DNA of 45,432 bases. It comes from a virus. Taxonomy: Duplodnaviria > Caudoviricetes. Both the position numbers and the translations under genes were made by a program. Positions within the stretch are counted from its first letter, which is position 1, and every line of letters begins with the position of its first letter. The notes under the pieces were generated by a model, which searched no databases, was not told where the DNA came from, and saw only the letters and a list, made by a program, of their open reading frames with translations. The stretch covers positions 1 to 45,432 of IMG/VR virus record IMGVR_UViG_3300022745_000054; one strand, 5' to 3'. Below, piece after piece: positions 1 through 45,432 of the stretch.

Positions 1-3
1 TGG

Positions 4-15
4 GGGCAGCGACCG
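4..15 (+). other. putative cosN (cohesive-end) site, lambda-like
   Basis: GGGCAGCGACCG matches lambda cos GGGCGGCGACCT at 10/12 positions. It lies at the window edge about 200 nt upstream of terS, with a lambda gpA-type TerL downstream. Confidence 0.5.
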
Positions 16-170
16 CGTTAGTCGAGAGTTTTCGTATCTCGCTATCATGATTTCGTCATACATTAAATACTTTGTCAACTATTATTCGATTTTGCAAATA
101 TCGCTACAAGGTTTGTATATCAAAAATCGAATAGACCCCTATTTTCGTGAAAGTTTTGCGAATTCAGCAG

Positions 171-199
171 TTGCAAAATGCTAAACTGCGTGCTAAATT
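171..199 (+). promoter_or_regulatory. candidate sigma70 promoter for terS, overlapped by two TGCTAAA boxes
   Basis: TTGCAA-17 nt-TAAATT with TG extension; TGCTAAA at 179-185 and 191-197. Confidence 0.4.
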
Positions 200-209
200 G
201 CAAAGACTC

Positions 210-590
210 ATGTTTGACGAAATCTCCAATCGACCACTCAACGGCCACGGCGGCGCACGCCGGGGAGCGGGGCGCAAGTCTGCTGACTACGAGAAACCGC
301 AAGAGGTAAAAGACTTCGACGCCGCCCGTGCGCGCAACGAAATGGCGAAGGCCGAGCTGAATGAGCTGGAGCTGAAGATCAAATCGCGCGAGTACGGTCC
401 ACGCACCGCGTTCCGGCAGGCAGCGGCAACCGCCCTGGCAAGCATTGCGCAAACCCTACGCTCTGTGCCCGACAACTTGGAGCGCCGCATGGGCGTGTCT
501 CCCGAGGTGGCTGAAGAAGTAGGCAAGCAGATTGACGCTGCCCTGGACGACCTCGCCAGTGAATTCGAGATGATGACCAATGTCGGATGA
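210..590 (+). CDS. terS: terminase small subunit (Nu1/DUF1441-like)
   Basis: Directly upstream of and overlapping terL; GHGGARRGAGRK motif followed by helical ARARNEMAKAELNELEL. ATG 210 is preferred because the ORF-track start at 147 lies upstream of the candidate promoter. Confidence 0.75.
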   Translation: MFDEISNRPLNGHGGARRGAGRKSADYEKPQEVKDFDAARARNEMAKAELNELELKIKSREYGPRTAFRQAAATALASIAQTLRSVPDNLERRMGVSPEVAEEVGKQIDAALDDLASEFEMMTNVG

Positions 591-2760
591 GGCGGGCCAA
601 GACCACTACCTGAATGCGGTGGAGGACATAAGTAGTGCGTACCACGCGCTTCGCCCGCCGCGCCGTGTGTCCGTCAGCCACGGTGCTGCCGATGCGCTGG
701 TGATCAAGCAACCCGGTGGATACGTTGGCCCGTGGTCGCTGAGCGAAACCCCGTACATGGCCGAGCCAATGGACATGCAGGCCAGCCGCCGCCATGAGGC
801 TGTCTGCTTCGTTGGGCCCGCCCGTACCGGCAAGACGATGGGCTTGCTCGAGGGCTGGGCTGCGCACGTTGTCACGAACGACCCCGGCGACATGCTGATT
901 GTCCAAATGACTCAGGACAAGGCGCGCGAGTATTCAAAGACCCGTATTGACCGCATGCTGCGTCACAGCCCCAAGCTGCTGGCGCTGAAGTCCAGCAACG
1001 CATCCGACGACAATACCCACGACAAGTCGTTCAAGCACGGCATGTGGCTGCGTATCGGCTGGCCCACGGTGAGCCAGTTGTCCAGCTCGGACTACCGCTA
1101 CGTTGCGCTGACCGACTACGACCGCATGCCTACCGACATTGACGGCGAGGGTAGTGCGTTCGCACTGGGCCTGAAGCGCACCACCACATTCCTGTCGCGC
1201 GGTATGTGCCTTGTCGAATCCAGCCCTGGATACGATTTGGTGGACCCCAACTGGCAACCGATCACCGCCCACGAAGCGCCGCCCGCCGAGGGCATCATGT
1301 CGATCTACAACCGCAGCGACCGCCGCCGCTGGTACTGGCAGTGTTTTGACTGCCGCGAGTGGTTTGAGGCGGCACCCGGCCTGGAGCTGTTCCACCTGCC
1401 CAGCGACGAAGAACTGCTGGAGATCGTGCGCGAGGCCGACATTGACCAAATGGCAAGTCAGTATGCGCGCGTAGTGTGCCCATGCTGCGGTTCGATCATC
1501 GACAAGTCACTCAAGCATGAGCTGAACCTGCGTGGCCGCTGGGTGGCAGACGGTCAGACCCTGGATGCTGATGGCAACCCGCATGGCACCGCCGCAGTCT
1601 CCAGCATCGCCGGGTATTGGCTGGGCGGTGTGGCCGCTGCATACCAGCCGTGGAAGTCATTGATCATGCGTCACCTCCAGGGCCTGCGCGAGTACGCGCT
1701 TAACGGCTCCGAGCTGACGCTGAAAACTACCGTCAACACCGACCAGGGGCGACCGTACATGCCGATGATCTTGCAAGAGGCAGCACGGTCGGCCAGCAAC
1801 CCGGCAGAGCGCGGCAGCGCCTCGCTGGAGCGGTTCATTGTTCCTGACTGGACCCGGTTTGTTACAGCGGCGGTGGACGTGCAGGGCGGCACTGGCGCGC
1901 GATTCATCGTGCAGGTGCATGCCCACGGGCCCAACTTCGAGCAGGCGCTGATCGACCGCTACGAGATCAAAGATTCAAGGCGTGAGGGTATGGGCACGGA
2001 GTTCGCACCAATCGACCCGGCCAGTCACGGCGAAGACTGGGACGTACTCACCGAGCGTGTGATACGCAGCACCTACCGCACACCGCTGGAAGGTAAGGAA
2101 ATCCGCGTCAAAATGACGGCGGTTGACACTGGCGGTGAAGATGGCGTGAGTGATAAAGCCTACGAGTGGTATCGCAGATTGCGCCGTGAGAAGCTGCATA
2201 CGCGCGTGATGCTGGTAAAGGGTGCATCCACTAAGACGGCACCACTGATAAAAGAATCCCTGGTTGGTGCGCGTAATAGCAAGGAAAAGGGCGATGTTCC
2301 CCTGTACCTGCTTAACCCGAATCTGCTGAAAGACGCGGTGCATAACAGCATTCAGCGCCGTACCCCTGGTCCTGGCTACTACCATTTCCCGCTGCCGAAG
2401 ACACCGCAGACACCGAACGCATGGTTACCAATGGCGTTCTTTGATGAGCTGAAGGCTGAGGTACGCAATGCCGATGGCACTTGGACGCAGATTCGCAAGC
2501 GCAATGAGTCGCTTGACTTGTGCTGCTACAACCGCGCGGCGGCGCTACGCCTGGGCGCTGAGAAGATCAAAAACTGGAAAGTTGCACCGACATGGGCTGC
2601 ACCGCTGGAGATGAACAGCGAATTGATCACGGTGGAAGACCGCCGTGAAATGAAGGCGAACACCTTGAACAAGACTGTGCCCGCCGAGCGCCCACCTAGC
2701 AGTCCTGTGCGTTTGAGCCGCCCACCGCGCCGATCTTCAAGGTCAACATACCTCGGATAG
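580..2760 (+). CDS. terL: terminase large subunit, lambda gpA family
   Basis: 726 aa; Walker A GPARTGKT, LTDYDRM Walker B region, ESSP, CxxC pairs (CFDC, CPCC), nuclease AAVDVQ...VDTGG...NESLD. Confidence 0.95.
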   Translation: MSDEAGQDHYLNAVEDISSAYHALRPPRRVSVSHGAADALVIKQPGGYVGPWSLSETPYMAEPMDMQASRRHEAVCFVGPARTGKTMGLLEGWAAHVVTNDPGDMLIVQMTQDKAREYSKTRIDRMLRHSPKLLALKSSNASDDNTHDKSFKHGMWLRIGWPTVSQLSSSDYRYVALTDYDRMPTDIDGEGSAFALGLKRTTTFLSRGMCLVESSPGYDLVDPNWQPITAHEAPPAEGIMSIYNRSDRRRWYWQCFDCREWFEAAPGLELFHLPSDEELLEIVREADIDQMASQYARVVCPCCGSIIDKSLKHELNLRGRWVADGQTLDADGNPHGTAAVSSIAGYWLGGVAAAYQPWKSLIMRHLQGLREYALNGSELTLKTTVNTDQGRPYMPMILQEAARSASNPAERGSASLERFIVPDWTRFVTAAVDVQGGTGARFIVQVHAHGPNFEQALIDRYEIKDSRREGMGTEFAPIDPASHGEDWDVLTERVIRSTYRTPLEGKEIRVKMTAVDTGGEDGVSDKAYEWYRRLRREKLHTRVMLVKGASTKTAPLIKESLVGARNSKEKGDVPLYLLNPNLLKDAVHNSIQRRTPGPGYYHFPLPKTPQTPNAWLPMAFFDELKAEVRNADGTWTQIRKRNESLDLCCYNRAAALRLGAEKIKNWKVAPTWAAPLEMNSELITVEDRREMKANTLNKTVPAERPPSSPVRLSRPPRRSSRSTYLG

Positions 2761-2803
2761 CGAAATGTGAGCGTTAGCCTAATCACGGCTGACACGGCAA
2801 AGT
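2759..2803 (+). promoter_or_regulatory. late promoter box, copy 1 (upstream of gpW-portal)
   Basis: AGCGAAATGTGAGCGTTAGC (2759-2778) plus CAAAGT (2798-2803); same geometry as three other copies. Confidence 0.75.
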
Positions 2804-2831
2804 CCCGCCAATCTTTTGGTGGAACATTTGC

Positions 2832-3053
2832 ATGGCTATTACTCAATCTGACGTTGACGCGCTGAATGCAGCAATTGCATTGGGCGAGAAGCAGGTTGTG
2901 CAAGACGGCCAGAGCATTACCTACCGCTCAATAAAAGAGCTGATCGAAGCGCGCAACGACTTGCAAGAGCAGTTGAACACTGCCGCCGAGGTATCGAAGC
3001 CTGCCCGCCGCGTCAAGCGCGTGGGCCTGTACTACGCTGGCCGGGGGTACTGA
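2832..3053 (+). CDS. head-tail joining protein, gpW-like
   Basis: 73 aa between terL and portal; AIALGEKQVVQDGQSITYRSIKEL pattern. Confidence 0.85.
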   Translation: MAITQSDVDALNAAIALGEKQVVQDGQSITYRSIKELIEARNDLQEQLNTAAEVSKPARRVKRVGLYYAGRGY

Positions 3054-4558
3054 TGGCACCCCGCAAGAAAAGCACGCTGGAGCAGGTGAGTACCCAGCTC
3101 AAAAAGCAGAACATCCGCGCCAAGTACGACGCTGGCGGCATGGGTCGCCGTATGCGTGGCTGGACGCCCCCGTCGAGTGGTCCCAACGTAGCCGTCGAGG
3201 GTTTGCAGACCATCCGCAACCGTTCCCGCGACACCGCACGCAACGACTGGTCGGGTGAGTCGGCTACGACCAAGTGGACAACGAACCTCATCGGTATCGG
3301 TATTCGCCCACGCTTCAAGCGCATCACGAACAAGGCCCGCAAGCAGGAGATCAACGATCTGTTCGATGACTTCGTGCAAGAGTCGGACGCCGATTGTGTT
3401 CTGAACTACTACGGTCAGCAGACCCTGGCTGTGCGCTCCTGGCTGGACTCGGGCGAGGTGTTCATCCGCAAGCGTGCCCGCCGCCTGAACGGTGGCTACC
3501 CTGTGCCGCTGCAAATCCAGCTCATTGAGGCCGACTACGTGCCCATGCTGGACGCCGATACATGGCCTGGAATGCCTACCGGTAACCGCATCCGCAGCGG
3601 TATCGAGCTGGACAAGTTCAACTCCCGCGTTGCGTACTGGGTTTACCGCGCGCACCCCGGCGACCGTGACAAGAATACGGTGATCGACGCGGCACTGCTG
3701 ATTCGCGTTCCCGCTGAGGAAATGCGCCACATGTTCGAGCCGAAGCGCCCGAGCCAGCTTCGCGGTGTGCCCGCCCTGGCTCCGGTGATCACCCGCTTGC
3801 GCAACATTGGCGACTACGATGACTCCGTGCTTGAACGCCAGAAGCTGGCAAATCTGTTCGTGGCCTTCATCACGCGCACGATGCCCGGTGCTGATTCGGA
3901 CTTCAACATCGACCCGCTTACGAACTTGCCTATCGAGTTCGGTGGCGGTGAGCCACTGGCCGGTATGTCGCCAGGGTTGATGCAAGAGCTGGACCCCGGT
4001 CAGGACGTGAAGTTCGCCAACCCGCCCGAGGCTGGCACCACGTATAGCGACTACATGCGGACCCAAAATATGGGCACTGCCGCTGGCGCGAACCTGCCAT
4101 ATGAGATTTTCAGCGGTGATATTGCGAACGTATCTGACCGCACGCTGCGCGTGATCATCCAAGAGTTCCGTCGCTTCGCTGAGCAGCGCCAGTGGCAGAT
4201 CATCATCCCCATGATGTGTCAGCCGGTGGTGACATGGTTTGCCGACGCCGCGCTGCTGGCGGGAAAGATCACCGCCGACGAATATGACTCTGTGCGCCGC
4301 GTCGAGCACGCGCCCCACGGCTGGCAATACATCCACCCGGTACAGGACGTACAGGGCAAGCAGATCGAAGTGCAGGCAGGCTTCCGCAGCCGCTCCAGCG
4401 TCATTGCTGACCGTGGCGATGACCCCGAGGCAGTGGACGATGAACGCAAGGTTGACAAAGAGCGTGAAGACGCACTGGGCCTGACGCCACCGCCCGAACC
4501 AGCGCCCGGTGGTGACCCTAATGCGCCGGCCAAAAAGCCTGATCCGAAAAAACCCTGA
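3053..4558 (+). CDS. portal protein, lambda family
   Basis: 501 aa; YDAG...RSRD..RND, SGIELD, QLRGVP.LAP motifs; position after gpW. Confidence 0.95.
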   Translation: MAPRKKSTLEQVSTQLKKQNIRAKYDAGGMGRRMRGWTPPSSGPNVAVEGLQTIRNRSRDTARNDWSGESATTKWTTNLIGIGIRPRFKRITNKARKQEINDLFDDFVQESDADCVLNYYGQQTLAVRSWLDSGEVFIRKRARRLNGGYPVPLQIQLIEADYVPMLDADTWPGMPTGNRIRSGIELDKFNSRVAYWVYRAHPGDRDKNTVIDAALLIRVPAEEMRHMFEPKRPSQLRGVPALAPVITRLRNIGDYDDSVLERQKLANLFVAFITRTMPGADSDFNIDPLTNLPIEFGGGEPLAGMSPGLMQELDPGQDVKFANPPEAGTTYSDYMRTQNMGTAAGANLPYEIFSGDIANVSDRTLRVIIQEFRRFAEQRQWQIIIPMMCQPVVTWFADAALLAGKITADEYDSVRRVEHAPHGWQYIHPVQDVQGKQIEVQAGFRSRSSVIADRGDDPEAVDDERKVDKEREDALGLTPPPEPAPGGDPNAPAKKPDPKKP

Positions 4559-4573
4559 ATCTAAGGAGCCATT

Positions 4574-4930
4574 GTGCAAGTATTTGTATTAAACAAAGGT
4601 ACTGACCCTGTACCTGTAAGCAGCGTGCGCAGCGTATCGAACCTTTTAACCAACGTCACCGCTGTGACAACAGGTGCTGCGGTTGCCCTTTCTAAAGACT
4701 TGTCCACATTCCAAGCGAAGGTCGCTGGTACAGGCACGGTTACTGCAACTGTTTTGATTGAAGTTTCCAATAACGGTACTGACTTCATATTGGCCGGAAC
4801 GATCACACTGAGCGGCACTGCATCAGCTAACGATGGATTCGCAATCGCCGCACCTTGGGCATATGCCCGTGCACGACTGACCGCAATCACTGGCACTGGT
4901 GCGACTGTCAACGTGAATATGGGAGTCTGA
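4574..4930 (+). CDS. hypothetical beta-rich virion protein
   Basis: AAGGAG RBS before GTG; pattern ATVLIEVSNNG.DF...WAYARARLTAI seen in small phage structural proteins. Confidence 0.6.
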   Translation: MQVFVLNKGTDPVPVSSVRSVSNLLTNVTAVTTGAAVALSKDLSTFQAKVAGTGTVTATVLIEVSNNGTDFILAGTITLSGTASANDGFAIAAPWAYARARLTAITGTGATVNVNMGV

Positions 4931-4931
4931 G

Positions 4932-6845
4932 ATGCCCACAAGTATTGTTCAAAAAGTTTCACGTACTCCCATTGCGTTCGCCACCGATCCCCTCACCGAG
5001 GTGGTTACGGGGCTGGTGGGGCCGGGGGGTGGGGCTGTCTATTCGTTTGTTGGTGGTTTGACTGCTGGATCAACCTCTGCCGCATCGACTAACACAACGG
5101 CTTTGCAGAATGCTTTGAATGCTGGCGGTCTGGTGCAGGTAACGCAGCCGGGTGTCTACTACATCAACACCACGCTAATCATTGGATCAAACACTCAGTT
5201 TATTCTTTCTCCGGGTGTTCAGATAGCGCTGACAACAGCATCTGGTGGCGTTATCAACATGCTTCGCACATCATGCGCTGATGCTGCTATCAAAGGCCAA
5301 TGGACTAATGTTTCGCTAACGTGGACTGCGGGTCTTACATGCTCTGCTGCTTGGACTGCTCATGGTCGCGCTGTAGGTGATTGGGTTTTTGTTTACGGCA
5401 GCGCACTGGCTCCATCCACGTTTAACGGCTTGTTTCAAGTGGTTTCGGTAACTGATGCAAACAACTTTGTATTTGAGCTTCATAAGGTTCCCAGCGCATC
5501 TCCTACTGGTCAGGCCACTGCTCTGGCTGCTAATACAAATATCACCGTTGAAGGTGGTTTATGGAACCAGAACCGGGCGACATTGGGCCTTACCGCAACG
5601 CTAATGAATACTCACGGACTAGTGCTTGGTGGTGTTGCTCACTTAAAGGTAAGGAATGTTCAAGGACGAGATTGCCAGAAATATGTAGTTCACTGCTGCG
5701 GACTCGTGGATGCTGACATTCAAAACGTATCTTCAGACTTTACCAACTCGGACACATTAAAGCTATATGGCCCGTTGCAGAGCGTAAAGGCCAGAAACAT
5801 TTACGGCAACTGCCTTGACGATATTGTTTCGGTTCAAGCAAAAGAACCAGTTGCTTACATTGGCTATATGTATGCGTGGGGGGATGTGCAGAACGTGGAA
5901 GTGGATGGAGTGGATGGTATATCCAGCACTTCCTGTGCAGTAGCCTACGGTTCTCCAAACGAATACATGGGCGGCCTGAAGTTCAAAAATATTTCAGGCA
6001 TCGCAGGTTCGGCACTTCGTATTGCAGGAGACACGTCTGGCGTAATCGACGATATTGAAATTGATAATTTAACGGGCACAGGTACAAGCGCACAATTTAC
6101 TATTGATTCGCTTGCAACTGTAAACAATATTCGCATGGTAAGTGCGAAGTATCGACCAGCAAACTATACAACTCCAGTCCCATTTTTCAGTGGCTCTGCA
6201 ACTCCTGCAATCGGAAACATAGAGTTCATTGGCTGCAATTTTGCGGACATAGGAGTTAACTCTGGCTGGATTATGACTGTGTACGCAGCCATCTCTCAAA
6301 TGACGTTTACGGATTGCAACTTTAAATCCGCTGGTAATTTGAGCATTTTGCAAGTCAATTCAGTTATTGGAAACATTGCTTTTAATAATTGCAATGCAGT
6401 TAATATTCTGAATACAGTAAGCCTAAATACAAATGTATCAGGCACTCCGTCAGTCACATTCAATAATTCAAACTTGAATGTTTATGGGTTGGTTGCATCT
6501 GCTTTTGCTTGCACTATAAATCTAAACGGAAACCGTCTTGCCCTTGGCGCAAATGGTCTTGCTCGGTCAAATGCCGCCGTGGCAATCGCAGTCAAGAGTG
6601 CAGGCAACAACTCAATCAGCGGTTCAGTTCTTACTGTAGGTTCAGGCACTGGATTGTTTTCTGTTTACGGCTGGGATTTAAAGGTAGCACCCAATGCAAC
6701 AGGCGTGCAACGTACTGCCGGAAGTTACTGTTTTAACAATGCCGCAGCCGTTGGGACGTTAGTTCAGAACAATGCTGTTATTTGCGATGCAACCAACGCT
6801 GCCAACAGTTGGAAGCAGTTGAGCAACACCACGCTGGTGTTCTAA
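4932..6845 (+). CDS. pectin-lyase-like right-handed beta-helix protein (spike/fibre, possible depolymerase)
   Basis: 637 aa; NTTALQNALNAGGLVQV..PGVYYI cap, repeated N/I/V-rich beta-helix rungs, SD.LKLYG...DD.VS; visibly lower GC than neighbours. Confidence 0.7.
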   Translation: MPTSIVQKVSRTPIAFATDPLTEVVTGLVGPGGGAVYSFVGGLTAGSTSAASTNTTALQNALNAGGLVQVTQPGVYYINTTLIIGSNTQFILSPGVQIALTTASGGVINMLRTSCADAAIKGQWTNVSLTWTAGLTCSAAWTAHGRAVGDWVFVYGSALAPSTFNGLFQVVSVTDANNFVFELHKVPSASPTGQATALAANTNITVEGGLWNQNRATLGLTATLMNTHGLVLGGVAHLKVRNVQGRDCQKYVVHCCGLVDADIQNVSSDFTNSDTLKLYGPLQSVKARNIYGNCLDDIVSVQAKEPVAYIGYMYAWGDVQNVEVDGVDGISSTSCAVAYGSPNEYMGGLKFKNISGIAGSALRIAGDTSGVIDDIEIDNLTGTGTSAQFTIDSLATVNNIRMVSAKYRPANYTTPVPFFSGSATPAIGNIEFIGCNFADIGVNSGWIMTVYAAISQMTFTDCNFKSAGNLSILQVNSVIGNIAFNNCNAVNILNTVSLNTNVSGTPSVTFNNSNLNVYGLVASAFACTINLNGNRLALGANGLARSNAAVAIAVKSAGNNSISGSVLTVGSGTGLFSVYGWDLKVAPNATGVQRTAGSYCFNNAAAVGTLVQNNAVICDATNAANSWKQLSNTTLVF

Positions 6846-6927
6846 CCATGACCCATCCTCCCCCTCTACCTCCTGCTGTGCCTGTGGTGCTGGGCGCTGG
6901 TGGCTGGCTAATCCTCTCAGCACGTAG

Positions 6928-7830
6928 ATGACGATCCTCTCCTTCGTTCTGGGGCGTTTGGTGCCCCGTTACCGTACGGTTAATGAGTGGGCCGTTATCT
7001 ACCGCCAGTTGGTGGATGCACGTCCGATCAGCGCCAAGACAAAGGCCAATCGGCAGGGCGCTCTGGGCCATGTCTTGAACTATATGGGTGGGCGCGCTGT
7101 TTCGTCTGTGCGACCGCATGAGGTGGCTGCGATGGTGCATGATATTGCCAAAACGCACCCGCAGACAGCCAAGCGGGTGCTGTTCGAGGTTGCGGACCTG
7201 TTCAACGAGTGCATGAACTACGGCTGGATCGACCGCAACCCGGCTGCTGGCGTCAAGGCTCCACCGTGCCGTGTGCAGCGCAAACGCCTAACATTGCGCA
7301 ACTGGCAAGACCTCAAAGCTCACGCCGAAGAGAATATGCCACCGTGGGTGGCGCACATGATGACCTTGGCATTGATCACCGGCCAGCGCCGGTCGGACCT
7401 TGTGAAAATGCAGCACGATGATGTGTGGGACGGCCATCTGCACATCGAGCAGGCAAAGACCGGCACCAGACTGGCGTTACCCTTGGAGCTAAAGCTCGAT
7501 GTGCTTGGCCTGACTCTTGCGCAAGCCATCGCGCAATGCAAAAGCACAGACGTGACCAGTCGGTATCTACTGCACAAACACAGCGGCGAACGGTTGGCTG
7601 ATGCCAGCCTGTCTGCAAGATTTGAAGAGGCTCGCAAAGCTGTACTTCCGAGTAGCGGCGGTATACCAGCATCGCTGCATGAATGCCGATCTTTGAGTGA
7701 ACGCCTGTACCGCGCCCAAGGCATCAACACGATGACGCTTCTCGGGCACAAGCATCAGGCGATGACCGACTTGTACAACGATGACCGAGGCTTGACGAAG
7801 GGTAACTGGAAAACACTGTTGCTTGCTTGA
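6928..7830 (+). CDS. tyrosine recombinase, lambda Int-like, apparently without the N-terminal arm-binding domain
   Basis: 300 aa; catalytic set TGQRRSD (R), QAKTG (K), HECR (HxxR), LLGH, LYNDDRG (Y). SLHECRSLSERLY closely resembles lambda Int FHELRSLSARLY. Confidence 0.9.
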   Translation: MTILSFVLGRLVPRYRTVNEWAVIYRQLVDARPISAKTKANRQGALGHVLNYMGGRAVSSVRPHEVAAMVHDIAKTHPQTAKRVLFEVADLFNECMNYGWIDRNPAAGVKAPPCRVQRKRLTLRNWQDLKAHAEENMPPWVAHMMTLALITGQRRSDLVKMQHDDVWDGHLHIEQAKTGTRLALPLELKLDVLGLTLAQAIAQCKSTDVTSRYLLHKHSGERLADASLSARFEEARKAVLPSSGGIPASLHECRSLSERLYRAQGINTMTLLGHKHQAMTDLYNDDRGLTKGNWKTLLLA

Positions 7831-7877
7831 GCCTTACCGCATCTACCCTGCTAACCCTGTGCTGGCAGTGCTCATAT

Positions 7878-7922
7878 AGCGAAATTTGAGCGTTCGCCAA
7901 TACGGCGCTGTACGGGCAAAGT
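7878..7922 (+). promoter_or_regulatory. late promoter box, copy 2 (upstream of lysis cassette)
   Basis: AGCGAAATTTGAGCGTTCGC (7878-7897) plus CAAAGT (7917-7922). Confidence 0.75.
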
Positions 7923-7948
7923 TCGGGCAACTAAAACTGGACAATGCC

Positions 7949-8326
7949 GTGACGTTTACCCTTGAACCATCGACTATCGCAGGAACCGGACTTGGCAGCT
8001 TGTTCCTCATCTACGTGGCCCGCAAGTGGTTCGTTACGTGGATGTTCGACAAGACTCATTTGCAGTCCACAAAAACTATTACTGCGCAGTTCGCAACCCT
8101 CCAGGCATCAATCGAAGCCAATCGTCAAGAGATCACCGTCCTGCGCACCGAGCAGCAGAGAATGGACAAGGTTGTCCACTCCCAACAGCGCACGATAACC
8201 CGCATGGAAATGCTGCTGCGCCAGTTCAGCGGCTTGATGCAAGACAACGGCATCACAGTTCCCGTTCACCTCCAGGCTGAGCTGACAGACCTACTCAAAT
8301 CCGATTTTGAGGCCAGCAAGCAATGA
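7949..8326 (+). CDS. membrane-anchored coiled-coil lysis protein (holin/antiholin-like)
   Basis: N-terminal hydrophobic segment (IAGTGLGSLFLIYVA) followed by coiled coil; ATGA overlap with the endolysin. GTG 7949 is preferred because the ORF-track start at 7886 lies inside the promoter box. Confidence 0.55.
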   Translation: MTFTLEPSTIAGTGLGSLFLIYVARKWFVTWMFDKTHLQSTKTITAQFATLQASIEANRQEITVLRTEQQRMDKVVHSQQRTITRMEMLLRQFSGLMQDNGITVPVHLQAELTDLLKSDFEASKQ

Positions 8327-8739
8327 TCAACTCCCGCAAAATCGAAGACTTGCACCCGCGTTTGCAGGGCAAGTGCAACGCATTTATCGCCGCATGCAAG
8401 GCGCGCGGCCTGGACGTGCTGATCACGGCCACCTATCGGGACGCTGAGTACCAAAATACGCTCTACGCGAAGGGCCGCACAGTCCCAGGCCCCATCGTCA
8501 CCAACGCCAAGGGCGGTGACTCCATGCACAACTACCGACTGGCCTTTGACTTCGTTCCACTGGTCGGCGGTCAGCCTGCCTGGAACAGCGACATTCTTTG
8601 GGTGAAGTGCGGCAGTGTGGCGCAAAGCGTTGGCCTGGAGTGGGGTGGCAACTGGACGAAGTTCGCAGACAAGCCTCACTGCCAGGACACAGGCGGCTTG
8701 TCACTGGCCCAGCTCAAAGAAGGCGTGACCCTGGCATGA
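8323..8739 (+). CDS. endolysin, M15-family Zn peptidase (L-Ala-D-Glu peptidase-like)
   Basis: YRD..YQ..LYAKGRT...VTNAKGGDSMHNY.LAFD...WGGNW..F.DKPH.Q. Confidence 0.9.
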   Translation: MINSRKIEDLHPRLQGKCNAFIAACKARGLDVLITATYRDAEYQNTLYAKGRTVPGPIVTNAKGGDSMHNYRLAFDFVPLVGGQPAWNSDILWVKCGSVAQSVGLEWGGNWTKFADKPHCQDTGGLSLAQLKEGVTLA

Positions 8740-8945
8740 ACTTCGCCAAGTACGGCGGTCGCCGTTTTCTCTTGGCGCTGGGCGCAGGGGTGGTCACGGC
8801 CATCCTCCAGTGGTTTGAAAAACTTGATCACCCTGGTATGGCCTACGCCGCAACGATTGCCGCCACGGTGGCCGCGTACATCACAGGCAACGTGGCCGAA
8901 AACAAGCACAACAACGAAGCCGGGAACAAAGATGCTCCCCGGTAA
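8736..8945 (+). CDS. putative holin (two TM segments)
   Basis: 69 aa from an ATG overlapping the endolysin stop; GGRRFLLALGAGVVTAIL and AYAATIAATVAAYITGNV, charged C-terminus. Confidence 0.7.
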   Translation: MNFAKYGGRRFLLALGAGVVTAILQWFEKLDHPGMAYAATIAATVAAYITGNVAENKHNNEAGNKDAPR

Positions 8946-9366
8946 CTACCTCATTTGGCTTGGCGTAATCTTCACCGCCTTCTGGGGTGGCTGGGAGACT
9001 CAAGGCTGGCACCGTGACTCACTGGAGAAAGATCGTGCAGAAGCAAACTTGGAAGCGCAGCGCATTGCTGGGCGGGCGCGAACCGCAGCAGAAGCCCGTG
9101 TCGTCACTGCTCAAAACGCTGCCGCCGCCCGTGCGGCTAATGATCGTGCTGACGCTGCTGATGCTCGTACTGAGCTTGACCGCGTGCGGTCACTGTCCGA
9201 CGCAGCCGTCACCGCCGCTGAGCAGTCCCACGCGGCCTGCGTTGACCGAGCCACTGCCCTCAAAGTCGTATTCAGCCAGTGTGCAGGCCGATATGCAGAG
9301 CTGGGGGAAAAGGCTGACCGACACGTCAGTGACCTCAAAACCCTAAGCGATTCCTGGCCTGAGTAG
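8932..9366 (+). CDS. Rz: i-spanin (Rz-like)
   Basis: N-terminal TM (YLIWLGVIFTAFWGGW), Ala/Arg-rich coiled coil with Cys, last gene of the lysis cassette. Confidence 0.8.
   Translation: MLPGNYLIWLGVIFTAFWGGWETQGWHRDSLEKDRAEANLEAQRIAGRARTAAEARVVTAQNAAAARAANDRADAADARTELDRVRSLSDAAVTAAEQSHAACVDRATALKVVFSQCAGRYAELGEKADRHVSDLKTLSDSWPE
9131..9346 (+). CDS. Rz1: o-spanin lipoprotein (Rz1-like), embedded in Rz in the +1 frame
   Basis: Signal peptide (M)RLMIVLTLLMLVLSLTA-C with LTAC lipobox, then a Pro-rich segment; start at GTG 9131 or ATG 9140. Confidence 0.8.
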   Translation: MRLMIVLTLLMLVLSLTACGHCPTQPSPPLSSPTRPALTEPLPSKSYSASVQADMQSWGKRLTDTSVTSKP

Positions 9367-9369
9367 CAC

Positions 9370-9414
9370 AGCGAAATTTGAGCGTTAGCGCAATAGCTTG
9401 TGCCTACGCAGAAT
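9370..9414 (+). promoter_or_regulatory. late promoter box, copy 3 (upstream of protease-capsid)
   Basis: AGCGAAATTTGAGCGTTAGC (9370-9389) plus CAGAAT (9409-9414). Confidence 0.75.
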
Positions 9415-9439
9415 CCGCAGCAACTGATAAGGACACGCT

Positions 9440-10480
9440 ATGCGTCGAAACTGGTACGACATTAAAGCTGCGGCTAACAATAAGCCTGCTGTCATCTCGA
9501 TCTATGACGAGATTGGTATGTGGGGTATTACAGCCAAGGAATTCATTGCAGACCTCAACGCGATCAAAGATCAGACGATTGAGCTGCATATCAACACCCC
9601 TGGCGGCTCTGTGTTCGACGGCTTGGCGATGTTCAACGCGCTGAAAAATAGCGGCAAGGATATTACCGTTCGCGTGATGGGTATCGCTGCCAGCATGGGT
9701 AGCTACTTGGCAATGGTCGGTAGCAAGATCGTCATGGCCGAAAATACGTTCCTGATGGTTCACAGCCCGCTCAATGGTCTGTACGGTAATGCTGCCGACA
9801 TGCGTGAAATGGCTGATGTGCTCGACAAGATCGGCGCAACCCTGGCAAGCACCTATGTGGCCCGCACCGGCCAGAGCATTGATGAGATCAACGCGCTGTT
9901 GTCCAAGGATACATACCTCACCGCAGCCGAGTGCTTGGCGCTGGGCTTCTGCGATGAAGTGGTGCCTGCCATTAAGGCGACTGCCAGCTTCGAGCGTGAG
10001 CACCTGCCCGAGCATATCCAGGCGCTGTTCAAGGCTGAGTCCAGTGGTGGTGACAACCCCGAAGACCCGGATGCCGACGATCTGCCGGAAGACCCGCCAG
10101 AAGACCCCGTAGTCGATGCATTCGCTGACCAAGTGGTTGCCCTGGCAACTGCCGCTGGCCTGGAAGCATATGCCGCCGCCTTCGCGTTGGACGCGAAGCT
10201 CGACACCATCGACAAGGTGAAGGCCCGCGTGGCTGAAGCCCGTGAGATCAACGCGCTGTGCGCCGTGGCTAAGCGCCCCGAAGACGCAACAGCATTTATC
10301 AGCAAGGGCAAGACCCTGGCTGAAGCACGTACCGCGCTGTGCGACACGCTTGCGAATAGCGGCGAAGTTGACACAGCCCCATCGAGCAGCAACAAGCCGA
10401 TCAGTGGTGTGCAGCCATCGGCTGTGAAAACGGCTGATATTTGGGCTGCACGCCGTAAACAAACAGGAGTGAAAAAATGA
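9440..10480 (+). CDS. ClpP-like prohead protease with C-terminal scaffold region
   Basis: IYDEIG.WG, INTPGGSVFDG, GIAASMGS (catalytic Ser), LMVHSP (His), TYLTAAECLALGFCD; acidic linker and helical tail. Confidence 0.92.
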   Translation: MRRNWYDIKAAANNKPAVISIYDEIGMWGITAKEFIADLNAIKDQTIELHINTPGGSVFDGLAMFNALKNSGKDITVRVMGIAASMGSYLAMVGSKIVMAENTFLMVHSPLNGLYGNAADMREMADVLDKIGATLASTYVARTGQSIDEINALLSKDTYLTAAECLALGFCDEVVPAIKATASFEREHLPEHIQALFKAESSGGDNPEDPDADDLPEDPPEDPVVDAFADQVVALATAAGLEAYAAAFALDAKLDTIDKVKARVAEAREINALCAVAKRPEDATAFISKGKTLAEARTALCDTLANSGEVDTAPSSSNKPISGVQPSAVKTADIWAARRKQTGVKK

Positions 10481-10824
10481 CCACTTTGGTAGAAGGTCGC
10501 CACGTAGGCGAGTATCTGGTTTCCGAGGCTGAAGGCACGCTGTCGCGTGAAGAAGTCACGGTAACTCAAGCTGGCACCGCATTGGTATCCGGCACAGTGA
10601 TGGGCAAGGTTACTGCCTCCGGCAAGTACAAGCCCTACAACAACGGCGCAAGCGACGGTACTGAAGTCGCTGCTGGTGTTCTGTACACGCATTGCGCTGC
10701 CGCTACCGGCGACCGCAAAGCCGTGCTGCATGTGCGCAACGCAGAAGTGTTTGGTGCTGCCCTGACCGGCTCTGATGCCCCTGGCATTGCTGATCTGAAG
10801 CTGCTGAACGTAATCGTTCGCTAA
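10477..10824 (+). CDS. head decoration protein (lambda D-like)
   Basis: LVSEAEGTLSRE, GTVMGKVTASGKY..Y...ASDG.E.AAGVL; lies between protease and capsid genes. Confidence 0.85.
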   Translation: MTTLVEGRHVGEYLVSEAEGTLSREEVTVTQAGTALVSGTVMGKVTASGKYKPYNNGASDGTEVAAGVLYTHCAAATGDRKAVLHVRNAEVFGAALTGSDAPGIADLKLLNVIVR

Positions 10825-10852
10825 TCCAACCATTCACTAGGAGCATTACAAA

Positions 10853-11848
10853 ATGGCATCACTCGACATTTTCAACAACGACGCATTCAGCGTTCAGTCG
10901 TTGACCAAAGCACTGACGGACATTCCGTTCCAACCCGCACGCTTGCAAGAGCTGGGCTACTTCACCGAAGAAGGTATCAACACCACTTCGGTATCCATTG
11001 AGCGCGTGGGCCTGACCCTGAGCTTGGTGGCTACCGGCCAACGTGGTGGTGTTGCTAAGCCCACTTCCAAAGAGAAGCGTTCCATGATTCCGTTCCAGGC
11101 TGTGCATCTGCCTCAGACCGGCGGCGTGAACGCTGACGAAGTGCAAAACCTGCGTGCCTTCGGCACCGAGTCTGAGTTGGAGTCCGTACAGAACGTGGTG
11201 AACAAGGAACTGCGTCGCCTGAAGCGCAACATCGACACCACTCTGGAATACCAGCGTATGGGTGCGGTGAAGGGCCAGATTCTGGACGCCGATGGCTCTA
11301 GCATCCTGCTCGACCTATTCGCAACCTTCGGTGTGACTCAGCAAGTGAAGTCTCTAGCTTTGGGCACCGCTGGCACCAACGTGCGTAACAAGCTGGTGGA
11401 AGCCAAGCGCCTGATGGAAGCCCAACTGGGCGGCATCATGTATCGCGGCATCCGTGTACTGTGCTCCGCTACGTTCTTCGACGCACTGGTTGCACACGCA
11501 TCCGTTGAGGCTGCTTTCGACCGCTGGAACTTCGGTGACTTCTTCCGTCAAGACCAACGCGCAGGATTCCCCTTCGCTGGCATGATCTTTGAAGAATACC
11601 GTGGCTCCGTGGGTGGTGTGGACTTCATCGCTGCCGGTGAAGCCTACATGATTCCCGAAGGTGTGCCTGACCTGTTCACCATGTACTTCGCACCTGCCGA
11701 CTACATGGAAACTGTGAATACCAACGGTCTGCCGTACTATGCCAAGCAAGAGCCGCGCGATATGAACAAGGGTATCGACATTGATGCCCAGTCCAATCCG
11801 CTGACTCTGAATACACGTCCTTCTGCGATCATCAAACTGACCGCTTAA
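10853..11848 (+). CDS. major capsid protein (lambda E family)
   Basis: 331 aa; DIFNNDAFS..SLT, ADEVQNLRAFG.E, TLEYQRMGAVKG, FAPADYMETVNT.GLPYY, QSNPL; strong AGGAG RBS. Confidence 0.93.
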   Translation: MASLDIFNNDAFSVQSLTKALTDIPFQPARLQELGYFTEEGINTTSVSIERVGLTLSLVATGQRGGVAKPTSKEKRSMIPFQAVHLPQTGGVNADEVQNLRAFGTESELESVQNVVNKELRRLKRNIDTTLEYQRMGAVKGQILDADGSSILLDLFATFGVTQQVKSLALGTAGTNVRNKLVEAKRLMEAQLGGIMYRGIRVLCSATFFDALVAHASVEAAFDRWNFGDFFRQDQRAGFPFAGMIFEEYRGSVGGVDFIAAGEAYMIPEGVPDLFTMYFAPADYMETVNTNGLPYYAKQEPRDMNKGIDIDAQSNPLTLNTRPSAIIKLTA

Positions 11849-12168
11849 TGACGAAATCGGCTTTCAGCCGGTTAGCGAACCGAGTCCTTGCCCATTTGGG
11901 TGAGGACTCGATTTTGCGTGGGGAGGATGTAGCTCCACCTCGCAAAGTCCATGTTCAGCACGGCATCCAGTTCTCCGGTTATGGGCACGGCACAGTCGCG
12001 TCCAACGGTGATCTGGTTGTCGAGAAATCCGTGGCAACACTCATGAAGTCGGATAGCCCCAAGGTGGGTGACCGGCTCCAGCATCCAGACGGCGACTACG
12101 ACCTCGACGTTCTACACAAAGACAACGGCGTCACGTTGCAGTTCATTCTGCGCAAGCACGCACCCTGA
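11848..12168 (+). CDS. head-tail joining protein (gpFII-like)
   Basis: 106 aa after the capsid gene; PKVGDRL...Y.LD beta pattern. Confidence 0.65.
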   Translation: MTKSAFSRLANRVLAHLGEDSILRGEDVAPPRKVHVQHGIQFSGYGHGTVASNGDLVVEKSVATLMKSDSPKVGDRLQHPDGDYDLDVLHKDNGVTLQFILRKHAP

Positions 12169-12169
12169 T

Positions 12170-12805
12170 ATGTCCAGCACAGCGTTCAACGTAACGCTTG
12201 ACGTGTCCAAGATAGACACGCTGGTGGAGAAGCTGGGAGGCCTAGACGCGCAGGCATTCAATCAGGCCACCGTGCGTGCGGTGAACGAAACGGTGGACAA
12301 GGTGTATGACCTTGTGGTGCCCCGTATGTCTGCTGCCGTGAACCTGTCACCTGAGTACATCGGTAGTCACATGGTTGTCGAGCACGCAACCACAAAGGCC
12401 CAGGCGCGCGTAGTGGCACAAGGCTCCAAACCGAACCTCACGCTGCTGTCACGCTACGACGCACGCCAGCTCGTTCGTGCGGCAAAGCCCAGCTCCAACG
12501 CGAAGGGCGACCGTTCGCGCGGCATTGCCCCTGGCATGCGTGCCGCTGGCGTTTCCGTTGAGGTGGTGCGTGGCCGGGTGAAGACCATGCAGCACTCGTT
12601 TCTGGTGCAGCTACGCAGTGGCAACGGCTGGGGTGTTGCCTATCGCACTGGCCCGAACCGCAAAGACTACAAGGTGCTGTACGGCCCGAGCGTGTACCAA
12701 ATGTTCAAGTACGCCGCAGAGAACGTGCTTGCTGAGGCTACCGACATGCTGGAAATGAACCTGATAACCGAGGCTGACCGCCTGCTTGAAAAGGCCCTGA
12801 AATGA
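12170..12805 (+). CDS. minor tail/neck protein (lambda Z-like)
   Basis: RAVN.T, basic central part, LYGPSVYQMF; ATG 12170 follows the previous stop. Confidence 0.7.
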   Translation: MSSTAFNVTLDVSKIDTLVEKLGGLDAQAFNQATVRAVNETVDKVYDLVVPRMSAAVNLSPEYIGSHMVVEHATTKAQARVVAQGSKPNLTLLSRYDARQLVRAAKPSSNAKGDRSRGIAPGMRAAGVSVEVVRGRVKTMQHSFLVQLRSGNGWGVAYRTGPNRKDYKVLYGPSVYQMFKYAAENVLAEATDMLEMNLITEADRLLEKALK

Positions 12806-13257
12806 CCATACTCACAAGTGCGGCCGACATTGCTGTCGCCCTGGCAACACGCCTCGCAACGATCTCGATTGCCAGTGGCAGTCACACCGATATTGGCACG
12901 CGCGTATTGCGCGGTCGCCGCCGCATTGACGACAACATGGTGCCTTGTGCTGTGCTGATCGAAGGCACTGACGAAGTGACGCCACCGCCTGGACGCCTGA
13001 CGGTATGCGAGGTGAAGCAGCGGTACATCGTTGCCGCATACGCCGAATGCCACCCGGACCATCCGAACGACCGGGCCCACGAAATCATCAAGGACATAAA
13101 GCGCGCCATCTTCAAAGGTGGTGTGACGCTGGACGGCCAAGTGCGCAAGATCGAATACAAGGGTCGCGATATTGGCCCGCGTAGCGATGGTGTGTCAATT
13201 GTTTGTGCCAGCGTGGAGTTCGAGGTGACCTACGCCGAAGACCTGACCAATCCTTGA
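12802..13257 (+). CDS. tail terminator/completion protein
   Basis: LATISIASG.HTDIG..V.RGR, C-terminal V.Y.EDL..P; position just before the tail tube gene. Confidence 0.65.
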   Translation: MTILTSAADIAVALATRLATISIASGSHTDIGTRVLRGRRRIDDNMVPCAVLIEGTDEVTPPPGRLTVCEVKQRYIVAAYAECHPDHPNDRAHEIIKDIKRAIFKGGVTLDGQVRKIEYKGRDIGPRSDGVSIVCASVEFEVTYAEDLTNP

Positions 13258-13301
13258 GCGAAATTTGAGCGTTAGTAATTTGGTTTGCGCGTGGTCACAC
13301 T
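13257..13301 (+). promoter_or_regulatory. late promoter box, copy 4 (upstream of major tail protein)
   Basis: AGCGAAATTTGAGCGTTAGT (13257-13276) plus CACACT (13296-13301). Confidence 0.75.
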
Positions 13302-13349
13302 TCGCCGGTCAGTGTCCACATTGCGACCTTAACTTTTTGGAGATTTAAT

Positions 13350-14117
13350 ATGTCTGCTGCACGCGGCTTTTTGGGCGCTGGTGATCTTTACATCGCGCGT
13401 TACAACCCTGTCACCGCTTTGTTTGATGACTTCGTTGGCCCCATCGAAACAACCAAATTTGAAATCAAGCCCAAGGTGGACTTGAAAGAGATGACCTCCA
13501 AAGGTCGCATGACTTACGGCCAAGTGGTCGAGTCCGTGCCAATCCCCAAGCCCTTCGAGTTCACCGTCCAGTTCGCAGAAGTTTCCGGCGACACGCTGGT
13601 GGCTGCGTTCCTGGGCACCAAGACCGCATTGAATACCGGCGCTGGCACGCTCACCAACCAAGTTGTGAAGATCACGAAGGGTTCGTGGGTCGATATTGGT
13701 CAAATGAATATCCAGACCGCAGGCTTGCTGGTCAAGGACAACACCGCCACCACCACCTATGTGTTGGGCACCGACTATGAGATCAACTACCGCCTGGGCA
13801 TGATTCGTGTCCTGCCCACCAGCGCGATTGCCGATGGCGTGAACCTGAAGATCAGCGGCTCTTACAGCGCCGTGTCCGGTAGCCAGATTGCCGGTGGCAC
13901 CAACGCGCAAATCCGCGCCAAGTTCCGTTTCGACGGTAAGAACTTTGCCGACGGTCTGCCCTGCATCGTTGATGTGTGGGAGGCCGTTATCGCTGCTGAC
14001 AGCGCGTTCGACTTCTTGGCTAACGACTTCGCTGCCGTGTCGCTGCCCGGTCGCCTGAAGACCCCTGTCGGCAAGACTGAGCCCTTCGTGGTCAAGCTGT
14101 TGGATGCAGCTCTCTAA
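13350..14117 (+). CDS. major tail (tube) protein
   Basis: 255 aa; FLGAGDLYI, YVLGTDYEINYRLGMI, GKTEPF; GGAG RBS; followed by a terminator and the tape measure gene. Confidence 0.8.
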   Translation: MSAARGFLGAGDLYIARYNPVTALFDDFVGPIETTKFEIKPKVDLKEMTSKGRMTYGQVVESVPIPKPFEFTVQFAEVSGDTLVAAFLGTKTALNTGAGTLTNQVVKITKGSWVDIGQMNIQTAGLLVKDNTATTTYVLGTDYEINYRLGMIRVLPTSAIADGVNLKISGSYSAVSGSQIAGGTNAQIRAKFRFDGKNFADGLPCIVDVWEAVIAADSAFDFLANDFAAVSLPGRLKTPVGKTEPFVVKLLDAAL

Positions 14118-14154
14118 GCACCATTGGTGATCAATGCGCCCCAGTGGTGCTAGT

Positions 14155-14181
14155 AGCCGGGGCACAGTCCCCGGCTTTTTT
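14155..14181 (+). terminator. Rho-independent terminator after the tail tube gene
   Basis: AGCCGGGG-cacagt-CCCCGGCT followed by TTTTTA. Confidence 0.85.
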
Positions 14182-14198
14182 ATTTGTGGAGTAGATTC

Positions 14199-17100
14199 AT
14201 GGCGGCAAATGTTCCCTTAACCCTCACGGTCGAGACAATCGGCACCGAAGGCGTCAAGCGCCTAAAAGACGATGTAGCGGCACTGGGCAAAGAGGGGGCA
14301 GGGGCTGCACCAGAGTTCCAGCAGCTCGGAGCTGAGATCGACAAGCTGGGCCAGCAGACCGGCCTTGCGAATGTCCTGAAGACGCTGACCAATGAGATCG
14401 ACCAGCTCAGCACAGCGCAGGCCAAGAGCGCCGAGACTGCGCAGCGCGTCACTACGGACCTGAACGAAGCCAAGGCGACCACCGCGACCTACGCCGAGGC
14501 ACAGCGCGCGGCCAAGACGGCGGTTATCGAACAGCAGGACGCGCTGTTCCAGCTTCGCCAGGAGCTGGCCCGCAAAAAGAACGAAACATCCTCAGCCGAC
14601 AAAGAAGAACGCACCTACACCGAGGCGATACAGGCGCTTGGTGCGCAGATCATCAAAGCCAAGGACGTGCTGCGCGAAAAGACGAACGCGCTGCGCGAGG
14701 CCAAGGACGCCACCACCCAGGCGGCAACCGCTGAGCGCGCCAAGGCCAATGAGGCGAACGCGGCCAATACGGCTGACGCAGCGGCAGCAGCTACGTTGGA
14801 GAAGAAGTCGGCAGCACTGCGCGAAGTCACAGACAAGCTGCGTGCGGCGGGCGTGCAGACAACCACCCTGGCAGAAACTGAATCGCTGCTGATCAACTCG
14901 TTCAAGAATCTGGCTGGTGAGATTGCTGCCGTGCAGGCTGCGACCGAAGCCAAGCTGGCTGCTGAGAAGCGCGCCGCCCAGGAAGAAGAACGCCTGATGA
15001 TCATTCAGATCGTCAAGCAAAAAGAGCTGCGCGATGCTGCCGCCCTGGCCGCGCAAGAGATCATTGGTGACTACTCCAAGATGGAGGCCGCGCAGGCCAA
15101 GATGGCTGCGCAGACGAAGGCCGCTGGCGATGCCCTGACCAATGCCTTCAGCACCGTTGGCGTGCGCTCCGTGGCGCAGATACGCGCCGAGATCGAGACT
15201 GTGAATCAGTCAATGGGTCTGCTGGCGACCAAGGGCGGGCTGACCGGCGCTGAGCTGAAGGGTGCGATGGCCTCTGCCCAGGCGCAGGTGAATGCGCTCG
15301 AAAAGGAAATCCGCACGGTCACCAATCAGTTGACCCTGGCCGACAAGGCGGCAAACCTGTTCCAAAGCTCAATGGGCCAGTTCACCGCTGGCAACTTGGC
15401 CGCGCAGGGCATTCAGTTCCTCGTTACGAAATTGATGGATTTGGGGCGTGCCTTCATTGATGCGATGGTGCAGGGGCAGCAGCTCAGTCGTGGCCTGAAC
15501 GTCATCTACAAGGACGCCGGGGTGGCGGCTGCGCAGTTGGATTTTCTGCGCAAAACATCCGCTGCTGCGGGCGTGGCCGTGGGCGATATTGCCCAGGAAT
15601 TCGTCAAGTTCTCCGCTTCCATGAAGCTGTCGAATATCCCGATTGAGCAGAGTAACGCTCTGTTCCAGGCCATGACAAGGGCCACTGCATCTTTGGGTCT
15701 TTCTGCGGCTGATACTGGTGGTATATTGAATGCATTGGGCCAATCCGCAAATAAAGGTACGGTCCAAATGGAAGAACTTAGAGGACAAATCGGGGACAGA
15801 TTGCCCGGTGCGCTAGGTCTTGCAGCGAAAGGTATGGGGTTGACCGAGGCAGAACTTACCAAGTTGGTAACTTCCGGCAATCTCGCATTCAAGGATTTCA
15901 TTGTCCCGTTTACGGGCGCACTCAAAGAGCTTGAGGGGAAGTCCGACACACTGGTAGGCACCTGGGGTCGCTTGAAGGGTGCATTCACTGTGTTTGCGCA
16001 GTCTGCCGGTGACGCTGGCTGGGCCACGGTGTTAGTCGGTGCAATGAAGGCCCTGGCGGCGACCATCGGGCCGGTTCTGTTCCTGTTCGAGTCCTTTGTC
16101 GAGACTATTGGCTTGGTCGGTAGTGGTGTTGTACGACTGGCGCAAGCACTGGCCGGGAACAAGAATGCGTTTAAAGGCTACAGCGATGAGATTGCTGCTA
16201 GCGGCCAACGCATCCGCGATGTAGGCAATGCCATTGTTGGCGTGCTGATACCGCAAGCCAATCTGACAACTGCGGTAAGCGAAGGCACCAAGGCCATGCT
16301 GAACTCAGCCGACGCAGCTACGCGTGTTGACGCCGCATTGCGGGCCGCAGCCGGTGCTACTGAAATGTCTGCTACCGCTGCCAAGCTCCAGGCTGATACA
16401 ACGCTGATGGGCGTGGCGAATATCAATAAGTTCAACGTGGAAGTTGGACGGTTGATCGAAACGCAAACTGTTGCCACTGAAGCTGCCAGTGCAAACGCTA
16501 AGGCTGTGAAGTTGCAAGGTGAGGCTCGGGTGGAGCTTGCAAAGCAGCAGAACGACGCACTGGCACTTGCTAATGCCGAGTCGCAATCCGCAGTCGACTA
16601 CGCTGCCGCAATGGACAAAGTTGCTGTATCACAGCGCGCAGAACTCGACTTGCTGCTGGTACAGCGTCAGCGCATTCGTGAGGTCGAAGAAGCCCGTGGC
16701 ACAGAAAAGGCTGCTATTGAAAAGCAAACCGAAGCTCTGACAAACAAGATCACAAAGATGCAGGCTGAGGCTGAGCAGTCAACACAGGCGGCAGAGAAGG
16801 CTAAGGCTGAAGCTACTGGACGCAAGCTGGCTATAGAACTGCTGCGTGATAACTCTGCTGAGATCACGAAATACACGATCTTGATGCACGATGCACAGGC
16901 CAATGTTGATCGACTTACGCAGGCTGAGAAAGACGGCTGGGCTACGAAGCAGCAGGTAAAGGACGCGACTCTGGAATTAGCTCGCGTTACAGCGCTACAT
17001 ACCGACGCAGTTAAGGACTCGATAAAGAACCTTGACCTCGAAACCAAGATGCGCACTGCGAATATCGACATTCTGATTGCGCAGGCCAACGCTGGCGAGA

Positions 17101-18011
17101 AGCACTATATCGGGCTTGCTGCCCAGGCTAAGGCGATTGGTGATGTTGTACAGCAGCACTATTGGGAGATCGAAGCTAAGAAGCAGGTGATCAAACAGCT
17201 TGAGCTGAAGATGGAACTTGAGCGCCTACAAAACGAAGCTGCGAAGCTGGAGATTGAGCTGAAGCGTAAGCTGATTGATACATCCACTGAAGAAGGTAAG
17301 ACCAAGGCCAAGCTGCTTGATATTGAATTGAAGATGCTCGAAGTGAAGAACATCAACAATGAGGCCATCAAAGAGCAGATTCGGCTTATTGAGGGTGAGA
17401 TACAGGGCATCCGTAACAGCGATGTTGTTCGTCAAAATAGTCAAGGCGGTCTTAACGCTGACACTAATGCACGCAATACAAACGCCGGTGCGATTGAACG
17501 CCAAAACGCAGCTCTTGAGAAGCAGCAGAAGCTGACCAGCGACGGCTTCAAACGCAACGCTGACGGCTCTGCCGCTGGTACGTTTAGCTCCAGCACGGCA
17601 AATACGGACCTCGCAACGCTGCGCACTAAAACATCCACTGGTGCGCAACTCACGTCCGACGACTTGGCTTCTGCCCAGGCCGCTTTCGACAAGGCCACTG
17701 CGAATGTTGACTGGCTTCAAAAGCAGGGCGGTAGTGTTTCGTTGGCAGCAATGCAGTCTGCGAATGCTGACTGGACTACTGCGAAGCAGATTCTTGACAG
17801 CCTGAAATTCCGTTTGCAAGAGGCAGCGACCGCCAAGGATTCGGCGGCTACTAGCAGCGCTACAAGCAGCTCGACAAGCAGCGGTGCAACCACCATGACC
17901 ATCAACCTCAATGGCGCATCAACCAACCTGAGCATGGCGTCACAGGCTGATGCAACAGCCCTGGCGAATCTGCTTCAACAACTCGGAACCTCTGCAACAC
18001 GGGCGGCATAA
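14199..18011 (+). CDS. tail tape measure protein
   Basis: About 1270 aa, Ala/Glu/Lys-rich helical; tape-measure motif ALGQSANKGTVQMEELRGQIGDRLPGA; GGAG RBS before ATG 14199. Confidence 0.93.
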   Translation: MAANVPLTLTVETIGTEGVKRLKDDVAALGKEGAGAAPEFQQLGAEIDKLGQQTGLANVLKTLTNEIDQLSTAQAKSAETAQRVTTDLNEAKATTATYAEAQRAAKTAVIEQQDALFQLRQELARKKNETSSADKEERTYTEAIQALGAQIIKAKDVLREKTNALREAKDATTQAATAERAKANEANAANTADAAAAATLEKKSAALREVTDKLRAAGVQTTTLAETESLLINSFKNLAGEIAAVQAATEAKLAAEKRAAQEEERLMIIQIVKQKELRDAAALAAQEIIGDYSKMEAAQAKMAAQTKAAGDALTNAFSTVGVRSVAQIRAEIETVNQSMGLLATKGGLTGAELKGAMASAQAQVNALEKEIRTVTNQLTLADKAANLFQSSMGQFTAGNLAAQGIQFLVTKLMDLGRAFIDAMVQGQQLSRGLNVIYKDAGVAAAQLDFLRKTSAAAGVAVGDIAQEFVKFSASMKLSNIPIEQSNALFQAMTRATASLGLSAADTGGILNALGQSANKGTVQMEELRGQIGDRLPGALGLAAKGMGLTEAELTKLVTSGNLAFKDFIVPFTGALKELEGKSDTLVGTWGRLKGAFTVFAQSAGDAGWATVLVGAMKALAATIGPVLFLFESFVETIGLVGSGVVRLAQALAGNKNAFKGYSDEIAASGQRIRDVGNAIVGVLIPQANLTTAVSEGTKAMLNSADAATRVDAALRAAAGATEMSATAAKLQADTTLMGVANINKFNVEVGRLIETQTVATEAASANAKAVKLQGEARVELAKQQNDALALANAESQSAVDYAAAMDKVAVSQRAELDLLLVQRQRIREVEEARGTEKAAIEKQTEALTNKITKMQAEAEQSTQAAEKAKAEATGRKLAIELLRDNSAEITKYTILMHDAQANVDRLTQAEKDGWATKQQVKDATLELARVTALHTDAVKDSIKNLDLETKMRTANIDILIAQANAGEKHYIGLAAQAKAIGDVVQQHYWEIEAKKQVIKQLELKMELERLQNEAAKLEIELKRKLIDTSTEEGKTKAKLLDIELKMLEVKNINNEAIKEQIRLIEGEIQGIRNSDVVRQNSQGGLNADTNARNTNAGAIERQNAALEKQQKLTSDGFKRNADGSAAGTFSSSTANTDLATLRTKTSTGAQLTSDDLASAQAAFDKATANVDWLQKQGGSVSLAAMQSANADWTTAKQILDSLKFRLQEAATAKDSAATSSATSSSTSSGATTMTINLNGASTNLSMASQADATALANLLQQLGTSATRAA

Positions 18012-18410
18012 ATGACCATCACACTCACATATCTCACTACCACCATAACGCTGCATCCAGACCTTCGCTGGAGCGATGAGCACCAGTGGAACCAAGTAGA
18101 GCAGAGCGTTCAGCGCACGATCACCGGGGCGCTCATCGTGAGCAGCGCGGCGCGGGTCGCTGGTCGCCCGATCACGTTGCAGCCCGAGGATGACAGCAGC
18201 GCCTGGATGCCGCAAAGCACCCTTGATGCACTGCGAAATCTGAGCGTTGTACCTGGGCGGGTCATGCAACTTACTATGCGCGGAACGAGTCGGGATGTGA
18301 TTTTCAGACACCACGAAGGTGTTGCTCTTGAGGCTGTGCCAGTTGTTCACTACAACGACCAAGACAGTGCCGACTGGCATCGAATCACGCTGCGCCTCAT
18401 GGAGATTTAA
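18012..18410 (+). CDS. distal-tail-like minor tail protein
   Basis: LHPDLRWSDEH.W..VEQS..RTITGALIV...GRPITL; immediately after the tape measure gene. Confidence 0.7.
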   Translation: MTITLTYLTTTITLHPDLRWSDEHQWNQVEQSVQRTITGALIVSSAARVAGRPITLQPEDDSSAWMPQSTLDALRNLSVVPGRVMQLTMRGTSRDVIFRHHEGVALEAVPVVHYNDQDSADWHRITLRLMEI

Positions 18411-18413
18411 TCA

Positions 18414-21400
18414 ATGCCCATCCTCACGCAAGACATTAAGCTATTGAAGTCGTCGGTCATGGCCGACACCACGGACGGCGGCGGTCAAATGACCGGCACA
18501 GCGATTGTCGATGGTCAAAGCAACAACCTGTTCCCTGACACTTCCGCAATGGACCGTGCCTTCGGTCGTGTCAACTTGCGCAAGGTGTTCGGCGTGGCGC
18601 ACACGACCGACACGGCAACCCTGCTGGGCGCACACGCGATCATCACAGACTCCCCTGATGACCCACTGGTCGCATGCACGCTGGTGAAAACAACCGGCTG
18701 GGCCGATCAGCGCGCGACCGCCCAGGACGTGATTGAGCGCTATGTTGTGAAGGGCCCGAAGGCGTCTGTTCGCATTTACGACACGCACTACACCGGGTCA
18801 CTGCAACTGCGCCTGATCAGCTTCGTGAACACTGCATTCCCCGCTGGCGGCGATGCGGTGGTGCTCACGAATCCGAACGGTACAGAGCAGTACGTTCGCA
18901 TCTTGAAGATCAGCACAATCTCGCAGCAGGTTGCCGTGGTTGAGAACGGAAACACGACCGTGTTCCCTGCAACCATCGCAACCTGCGAACTGGGTCAGGC
19001 GCTGACAATGGATGTGCTTGGCCCGCCCGCAGCGCGTGCCTATGGCGTGAACGGCCTGTCGCCCGAAAGCTCTTACGCAACGCTGTACACGACCTCTGTT
19101 GCGACCGGCGCAAAGTTCTATGGCGTGAAGCCGCTGGGCATCGCCGGTTCGATTGGCGATCTGTCGATCACGACCTCTGACGGCGTGTACACAAATCTGG
19201 TGCCAGCCGCCACGGTCGAGTCGCCTGTGATCGACCAGTACCCAATGCTTCAGAACCCTGGCGTGAGCACGTCAGGCATTGCAACGATCACGATCACCAA
19301 CCCCACAGCACACGCATGGGGTCCAGGCAGCACCATCACAACCCCGACGCTGATCACCCCTGGCTCGTTCAGCATGAGCTACAACGGTGTGAACTTCACC
19401 GATAGCGGTGACGGCGTTCTCATGCAGGGCACCAATGCAGTAGGTGTTGTCAGCTACCGCACAAGTACCGTTTCGCTCAACCCGACCGCACCGGGCTACG
19501 GTGGGGCCAACATATCGACGGTCACCTACAAGCCAGCAAGCCCGAGCGGCCCTGCTGTGTTCAGCGATCTCTTGATGATCACCACGGCGAACCAGGGCTT
19601 GTCGTTCACTGCGGTGCTCACCCCGTTCCCTGCCAAGGGCACGCTCAGCATGTCGTACATGGCACAGGGGCGCTGGTACACGCTGATGGACAATGACAAC
19701 GGCAAGCTGTCTGGTTCAAGCTCCAGCTACGGTGTGGGGACTATCAACTACACCACCGGGTCGATTTCATTGACGCTAGGCGCTATGCCTGACGTTGGCA
19801 GTCCATTGCTGTTCCAGTGGGGCACCGCCAAGGCTGCGCAGCCTGTTACCGGCACACTGCCGACTGCTGCCAGCTTCGATATTGAGATTCCCCCCAACTC
19901 GTACCCCGGCGACACAACGCTATCGTGGACAACTGGCGGCGTGGCGAAGTCATGCACTGTGAATGGCGCGGGTACTGTGTCTGGTGCTGCTACGGGTGGG
20001 CTGAGTGGCCCCGGTAAGTACACCGTGACGCCTACGCTGTTCCCAACCTCAAACGTGACCGTCAATTACAAGACGTATGTTCAGGCGACTGCGATCTCGC
20101 ATGGCACCGGCAAGAACTGGACTATAACCGGCCCGGTGCAACCTGGAACGGTTCACTTCCAACTGGCGCTGACCGCGCCTGCTGATTGTGCATTCAGCGA
20201 TGGTTCGAATGGCGTTGTGTACTGCTACGACGATGGCGCTGGCAACATCAAGAGCTACATCACAAGTTGGTGGACAAATTACGCATCGGCGAACCTAGGC
20301 ACCATCAACTACGCTACCGGCGCAATCAGTATTACCACTGCGTCGGTCAGCCAGTACGTTCTACACACGTATCAGCGTAGCCGTACCGTTTGGTTTCACA
20401 CCGACAACTGGACCGAAACGGCATGGGAAGTGCAGCCCTGCACGATCACAGAAACGCTCACCAATCTCACCTACTGCGGCGGCACTGGCACTACGCAGTC
20501 GCTGGTCGTCACCCCATCCATGTACTTGCAGGTGCCAACGACTGCTGATGCGAAACTGGCGCTCACAGGCGCATCGTTCACCGTTGGTGGCGACCTGTAC
20601 ACATCGGTGGGCGGCGCACTTCGTTCTGGCTGGAGTTTGACCGCAGCCGTACCGTCTATCAGTGTCTCTGCTGGCAATGTCGTTGGTAGCGGGAAGGTTA
20701 CGCTCACAGTGCTACCAGCGAACAACACCAACACGGTGGTGTGGCAGAACGTAGCAATTGACCTGTCTGGTCAGAACGTCATGTTGGGCGCATTCCGCAC
20801 CGTGTCTGCACCGCTCAAGGCGGGTAACTTCCAGCTTAGCGCAGGTGTTTCCAGCACAGGTAGCGCAAGCGCTGGTGGCGTCCTGTCAGGCGAGTTCACT
20901 GGCACCGTAGACTACGTTCGCGGCTGGGTGCAGTGGCAGACAGCAACCATGATTGTTAACCCCTCCACATTGCGCTACAACGCCGTGCTGTTGCAGTACC
21001 TGCCACTGGACGCCTCGCTGCTGGGCATGAACACCGCACGCTTGCCGCTTGATGGTCGTGTGCCAGTGTTCCGCAATGGTGATCTGCTGGTGGTGCATAA
21101 CACGCTCACCTTCACGTTCCCCAACCCTTTGGTTAAGAACACAAACTACGACCTGGGCCGGGTGCGTATTGCATCCGTGCGTGTGAAAGACGCGCTGGGT
21201 GTGGTGGTGCCTGACACCCTGTATTCGGTGAACCTTGACGCTGGCACGATCAGCGTTCCGACCGCATCGAATATCACCAGCTACACGCAGCCGTTCACAT
21301 GCGAACACCGCATTGAAGACATGCTGCTGTGCTCACAGGTGGACATTTCCGGCAAGCTGTCGGTGACTCGTTCGCTGACTCACAACTTCCCGGCAAACAC

Positions 21401-21881
21401 TTCGTTCGTGTCTAGCGCAATGCCGTTCGGTGACTTGTTCGCACGCACCTATTCGGTGTTCGGTCAGGGCACTTGGACAAGCGTGTGGCAGGACACCATC
21501 ATCGGTGCGGCCATTATCCCCCAGTTCAACACGGCTCTGAACCCCATCACAGTGACGAACCAGGGGGCGATCAAAGAGCGCTGGGTGCTCATCTTCACGA
21601 ATAGCACCAGCTACCGAATCATTGGCGAATCTGTCGGTGAGATCGGCAGCGGCAGCACAGGCGTGAACACTGCGCCGCTCAACCCGGCCACCAACACCCC
21701 GTACTTCACGATTCCAGCCGCTGGATGGGGCACAGGCTGGGCGGCTGGCAACTGCCTGCGGTTCAACACCGACGCATGCGGTGCGCCGTTTTGGGCGGTT
21801 CGCACGGTGTTGCAGGGACCGGCCACCCTGGCAAGCGATCAGTTCACCCTGGCGTTCCGTGGTGACGTTGACCGCCCATAA
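18414..21881 (+). CDS. large tail-tip/baseplate protein
   Basis: 1155 aa; N-terminal DIKLLKS..MAD..DGGG..TG...DG.SNNLFPD, repeated G.INY.TG, RLPLDGRVPVFR, GWG.GWAAGN.LRFNT. Confidence 0.8.
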   Translation: MPILTQDIKLLKSSVMADTTDGGGQMTGTAIVDGQSNNLFPDTSAMDRAFGRVNLRKVFGVAHTTDTATLLGAHAIITDSPDDPLVACTLVKTTGWADQRATAQDVIERYVVKGPKASVRIYDTHYTGSLQLRLISFVNTAFPAGGDAVVLTNPNGTEQYVRILKISTISQQVAVVENGNTTVFPATIATCELGQALTMDVLGPPAARAYGVNGLSPESSYATLYTTSVATGAKFYGVKPLGIAGSIGDLSITTSDGVYTNLVPAATVESPVIDQYPMLQNPGVSTSGIATITITNPTAHAWGPGSTITTPTLITPGSFSMSYNGVNFTDSGDGVLMQGTNAVGVVSYRTSTVSLNPTAPGYGGANISTVTYKPASPSGPAVFSDLLMITTANQGLSFTAVLTPFPAKGTLSMSYMAQGRWYTLMDNDNGKLSGSSSSYGVGTINYTTGSISLTLGAMPDVGSPLLFQWGTAKAAQPVTGTLPTAASFDIEIPPNSYPGDTTLSWTTGGVAKSCTVNGAGTVSGAATGGLSGPGKYTVTPTLFPTSNVTVNYKTYVQATAISHGTGKNWTITGPVQPGTVHFQLALTAPADCAFSDGSNGVVYCYDDGAGNIKSYITSWWTNYASANLGTINYATGAISITTASVSQYVLHTYQRSRTVWFHTDNWTETAWEVQPCTITETLTNLTYCGGTGTTQSLVVTPSMYLQVPTTADAKLALTGASFTVGGDLYTSVGGALRSGWSLTAAVPSISVSAGNVVGSGKVTLTVLPANNTNTVVWQNVAIDLSGQNVMLGAFRTVSAPLKAGNFQLSAGVSSTGSASAGGVLSGEFTGTVDYVRGWVQWQTATMIVNPSTLRYNAVLLQYLPLDASLLGMNTARLPLDGRVPVFRNGDLLVVHNTLTFTFPNPLVKNTNYDLGRVRIASVRVKDALGVVVPDTLYSVNLDAGTISVPTASNITSYTQPFTCEHRIEDMLLCSQVDISGKLSVTRSLTHNFPANTSFVSSAMPFGDLFARTYSVFGQGTWTSVWQDTIIGAAIIPQFNTALNPITVTNQGAIKERWVLIFTNSTSYRIIGESVGEIGSGSTGVNTAPLNPATNTPYFTIPAAGWGTGWAAGNCLRFNTDACGAPFWAVRTVLQGPATLASDQFTLAFRGDVDRP

Positions 21882-21898
21882 GCAATTCGGAGTAACAC

Positions 21899-23062
21899 AT
21901 GGTAAACAAGACACGGTATTTCAACAGCACACAGGTTTCCTCACCCGTTCTCTCGGGCACAGCCGGTGCGATGTTGGCGGTTCTCGACGCGGTGCTGGTG
22001 AACGGCTTTGGCTCTCAGTCGGTATCCACGCTGGTGGTGGCATCCAACATCGCCACGGTGACCCACGGCAGCGCACATGCACAGATCGTGGACGGCATTG
22101 CGAACATTACAGGTGCCACGCCTGCGGGCCTGAACGGCGATAAGCGCGTGCTGTCGGTGACCACCAACGGCTTCACCTTTGCAGCGCCCGGTATCAGCGA
22201 CCAGACGGCCACTGGCACGATCACAGCCAAGGTGGCATCGCTGGGCTGGACCAAGCCGTACAGCGGCACCAATCTCGCCGCATACAAGCCCAGCGCCGTT
22301 GAGGCGACCGGCTGCTTGCTGCGTGTGGATGACACCGGAACAACTACAGCACGAGTACGTGGTTACGAGACTATGACGGACGTGAATACGGGTATTGGGC
22401 CATTCCCCACGGTTGCACAGCAGGCAGCACCGGGGCGCTGGTGGAGTAAGTCGGATGTAGCTAGTGCAGCAGCGCGTAGTTGGTTTGTAATTGGGGATGA
22501 CAGGTGCTTTTACCTATTCATGGCTCCAAATTCAAATACTACTTACGGTACGCAAGGCGTATTTTTTGGGGATTTCATTTCTGTTAAATCGAATGACCCC
22601 TACGCATGTTTCCTATTTGCGAATACCGCAGACAGATCGACTGCTGCCAGTAACCTTAGCGATAGTATTGAATACAGCAACGGGTCTGTAAATACTGACG
22701 CAGGGTTCGTGGCCCGCAACGCAAACACTCTTGGGGGTGCGCAATCCCTAGCCCCTGAGAATGCTTTTGGCACAGGGACTAACTACACGTCTGGCTTGGG
22801 TGCCTTCACCTACCCCTCTCCAGTAGATAACGGTCTAACGCTGTGTCGCCCACGATTGATAGGTTCAACATCCGGTCTTAGGGGGTATCTCCCCGGCATG
22901 AAGGTGACTCCACAAAACATGTCAGCAGGCCCGTTTAACAGTGGGGATGTTGTGATGGGCGCTGGTGATTTGGCGGGGGTAAAGCTCAGGGCAATTAAAA
23001 CCGGAACCACCACTACCTCAGCAGGTGTTTGCTTCTTCGACATGCTCAACGACTGGAGATAA
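21899..23062 (+). CDS. tail protein (conserved-looking N-terminus, AT-richer C-terminus)
   Basis: PVLSGTAG.MLAVLDA.LVNGFG, LGWTKPYSGTN.AAY, LRVDD; position in the tail module. Confidence 0.75.
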   Translation: MVNKTRYFNSTQVSSPVLSGTAGAMLAVLDAVLVNGFGSQSVSTLVVASNIATVTHGSAHAQIVDGIANITGATPAGLNGDKRVLSVTTNGFTFAAPGISDQTATGTITAKVASLGWTKPYSGTNLAAYKPSAVEATGCLLRVDDTGTTTARVRGYETMTDVNTGIGPFPTVAQQAAPGRWWSKSDVASAAARSWFVIGDDRCFYLFMAPNSNTTYGTQGVFFGDFISVKSNDPYACFLFANTADRSTAASNLSDSIEYSNGSVNTDAGFVARNANTLGGAQSLAPENAFGTGTNYTSGLGAFTYPSPVDNGLTLCRPRLIGSTSGLRGYLPGMKVTPQNMSAGPFNSGDVVMGAGDLAGVKLRAIKTGTTTTSAGVCFFDMLNDWR

Positions 23063-23066
23063 TTAA

Positions 23067-26000
23067 ATGGCATCGGGACGTTACTGGCGCGTTGTTGGGT
23101 TCATGGTCGATGGCAGTGGGGCGCTGGAACTCACTCGCGCACGCTTGTGGGTGAACGGCTCGGTGAGCAGCGCCGCAGTTGCTGCCAGTCTTGCGCCGAC
23201 AAGCGGGAGCGTTGCAGACCTCGCCCTGGCATCCAATGCGAATATCGTTAGCTGGGATGCTGCAACCCGCAGTCAGTCGAGCTTCAGTTTGTCGTGGGAC
23301 TTGGGCGTAGCTGCGGACTTAGTTGGCTTGGAGCTTGGCGCTGGCAGCAGTCAGGCGACCTACCCCAACAGCCTGATCATCCAATCGTCAGTTGACAACC
23401 TCAACTGGAACACTGAGCAGAGCTACAACGATCTGAAGTACCCCGGCAATAGTGCCATAAGCTCGTTCGTCAGTTCGTCCTCTGGCGACCCTGACTACGC
23501 CAAGGTTGTGCTTCTGCTGCATGGCGATGGCTCAAACGGTTCAACAACCATTGTTGATAAGTCGCAGATTCCGAAGACGATCACTACATTTGGCAACGCG
23601 GTGATCTCGACCGCTCAGTCTAAGTTCGGTGGGTCCGCACTCTACTTTGATGGTAGCGGCGACTATCTGAGCGTACCCACATCAACAGACTTTGACCTTG
23701 GGGATGCCTACACAATTGAGTTCTGGATATATCCAAATATTATCTCATCTAACTTTGGTGTAATCCATAGAGGTTTTTATTCTACAGGTGGTGGTAACTG
23801 GACTGATTTAGCCTTCTCAATTCGATGGCTAAATACATTCATGCGCTTCTACTTCTATGCCACGAACAACTCAAATGAGCAGTACATAGATGTGAGTGGT
23901 GCAGTGAGCGCGAATACATGGACTCACATTGCAATGGTGCGTAACGGTTATTCCGGTCAGGTATTTGTTAACGGAGTTAGCTCAGGAACAATATCAGGTC
24001 TAAATACACCTGCTGCCAGTTCGCAAACACTTCGTATTGGTGAGTGGGACTACAGCGCAAGTGTGGAATACTTTAACGGCTATCTTGACGATATTCGCAT
24101 CACTAAAGGGGTGGCACGCTATACAGGTGCGTTCTCAGTGCCAAGTGCAGCGTTTCCTGATGTTGCCACGTTTGTGGCGCAGAATAATATATACAGCGGC
24201 AACGTGTCGTTACTGTTGCATGGTACGGGCGCTGATGGGGATAAGTACTCTGCTGATTCCAGTTTTGGCAATAAGTCGTTGACATTTCAGGGTACGGCAC
24301 AGGTATCGACTGCAAAAAGCAAATTCGGAACATCATCTTTGAAGCTGGATAGCGGCGGCACAGCTATGATCTCAGTACCGGCGTCCCTTGAGTTCGGCTA
24401 TGAAGGCGACTTTACTCTAGAGGCGTGGGTTAACCCAATTTCCTGGGTATCTTCTGGCATCATCTTTGCGGTAAATACAACCAACGGCATACAGTTTGGT
24501 CGCAATGCTGATGGAAATCTTGGGGTTGCAAAGAATGGTATTGCTTGGGTACTCACAGGAAGTGCATTACCAGCGCTGGATACCTGGAGTCATGTGGCTG
24601 CTGTGCGTAGCTCGGGTACACTTACAATATATTTGAATGGGGCAAGTATTGGTAGTGTTGCAGATACGTTTGCATATCCTTCCGGTGAGTTTGATATTTC
24701 TAACCCTACTTATAGTTTTAACGGCTATATTGATGAAGTTCGCATCACCAAAGGCGTGGCACGCTACACGGCAAACTTCACGCCAGCGACACAGGCATTT
24801 CCTGACCCAGTGCAGCAAGTAGATCAGTACCTGAGCAACACGGTATTGATTCTGAACGGCAATGGTGCGAATGGTTCGACAACCATTCTTGATACGTGCC
24901 CTTCGCCGAAAGTGATCACCCTGGCAGGAGACACAAAGATCAGTACTGCACAGGCTAAGTTTGGCCCTTCGTCAATTTATTTTGATGGCACTGGTGACTC
25001 GCTATCTGTAGCGGCTGGCCCTAATGCTGGGACAGATGTTAGCACTGCGGACTTTACGGTTGAATTCCGGTACTACACAACCAGTGCCTCTACTGATCAA
25101 GCAATTTTTACTATAGGTGAACCCGAGGCATCCAGTGGGTTCCAACTGGCTTTTGGGATACATCACTTCGGCTCATTACTGGCAGGTGCTGTACGATTTT
25201 TTGCATATAACACTGCCGGCACGCAGTATTCTCTAGATTCTTCACCATTGTCTGCCAACACTTGGTATCACATGGCGTTGACTAGGGAGGGGAATACCCT
25301 ACGGGCGTTCTTGAACGGTACTATGTTTTCCAGCATGGCAATAACTGGTGCGTTGAATATTTCTAATACATGCACTGCCCGCGTTGGAAAATATACCTCC
25401 AGCACCCCCCGTAATATGGTGGGCTATTTGGATGATTTTAGGTTGACTATTGGCAAGGCACGCTACACGGCCAGCTTCACACCATCTGCCAGCCCGGTGC
25501 CTGAGTACGCACAGCCGAATGCAGATTACAACTATGACAGCACTGTGCTGCTGCTGCATGGTAATGGTACAAACGGAAGCACCACGTTTACTGATAACAG
25601 CGGAACTCCAAAGACGCTGACCGCAAATGGCAGTGCGCAACTAAGCACAGCGCAGAGTAGGTTTGGTGCAAGCTCCATATACATCAATGGCTCTGGAAAC
25701 TATGTTAGCGTACCGAACAGCAGCGATTTTAATTTTGGTATAGGCGAGTTCACGATTGAGGCTTGGATTTATGTGACACAAGCCGCGCCCGCTGAGTTTT
25801 TTCAAATAGTCAGCTATGGCTACCGAAATACCTCAGTCAACCCCGGATGGAACCTGCGTCTAGGCTCCAACGCACAACTGGTATTTGAATCAGTACATAA
25901 CGGCGCAGCCTCTGCATCCCTGGCGGTCACAAGCGTAATCCCACTAAACACCTGGGCGCATGTTGCTGTAAGCAGAACTAAGTCGGCAGTTTATTTTGCT

Positions 26001-27290
26001 GTTAATGGTATCGTATATGCCGGAAGCGCATCTCTATCTGGAGATGATATCGGCAATGGTTCGTCTAATAATGTGTTGTACATAGGTGCATCTGGAAGTA
26101 CATCTCCACCTACTAATTGGATTTCCTACGGTTACATTGATGACTTACGCATCACTAAGGGCGTGGCACGCTACACAAACAACTTCGTGCCACCTTCTTA
26201 CCAGTTTGCTGACACAACCTCACCACAACCCGGTGATGAGGACTACGCCAAGGTTAGCGCACTGCTGAAGATGGACGGTGCGAATACGTCAACAGTATTT
26301 ATAGACTCTGGCCCATTGGCACTTTCAGTGTCAGCCGTTGGAAATGCTCAGATCAGTACTGCGCAGAGTAAGTTCGGTGGCACCAGTGCGTACTTCGATG
26401 GCTCGGGTGACTATCTGACACTGCCAAACAGCAGCGGCCTCCAATTAAATACCTCCGACTTCACTGCTGAGTGCTGGATATATCCAACAGCAGGAGGTGC
26501 ATTTCAGCGGATTCTTTCTTCTACCACAACGGGTTTTATTTCTAGCACTGTTGTAATGCGGATTAACTCCAGCAATGTGTTGTACGCATACGCTGGCGGG
26601 GCATCGGGTATCACTGGTGGGACTGTACCTCTAAATGTATGGTCGCACATAGCAATGGTGCGTGCCTCTGGTGTACTGAGCCTATATCTCAACGGTGTAT
26701 TTCAAGGCTCTGAGTATTCCTCAAACTCCAGTACAGAGTACCTTCAATATATCGGGGGCTACTATTCAACTTTAGGCACTGAATATTTCAATGGCTATAT
26801 TGATGATGTTCGTATCACCAAGGGATTGGCACGTTACACGCAGAACTTCAATCTGCCGACCAACAGCTTCCCACTGGCACCAATAGGCACCTCGTCAACC
26901 ACGATGCTGACCGACAGCGCGGCCACGATCAAACCTCGTAGCGGCCCCATCCTGTTGCCGCAGCAGTTGCCCGGTGCAATGGATGAGGGCGTGTTTGGCA
27001 AAGAGGTCGCATCGGCATACCAGGGCGCTGACATGCAAGACGGCGGCTGGTACAAGATTCAGGGCACCGTGTTCCAGAAGGGCACGCCGAACACTGCTGT
27101 GCATCGCCGTGTCGTGCTGCTGGAGGAACGCAGTGGTCGCGCCATCCGTGAGACATGGAGCGATGCTACTTCGGGCGCGTACAGCTTCAAGAACCTGTCG
27201 CCTGACAACCGCTATACCGTTCTCGCCTATGACCACACTGGCGCATTCCGCGCCGTGATTGCTGACGCACAAGTACCGGAGCCAATGTAA
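23067..27290 (+). CDS. tail fibre/receptor-binding protein with five tandem LamG (concanavalin A-like) domains
   Basis: Five repeats of Y..V.LLL.G.G.NGST....ISTAQSKFG...FDG.GD...FT.E.W...W.H.A..R...GY.DD.RIT.G.ARYT; separate N- and C-terminal domains. Confidence 0.85.
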   Translation: MASGRYWRVVGFMVDGSGALELTRARLWVNGSVSSAAVAASLAPTSGSVADLALASNANIVSWDAATRSQSSFSLSWDLGVAADLVGLELGAGSSQATYPNSLIIQSSVDNLNWNTEQSYNDLKYPGNSAISSFVSSSSGDPDYAKVVLLLHGDGSNGSTTIVDKSQIPKTITTFGNAVISTAQSKFGGSALYFDGSGDYLSVPTSTDFDLGDAYTIEFWIYPNIISSNFGVIHRGFYSTGGGNWTDLAFSIRWLNTFMRFYFYATNNSNEQYIDVSGAVSANTWTHIAMVRNGYSGQVFVNGVSSGTISGLNTPAASSQTLRIGEWDYSASVEYFNGYLDDIRITKGVARYTGAFSVPSAAFPDVATFVAQNNIYSGNVSLLLHGTGADGDKYSADSSFGNKSLTFQGTAQVSTAKSKFGTSSLKLDSGGTAMISVPASLEFGYEGDFTLEAWVNPISWVSSGIIFAVNTTNGIQFGRNADGNLGVAKNGIAWVLTGSALPALDTWSHVAAVRSSGTLTIYLNGASIGSVADTFAYPSGEFDISNPTYSFNGYIDEVRITKGVARYTANFTPATQAFPDPVQQVDQYLSNTVLILNGNGANGSTTILDTCPSPKVITLAGDTKISTAQAKFGPSSIYFDGTGDSLSVAAGPNAGTDVSTADFTVEFRYYTTSASTDQAIFTIGEPEASSGFQLAFGIHHFGSLLAGAVRFFAYNTAGTQYSLDSSPLSANTWYHMALTREGNTLRAFLNGTMFSSMAITGALNISNTCTARVGKYTSSTPRNMVGYLDDFRLTIGKARYTASFTPSASPVPEYAQPNADYNYDSTVLLLHGNGTNGSTTFTDNSGTPKTLTANGSAQLSTAQSRFGASSIYINGSGNYVSVPNSSDFNFGIGEFTIEAWIYVTQAAPAEFFQIVSYGYRNTSVNPGWNLRLGSNAQLVFESVHNGAASASLAVTSVIPLNTWAHVAVSRTKSAVYFAVNGIVYAGSASLSGDDIGNGSSNNVLYIGASGSTSPPTNWISYGYIDDLRITKGVARYTNNFVPPSYQFADTTSPQPGDEDYAKVSALLKMDGANTSTVFIDSGPLALSVSAVGNAQISTAQSKFGGTSAYFDGSGDYLTLPNSSGLQLNTSDFTAECWIYPTAGGAFQRILSSTTTGFISSTVVMRINSSNVLYAYAGGASGITGGTVPLNVWSHIAMVRASGVLSLYLNGVFQGSEYSSNSSTEYLQYIGGYYSTLGTEYFNGYIDDVRITKGLARYTQNFNLPTNSFPLAPIGTSSTTMLTDSAATIKPRSGPILLPQQLPGAMDEGVFGKEVASAYQGADMQDGGWYKIQGTVFQKGTPNTAVHRRVVLLEERSGRAIRETWSDATSGAYSFKNLSPDNRYTVLAYDHTGAFRAVIADAQVPEPM
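24072..26839 (+). repeat. five dispersed ~50-bp direct repeats at the LamG domain ends
   Basis: Approximate consensus GGCTATATTGATGAnnTTCGCATCACyAArGGCGTGGCACGCTACAC at about 24072, 24717, 25422, 26129 and 26787; copy 3 is the most diverged. Confidence 0.75.
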
Positions 27291-27697
27291 TGACAACCCC
27301 TCTCTCGCTGGAAGCACGCCAGCTTCGCCTGACCGCGCTGCGCGATCTGATTGACTCGGGCGGCGGCAAGCTGAAGTTGTACACGGGCACCGCTGTGCCT
27401 GCGACACCCGACACAGCGGCCACCGACACGCTGTTGGGAACCATCGCCCTGGCAGTGCCATCCGGTGCCATTGGCGCGGCGTCAGGCACGGCCACGCTCA
27501 CCCTGACCACCCCACAGGCGACCAACGCATCCAACACTGGCATTGTGGGCTGGGTGCGCTTTTGCAAAGGCAGCGGCGCGGGCGTCATGGACTTGCCAGT
27601 GGTGAAGTCCCCGGCGACCGGCCCGGTCGTGCTCAGCGATACTCAGGTGTACGCGGGCGGCGAGATTCAATTGTTGTCCTGCCTGATCACGGAGTAA
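27290..27697 (+). CDS. minor tail protein
   Basis: GGGKLKLYTGT.PATPD...LLGTI.L...G..GW.R; tightly coupled within the tail operon. Confidence 0.7.
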   Translation: MTTPLSLEARQLRLTALRDLIDSGGGKLKLYTGTAVPATPDTAATDTLLGTIALAVPSGAIGAASGTATLTLTTPQATNASNTGIVGWVRFCKGSGAGVMDLPVVKSPATGPVVLSDTQVYAGGEIQLLSCLITE

Positions 27698-27701
27698 CCC
27701 G

Positions 27702-29651
27702 GTGCCCATCGCAACCCCGAACCTGATACTGGAGGACACCCGGCTATCGGGGTCACCCACGAACATCGTGTTTGGGGACTCTGGCGTCTTCGTGCCGCCC
27801 AGTGTCACCGTTGACATTTCCCTGGCGCTCGACTCGGGCGTAACGGTCGCAGCCTTCATTGGCCCACCGATAAATGTAGACATTTCCCTCGCCCTGGATT
27901 CAGGCGTAACGGTTGCTGCCGAGGTGCGCACACCCGTGGTGGTGGACATGCAGTTCAGCCTGGGCGGCGTCACAGTGGCCGCTGCTGCGTTCTACGACAA
28001 CCGGGTGACCCCATACAAGGACTGTCGCGTGGCATCTCCGCTGGGAAGCGGCACAGCCAGCGAAGCTGACATGGGAACTGATTGGGTCACGGCCAATCGC
28101 TTTGACCTGTACGGTGGTCTTCCGTGGGAGCCATCGGTGCGCAAAGAACAGTACCCGGCGACCGCCCATGAGATTGCCAACAGCACGCGCATGGACAGCA
28201 TGCAGCCCTGGACGCCTGCTGACGGCCAAAGCAATAGCCGCACCGCAGTGCATCAACCCGGCGTCTTCTTCCAAGAGCAGCGCATGCAGGCGTGGGAACT
28301 GGCAGACTTCAGGAAATCGGAGTGGGATACCTCAACGCAAAAAGGTATCTTCAAGCAGATTTTCCAGAAGTCGAGCCACGACACGGCGCGGCCAACTGTG
28401 CTCAACATGGGCGGCAAGGTCGGTGCCAGTGTCCACTTCGCGGGCCTCACGTTCTTCACCGGACCCTGGCAAGTCGCAGGCTGGCCGCTCCCAGGCACAC
28501 ACAGCTACCCCAGCACCCCGCAAGACCCGAAGTGGTGGTGGGATGCAAACCTGCTGTTCGAGTTCCCGCAAGACGGTTCACCGAACCTTGTGTTTGGCGA
28601 CCATTACGTGGCTCCGGGCACACCCGGCCAGTCAATCATTGTTCCTGTTCGGAGCGTTTATATCGTGCTCAATTCCGCATCACTGCGCCGCGTGGACGGC
28701 AACATTTACCTGCCGACCTTCGGCATGTCGCTCAGCCTGGACGCGTCAAGCTGGACATGGGGCTTCACCGCCACGCTACCAGCCAACGCACTGGTCAACC
28801 TTGAGCCTGCGTCAAACGGTGCGCCGGTCGAGGTAGAGGCCCTGATCAACGGCGTGCCGTACCGCGCTCTGGTGGAGGGTCTGAGCCGCGACCGATCGTT
28901 CGGCAAAGACAGCCTGAAGATCACCGGGCGCGGCAAGACGGCGCTGCTGGATGCCCCGTACTCCGTGGTTGGCAACTTCCGAAATACCACCGCGCGCACC
29001 GCTCAGCAACTGGCGAATGATGCGCTTACCGTCAACGGCGTGTCGATGGGGTGGGGCGTCAACTGGGGCCTGACCGACTGGTCTGTACCGGCTAATGTAT
29101 TCAATCACCAGGGCACGTATATCTCTGCGCTCAACGCGATTGCTGGCGCTGCCGGTGGCTATGTGCAGCCGCATGCCACGGCGCAGTCCGTGTCGATCTT
29201 GCCCCGCTACCCAGTCGCGCCTTGGGACTGGGGCACGACCAGCGCCGACTATGTGTTGCCGGTCGATGTGACGACGCAAGAGGGTATTACCTGGGCCACC
29301 AAGCCTGAGTACAACCGCGTGTTCGTGTCGGGCCAGCAGCAAGGCATCCTGGGCCAAGTGACGCGCACAGGCACCGCTGGTGACGTTGTGGCACCCATGA
29401 TCACCGACCCGCTCATCACGCACGCCGACGCGGCACGCCAGCGCGGAACTGCAATCCTGGCTGACACCGGGCGCATCGCAAACGTCAAGCTGCGCCTGCC
29501 GGTGCTGGCTGAAACCGGCATCATCGTCCCTGGCAAGACCGTGCAGTACAACGATGGCGCTGTGACACGCAAGGGCGTGGTGCGCTCTGTCGGCGTGGAC
29601 GTTGGCCTACCTGAAATCTTCCAATCAATCGAGGTTGAAACACATGTCTAA
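27702..29651 (+). CDS. tail protein (hub-like C-terminal half)
   Basis: 649 aa; SLDASSWTWGF.A, ITGRGKTALLDAPY, WGLTDW.VPA, PRYP.APW.W, DPLITH; internal duplication of VDISLALDSGVTVAA. Confidence 0.75.
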   Translation: MPIATPNLILEDTRLSGSPTNIVFGDSGVFVPPSVTVDISLALDSGVTVAAFIGPPINVDISLALDSGVTVAAEVRTPVVVDMQFSLGGVTVAAAAFYDNRVTPYKDCRVASPLGSGTASEADMGTDWVTANRFDLYGGLPWEPSVRKEQYPATAHEIANSTRMDSMQPWTPADGQSNSRTAVHQPGVFFQEQRMQAWELADFRKSEWDTSTQKGIFKQIFQKSSHDTARPTVLNMGGKVGASVHFAGLTFFTGPWQVAGWPLPGTHSYPSTPQDPKWWWDANLLFEFPQDGSPNLVFGDHYVAPGTPGQSIIVPVRSVYIVLNSASLRRVDGNIYLPTFGMSLSLDASSWTWGFTATLPANALVNLEPASNGAPVEVEALINGVPYRALVEGLSRDRSFGKDSLKITGRGKTALLDAPYSVVGNFRNTTARTAQQLANDALTVNGVSMGWGVNWGLTDWSVPANVFNHQGTYISALNAIAGAAGGYVQPHATAQSVSILPRYPVAPWDWGTTSADYVLPVDVTTQEGITWATKPEYNRVFVSGQQQGILGQVTRTGTAGDVVAPMITDPLITHADAARQRGTAILADTGRIANVKLRLPVLAETGIIVPGKTVQYNDGAVTRKGVVRSVGVDVGLPEIFQSIEVETHV

Positions 29652-29865
29652 CCTGTACACGCTATTCAAAGACTTACTGCCGAAGTACCCGCTGATGGTG
29701 GGCACTGTCGCGTCGATTGATAACGGTGTTGCGACCATAACGATTGACGGTGGTGGTGCCATGCAGGCCAGGGGTGATACAACTGTTGGCGCGCGTGTGT
29801 TCTTTCGTGATGGTGTGATCGAAGGCCCTGCGCCTACGCTAACACTGGTTGCTATCGAAATATGA
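29644..29865 (+). CDS. small tail-associated protein, last late gene
   Basis: MSNLY.LF..LLP..PL.VG.V...ARG...VG.RVF.RDGVIEG.AP; ATG 29644 overlaps the previous gene end. Confidence 0.7.
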   Translation: MSNLYTLFKDLLPKYPLMVGTVASIDNGVATITIDGGGAMQARGDTTVGARVFFRDGVIEGPAPTLTLVAIEI

Positions 29866-30346
29866 AACCCTTGTGATACTTCTGCTTTGCAGCGATGTAC
29901 GCTGCGTGAGCATCTTCCGCAGTTTTGAAGTTTCCAAGCTGTAGCAGCTTTCCGTCAACACGTATCTGAGAATAGAACTTACCTGTCTTTTTATGGAAGT
30001 ACGCACCCTTCAGTCCGAGCGCGTTATTACTGGTAAGAACTGATTGGTTCTGCATGTTGGTCGTCTGATCAACGTCACGCAGGTTTTCGATTCGGTTGTC
30101 CAACTTGTCGCCGTTGATGTGATCAATCTGACCTTTAGGCCACGCACCTTTGTCATACAGCCATGCAAGTCTGTGTGCCATGTAATTGGTGCCCAAAATC
30201 TGGATAGTCATGTACCCATAGGCTGTTACACTGCCAATAGTTCGGCGTAGATCAGAGCGATGTGTATAAAACTTTCCTGTATCGTAGTCAAAATGGAGAA
30301 TTGATCTGAGCTGCTTTGCGGTAAGGTTTTCAGATTGCTCGTTCAT
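29852..30346 (-). CDS. free-standing HNH endonuclease with C-terminal AP2 DNA-binding domain
   Basis: YMAHRLAWLY..G.WP..QIDHINGDKLDNRIENLR (HNH) and G.KGAYF.K.TGKF..QIR..GK...LG.F.TAEDAH.AY (AP2); AT-rich. Confidence 0.92.
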   Translation of the reverse strand: MNEQSENLTAKQLRSILHFDYDTGKFYTHRSDLRRTIGSVTAYGYMTIQILGTNYMAHRLAWLYDKGAWPKGQIDHINGDKLDNRIENLRDVDQTTNMQNQSVLTSNNALGLKGAYFHKKTGKFYSQIRVDGKLLQLGNFKTAEDAHAAYIAAKQKYHKGFIFR

Positions 30347-30387
30347 GGTCGTGCGGTTAATTGTTACGGTGTCCGAAGTTTATATCC

Positions 30388-30400
30388 TAAGTTATTGATT
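30388..30400 (-). promoter_or_regulatory. IHF consensus site
   Basis: AATCAATAACTTA on the - strand is a perfect WATCAANNNNTTR match, in the AT-rich spacer before the HNH gene. Confidence 0.35.
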
Positions 30401-30412
30401 TGTATAGCCAGT

Positions 30413-30955
30413 TTATGCTTCGAGCGGATTGACACAGCCAATGCAGTTGTTGTGCTGGTAGCCAAGCTCGTACATCACGGGCAGTTTGATGCCAGCGTCC
30501 TTTACGATTGCAAGGCAGTTCGCATGGCTCAGCTTACGGTCCATGAGCGGGGATTCAGCGTCGATATTGTTGGCGTCCAGAAACTTGTCCCAGCGTTCCA
30601 ATTCTTCAGCGCAGTAACCGAATATGTGCTTGTCGGTAGGTTGCTGGAAGTCTTCGCGCACCTTCTTCTTCAGCAACATCGTGCAGGGAGCACCATCGAC
30701 GCCGCTGATATATCGACGACGCTGCATCACGCCCCAAACGCTACCGCCATATTCTTCTGCAACCATATTGGTGATCGGCATTCCGAACCACTTTTCACAG
30801 TCAGCCGCAAAACGGTCATTGTCAGGATGTTCCTCTTTAACAATGCAGCGGGCAATAATCAGTTCAGCGCCTGTGTTCGCATACTGGGCGATTGCCAGTT
30901 TGGTTGCAACAGCACTGGCAGCACCACAGGAGAACCAGCAAATAATGCGATTCAT
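30413..30955 (-). pseudogene. PAPS-reductase-like (PP-loop) phage protein, probably 3'-truncated
   Basis: WFSCGAASAVA PP-loop, EEHPDN.RF, APCT..LKK, FGY, ends GYQHNNCIGCV-NPLEA*. From memory, homologs continue KGG.GYWN for about 70 aa more. Confidence 0.6.
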
Positions 30956-31191
30956 AGCGCCGCCAGTTTCTCTGCCGCAGCGTGCAGTCGTGCATTGAAC
31001 CAGCGGCGAATCGTGTACTGGCGTACCAGCGACACGACTGTGTACAGCACGCCAATAAACAAGTTCTGACTTGCGGTGATATGGAAACCCACCAGTGGCA
31101 GTATCAGAAAGTTCGCAGCGAAGTTAATGACGAAGCCAACAACTATGTTCAGTATTGCTTCGTACAAGCTGGATAGGCGGGATTGGTTCAT
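30952..31191 (-). CDS. small membrane protein, conserved phage family
   Basis: QSRL.SL.EA..N..VGF...two TM segments...S.VR.Y..RRWFN; ATGA overlaps on both sides. Confidence 0.75.
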   Translation of the reverse strand: MNQSRLSSLYEAILNIVVGFVINFAANFLILPLVGFHITASQNLFIGVLYTVVSLVRQYTIRRWFNARLHAAAEKLAAL

Positions 31192-31463
31192 ACGAAGTCA
31201 GAAATATCACTTGGAGGTGTGATCAGCGCCTTCAATTTCTCACGCATTTTGGTAGCACGCTTCTCAGCCTTTTTGCGCTCGACTTCGGCGTTGTGATCAC
31301 GAATATCTTGCGGAATGGTCCAGGGCTGCGACTCACAACCAGGGCTAATCATTGATCGGCCAGTGCGACTGTCTGCGGTATGACGGCGAATTGCAGGTTT
31401 CATATTGCTACTCAGTTTGAATATGTCGGGGTATGCAACTTTCATTTCGCAAATCCAATCCAT
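31188..31463 (-). CDS. hypothetical protein
   Basis: Fills the operon gap with an overlapping stop/start; start codon uncertain. Confidence 0.55.
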   Translation of the reverse strand: MDWICEMKVAYPDIFKLSSNMKPAIRRHTADSRTGRSMISPGCESQPWTIPQDIRDHNAEVERKKAEKRATKMREKLKALITPPSDISDFV

Positions 31464-31945
31464 TTGACAGGGCGGTCGTCACCTTCTTTGTATGTGAACG
31501 AATACTGCACCAGCATTACCACGTTGCACATAATGTGGCCGGTGTGCGGCAGGCCAGATTCTTTGTCGTTAATTTCGCCAGTAGCGATTGCGCGAATATG
31601 TCGTGCGCAACTAGCAATAACCGCACTCCACGGCATGCCCTTTGCCCAATTCCACGACGAGTATTTGCGTAGGCCGTACTCAAACACCTGGGCGCAGTCT
31701 TCCCACTGGCAATCGAGTTCATGCAGCAGCTTGAACAGATCAAACTGCGTACCACCCTCTTGGAATGCTCCGAGGTTGTACATTGCGTCACAGATGTTTG
31801 CCGGGTAGCGGGCGTTCGCCATTTCCATTGCGACAATGCGTATCGGTATCAGGCTCAGATCGGGTTTGCCGCCGTTGTAACGTGCGGCGCTGCCCTTGGC
31901 GTCGCTGGTAATGTCACCGATGCCTGCGGGTTGAACTTCACTCAT
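31442..31945 (-). CDS. dATP/dGTP diphosphohydrolase-like protein (DUF5664-type)
   Basis: RYNGGKPDLSLIP...VFEYG..KYS.WNW.KGM.WS....S..RH......GE..D.ESGLPH..H..CN; AAGGT RBS. Confidence 0.8.
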   Translation of the reverse strand: MSEVQPAGIGDITSDAKGSAARYNGGKPDLSLIPIRIVAMEMANARYPANICDAMYNLGAFQEGGTQFDLFKLLHELDCQWEDCAQVFEYGLRKYSSWNWAKGMPWSAVIASCARHIRAIATGEINDKESGLPHTGHIMCNVVMLVQYSFTYKEGDDRPVKWIGFAK

Positions 31946-31957
31946 GCTTTACCTTTC

Positions 31958-32023
31958 TGCTAAATTGCTAAAGAGGTGCTCAGTTTAGCAGATGCAAAAT
32001 AGGTTTAGCAAGAAAATTTAGCA
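31958..32023 (-). promoter_or_regulatory. leftward sigma70-like promoter with five TGCTAAA/TTTAGCA boxes
   Basis: On the - strand TTGCTA-18 nt-TAAACT with TG extension (32011-31982); heptamer copies at 31958, 31966, 31984, 32004 and 32017. Confidence 0.6.
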
Positions 32024-34308
32024 GTCGGGCGCAACTTCATTGCACCCTTGAGCGAGTCCTGAACGCGGGCCTTGGTCTTGATGCGCGGTATGGCACTGGT
32101 CTGTTCAATCGTGTCCTGGGCAACGATGCGGTAGCGGTACACGGCACGATCAAAGCCCGCCTGTATCTGGCGCACCGGGCCGACGCGCTCCACCACCTGT
32201 TCGTCATACTCAAGGTTATAGCCAGTGCTGAAGTCCACACAAATACGGCAGTTCTGTTGCAGGTTGAGGCCATGACCGGCGCTGGCCGGATGCACCACCA
32301 GCATAGGTATGCGGCCTTGCTGGAACTCGACTTCAGCATTGGGCGCGTCAAGCGTCCTGGCCTTGGGAAATGCCTTCAAGATGCGCTCTTTGTCGGGCAC
32401 GAAGTTGTACACCACCAGCAGGGATTCGCCGTTTGTCTCAGCGGAAATCGACTTCAGCGCTTCGATCTTTTCGTCATGGATGGGTGACCACACACCCTTC
32501 TCAGTGAATGCGAAGCCGTTGCCAATTTGCAGGCACTTGTTCAGCGACCCGGTGCTGTCCCAGGCTTCTACGAACGTGCCAGCTTCGATCTCGCTGAACA
32601 GTTGGTCTTCCATTTCCGTGTAGATGCGGCGGGCCTTGGCTGGCAGCTCAATGGGCACATGCGTTTCGATGATCTCGCGCAGATCGAACCAGTCCTTTGG
32701 GTCAATCGTGATCGTGTGGGGGCGAACGCGGTCTTCGATCTGCTTCTGTGCGAACGGCAGCGCCTCAAGCGTCAAGCCGCCGCGATTGTCGGGGCGCGAA
32801 CGGAACCAGCGCTGCTTGAAGTCATCGAACGAATGGCCCAGCGCACTAGGGTCGATAAACCAGTTTTGGCCCCACTGATCGACAAGCCCATTGGGCGCGG
32901 GGCTGCCTGTGAGGTTCAGCCAACGTCGCACCTTTGTGAACGCGACTTTCGCCAGGGCCTTCGCACGCACCGAACCCTGGCCGCGCACAAACTCATTGCC
33001 CCGGCTGCTGGTCATCAACGTGATGCGCAACCCCTTCAGTCTGGTGCAGTTGTGAACAAGTGCGCCGCCTGCAAAGTATTCGTGAGCGTCTTCAACCTCA
33101 ATGTCCCACACAGTTGTTCGACCTGTGCATTCGACACTCGAAACACTTTCCACCCCAATGCGTTCAAGACAAATTCCTTTTTCTCGTCGCGCATCTTCGC
33201 CTTGTCCGACTTGTGAGTTGAACCGTCTATCTCCAGACACTCCATAGTCTCCAGCCATGCAAAGTCCGGCTTGTAGCATGTCGGTATGTCGTTCATTCCC
33301 ATGCCGCGTGTCGCCACTGGGAAGTTCCAAATCCAACCGGGCACAAGATATTCTGCCGCAAGTGCTTCCGAAGCACTCATGCCCCGCCCATTCCCGCCTC
33401 GCTTGCCTTCCGGTATCAAGTCGCGCCCCTTCAGCAAGTTGCTCAGCTTGACCTTTGTTTCCTCGCGCATTGGCACACCCGTATTCCAAGCACCGTTCAC
33501 CTTCTGCCATTCGTTCAGCTTCTTCGCGTAATTGCGAAGTACATCCTTTGGCGCTGAGCCAGTCCACGCCCGAGTTGAGCAACTGCGGCTGCAATACCTC
33601 CCCAACCCATTCACCACCGCAATGCTGCGTGCCATCACAAACATTGTTTTGCAATGCATGCACTGGCGCAAATACATGATCGGCTTGTCCAAGCTCACAG
33701 GCTTCTTTCCAACCACCTTCAACCCGAAAGCGATGGCTTGGTGTGCAGACAATACGTGCTCCGTTGAGCAGTCGAACTTCAACAAGCGAGAGTGTGGTTT
33801 TTTCATATTTGCGTACTACTTTTTTCGGTCCGACCGATGTGAGAACAAGGTCACCGGGTTGCAGTGATTCAATGGGCACAGCGCCTGTTGGTGTTGCCAC
33901 TGGCGTGCCTGCGACAAAACATTCGTCAGCAACAACCATGTCCCACGGCCACAGGTCACCAACGGTTTCGATCAACCATTCGAGGTTGTCGTAGTTGATA
34001 GTGATAATGTCTGCACCGCTCTTGAGTGCTTCAATGCGTTGTGCTGGTGTACCAATTGCGGCGGCAATTGTTAGGTGACCAAATGACTCACGCCACTTGT
34101 TCACCTCTTGAAACCATGTGCCAAGTGCCACGCGTTTAGGTGCAAGCACAAGGCATCGCTTTGCTTCACCAAATAGGCGTAGTGCGTCGTATATAGCAAT
34201 TGACTCAGCACTCTTGCCCATGCCCATGCCAGCCCAGACATTGCACCTTTCGTGCTCCATTACGAAGTCCCCGATTAACTTCTGGTACGGGCGTGGGGAG
34301 AAAATCAT
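32005..34308 (-). CDS. SNF2-type (SF2) helicase precursor containing an intein; 476 aa after splicing
   Basis: PRPYQ, Walker A AGMGMGKS, LAPKRV, VVADE-[intein]-CTRLK, LTGSPAPN, HPASAGHGLNLQ, ERVGPVRQ. Confidence 0.93.
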   Translation of the reverse strand: MIFSPRPYQKLIGDFVMEHERCNVWAGMGMGKSAESIAIYDALRLFGEAKRCLVLAPKRVALGTWFQEVNKWRESFGHLTIAAAIGTPAQRIEALKSGADIITINYDNLEWLIETVGDLWPWDMVVADECFVAGTPVATPTGAVPIESLQPGDLVLTSVGPKKVVRKYEKTTLSLVEVRLLNGARIVCTPSHRFRVEGGWKEACELGQADHVFAPVHALQNNVCDGTQHCGGEWVGEVLQPQLLNSGVDWLSAKGCTSQLREEAERMAEGERCLEYGCANARGNKGQAEQLAEGARLDTGRQARREWAGHECFGSTCGRISCARLDLELPSGDTRHGNERHTDMLQAGLCMAGDYGVSGDRRFNSQVGQGEDARREKGICLERIGVESVSSVECTGRTTVWDIEVEDAHEYFAGGALVHNCTRLKGLRITLMTSSRGNEFVRGQGSVRAKALAKVAFTKVRRWLNLTGSPAPNGLVDQWGQNWFIDPSALGHSFDDFKQRWFRSRPDNRGGLTLEALPFAQKQIEDRVRPHTITIDPKDWFDLREIIETHVPIELPAKARRIYTEMEDQLFSEIEAGTFVEAWDSTGSLNKCLQIGNGFAFTEKGVWSPIHDEKIEALKSISAETNGESLLVVYNFVPDKERILKAFPKARTLDAPNAEVEFQQGRIPMLVVHPASAGHGLNLQQNCRICVDFSTGYNLEYDEQVVERVGPVRQIQAGFDRAVYRYRIVAQDTIEQTSAIPRIKTKARVQDSLKGAMKLRPTAKFSC
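33036..33677 (-). CDS. Vsr/DUF559-like (EDxHD-type) endonuclease overprinted on the intein in the +1 frame
   Basis: CMHC...YCSRSC Zn module, NUMOD3-like WNTGVPMREETKVKLS..LKGR, core SASE...YKPDFAW...LEIDGSTH...RDEKKE..L...GWKVFRVSN. ORF is open from 33806; ATG 33677 (213 aa) is the preferred start. Confidence 0.85.
   Translation of the reverse strand: MYLRQCMHCKTMFVMARSIAVVNGLGRYCSRSCSTRAWTGSAPKDVLRNYAKKLNEWQKVNGAWNTGVPMREETKVKLSNLLKGRDLIPEGKRGGNGRGMSASEALAAEYLVPGWIWNFPVATRGMGMNDIPTCYKPDFAWLETMECLEIDGSTHKSDKAKMRDEKKEFVLNALGWKVFRVSNAQVEQLCGTLRLKTLTNTLQAAHLFTTAPD
33049..33921 (-). mobile_element. class 1 intein (291 aa) in helicase motif II (Walker B)
   Basis: Block A CFVAGTPV...PIESL..GDLV, block B CTPSHRF, WKEACEL, block F VWDIEVEDAHEYFA, block G LVHN followed by Cys+1; residues 130-420 of the precursor. 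Confidence 0.95.
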
Positions 34309-34835
34309 TTGCCGGTACTGCCCAAACCACCCGCACCACGGGCCGTATCAGAAAGCTCGTCAGCCTGCACCAGCTCGAAGCGGGCCACTGGCAAGATCAT
34401 GGCCTGGGCGATGCGGTCGCCGTGCGCAACGATGAAGTCGGTGGCGCTGTCGTTGTGAAGCTTCACCTGCACCTCACCGCGATAGTCGCTGTCGATCACG
34501 CCGACGCTGTTGGACAGACGCACGCCGTTCTTGAAGCCGTGGCCGCTGCGCGAGAACACCAGCATGACGTGATCAGCAGGCACCTCGAAGGCAAGGCCGG
34601 TGGGCACAGCGCGGGCGCGGCCAGCGGGCACACCCAATGTGTCGGTGGCGTGCAGATCGAAGCAGGCGGCACCTTCAGTGGCGTACACCGGCAGCAGCGC
34701 GGATTCGCTCAGCAGCTTGACGCGCAGTTGCGGAACGGGGTCTGCCAGCAAGTCGTCAAACGGGATATTCGACGTAGGAATAGGCGCTGCGGTTTCCACA
34801 GGTGCAGGGGTCTTTGTTTCAGGTTTAGTAGCCAT
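34305..34835 (-). CDS. dut: trimeric dUTPase
   Basis: All five motifs: ACFDL, SRSGHG, GVIDSDYRGEV, GDRIAQ, RGAGGLGSTG. Confidence 0.95.
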   Translation of the reverse strand: MATKPETKTPAPVETAAPIPTSNIPFDDLLADPVPQLRVKLLSESALLPVYATEGAACFDLHATDTLGVPAGRARAVPTGLAFEVPADHVMLVFSRSGHGFKNGVRLSNSVGVIDSDYRGEVQVKLHNDSATDFIVAHGDRIAQAMILPVARFELVQADELSDTARGAGGLGSTGK

Positions 34836-35103
34836 GTGTTTTCTCCGGGTTAAAGATCAAAAGGAACGAGAACGAGATGCGCTTCCAAAGGGTCGCGCGT
34901 TGGATTGGTTCGACTGGCGAACCGCTTGTCGGCAGGGGGCACCAAGCAACAAACGAGTCGCCCAGTGCCCCATACCAAGAACCGATAGTTGCGATGCCGC
35001 CAACGGTGCGCAGGAGCACTTTTGCGCCGCCGTGGGGGCATACCTCATACCTCCAGTAAATTTCGCCTGGAGGGGCCGATATGTGCGTGCGGTGGGCATT
35101 CAT
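34825..35103 (-). CDS. hypothetical protein
   Basis: P.GAKVLL.T.GGIA.IG.W....FVAW.PLP pattern; overlaps neighbours on both sides. Confidence 0.7.
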   Translation of the reverse strand: MNAHRTHISAPPGEIYWRYEVCPHGGAKVLLRTVGGIATIGSWYGALGDSFVAWCPLPTSGSPVEPIQRATLWKRISFSFLLIFNPEKTHGY

Positions 35104-35492
35104 TTGAAAAGGTCTTTCTTCACGTAATCCACCACGTCAACGCGGAAGCCCAGCGCGCGCAGGCGTGCGTGCTCACGCTCTTGAGCGGGCGTCGGCTTGG
35201 CACCGGGGCGCTTGGCTTCGGTGAAGCGCACATAGCGCGCGACAAGCTCTTTGTGCCAGGGGTCAGTGATGGGGCGCAAGTCCAGGCGGTCAGGCACCGC
35301 AGTGCGGCCAGGGCTGGTGAACTTGTAGCTGGTGCCGCCTTCGGCCTTCACACTGGCAACATGCGCGTCTTCAACCTTCGACTCGCGGATAGGCTTTGGT
35401 TTTGGCGGCTTGGCTTTGCGGGCTGCGATGCGCGCGTCCAGGGCGCGTTCAAACTCGCTCTGGTCGGTGAGTACGTTGTGCGGGGTAATCAT
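35100..35492 (-). CDS. VRR-NUC domain nuclease
   Basis: RESKVE...GG.SYKFTSPGR..VPDRL...FTEAKRPG.KPT.AQ.REH..LRALGF.V.VVD. Confidence 0.9.
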   Translation of the reverse strand: MITPHNVLTDQSEFERALDARIAARKAKPPKPKPIRESKVEDAHVASVKAEGGTSYKFTSPGRTAVPDRLDLRPITDPWHKELVARYVRFTEAKRPGAKPTPAQEREHARLRALGFRVDVVDYVKKDLFK

Positions 35493-36031
35493 TGCGTCAC
35501 CATCGCTTTCTGCGCGGCGCGAATCTTCATCAAGTGCTTGGCCTGGAATATCGCGTCATCGAGGGCGTTATGCAGGCCGGTACGCACGTCCTGTTCAACG
35601 GACAGGTTGCGCTCACGGATGGTGCGGTAGTCGCGCTCCAGAAAATACTTCCACGGCGTCTTCAGGCCAGCGCGAGCCATCGCACGATCAATCTTCTGGC
35701 AATCGAATGTCGGTGAGCAGCCCCACACACGCACTTCGTCAACGCGCACGCGCGACTCAATGAACGACTTGAACGCTGCCAGGGCAACACGAATATCCTC
35801 GCCGTTGAAGCGAATAGCGTTACGCGCAGCGTCGTCCTGTCCGAGCCACCACATTACCGTGCCAGGGTCCATAACGCCGCCATCTCTCACCGCCGTGGCG
35901 AGGTTTATATTGCGATAGAACGTGTCACCGAGCGTGCCAGCGTCTTCATCAAAAAATACTGCGCCAATAGATACAAGCGCACCGTCCGGTCCAATGCCGA
36001 GGGTTTCGCTGTCAAGCATGAGGTCTTTCAT
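35489..36031 (-). CDS. DEDDh 3'-5' exo(ribo)nuclease (Rv2179c/DUF5051-like)
   Basis: LMLDSETLG, SIGAV.F, TVMWW..Q, VWG...FD, RDYRT, HNALDDA..QA. Confidence 0.88.
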   Translation of the reverse strand: MKDLMLDSETLGIGPDGALVSIGAVFFDEDAGTLGDTFYRNINLATAVRDGGVMDPGTVMWWLGQDDAARNAIRFNGEDIRVALAAFKSFIESRVRVDEVRVWGCSPTFDCQKIDRAMARAGLKTPWKYFLERDYRTIRERNLSVEQDVRTGLHNALDDAIFQAKHLMKIRAAQKAMVTQ

Positions 36032-37962
36032 CGTCTTTCCTTTTTGATAGCTCCAATGTCACGGAGCAGGTTGTTGGCTTCAGTGAGGTAGAAGCCGTAA
36101 TCGATATCGGCTGGCATGCCTTCGCACAGCGTCATCAATGGGGTTGCGTTGTCGGAGCCAGCCACCTTTGCGCGGTTCGAAACGCGCTCCAGGCACACAT
36201 TGCTTGTGCTGCTGCGATACCAGCGCACGACCTTGCCGAGATACATTGCGTCGGTTGTCAGAAAGCGCGGCGCAGGGCGCGACTTGCGTTTCTCTGTGTA
36301 CGTCTTGCCCTGGTGCGTCATCGTCCATTCGCGCGGTGCTGTCTCGACCCACTGGTCAACCATGTCCATTCGAGTAGGCAACTGCGCACCGCCCGTGACA
36401 CGCTGAGCACGCAGGAACTGGCGCACGTCTTTGCTGCCGAGGATGGTCTGCGCCAGAGGCACACCCTTGTCCAGAAACTCGCACACGGCCACGTTCACAA
36501 TGTCGTAGTCGGGGTTCTTCATGGTGCCCGCCAGGGTCAGCGTGCCCTTGGCCTTGTAGCCACCACCATCCTTGAGCGCGAGGTAGTTGTTCACGTCGCG
36601 GCTGTACAGCGCGCGGTAGCGTGTTTCCTCAGTCTCCAAGCCGGTTTCGCGTTCCCATTGGGCGACGATCTCCAGCATGCGCGGCTCAAGGTGTGTGGGG
36701 CATACCATCACAATGCCGTCCGTGTTGGCGCTCACCACGGGGATGCCAGCGCCTTCCATGCGTTCGATCAGCATCAAGATTGCAAGCTGGCCGGTGACGG
36801 TTACCTGTATCAGCAAGTCGGGTGAATAGAGCACGCTGTACTTGCTGCCCAGCTTGCCGAATGAGCCGTTCATAACGATCTTCAGCGTCTGCGTCACAGA
36901 CTTATTGCCAGCCTTCTTTGCAGCCATACGGCGCTCGAAAAACTGCTTGTAAACCTTCTGGAAGTGGTCGCCCATACTCTTGGGTGACAGACCGCATTGC
37001 AAGATCAGCGAGGGGTAGTAGCTCACCACGTCGCGGTCACGAATCAGCAGCGTGTCGCTGGCAATGACCGCTTGGCTCTGTTCGCTGCTATGCAGGCCAC
37101 CGATGCCCATCTTGTAGTTCGACTGGCCGATATTGATGTAGCGGTCCAGCGATGCAGGCAGCTCCACTTGGCCGGTCTTCTGCACCACGAAGTCAGCGTT
37201 CAGCACATCGTCAAGTACACCTTGCAGAATGACGCTGCGGAACTTGATGAATGCCGGGGGCTTGTATTTGAAGCGCGTGCCAGCGGGCACCTTCTGCGGA
37301 TAGACGCGCTGGTCAAGCGCCCTCTCGACACGCGCTTTGATCATCGCTTCGGCGCACTGCGCATCCGACTTTGAGCGCATGTCGATACCGTATTCTTCGG
37401 TCAGCAATTCGCGCGTGGCGATGATGTTGTCTTTTGGGTCCGTGGCCTTCAACCACAGGTCAATCGTCGTGTCCAGATCGTTGTCGTTGTAGCCACGGAT
37501 GATCGGGAACTGCTCGGGCTGAATCCACTCATCGTGCTCGATGGGCATGTCCTGTAAACGCTTGGAGTGCAGGCGTGCGCCGTACAGCTTCAGCGAGATC
37601 ATCACGCCGGGGACTGGCTCTTTCAAGTCGATGTGATCGACGCCGCGCAGCTTTGGCACCTCGTATTCACGATAGAACTCGAAGTCGCGCATTTGGCTCT
37701 GGATGATCACGTCGCTCAGCTCTTTGAGGCGACGGTTGCTTACGCACTGCAACGCGGTGTTGACCATTGGAAAGTCGTAGCCGGTGCCGTTGAATGTCAC
37801 GATGGTGAAGGCCAGGAGAATGTCGCGCACCGCATCAACATCCAGCGGGTGCCCTTCGTACTGCTCGAAGTAGCGGAACTTGCGTGTGTCAACGCTCTTG
37901 AAGCCGACCATGAAGTAGTTGGGCAGGCACTCCACGTCCATGACCAATACACGCTTTTTCAT
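36028..37962 (-). CDS. DNA polymerase, family B, with 3'-5' exonuclease
   Basis: Exonuclease motifs DVE, FNG.GYD, YNDND; polymerase motifs DVVSYYPS, KIVMNGSFGK, SANTDGI, DVNNY. Confidence 0.9.
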   Translation of the reverse strand: MKKRVLVMDVECLPNYFMVGFKSVDTRKFRYFEQYEGHPLDVDAVRDILLAFTIVTFNGTGYDFPMVNTALQCVSNRRLKELSDVIIQSQMRDFEFYREYEVPKLRGVDHIDLKEPVPGVMISLKLYGARLHSKRLQDMPIEHDEWIQPEQFPIIRGYNDNDLDTTIDLWLKATDPKDNIIATRELLTEEYGIDMRSKSDAQCAEAMIKARVERALDQRVYPQKVPAGTRFKYKPPAFIKFRSVILQGVLDDVLNADFVVQKTGQVELPASLDRYINIGQSNYKMGIGGLHSSEQSQAVIASDTLLIRDRDVVSYYPSLILQCGLSPKSMGDHFQKVYKQFFERRMAAKKAGNKSVTQTLKIVMNGSFGKLGSKYSVLYSPDLLIQVTVTGQLAILMLIERMEGAGIPVVSANTDGIVMVCPTHLEPRMLEIVAQWERETGLETEETRYRALYSRDVNNYLALKDGGGYKAKGTLTLAGTMKNPDYDIVNVAVCEFLDKGVPLAQTILGSKDVRQFLRAQRVTGGAQLPTRMDMVDQWVETAPREWTMTHQGKTYTEKRKSRPAPRFLTTDAMYLGKVVRWYRSSTSNVCLERVSNRAKVAGSDNATPLMTLCEGMPADIDYGFYLTEANNLLRDIGAIKKERR

Positions 37963-37983
37963 ACCATCCCTTGTCGAATAAAA

Positions 37984-38380
37984 GTGGTTATTGCTGTGCT
38001 TCCCGCTTCAGTTCTTGCGTCGGGGCAGCGGGTAACAACTGGCCTGTTAGGTGCCAGCGCCGGTCTTTTGACCACGAAACGTGCCGCCTATGAACTACTC
38101 GGGGGCAACACGTCTTTCAGCACAACCTGTTTGCCGGGTAACCACCCCAGCTCGAAAGGCGCTCCGACCCGGTGTTCTTGGTATGGCCGCTGTGCTTCGC
38201 ATGAAGCAGCGGTCACGATGGCTGTATCTCAAATTGAGGTTTGCAACGGCGCTAACCCGTTGCGCACAGCAGCCATGCCAAGAGCACCGGAGAACTGGTC
38301 AGGGGTCGCATAAAGCAGCGTGGGAGACACCCAGGAACCCAACACGCCACGGCGCTAACCCGTGGCACCCTGACCAGTTC
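37984..38380. ncRNA. structured non-coding region: three consecutive stem-closed multibranch domains
   Basis: Closing stems 37984/38145, 38169/38290 (19 bp) and 38292/38380 (13 bp perfect); duplicated hairpin with loop CGCTAAC; no credible ORF. Flanking genes are on the - strand, but wobble evidence for strand is mixed. Confidence 0.6.
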
Positions 38381-38386
38381 AAACCC

Positions 38387-39289
38387 TTATGTTTCCTCGC
38401 GCGCCTTGACGCCGCCGAAGGCCACAATCAGCTCGGACAACATGAAGCGCAGTTCGCCGGTCATGATCATCATGTCGGCGCGCTGCTGGTCTTCGTTGTC
38501 ATCGCTCTGGCCTTCAAACACACCTTCGAGGAACACCAACTTGCGCAGCTTGAAGTCGTCGGTGAGCACGAACGAAACACGGTCGTTCCATGTCAGCGCC
38601 AGTTTGGTCACGCGCTTGCCCTGCTTGATGTGGGTGCGAATGTCGTCGGTATCCAAGTTCTCTTTGGCGTACTTCACCGTTGCTTTCGATTCGTCGCACG
38701 CGCGCAGTTCGCACTCGCGGTCGATGCTGAATGCAGCGTCGGTTTCGTTCTCGCTCAACCACTGGGCCATCAACGTGCCAGGGTCTTTTGCAAGGTGTAA
38801 CGTTTCGAGTTGTAGGCTTTCCAAAGCGCGCACCAGCGATGTGATGATGCGGTCGGACTTGGCCTTGCTGGGCGTATTGATCACAATCCAGCCAGCCTTC
38901 GTATCAATCCAGACATGGGTGATCGACTCGGTGGGGAGCGTGCGCGGCAGCAGATCAAACACGCATTCCTCTTTGAGTTCGCGGGTTTCTTTCTTGCCGG
39001 GTTTGCGGCCAGTGGTATCGACAATCGCGGCGATCTTCGCGGCCAGCGCAGCCTTCAGGGCGGTGCTCGGGATGCGCTTCACTTCGGACTTGAACGCAAG
39101 CAGCAACTGGCCGTCGATGTTGCGCACGAACTGCGACTCATGGACATGGGCCCAGCCGTGAGACTCGGCCTGGGCGGGCGTGACAGGAACGTGTGCGTGG
39201 TCGATCAGTGAGAACTCAAGGTCGCTGGCATCAATAGACCACTGCTTCGTAGTGCGGAAAACTTGTAGATTCTTGAAAAACATAAACAC
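38387..39289 (-). CDS. rdgC: recombination-associated protein RdgC
   Basis: FFKNLQVFR, S.GW, GRKPGKKE..ELKE....LLPR, F.IDRECEL, GKRVTKLALTWNDRVSFVLTDD...RKL, ADM.IMTGEL..ML..L..AFGG. Confidence 0.93.
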   Translation of the reverse strand: MFMFFKNLQVFRTTKQWSIDASDLEFSLIDHAHVPVTPAQAESHGWAHVHESQFVRNIDGQLLLAFKSEVKRIPSTALKAALAAKIAAIVDTTGRKPGKKETRELKEECVFDLLPRTLPTESITHVWIDTKAGWIVINTPSKAKSDRIITSLVRALESLQLETLHLAKDPGTLMAQWLSENETDAAFSIDRECELRACDESKATVKYAKENLDTDDIRTHIKQGKRVTKLALTWNDRVSFVLTDDFKLRKLVFLEGVFEGQSDDNEDQQRADMMIMTGELRFMLSELIVAFGGVKAREET

Positions 39290-39302
39290 CTCAGATATTC
39301 GG

Positions 39303-39330
39303 AAAAAAGACCCTGACCCGAAGGCCAGGG
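39303..39330 (-). terminator. Rho-independent terminator upstream of rdgC
   Basis: - strand CCCTGGCC-TTCG-GGTCAGGG-TCTTTTTT (cUUCGg tetraloop). Confidence 0.85.
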
Positions 39331-39370
39331 CAAAGGCGCGAGTGATCTCAGCGCAAGGGAGACAACTGGT

Positions 39371-39658
39371 TTAGGCGGTGCGCCACACACCCACGGATGT
39401 TTCGTCGGTCACCGGGTCGATGTACTTCGTCACGCGGAACTTGAAGTCGCTGGACGTGATCTTTTTAAAGCGCTGCACCTTGGCACGAACTTGATTCAGA
39501 ACCTTGTCCACGGTGGAGTCGGCAGCGACCGGGAAAAGGATGCTGCTGCCCACGTTGAACTGCTCCAGAGGCAACAGCTCAGCAGGACGACCCAAAGGCT
39601 TGACTTCAGGCATAGGAATGTCGGAACGGATTTCGTAGGTGGTTGCGGTATTGGTCAT
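39371..39658 (-). CDS. small putative DNA-binding protein
   Basis: IRSDIPMP...GR....PLEQFNVG.S..F...F.......VGVWR; pattern common in small phage proteins. Confidence 0.7.
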   Translation of the reverse strand: MTNTATTYEIRSDIPMPEVKPLGRPAELLPLEQFNVGSSILFPVAADSTVDKVLNQVRAKVQRFKKITSSDFKFRVTKYIDPVTDETSVGVWRTA

Positions 39659-39693
39659 GGTTTTCTCTTTGAAGTTGAGTTGAGGGGAGAGGG

Positions 39694-40311
39694 TTAGAAC
39701 AGGTCAGCGCCAGTGGTGGTCGCACCAGCGGTGCCGCCAACATCGGGCAGGGTGCCGAACATGTCGGCGTTGGGGCGGGTGCCGTTGAAGGCTTCGCCGT
39801 CTTCAACAAACTGCACAGCCAACAACTTGGCGTCGATGCGCTTGCCGATCTTTGGGCCTTCGTGGGCATAGATTTCGATGGCTGCATTCACGATGCAACC
39901 GCCGTACACGGTGCCGTCATCGTCCAGCGGCTGCTTGGCGCGATTGACCACGGCGGGCTTCAGCGCATTGCGGGCCACGACATAGAAGTTGCCGCCGAAG
40001 CCGTTGCGCACATTGCCTTCTTTGTCCAGATTGGAGTCACCACGGCGCAGGCACTTTTTGTCTTTGGACAGCTCAGCGATGATGGCCGGTGCGTTCTTGC
40101 CGAACTTCACATTACCGACATGCACGAAGGCTGCTTGAGCCATCTTGAACGCGGGGCTATCAGGGGTCATGATGAAGCTGGCACCGAACTTGGGTTCGCT
40201 TTCACTACCAGGGATGGCGTTGCCGACCTTGAACAGATCGGGGTATGCGAGGCGCACGTCATTCAGGACAACCATGACGGAAGACTGGGCGGGAAAAGTA
40301 ATATCGGACAT
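39694..40311 (-). CDS. ssDNA-binding protein (DUF2815)
   Basis: VRLAYPDLF...PKFGASFI, LRRGD, P.VV.R...PL....VYGGC.VNA, L.AVQFV.DGEAF.G, acidic tail ending DLF. Confidence 0.88.
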   Translation of the reverse strand: MSDITFPAQSSVMVVLNDVRLAYPDLFKVGNAIPGSESEPKFGASFIMTPDSPAFKMAQAAFVHVGNVKFGKNAPAIIAELSKDKKCLRRGDSNLDKEGNVRNGFGGNFYVVARNALKPAVVNRAKQPLDDDGTVYGGCIVNAAIEIYAHEGPKIGKRIDAKLLAVQFVEDGEAFNGTRPNADMFGTLPDVGGTAGATTTGADLF

Positions 40312-40319
40312 AGGATTTC

Positions 40320-41771
40320 TCAGTTAAAAAGGTCGATTTCTTCCACTGCGGGTGCAGCGGTGGGACTGGGGATTTCTTCAAAGAGGTCAGCGCCGTCATC
40401 CAGCGTGTGACGTGTAGGTCGGTGGTCGCTTTCGAGCGCGATCTCCGCTTTGCCAGGGGCTTGCGTGATCAGCTCTTGCAGGCGCTTCCACTTCAGCGGG
40501 CCGATAGGCGCGGGCGGCGGGGCTTCAGAGCCTTTCTTGCGTGACTTGCGCTGGCCTGCGTGCTTCTCCATTTGTGCGGGAGACAGCAGTTCGCGCTTGT
40601 AGGCAATCGACTCGGGGATGCTCATTTCCTTGATGGCAGCAACCACCTTGGCTTCGTCGTCCCACTTGCGATTACCCATCGCGCCGGTCACCAGCTTGAA
40701 CTTTTCGCCCTGGCCATTGATCACAGTCAGGCCGTTGTCCAGCGCCATGAACATGCGTGCAGTCACGTCCTTGACCCACTCATTGACCAGTGGCAGCAGC
40801 TCGTACAACTGGCCCAGGCGCTGTTCAGCGATAGGCTTGCGTTGCGGGTTGCTGAGGTCTTCAAAGTTCACCAGAACGGCGTCCAGCACCTTTTCTTCAC
40901 GGGCCTTGCACGACAAGCGGGCAGGGCAGAAGAAGCAGTTTTCAGACGTTGGGTTCAGCGGCGCATTGGGGTCGCGTGTCAGGTCGGCTGACAGTTGCAG
41001 CTCAGCGATAAAAGCGTTGAACGCCTTGCCGCCGTCGCCCACTTCCATCTTGTATTCCGACACATGGTTCAGTGCGGGCTGCACGATGATCATCACGCCG
41101 CGTGTCACGGTGCCGAAGAAGTCGTAAGCACGCAGGGCACCGGACAGATACATCGCCAGTTGCGAGTTCGGTTCGATCACAGCCGCTTCCAATACGGTGC
41201 CGTCAGCATCAATAATTGCTGGCTTCACCATGTCGAACGCATTGACCTTGCCGCGTCCAAACTTCGCGTCGATGACAGTGATGGTCTGCTCGGTAACCAC
41301 TACCACGTCAGTGCGGCCAGTGGCCTCAGCTTCGGCAGTGATATGGTCGATTGGCACAGCCACCTCAACATGCAGTTCACCGCCGTGCAGCTCCACGTAG
41401 TCGAGCACGAAGCCCATGTACTGGTTGCAGTCGTCAATGAACTCTTTGTCGATGACGATCTCAGCCTGGACGATGAAGCCAGCGCGGTTGATCTCGGACT
41501 CCATTGCTTCTGCTTCGCGGTCAGGTTTGTCAACCTCACTCACGAACAGAACCTTCTGGCCCAGCAGATCGTTCACGTTGTCTTTGCCAGCGATCAGCGC
41601 GTTACCGCTGACGTAGTGCTTTGCGGTGCCCAGGCGGGATGCCGGGTTCGACTTGCGCGGGATGCCGGTGGACATACGCACAGAACCCAGGCAACCCTTG
41701 CCTCGACGCCACCGCTTGCTGCCCGAGGGGGACAGCACAGCATGTGTTGCCACTTCAGGAACGTGGCTCAT
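40320..41771 (-). CDS. DUF2800 Cas4/RecB-like PD-(D/E)XK exonuclease
   Basis: HAVLSPSGS.RW..C.GS, GT.KH, VEV.V, GRTD, IDAKFGRG.V, NSQL.MY, IVQP, CFFCPA...C, G.RKW, LLSPAQMEK. Confidence 0.9.
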   Translation of the reverse strand: MSHVPEVATHAVLSPSGSKRWRRGKGCLGSVRMSTGIPRKSNPASRLGTAKHYVSGNALIAGKDNVNDLLGQKVLFVSEVDKPDREAEAMESEINRAGFIVQAEIVIDKEFIDDCNQYMGFVLDYVELHGGELHVEVAVPIDHITAEAEATGRTDVVVVTEQTITVIDAKFGRGKVNAFDMVKPAIIDADGTVLEAAVIEPNSQLAMYLSGALRAYDFFGTVTRGVMIIVQPALNHVSEYKMEVGDGGKAFNAFIAELQLSADLTRDPNAPLNPTSENCFFCPARLSCKAREEKVLDAVLVNFEDLSNPQRKPIAEQRLGQLYELLPLVNEWVKDVTARMFMALDNGLTVINGQGEKFKLVTGAMGNRKWDDEAKVVAAIKEMSIPESIAYKRELLSPAQMEKHAGQRKSRKKGSEAPPPAPIGPLKWKRLQELITQAPGKAEIALESDHRPTRHTLDDGADLFEEIPSPTAAPAVEEIDLFN

Positions 41772-41941
41772 GCCAGCACCTGACTAGTCTTCCAACCACC
41801 GTTGCTATCGCGTTGGCTGGCACCAAACGGGCCACCAGCGCGCATGTAGGTGATAGGGCATGCATGGGTGCCGTGGAAGACCCACGCGGGGGTCAGCACG
41901 CCACCTTGCATCATTGCCATAAACAGGGCGTTGGGGTGCAT
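41768..41941 (-). CDS. small hypothetical protein (57 aa; absent from the ORF track)
   Basis: MHPNALFMAMMQGG...KTSQVLA*; starts 3 nt after the upstream stop, and its TGA overlaps the DUF2800 ATG (ATGA). Confidence 0.55.
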   Translation of the reverse strand: MHPNALFMAMMQGGVLTPAWVFHGTHACPITYMRAGGPFGASQRDSNGGWKTSQVLA

Positions 41942-41944
41942 GGA

Positions 41945-42595
41945 TTACAAGCCCAGCAGTTGCGCTTCGATGGCTGCGATCAGGTCAGCGTTACTGGCCT
42001 TGCCCTTGAGGTCAGGCACCTTTGCAGCGCCGAACTTCTGCAACACCACCAACATGCCGGGTTGCTGCTGAGCCTTGTGCAGCTCACGCATCTTTTCGAC
42101 CACCTGCTCAAAGCTGGGTTCGCTGCTTGCCGATTCGGATGAGGCAGTCGATGCAGGGGTGGGGGTCGCCGCAGCTTGCGCCTTGGAGGCTTGTTCCGCT
42201 GCAACTGCCGCTGCCGACGCGAACTTTTTTTCCAGTTCGGCTTTCTTCGCAAGATATTCAGCGCCGCTGACGATCACAGCACCGGCCAGGGTGCAGTCCA
42301 TGTCGCCAGGGACTTGGCGATACACGGTGTTGTGCGCTTCAACGATGAAGTAGCGGGTGCCTGCCGGGTCGCCGGGAATCAGGTAGCCGGGTTCTTCTTT
42401 GAAGGTCTGCACGGGCGCTTCGGCAGTCACCGTGGCAGCAGGTGCAGCTTCAGCGACAACTTCTTTCTTGGGGCGTCCGGGTTTGGCCGGGGCGGCGGGT
42501 GCGCTCACAGCGCCTGCTTCTGCTGCGGTCGAAAGCACCGTGATCAATTGCTTCAGCACTTGGGTGTTTTCGAGGATTGCTTGTTCAAGACTCAC
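41945..42595 (-). CDS. hypothetical protein, first gene of the replication operon
   Basis: GGAGAA RBS then GTG 42595 (MSLEQAILENT); Ala/Pro-rich linkers and a helical C-terminal domain, as often found upstream of DUF2800. Confidence 0.75.
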   Translation of the reverse strand: MSLEQAILENTQVLKQLITVLSTAAEAGAVSAPAAPAKPGRPKKEVVAEAAPAATVTAEAPVQTFKEEPGYLIPGDPAGTRYFIVEAHNTVYRQVPGDMDCTLAGAVIVSGAEYLAKKAELEKKFASAAAVAAEQASKAQAAATPTPASTASSESASSEPSFEQVVEKMRELHKAQQQPGMLVVLQKFGAAKVPDLKGKASNADLIAAIEAQLLGL

Positions 42596-42611
42596 TTGTT
42601 TCTCCAGTTCG

Positions 42612-42744
42612 TTTAGCAAAATTGCTGGAACGAAATGTATGACGTTTTGCAAAAGAAAAATGCGAAACGCTTGCATCAATGCAAAATTGAGTGCTAAACT
42701 TGCAGCCGTGCAGCACACATGCACTATTTAGCAAGGATTTAGCA
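42612..42744. promoter_or_regulatory. divergent control region with four TGCTAAA/TTTAGCA boxes
   Basis: AT-rich strand switch; rightward TTGCAT-18 nt-TAAACT (42671-42700); heptamers at 42612, 42692, 42727 and 42738. Confidence 0.6.
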
Positions 42745-42956
42745 TGAACTTTTTGAAGCAACTAGCCGACTTCGCAAAGAAGTCGTTTGAGAAACCCAGC
42801 GCAGAAGTGATGGCGAAGCGCGAATTGGCCGACGCACAGCGCGCCCTGCTGGAAGCGGAAAGCGGCCAGGAATACGCCAAGCGCATGAGTGAGTACCACC
42901 GTGACCGCATCCGTCGCCTGACGGCCTACATGAAGCAAGAGGGGGTCAATGCGTAA
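42744..42956 (+). CDS. hypothetical helical protein
   Basis: AAGGA RBS; 70 aa; first gene of the rightward small-gene cluster. Confidence 0.7.
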   Translation: MNFLKQLADFAKKSFEKPSAEVMAKRELADAQRALLEAESGQEYAKRMSEYHRDRIRRLTAYMKQEGVNA

Positions 42957-43270
42957 TGGGTCGCAAGTGTTCCAGCCCTATCGCGCAGGCACTGCTGATC
43001 AAGCAGCTCAGCGTCGATTCGGCCACCTACGAAGAAATGTCGAACCTCACCGGCCTCAGCCCGCGCACGCTGGCATCACTGGTCAAAGAGTTCCGTTTTC
43101 ACAACCTGATGCACATCGCCGGATGGGACGCCGACACACGCGGTTTCCCCACGGTGGCGCGCTTCGCCTGGGGCCACAAGCCTGACGCGATTCGCCCATC
43201 TATTCCGCGCTCCGTGATGCAGAAAAACCTTCGCCAGCGCAAGCAAGCACTGGCAGCTCTCCCCTCGTAA
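42956..43270 (+). CDS. putative HTH DNA-binding protein
   Basis: ATYEEMSNLTGLSPRTLASLV HTH-like segment, then HIAGW..D.RG wing-like strands. Confidence 0.6.
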   Translation: MGRKCSSPIAQALLIKQLSVDSATYEEMSNLTGLSPRTLASLVKEFRFHNLMHIAGWDADTRGFPTVARFAWGHKPDAIRPSIPRSVMQKNLRQRKQALAALPS

Positions 43271-43274
43271 ATCA

Positions 43275-43592
43275 ATGAAAGAACCCATGAATCAAGCACA
43301 AGAAATTCAACGCGAACGCTCTATCGAATCCCTACTGGAAGACGAGCGCCCCACGTTTGAACAGTTCACGTATCGCCGCTACTTGGCTGAGCGTCAGAGC
43401 CGCACGATGGTTCTCGACACGGCCATGCCGGTAAGCATTCAAGGGCTGTGCTGGAAGAACAACGATGGCAGCTACGGCGTCGAGCGCATCAACCATGCAT
43501 GGCTGGGCTGGAAGGCGCGCGCCATGTACCAAATCCTGATGACTCAGGCCACGCAACCTGCTGACGGAGGTACTGACGATGTGGTGGGTTGA
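43275..43592 (+). CDS. hypothetical protein
   Basis: DGSY....INHAWLGWKARA phage-type motif; fits the operon. Confidence 0.65.
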   Translation: MKEPMNQAQEIQRERSIESLLEDERPTFEQFTYRRYLAERQSRTMVLDTAMPVSIQGLCWKNNDGSYGVERINHAWLGWKARAMYQILMTQATQPADGGTDDVVG

Positions 43593-43722
43593 TGACGCAG
43601 CGGCGGTGATACGCCAGATCGGCAACTGGGTGTTCAACTTTTTGGTGGCACTCGGAATGGTGGGCGCGGTGGGCATCTTCGCGCTGTATTCGGCTGGGTT
43701 TTTCCACTGGATTTTCAAATGA
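43579..43722 (+). CDS. small membrane protein (47 aa; absent from the ORF track)
   Basis: GGAGG RBS; MWWVDDAAAVIRQIGNWVFNFLVALGMVGAVGIFALYSAGFFHWIFK*; TGA overlaps the next ATG. Confidence 0.7.
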   Translation: MWWVDDAAAVIRQIGNWVFNFLVALGMVGAVGIFALYSAGFFHWIFK

Positions 43723-43916
43723 AGTCGCCCATCCCCACAGCCGTGCTCACAACCGGCGAACTCTACGAGGGCATTACCACCTACCACGGGCTTGGTTCGA
43801 TGCGCTGGTGCGCCCTGTGCGGCACGCACAAGGTTCCTGGCGGCGGGCATATCAAGCAGGTGTTCGGTGGCAAGCACTGGGTTTGCCAGCTACATAAAAA
43901 GCCTGCTAAAAAATAA
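43719..43916 (+). CDS. small Zn-finger-like protein
   Basis: CALC...CQLH; ATGA coupling with the upstream ORF. Confidence 0.6.
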   Translation: MKSPIPTAVLTTGELYEGITTYHGLGSMRWCALCGTHKVPGGGHIKQVFGGKHWVCQLHKKPAKK

Positions 43917-43958
43917 ATTTGATTATGTATTGCTAAATGCTAAATAGCGGCATACAAT
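43904..43958 (+). promoter_or_regulatory. sigma70 early promoter with three TGCTAAA boxes
   Basis: TTGCTA (43930-43935)-17 nt-TACAAT (43953-43958), AT-rich upstream region, GGAGAA RBS downstream; heptamers at 43904, 43931 and 43938. Confidence 0.8.
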
Positions 43959-43986
43959 TTCAAACATCAACAACGGAGAACCCAAC

Positions 43987-44277
43987 ATGACCACGAAAGC
44001 AAACAGTCAGTTCAAGGCCGGTTCAGGTGTGTATCGCTGCCGCTGCTGCGGCCACAACACGCGCCACACGGGCGGCGATGGCTCGGGCGTGCAACTGTGT
44101 GACCTGTGCTACGACTTGGCCGGTGAGGAAAACCACATCTCTGACAAGGGTGGCAAGACCTATGACAGCGCCGAGAACGTCACCGCCATGCTGGCCGCGC
44201 TCGACAAGCGCAATGGTGCAGGGACGGCTGCAAAGCTGTTCGATGCAGTGTGCAAAGTGGTTTGGTACGGCCAGTGA
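43987..44277 (+). CDS. hypothetical Zn-binding protein
   Basis: CRCC...CDLC; good promoter and RBS. Confidence 0.75.
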   Translation: MTTKANSQFKAGSGVYRCRCCGHNTRHTGGDGSGVQLCDLCYDLAGEENHISDKGGKTYDSAENVTAMLAALDKRNGAGTAAKLFDAVCKVVWYGQ

Positions 44278-44654
44278 TGCGGTCCCGCTCATACCCACGC
44301 TGGAAGCCCGACATGCACACCACAAGCGCACCCTGGCAAGACCTTGGCCCAATGGCCTTTCGAGGTATCCACCTGGGCACCGTGGGCGAACAGCTCACGA
44401 CCCGGCTGGAGTGCATCAAGATCGTTGAGACACGCCACCCGCCGATGTTTCCTGGCGACAAGGGCGTGAGCTATCTGCACGTCTGCAAAGACGAAATGCA
44501 AAACACGCTGATCTACACGGGTGTGGCCGCTGGCTTCCCGCTCGTAGGCCAGTCCCGCCTAGTGCGCTTCACGGTCAGCAAACACACGACCTACAAGGGC
44601 ACCGCGCAGACCCACATCAAACGACCCAAAGTTTTGAAAGACCAAAATGACTGA
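44277..44654 (+). CDS. hypothetical OB-fold-like protein
   Basis: HLGTVGE.L...D...N.LIY.G...FTV.KH..YKG..QT.IKRPK; start codon uncertain. Confidence 0.6.
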   Translation: MRSRSYPRWKPDMHTTSAPWQDLGPMAFRGIHLGTVGEQLTTRLECIKIVETRHPPMFPGDKGVSYLHVCKDEMQNTLIYTGVAAGFPLVGQSRLVRFTVSKHTTYKGTAQTHIKRPKVLKDQND

Positions 44655-44880
44655 AGAAGAACGCCAACTGGATTTGACATGCGCCGATCTTCGCCAGGAG
44701 CTTGCCGCCCTGCGCCTGGACTACCAAGCGGCTTGCGAAGCGCGCGACCACGCGATGGCTGAGGTGCGCAGCCTGCACATGATCATTGCTGAGCTGAAAG
44801 TGCCCGAGCCTGAGCTGTGCGACGTGTCGCTGGACTCGCCTGACTGGGTTGACTCCGTGCTCGGAGGTACTTTGTCGTGA
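44647..44880 (+). CDS. hypothetical coiled-coil protein
   Basis: Overlaps neighbours on both sides. Confidence 0.6.
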   Translation: MTEEERQLDLTCADLRQELAALRLDYQAACEARDHAMAEVRSLHMIIAELKVPEPELCDVSLDSPDWVDSVLGGTLS

Positions 44881-45122
44881 TCAAGAATCGCAAAGTGACT
44901 CCGTGGTTTCCGGTGAGCATCAACCCGGCACGCATGGGTGTGTATCAGATTCGCACGAACTATGGCGGCGTGCGATACAGCGTGTGGGACGGTGTTCAGT
45001 GGCTCTGCACCACCTTCAACATTGAGCGTGCAGTGCCAGTTGGCTACAAGTACGGTCGCTCAAACGACATGTACTGCAAGGGCTATACGCCTGAGTGGCG
45101 CGGACTGGCGGTGCAACCATGA
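44877..45122 (+). CDS. hypothetical protein
   Basis: GGAGG RBS; TPWFP....P.R.GVY...YS.WDG..W...WRGLA phage-type motif. Confidence 0.75.
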   Translation: MIKNRKVTPWFPVSINPARMGVYQIRTNYGGVRYSVWDGVQWLCTTFNIERAVPVGYKYGRSNDMYCKGYTPEWRGLAVQP

Positions 45123-45394
45123 GCGGTATCGACCTTAAATATCCAGACGCCTCACTGCTTCACGCAGTTGGTGTGTATGAGGCGTTCATGGCTAAGCGCG
45201 GTAGAAACAAGCCGCGTGACTTTCATACCCATGTCGCGGCTGATGCACGTCATGTGCTTGCTGACGTGGGCTTGTGCGATAGACCTGCACAGGAAAAAAC
45301 CGTCCATTACCTTCAAAACAGACTCAAACACCAACTACCCAAAGTGGATTGCCGCTGTGGTGCCGCATGCCAAGCTGGAGCGCGTCAAGGGTAA
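45119..45394 (+). CDS. hypothetical protein
   Basis: ATG 45119 overlaps the previous TGA; no recognisable motif. Confidence 0.5.
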   Translation: MSGIDLKYPDASLLHAVGVYEAFMAKRGRNKPRDFHTHVAADARHVLADVGLCDRPAQEKTVHYLQNRLKHQLPKVDCRCGAACQAGARQG

Positions 45395-45432
45395 GAACAA
45401 GAAACAGCCGATTGGAACGCCGAAGGAGTATG

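Follow-up and report, generated by a model that had tools for sequence, protein, structure and literature searches.

The window, i.e., the whole stretch of 45,432 nucleotides that was analysed, carries on its minus strand a phage helicase gene whose Walker B motif is divided by a class 1 intein. In the reading frame of the helicase (frame 0) the locus is composed as follows:

32005..34308, minus strand: SNF2-like (SF2) phage DNA helicase precursor, 767 aa (SNF2-rel_dom, phrog_62; collinear with the PCA1 helicase)
33922..34308, minus strand: N-extein, 129 aa, C-terminal end being the Walker B sequence VVADE (ORF and PCA1 comparison)
33049..33921, minus strand: class 1 intein, 291 aa, frame 0 (Pfam, splicing blocks, AlphaFold)
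33661..33921, minus strand: N-terminal splicing region, residues 1-87, with C1 and block B T60-x-x-H63 at 33744..33733
33172..33660, minus strand: frame-0 middle, about residues 88-250, stop-free, unconstrained as protein and predicted to be unfolded
33049..33171, minus strand: C-terminal splicing region with block F VWDIEV at 33111..33094 and block G His-Asn, under constraint in both frames
32005..33048, minus strand: C-extein, 347 aa, first residue Cys+1 (ORF and PCA1 comparison)

The splicing residues C1, T60-x-x-H63, block F VWDIEV, H290-N291 and Cys+1 are present, and the Pfam families Hint_2 and Intein_splicing were found above cut-off within the intein. Its flanks are matched by the intein-less helicase of Curvibacter phage PCA1, with 72% for the N-extein and 58% over a C-terminal alignment which extends slightly into the intein, and the insertion point is precise in comparison with intein-less helicase homologues. 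The ORF, the splicing residues, the Pfam matches and the PCA1 flanks agree with the first-pass annotation, which had described the Walker B motif as split by a 291-aa class 1 intein. The precursor of 767 aa is predicted to be spliced into products of 476 and 291 aa. In the AlphaFold model of frame 0 the pLDDT is 95-98 at residues 1-80 and 251-291 and below 50 across most of residues 92-243; the model resembles intein splicing domains, with the Mtu RecA and gp41-1 inteins at an E-value of about 7e-7. A Hint-only fold is what had been anticipated for this frame. An ESM Atlas search with the frame-0 middle (best score 0.77) was uninformative.

The same DNA is open in the +1 frame from 33815 to the TGA at 33036 and contains there:

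33036..33806, minus strand: +1-frame nuclease gene, 256 aa from the most likely start, stop TGA 33038..33036
33579..33662, minus strand: four-cysteine putative zinc module, CxxC ... CxxxC (conservation, weak Pfam and profile matches)
33432..33488, minus strand: WNxGxPMxEExxxKLS segment, predicted to be helical, similar to NUMOD only by eye
33093..33401, minus strand: Vsr/DUF559 nuclease core with D138, E149, D151, H155 and D164 (numbering from 33677)

DUF559 was matched above cut-off (E 1.1e-6) and was found in all 50 family members compared, and AlphaFold predicts a Vsr-like core for the +1 protein (mean pLDDT 87.7). Structural comparison by VIA gave Z 8.5 for 3hrl (rmsd 2.2, 75 aligned residues), Z 7.8 for Vsr 1cw0 (rmsd 3.8, 98 aligned) and Z 7.6 for 3r3p (rmsd 2.8, 78 aligned), moderate scores which tie with those of nuclease-fold RAP domains; Foldseek returned no match at E 0.001. 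Within 50 sequences D138, E149 and H155 are invariant, while D164 and all four zinc-module cysteines are at least 90% conserved; the Asp-17-His-9-Asp spacing equals that of D196/H213/D222 in I-Bth0305I, and the nuclease motif is intact in 64 of 66 distinct inteins. The zinc module yielded weak zf-FLZ/zf-FCS matches, and its profile resembles eL24/MYM zinc fingers. DUF559 match and predicted fold together confirm, at the level of sequence and model, the earlier assignment of the +1 frame to a Vsr/DUF559 (EDxHD-type) nuclease, here with a zinc module. As to the NUMOD3-like motif proposed along with it, one predicted helix resembles NUMOD3 by eye only, and none of the 50 members had a Pfam NUMOD match at E 0.01.

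An open +1 frame by itself is weak evidence for a gene (P 0.065 given the frame-0 protein), and a 275-codon open +1 stretch also occurs in one of 12 other long genes of the window. Between codons 82 and 255 the intein differs from the related locus L011 at 100, 63 and 47 sites by frame-0 codon position, corresponding to an identity of 30% in frame 0 versus 57% in +1 and to a pN/pS of 1.35 versus 0.40. In a 19-sequence cluster (cluster counts cover related sequences, not independent events) pN/pS was 0.99 in frame 0 and 0.36 in +1, with the relation reversed in the N-terminal splicing region. Synonymous redraws keeping the +1 protein created a mean of 6.9 frame-0 stops and not one of 5000 draws was stop-free; across 66 inteins, 0 stops per intein were observed versus 6.3 expected. 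Two-fold codons able to create a frame-0 stop end in C in 393 of 393 cases, compared with 846 of 1628 elsewhere. Selection in the middle thus acts on the +1 protein, and frame 0 is merely kept stop-free. Both frames being open and the +1 frame being under purifying selection, the initial idea of a dual-coding intein with its nuclease in the +1 frame holds.

This layout, with the nuclease in the +1 frame of an intein and the host frame open, was present in every one of the 80 viral loci retrieved through similarity to the nuclease (L044 lacks the N half at a contig end, and L011 lies on the same contig as L006), and likewise in Pseudomonas phage MR14 and Vibrio phages 1.088.O, 1.194.O and CP-T1. 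Altogether 66 distinct inteins show it; all of them have C1, 63 end in HN and three in SN, and the +1 residue is Cys in 64 and Ser in two. The layout extends over 16 extein clusters, with nuclease identity as low as about 27%. An intein-first search gave the same picture, as 29 of 29 complete Walker-B inteins contained a stop-free +1 nuclease, many of these being re-fetches to a query from the same family. L147 had no intein match, L086 was left out of later counts (intein end mis-called) and L075 of the 65-intein stop-position and codon counts. Homologues of the nuclease numbered 1250 at E 0.001 in the full profile search and two in a word-index protein search; with the nuclease as single query, a scan of viral contigs gave no relative, whereas narrower alignments did succeed. 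From alignment A5, 28 of 38 metagenome and 11 of 16 viral loci were dropped as matching a short helix motif only. The recurrence of the layout in 80 loci and in cultured phages shows that it is not an artefact and not a short-lived intermediate; the intermediate form considered in the first pass does not fit its retention across 16 extein clusters. The host frame is unbroken here and in 80 of 80 loci, unlike in a fractured gene, where a stop and a new start interrupt it around the nuclease gene (Dassa 2009).

Intein-bearing alleles are scattered among empty ones. On the extein tree the presence of the intein requires at least three forced changes and monophyly of the intein-bearing alleles is rejected (p-AU 2e-58); the patchy presence could also reflect repeated loss. 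The splicing domain and its nuclease move as a unit (Mantel r 0.89, n 65). Among 16 natural empty alleles the +1 residue is Ser in 14, Ala in two and Cys in none, so the cleavage substrate suggested earlier, with Cys at +1, is unsupported. An unrooted, weakly supported nuclease-core tree did not order the in-frame and +1 forms; it gave two changes and is compatible with a single origin.

For the start of the nuclease three codons come into question:

33804..33826, minus strand: candidate start 1, ATG 33806, A-rich, unstructured and without Shine-Dalgarno match, just after the conserved +1 stop TAG 33818..33816
33750..33770, minus strand: candidate start 2, TTG 33752, with GGAG 6 nt upstream
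33675..33677, minus strand: ATG 33677, the start proposed earlier, present, unconserved and with a weak Shine-Dalgarno match

ATG 33677 is CTC in the closest homologue, and no Met occurs at this place in L006/L011, L012, P0002 and P0004. As it is missing from the four closest homologues, ATG 33806 or TTG 33752 is the likelier start; ATG 33806 is our tentative choice, TTG 33752 is possible at a clearly lower probability and ATG 33677 is doubtful. The GGAG of TTG 33752 lies partly inside a 5-bp hairpin (33770..33757), which does not exceed chance level and does not occur in L011. Third-position (frame-0) differences drop from 18 of 30 in codons 1-30 to 6 of 30 in codons 41-70 (P 0.003) and 12 of 40 in codons 41-80 (P 0.016), a start inference from one sequence pair with codon windows picked after looking.

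In the largest cluster each of the 28 distinct segments carries a start at intein codon 51 or 53, in most cases preceded by GAGGT. CTT is the codon for Leu51 in 21 of 22 cases, compared with a CTT share of 11% in the exteins, and ATG 53 is present in all six segments without start 51 versus two of the 22 others. In L004, L073, L098, L074 and L099 a start follows within 1-3 codons after the upstream +1 stop. Because these start signals are conserved and compensate for each other, we infer internal initiation, and the nuclease is likely to be made separately from the spliced precursor, as originally assumed. The GAGGT/TTG51/ATG53 signal of this cluster is not present in the copy studied here. 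Between 33500 and 34400 a sigma-70 promoter scan gave no sites and two hairpins were found, at chance level; Rfam had no matches across the whole window. The first-pass annotation had also drawn attention to the TGA formed by extein codons. The nuclease ORF runs past the splice junction in eight of 65 distinct inteins and stops inside the intein in the other 57, so this run is incidental.

A real nuclease might also be produced by programmed +1 ribosomal frameshifting in the N-terminal splicing region, as a fusion of N-extein, N-terminal intein part and nuclease. Most genes of this phage have a Shine-Dalgarno match and the best nuclease ATG has none; neither ATG 33806 nor ATG 33677 has a strong one, A-runs lie near codons 35-41 with +1 constraint beginning near codon 41, and L075 has no start codon before the first CxxC, all of which would suit a frameshift. 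However, the A-run after ATG 33806 differs in L011 (GAA AAA ACC versus GAA AAA TCC), no slippery site common to the lineages was seen by eye, and the position of the last upstream +1 stop varies between codons 17 and 111 in distinct inteins. The conserved, mutually compensating start codons also speak for initiation, as does a start before the first CxxC in 65 of 66 distinct inteins, which long windows make easy. Frameshifting is therefore considered improbable. Still less probable is that the +1 gene descends from a free-standing nuclease which inserted into a mini-intein, is now decaying and has lost homing: pseudogenisation is named as one fate by Gosselin et al. (bioRxiv 10.1101/2025.01.02.630785), but the purifying selection in +1, the motif integrity and the stop-free +1 nucleases of all 29 complete Walker-B inteins, retrieved with a query of the same family, oppose it.

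A frameshift introduced by assembly or sequencing has a negligible probability, as does an overlap by chance. Genes with an open +1 frame are not rare in this genome, but the whole middle can be read without a stop in either frame, which implies no indel, and the layout is the same in cultured phages. In the likely source run the locus is covered throughout and shows no difference, no indel was detected in contigs of four runs, and two other studies contain identical pieces across both junctions; the assembly error named beforehand as a refutation thus has no counterpart in the contigs of three studies covering the region. Run X4, with a word share of 0.09, adds nothing. No empty allele or joint skipping the intein was found in the four runs examined; an apparent empty allele in runs X2 and X3 (about half the words) turned out to be low-depth pieces of the intein-bearing allele.

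Out-of-frame intein nucleases are an already published kind (Gosselin 2025; Phillips 2026), and the first-pass mention of such cases in actinobacteriophages proved right. Gosselin, Arsenault and Gogarten (bioRxiv 10.1101/2025.01.02.630785) describe non-canonical inteins with the nuclease in a separate overlapping ORF; like ours, these are contiguous and patchily distributed, with an unstructured in-frame middle, and they include Vsr-like/EDxHD nucleases and a same-strand out-of-frame class. In the accessible text the Vsr-like nucleases are antisense, the same-strand class has an endonuclease VII-like nuclease in frame 3, and the hosts are DNA polymerase, minor capsid, terminase and thymidylate synthase genes instead of the Walker B motif of an SF2 helicase. 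The layouts are called rare there, with ORFs usually avoiding the splicing domain, whereas here the layout is common and the Vsr nuclease, in the same-strand +1 frame, extends over blocks B, F and G. The cyanobacterial dnaX intein of Phillips, DeSimone and Gogarten (bioRxiv 10.64898/2026.09.14.751524), according to its accessible sections, shares the same-strand overlap, contiguous intein, frame-dependent dN/dS, sporadic distribution and a putative Shine-Dalgarno site, but has a LAGLIDADG nuclease in a ‘+2 ORF’ of a chromosomal clamp-loader gene.

EDxHD (Vsr-like) homing endonucleases are represented by I-Bth0305I (Dassa 2009, PMC2677866; Taylor 2011, PMC3239194), described as a dimer that cuts alleles lacking the insertion, adjacent to the insertion site. 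The +1 nuclease resembles it in the C-terminal Vsr-like core, the Asp-His-Asp spacing and N-terminal putative DNA-binding modules; a further parallel is found in fractured genes, where the nuclease 3′ end overlaps the C-terminal intein part by 6-69 bp (Dassa 2009). Similarity to 3r3p is remote (profile E 0.0094). By these accounts EDxHD genes carry NUMOD repeats and occur as independent genes, either between the two halves of a split intein or within a group I intron; in our case the host frame is open and the N-terminus has a four-Cys module. The ShiLan insertion in phage methylases (Arsenault 2025, PMC11855218) is likewise a stop-free in-frame insert hiding an out-of-frame zinc-finger nuclease with a proposed internal/leaderless start, but it lacks a splicing domain and its nuclease is of the HNH type, in frame 3. 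Searches of open-access PMC/bioRxiv showed no helicase intein with a Vsr nuclease on the same strand, and subscription papers or supplements may list cases; none of 15 papers matched in one of these searches mentions CP-T1, and PMC9403480, which covers ‘intein’ and ‘DUF559’, describes no frame shift in the passages concerned.

We consider it highly probable that the locus combines a self-splicing intein with a separately translated +1 homing nuclease of Vsr/EDxHD type. The contiguous class 1 intein of the helicase would splice out, with the unfolded middle looping out of the Hint fold, and the +1 gene in the same DNA would be translated from an internal start. The nuclease would likely cut intein-less helicase alleles near the Walker B codons, whereby the intein is copied in, a mode of homing to which the scattered alleles and the conserved layout correspond. 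A broader proposal, to which we give slightly less than an even chance, is that overprinting is a stable and widespread phage-intein design, that in this helicase family splicing-domain codons were recruited as ribosome binding site and start of the nuclease, and that in-frame Vsr inteins of UvrD-type helicases are frame-changed relatives. If true, the latter would represent the frame transition proposed by Gosselin et al., and many long phage inteins seemingly without nuclease would hide one in another frame.

As gene callers see only the helicase, the nuclease is unannotated even in cultured phages, namely MR14, CP-T1 and the Nahant Vibrio phages, and inteins of this type would wrongly be classed as degenerate. 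With its dozens of natural replicates, the family bears on how nested homing nucleases get translated, on how some 170 codons can remain free of stops in both frames and on whether in-frame intein nucleases derive from out-of-frame ones. It may also serve as a source of EDxHD-type nucleases with a predictable target region.

The nuclease and its host helicase occupy the following positions in the window, a tailed-phage record of 45,432 bases:

34308..32005, minus strand: helicase precursor, an SNF2-like open reading frame of 767 aa
33921..33049, minus strand: class 1 intein of 291 aa, which splits the helicase Walker B motif after VVADE
33815 to 33036, minus strand: open frame in +1 to the helicase frame (frame 0), with a four-cysteine module, a predicted helix and a DUF559/Vsr core
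33048..33046: Cys codon of the first C-extein residue, compared with loci L149-L163 and L005

The class 1 intein of the first-pass annotation was confirmed: sequence inspection and domain search revealed all class 1 splicing residues in the 291-aa insert, and AlphaFold modelled, as had been expected, a confident Hint domain from intein residues 1-87 and 251-291; the frame-0 stretch between them received no confident structure. Of the 1580 named phage records matching the helicase, that of Curvibacter phage PCA1 held the closest match, an intein-less enzyme of 478 aa, which hints at a host within the Comamonadaceae. The cysteine module claimed for the +1 frame is present, and the Vsr/DUF559 core is supported by a domain match, a structural model and the catalytic spacing: Asp138, His155 and Asp164 (numbered from ATG 33677) are spaced as D196, H213 and D222 of I-Bth0305I. 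Structural matches were moderate (Z 7.6-8.5), and Foldseek returned nothing at E 0.001. An assembly frameshift as the origin of the second frame found no support, as no indel at the locus appeared in contigs of the likely source run or of two further studies.

Selection on the two frames was compared with the closest relative, L011 (the same contig as L006), whose 291-aa intein occupies the same site and aligns without gaps. Within intein codons 82-255 the differences numbered 100, 63 and 47 at the first, second and third frame-0 codon positions, identity was 30% in frame 0 vs 57% in +1, and pN/pS was 1.35 vs 0.40, so that constraint in the intein middle lies on the +1 frame. Codons 1-38 followed the ordinary pattern (frame-0 pN/pS 0.23), and blocks F/G showed constraint on both frames. 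The middle of nineteen 289-aa inteins of another cluster gave 0.99 in frame 0 vs 0.36 in +1. In the intein middle, frame 0 is simply maintained open. When the window +1 protein was recoded with random synonymous codons, 6.9 frame-0 stops arose on average and none of 5000 draws was stop-free; for 66 relatives 6.3 stops were expected on average and none was observed. Two-fold +1 codons able to make a frame-0 stop ended in C in 393/393 cases, compared with 846/1628 other two-fold codons. The only invariant frame-0 residues of the middle in a 38-sequence alignment, Leu216-Gln217, overlie a +1 Tyr-Lys motif in which TAC encodes the Tyr in 62/62 cases.

Each of the 28 distinct segments in the largest cluster offers a +1 start, either at intein codon 51 or at codon 53. 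There, the frame-0 codons for Glu-Val form a GAGGT (GAG in 23/24), and Leu51 is CTT in 21/22, the CTT share in exteins being 11%. ATG 53 occurred in all six segments lacking start 51 vs 2/22 others (Fisher 7e-5, which overstates independence because these sequences are related). An ATG situated 2-5 codons upstream of the first CxxC follows a GAGGT-type site in CP-T1 and MR14, among others, and at several loci a start follows a +1 stop by 1-3 codons. These codon 51/53 starts, GAGGT-type sites and starts shortly after +1 stops favour translation of the nuclease by internal initiation, with starts probably differing between lineages. The window copy carries no codon 51/53 start signal, and ATG 33677, initially taken as its start, is a less likely one: L011 has CTC there, the relatives L012, P0002 and P0004 also lack Met, and all four possess a Met at codon 37-39. 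Candidate starts are ATG 33806 and TTG 33752. The former lies shortly behind a conserved +1 stop in A-rich surroundings, is the only one of the gene's 39 ATGs without predicted local structure and is followed by a drop in frame-0 wobble variation; no Shine-Dalgarno match was detected at it. The latter has GGAG at 6 nt, the arrangement of most genes in this phage, and recurs behind a weaker site in L011 and L012. A +1 frameshift producing the window nuclease is improbable beside internal initiation.

Distribution of the intein is patchy: 15 of 16 loci fetched by C-extein were empty at the insertion site, and the extein tree requires at least three changes in intein presence. Grouping seven intein-bearing exteins together (p-AU 2e-58) or the three with the closest nucleases (p-AU 3e-4) was rejected, the groups having been named after a first tree was viewed. 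Repeated loss could also explain this patchiness. Distances of splicing domain and nuclease correlate (r 0.89), so both travel as a unit. The first C-extein residue is Ser (14) or Ala (2) in empty alleles vs Cys in 64/66 occupied ones; the Cys codon thus seems to be converted, travelling with the intein, and the Cys-containing cleavage substrate suggested earlier is probably not the natural target.

A nuclease profile gave at least 349 matches in viral contigs, of which the best 80, picked by nuclease similarity and not by an open host frame, were fetched. All 80 encode the nuclease in the +1 frame of an intein with the host frame open, one being truncated at the contig end. Pooling these with the window and with three phages of known name gave 83 loci, which comprised 60 distinct inteins over 16 extein clusters (35% identity), 58 inserted at DE/C of Walker B and two a few residues downstream. 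Pseudomonas phage MR14 and Vibrio phages 1.088.O, 1.194.O and CP-T1 share the layout, and their records annotate the host gene alone. The nuclease core was present at 10/38 metagenome loci, all ten with the layout (one being the window itself), and two of three genome loci had it. C-terminal tails compatible with a +1 reading of block F were found in 86/141 homologues (+2 reading 2, shuffles 6.3), omitting five rows without parsable tail and four long ones. An intein-first search (66 rows without duplicates) detected a stop-free +1 nuclease in 29/29 complete Walker-B inteins whose middle is long, many of these being re-fetched loci.

Four long UvrD-type helicases (P0065, P0077, P0138, P0152) carry the same Vsr core in frame in a Walker B intein lacking the cysteine module, and P0126 is a fragment resembling them; the in-frame forms fall among the +1 forms in a weak, unrooted nuclease tree. 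L146, a Methylococcaceae MAG contig, shows the layout within a helicase-like ORF of very large size, at a shifted site, DEGH/C, shared with L067. Mini-inteins of 124-151 aa were seen in L199, L202, L204, L235 and L243, the last near the Walker B insertion point (DESH/C), and the L075 helicase has a second, short intein upstream (1444-1848). Related phage inteins at other sites contain out-of-frame HNH nucleases with zinc-finger modules, in +2 (L187, L197, L203, L208, L209, L211, L212, L214, L215, L217, L219, L221, L233, L234, L240) or +1 (L229, L230, L237, L239); all 19 long out-of-frame ORFs tested matched HNH or HNH_3. A family A DNA polymerase intein (L007:3001-3858 and 3182-3811) has an HNH_3 ORF in +1.

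Elsewhere in the window, a PAPS-reductase-like gene (30955..30413, minus strand) covers profile positions 162-342 of 460 and ends five codons past HNNCIGCV, directly followed 3' by an HNH-AP2 endonuclease gene (30346..29852, minus strand). Inspection by eye revealed no 3' part and Rfam no intron, so it may have been shortened by nuclease insertion. A tyrosine-integrase-like gene (6928..7830, plus strand) lies between portal region and lysis genes on the structural-gene strand, and the tail gene 27702..29651 (stretch 26895..29423) has unusually long open +1 (275 codons) and +2 (188 codons) frames.

The nuclease family was defined by Dassa 2009 (PMC2677866) and Taylor 2011 (PMC3239194). Gosselin et al. 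(10.1101/2025.01.02.630785) describe contiguous inteins with LAGLIDADG or Vsr-like nucleases on the antisense strand, or with endonuclease VII-like ones in frame 3 of the same strand, and suggest that an ORF on the same strand might move into frame; their Vsr-like nucleases are antisense, whereas that of the window is same-strand +1. Phillips et al. (10.64898/2026.09.14.751524) present a LAGLIDADG ORF on the same strand as the dnaX intein that contains it, with dN/dS compared by frame. The design principle is thus already published. Open-access literature and the main text of preprints yielded no same-strand Vsr form in a helicase intein, and the combination of Vsr nuclease, +1 frame and helicase host, plus its scale, appears unpublished. 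The dual-coding intein layout is real, under selection and widespread.
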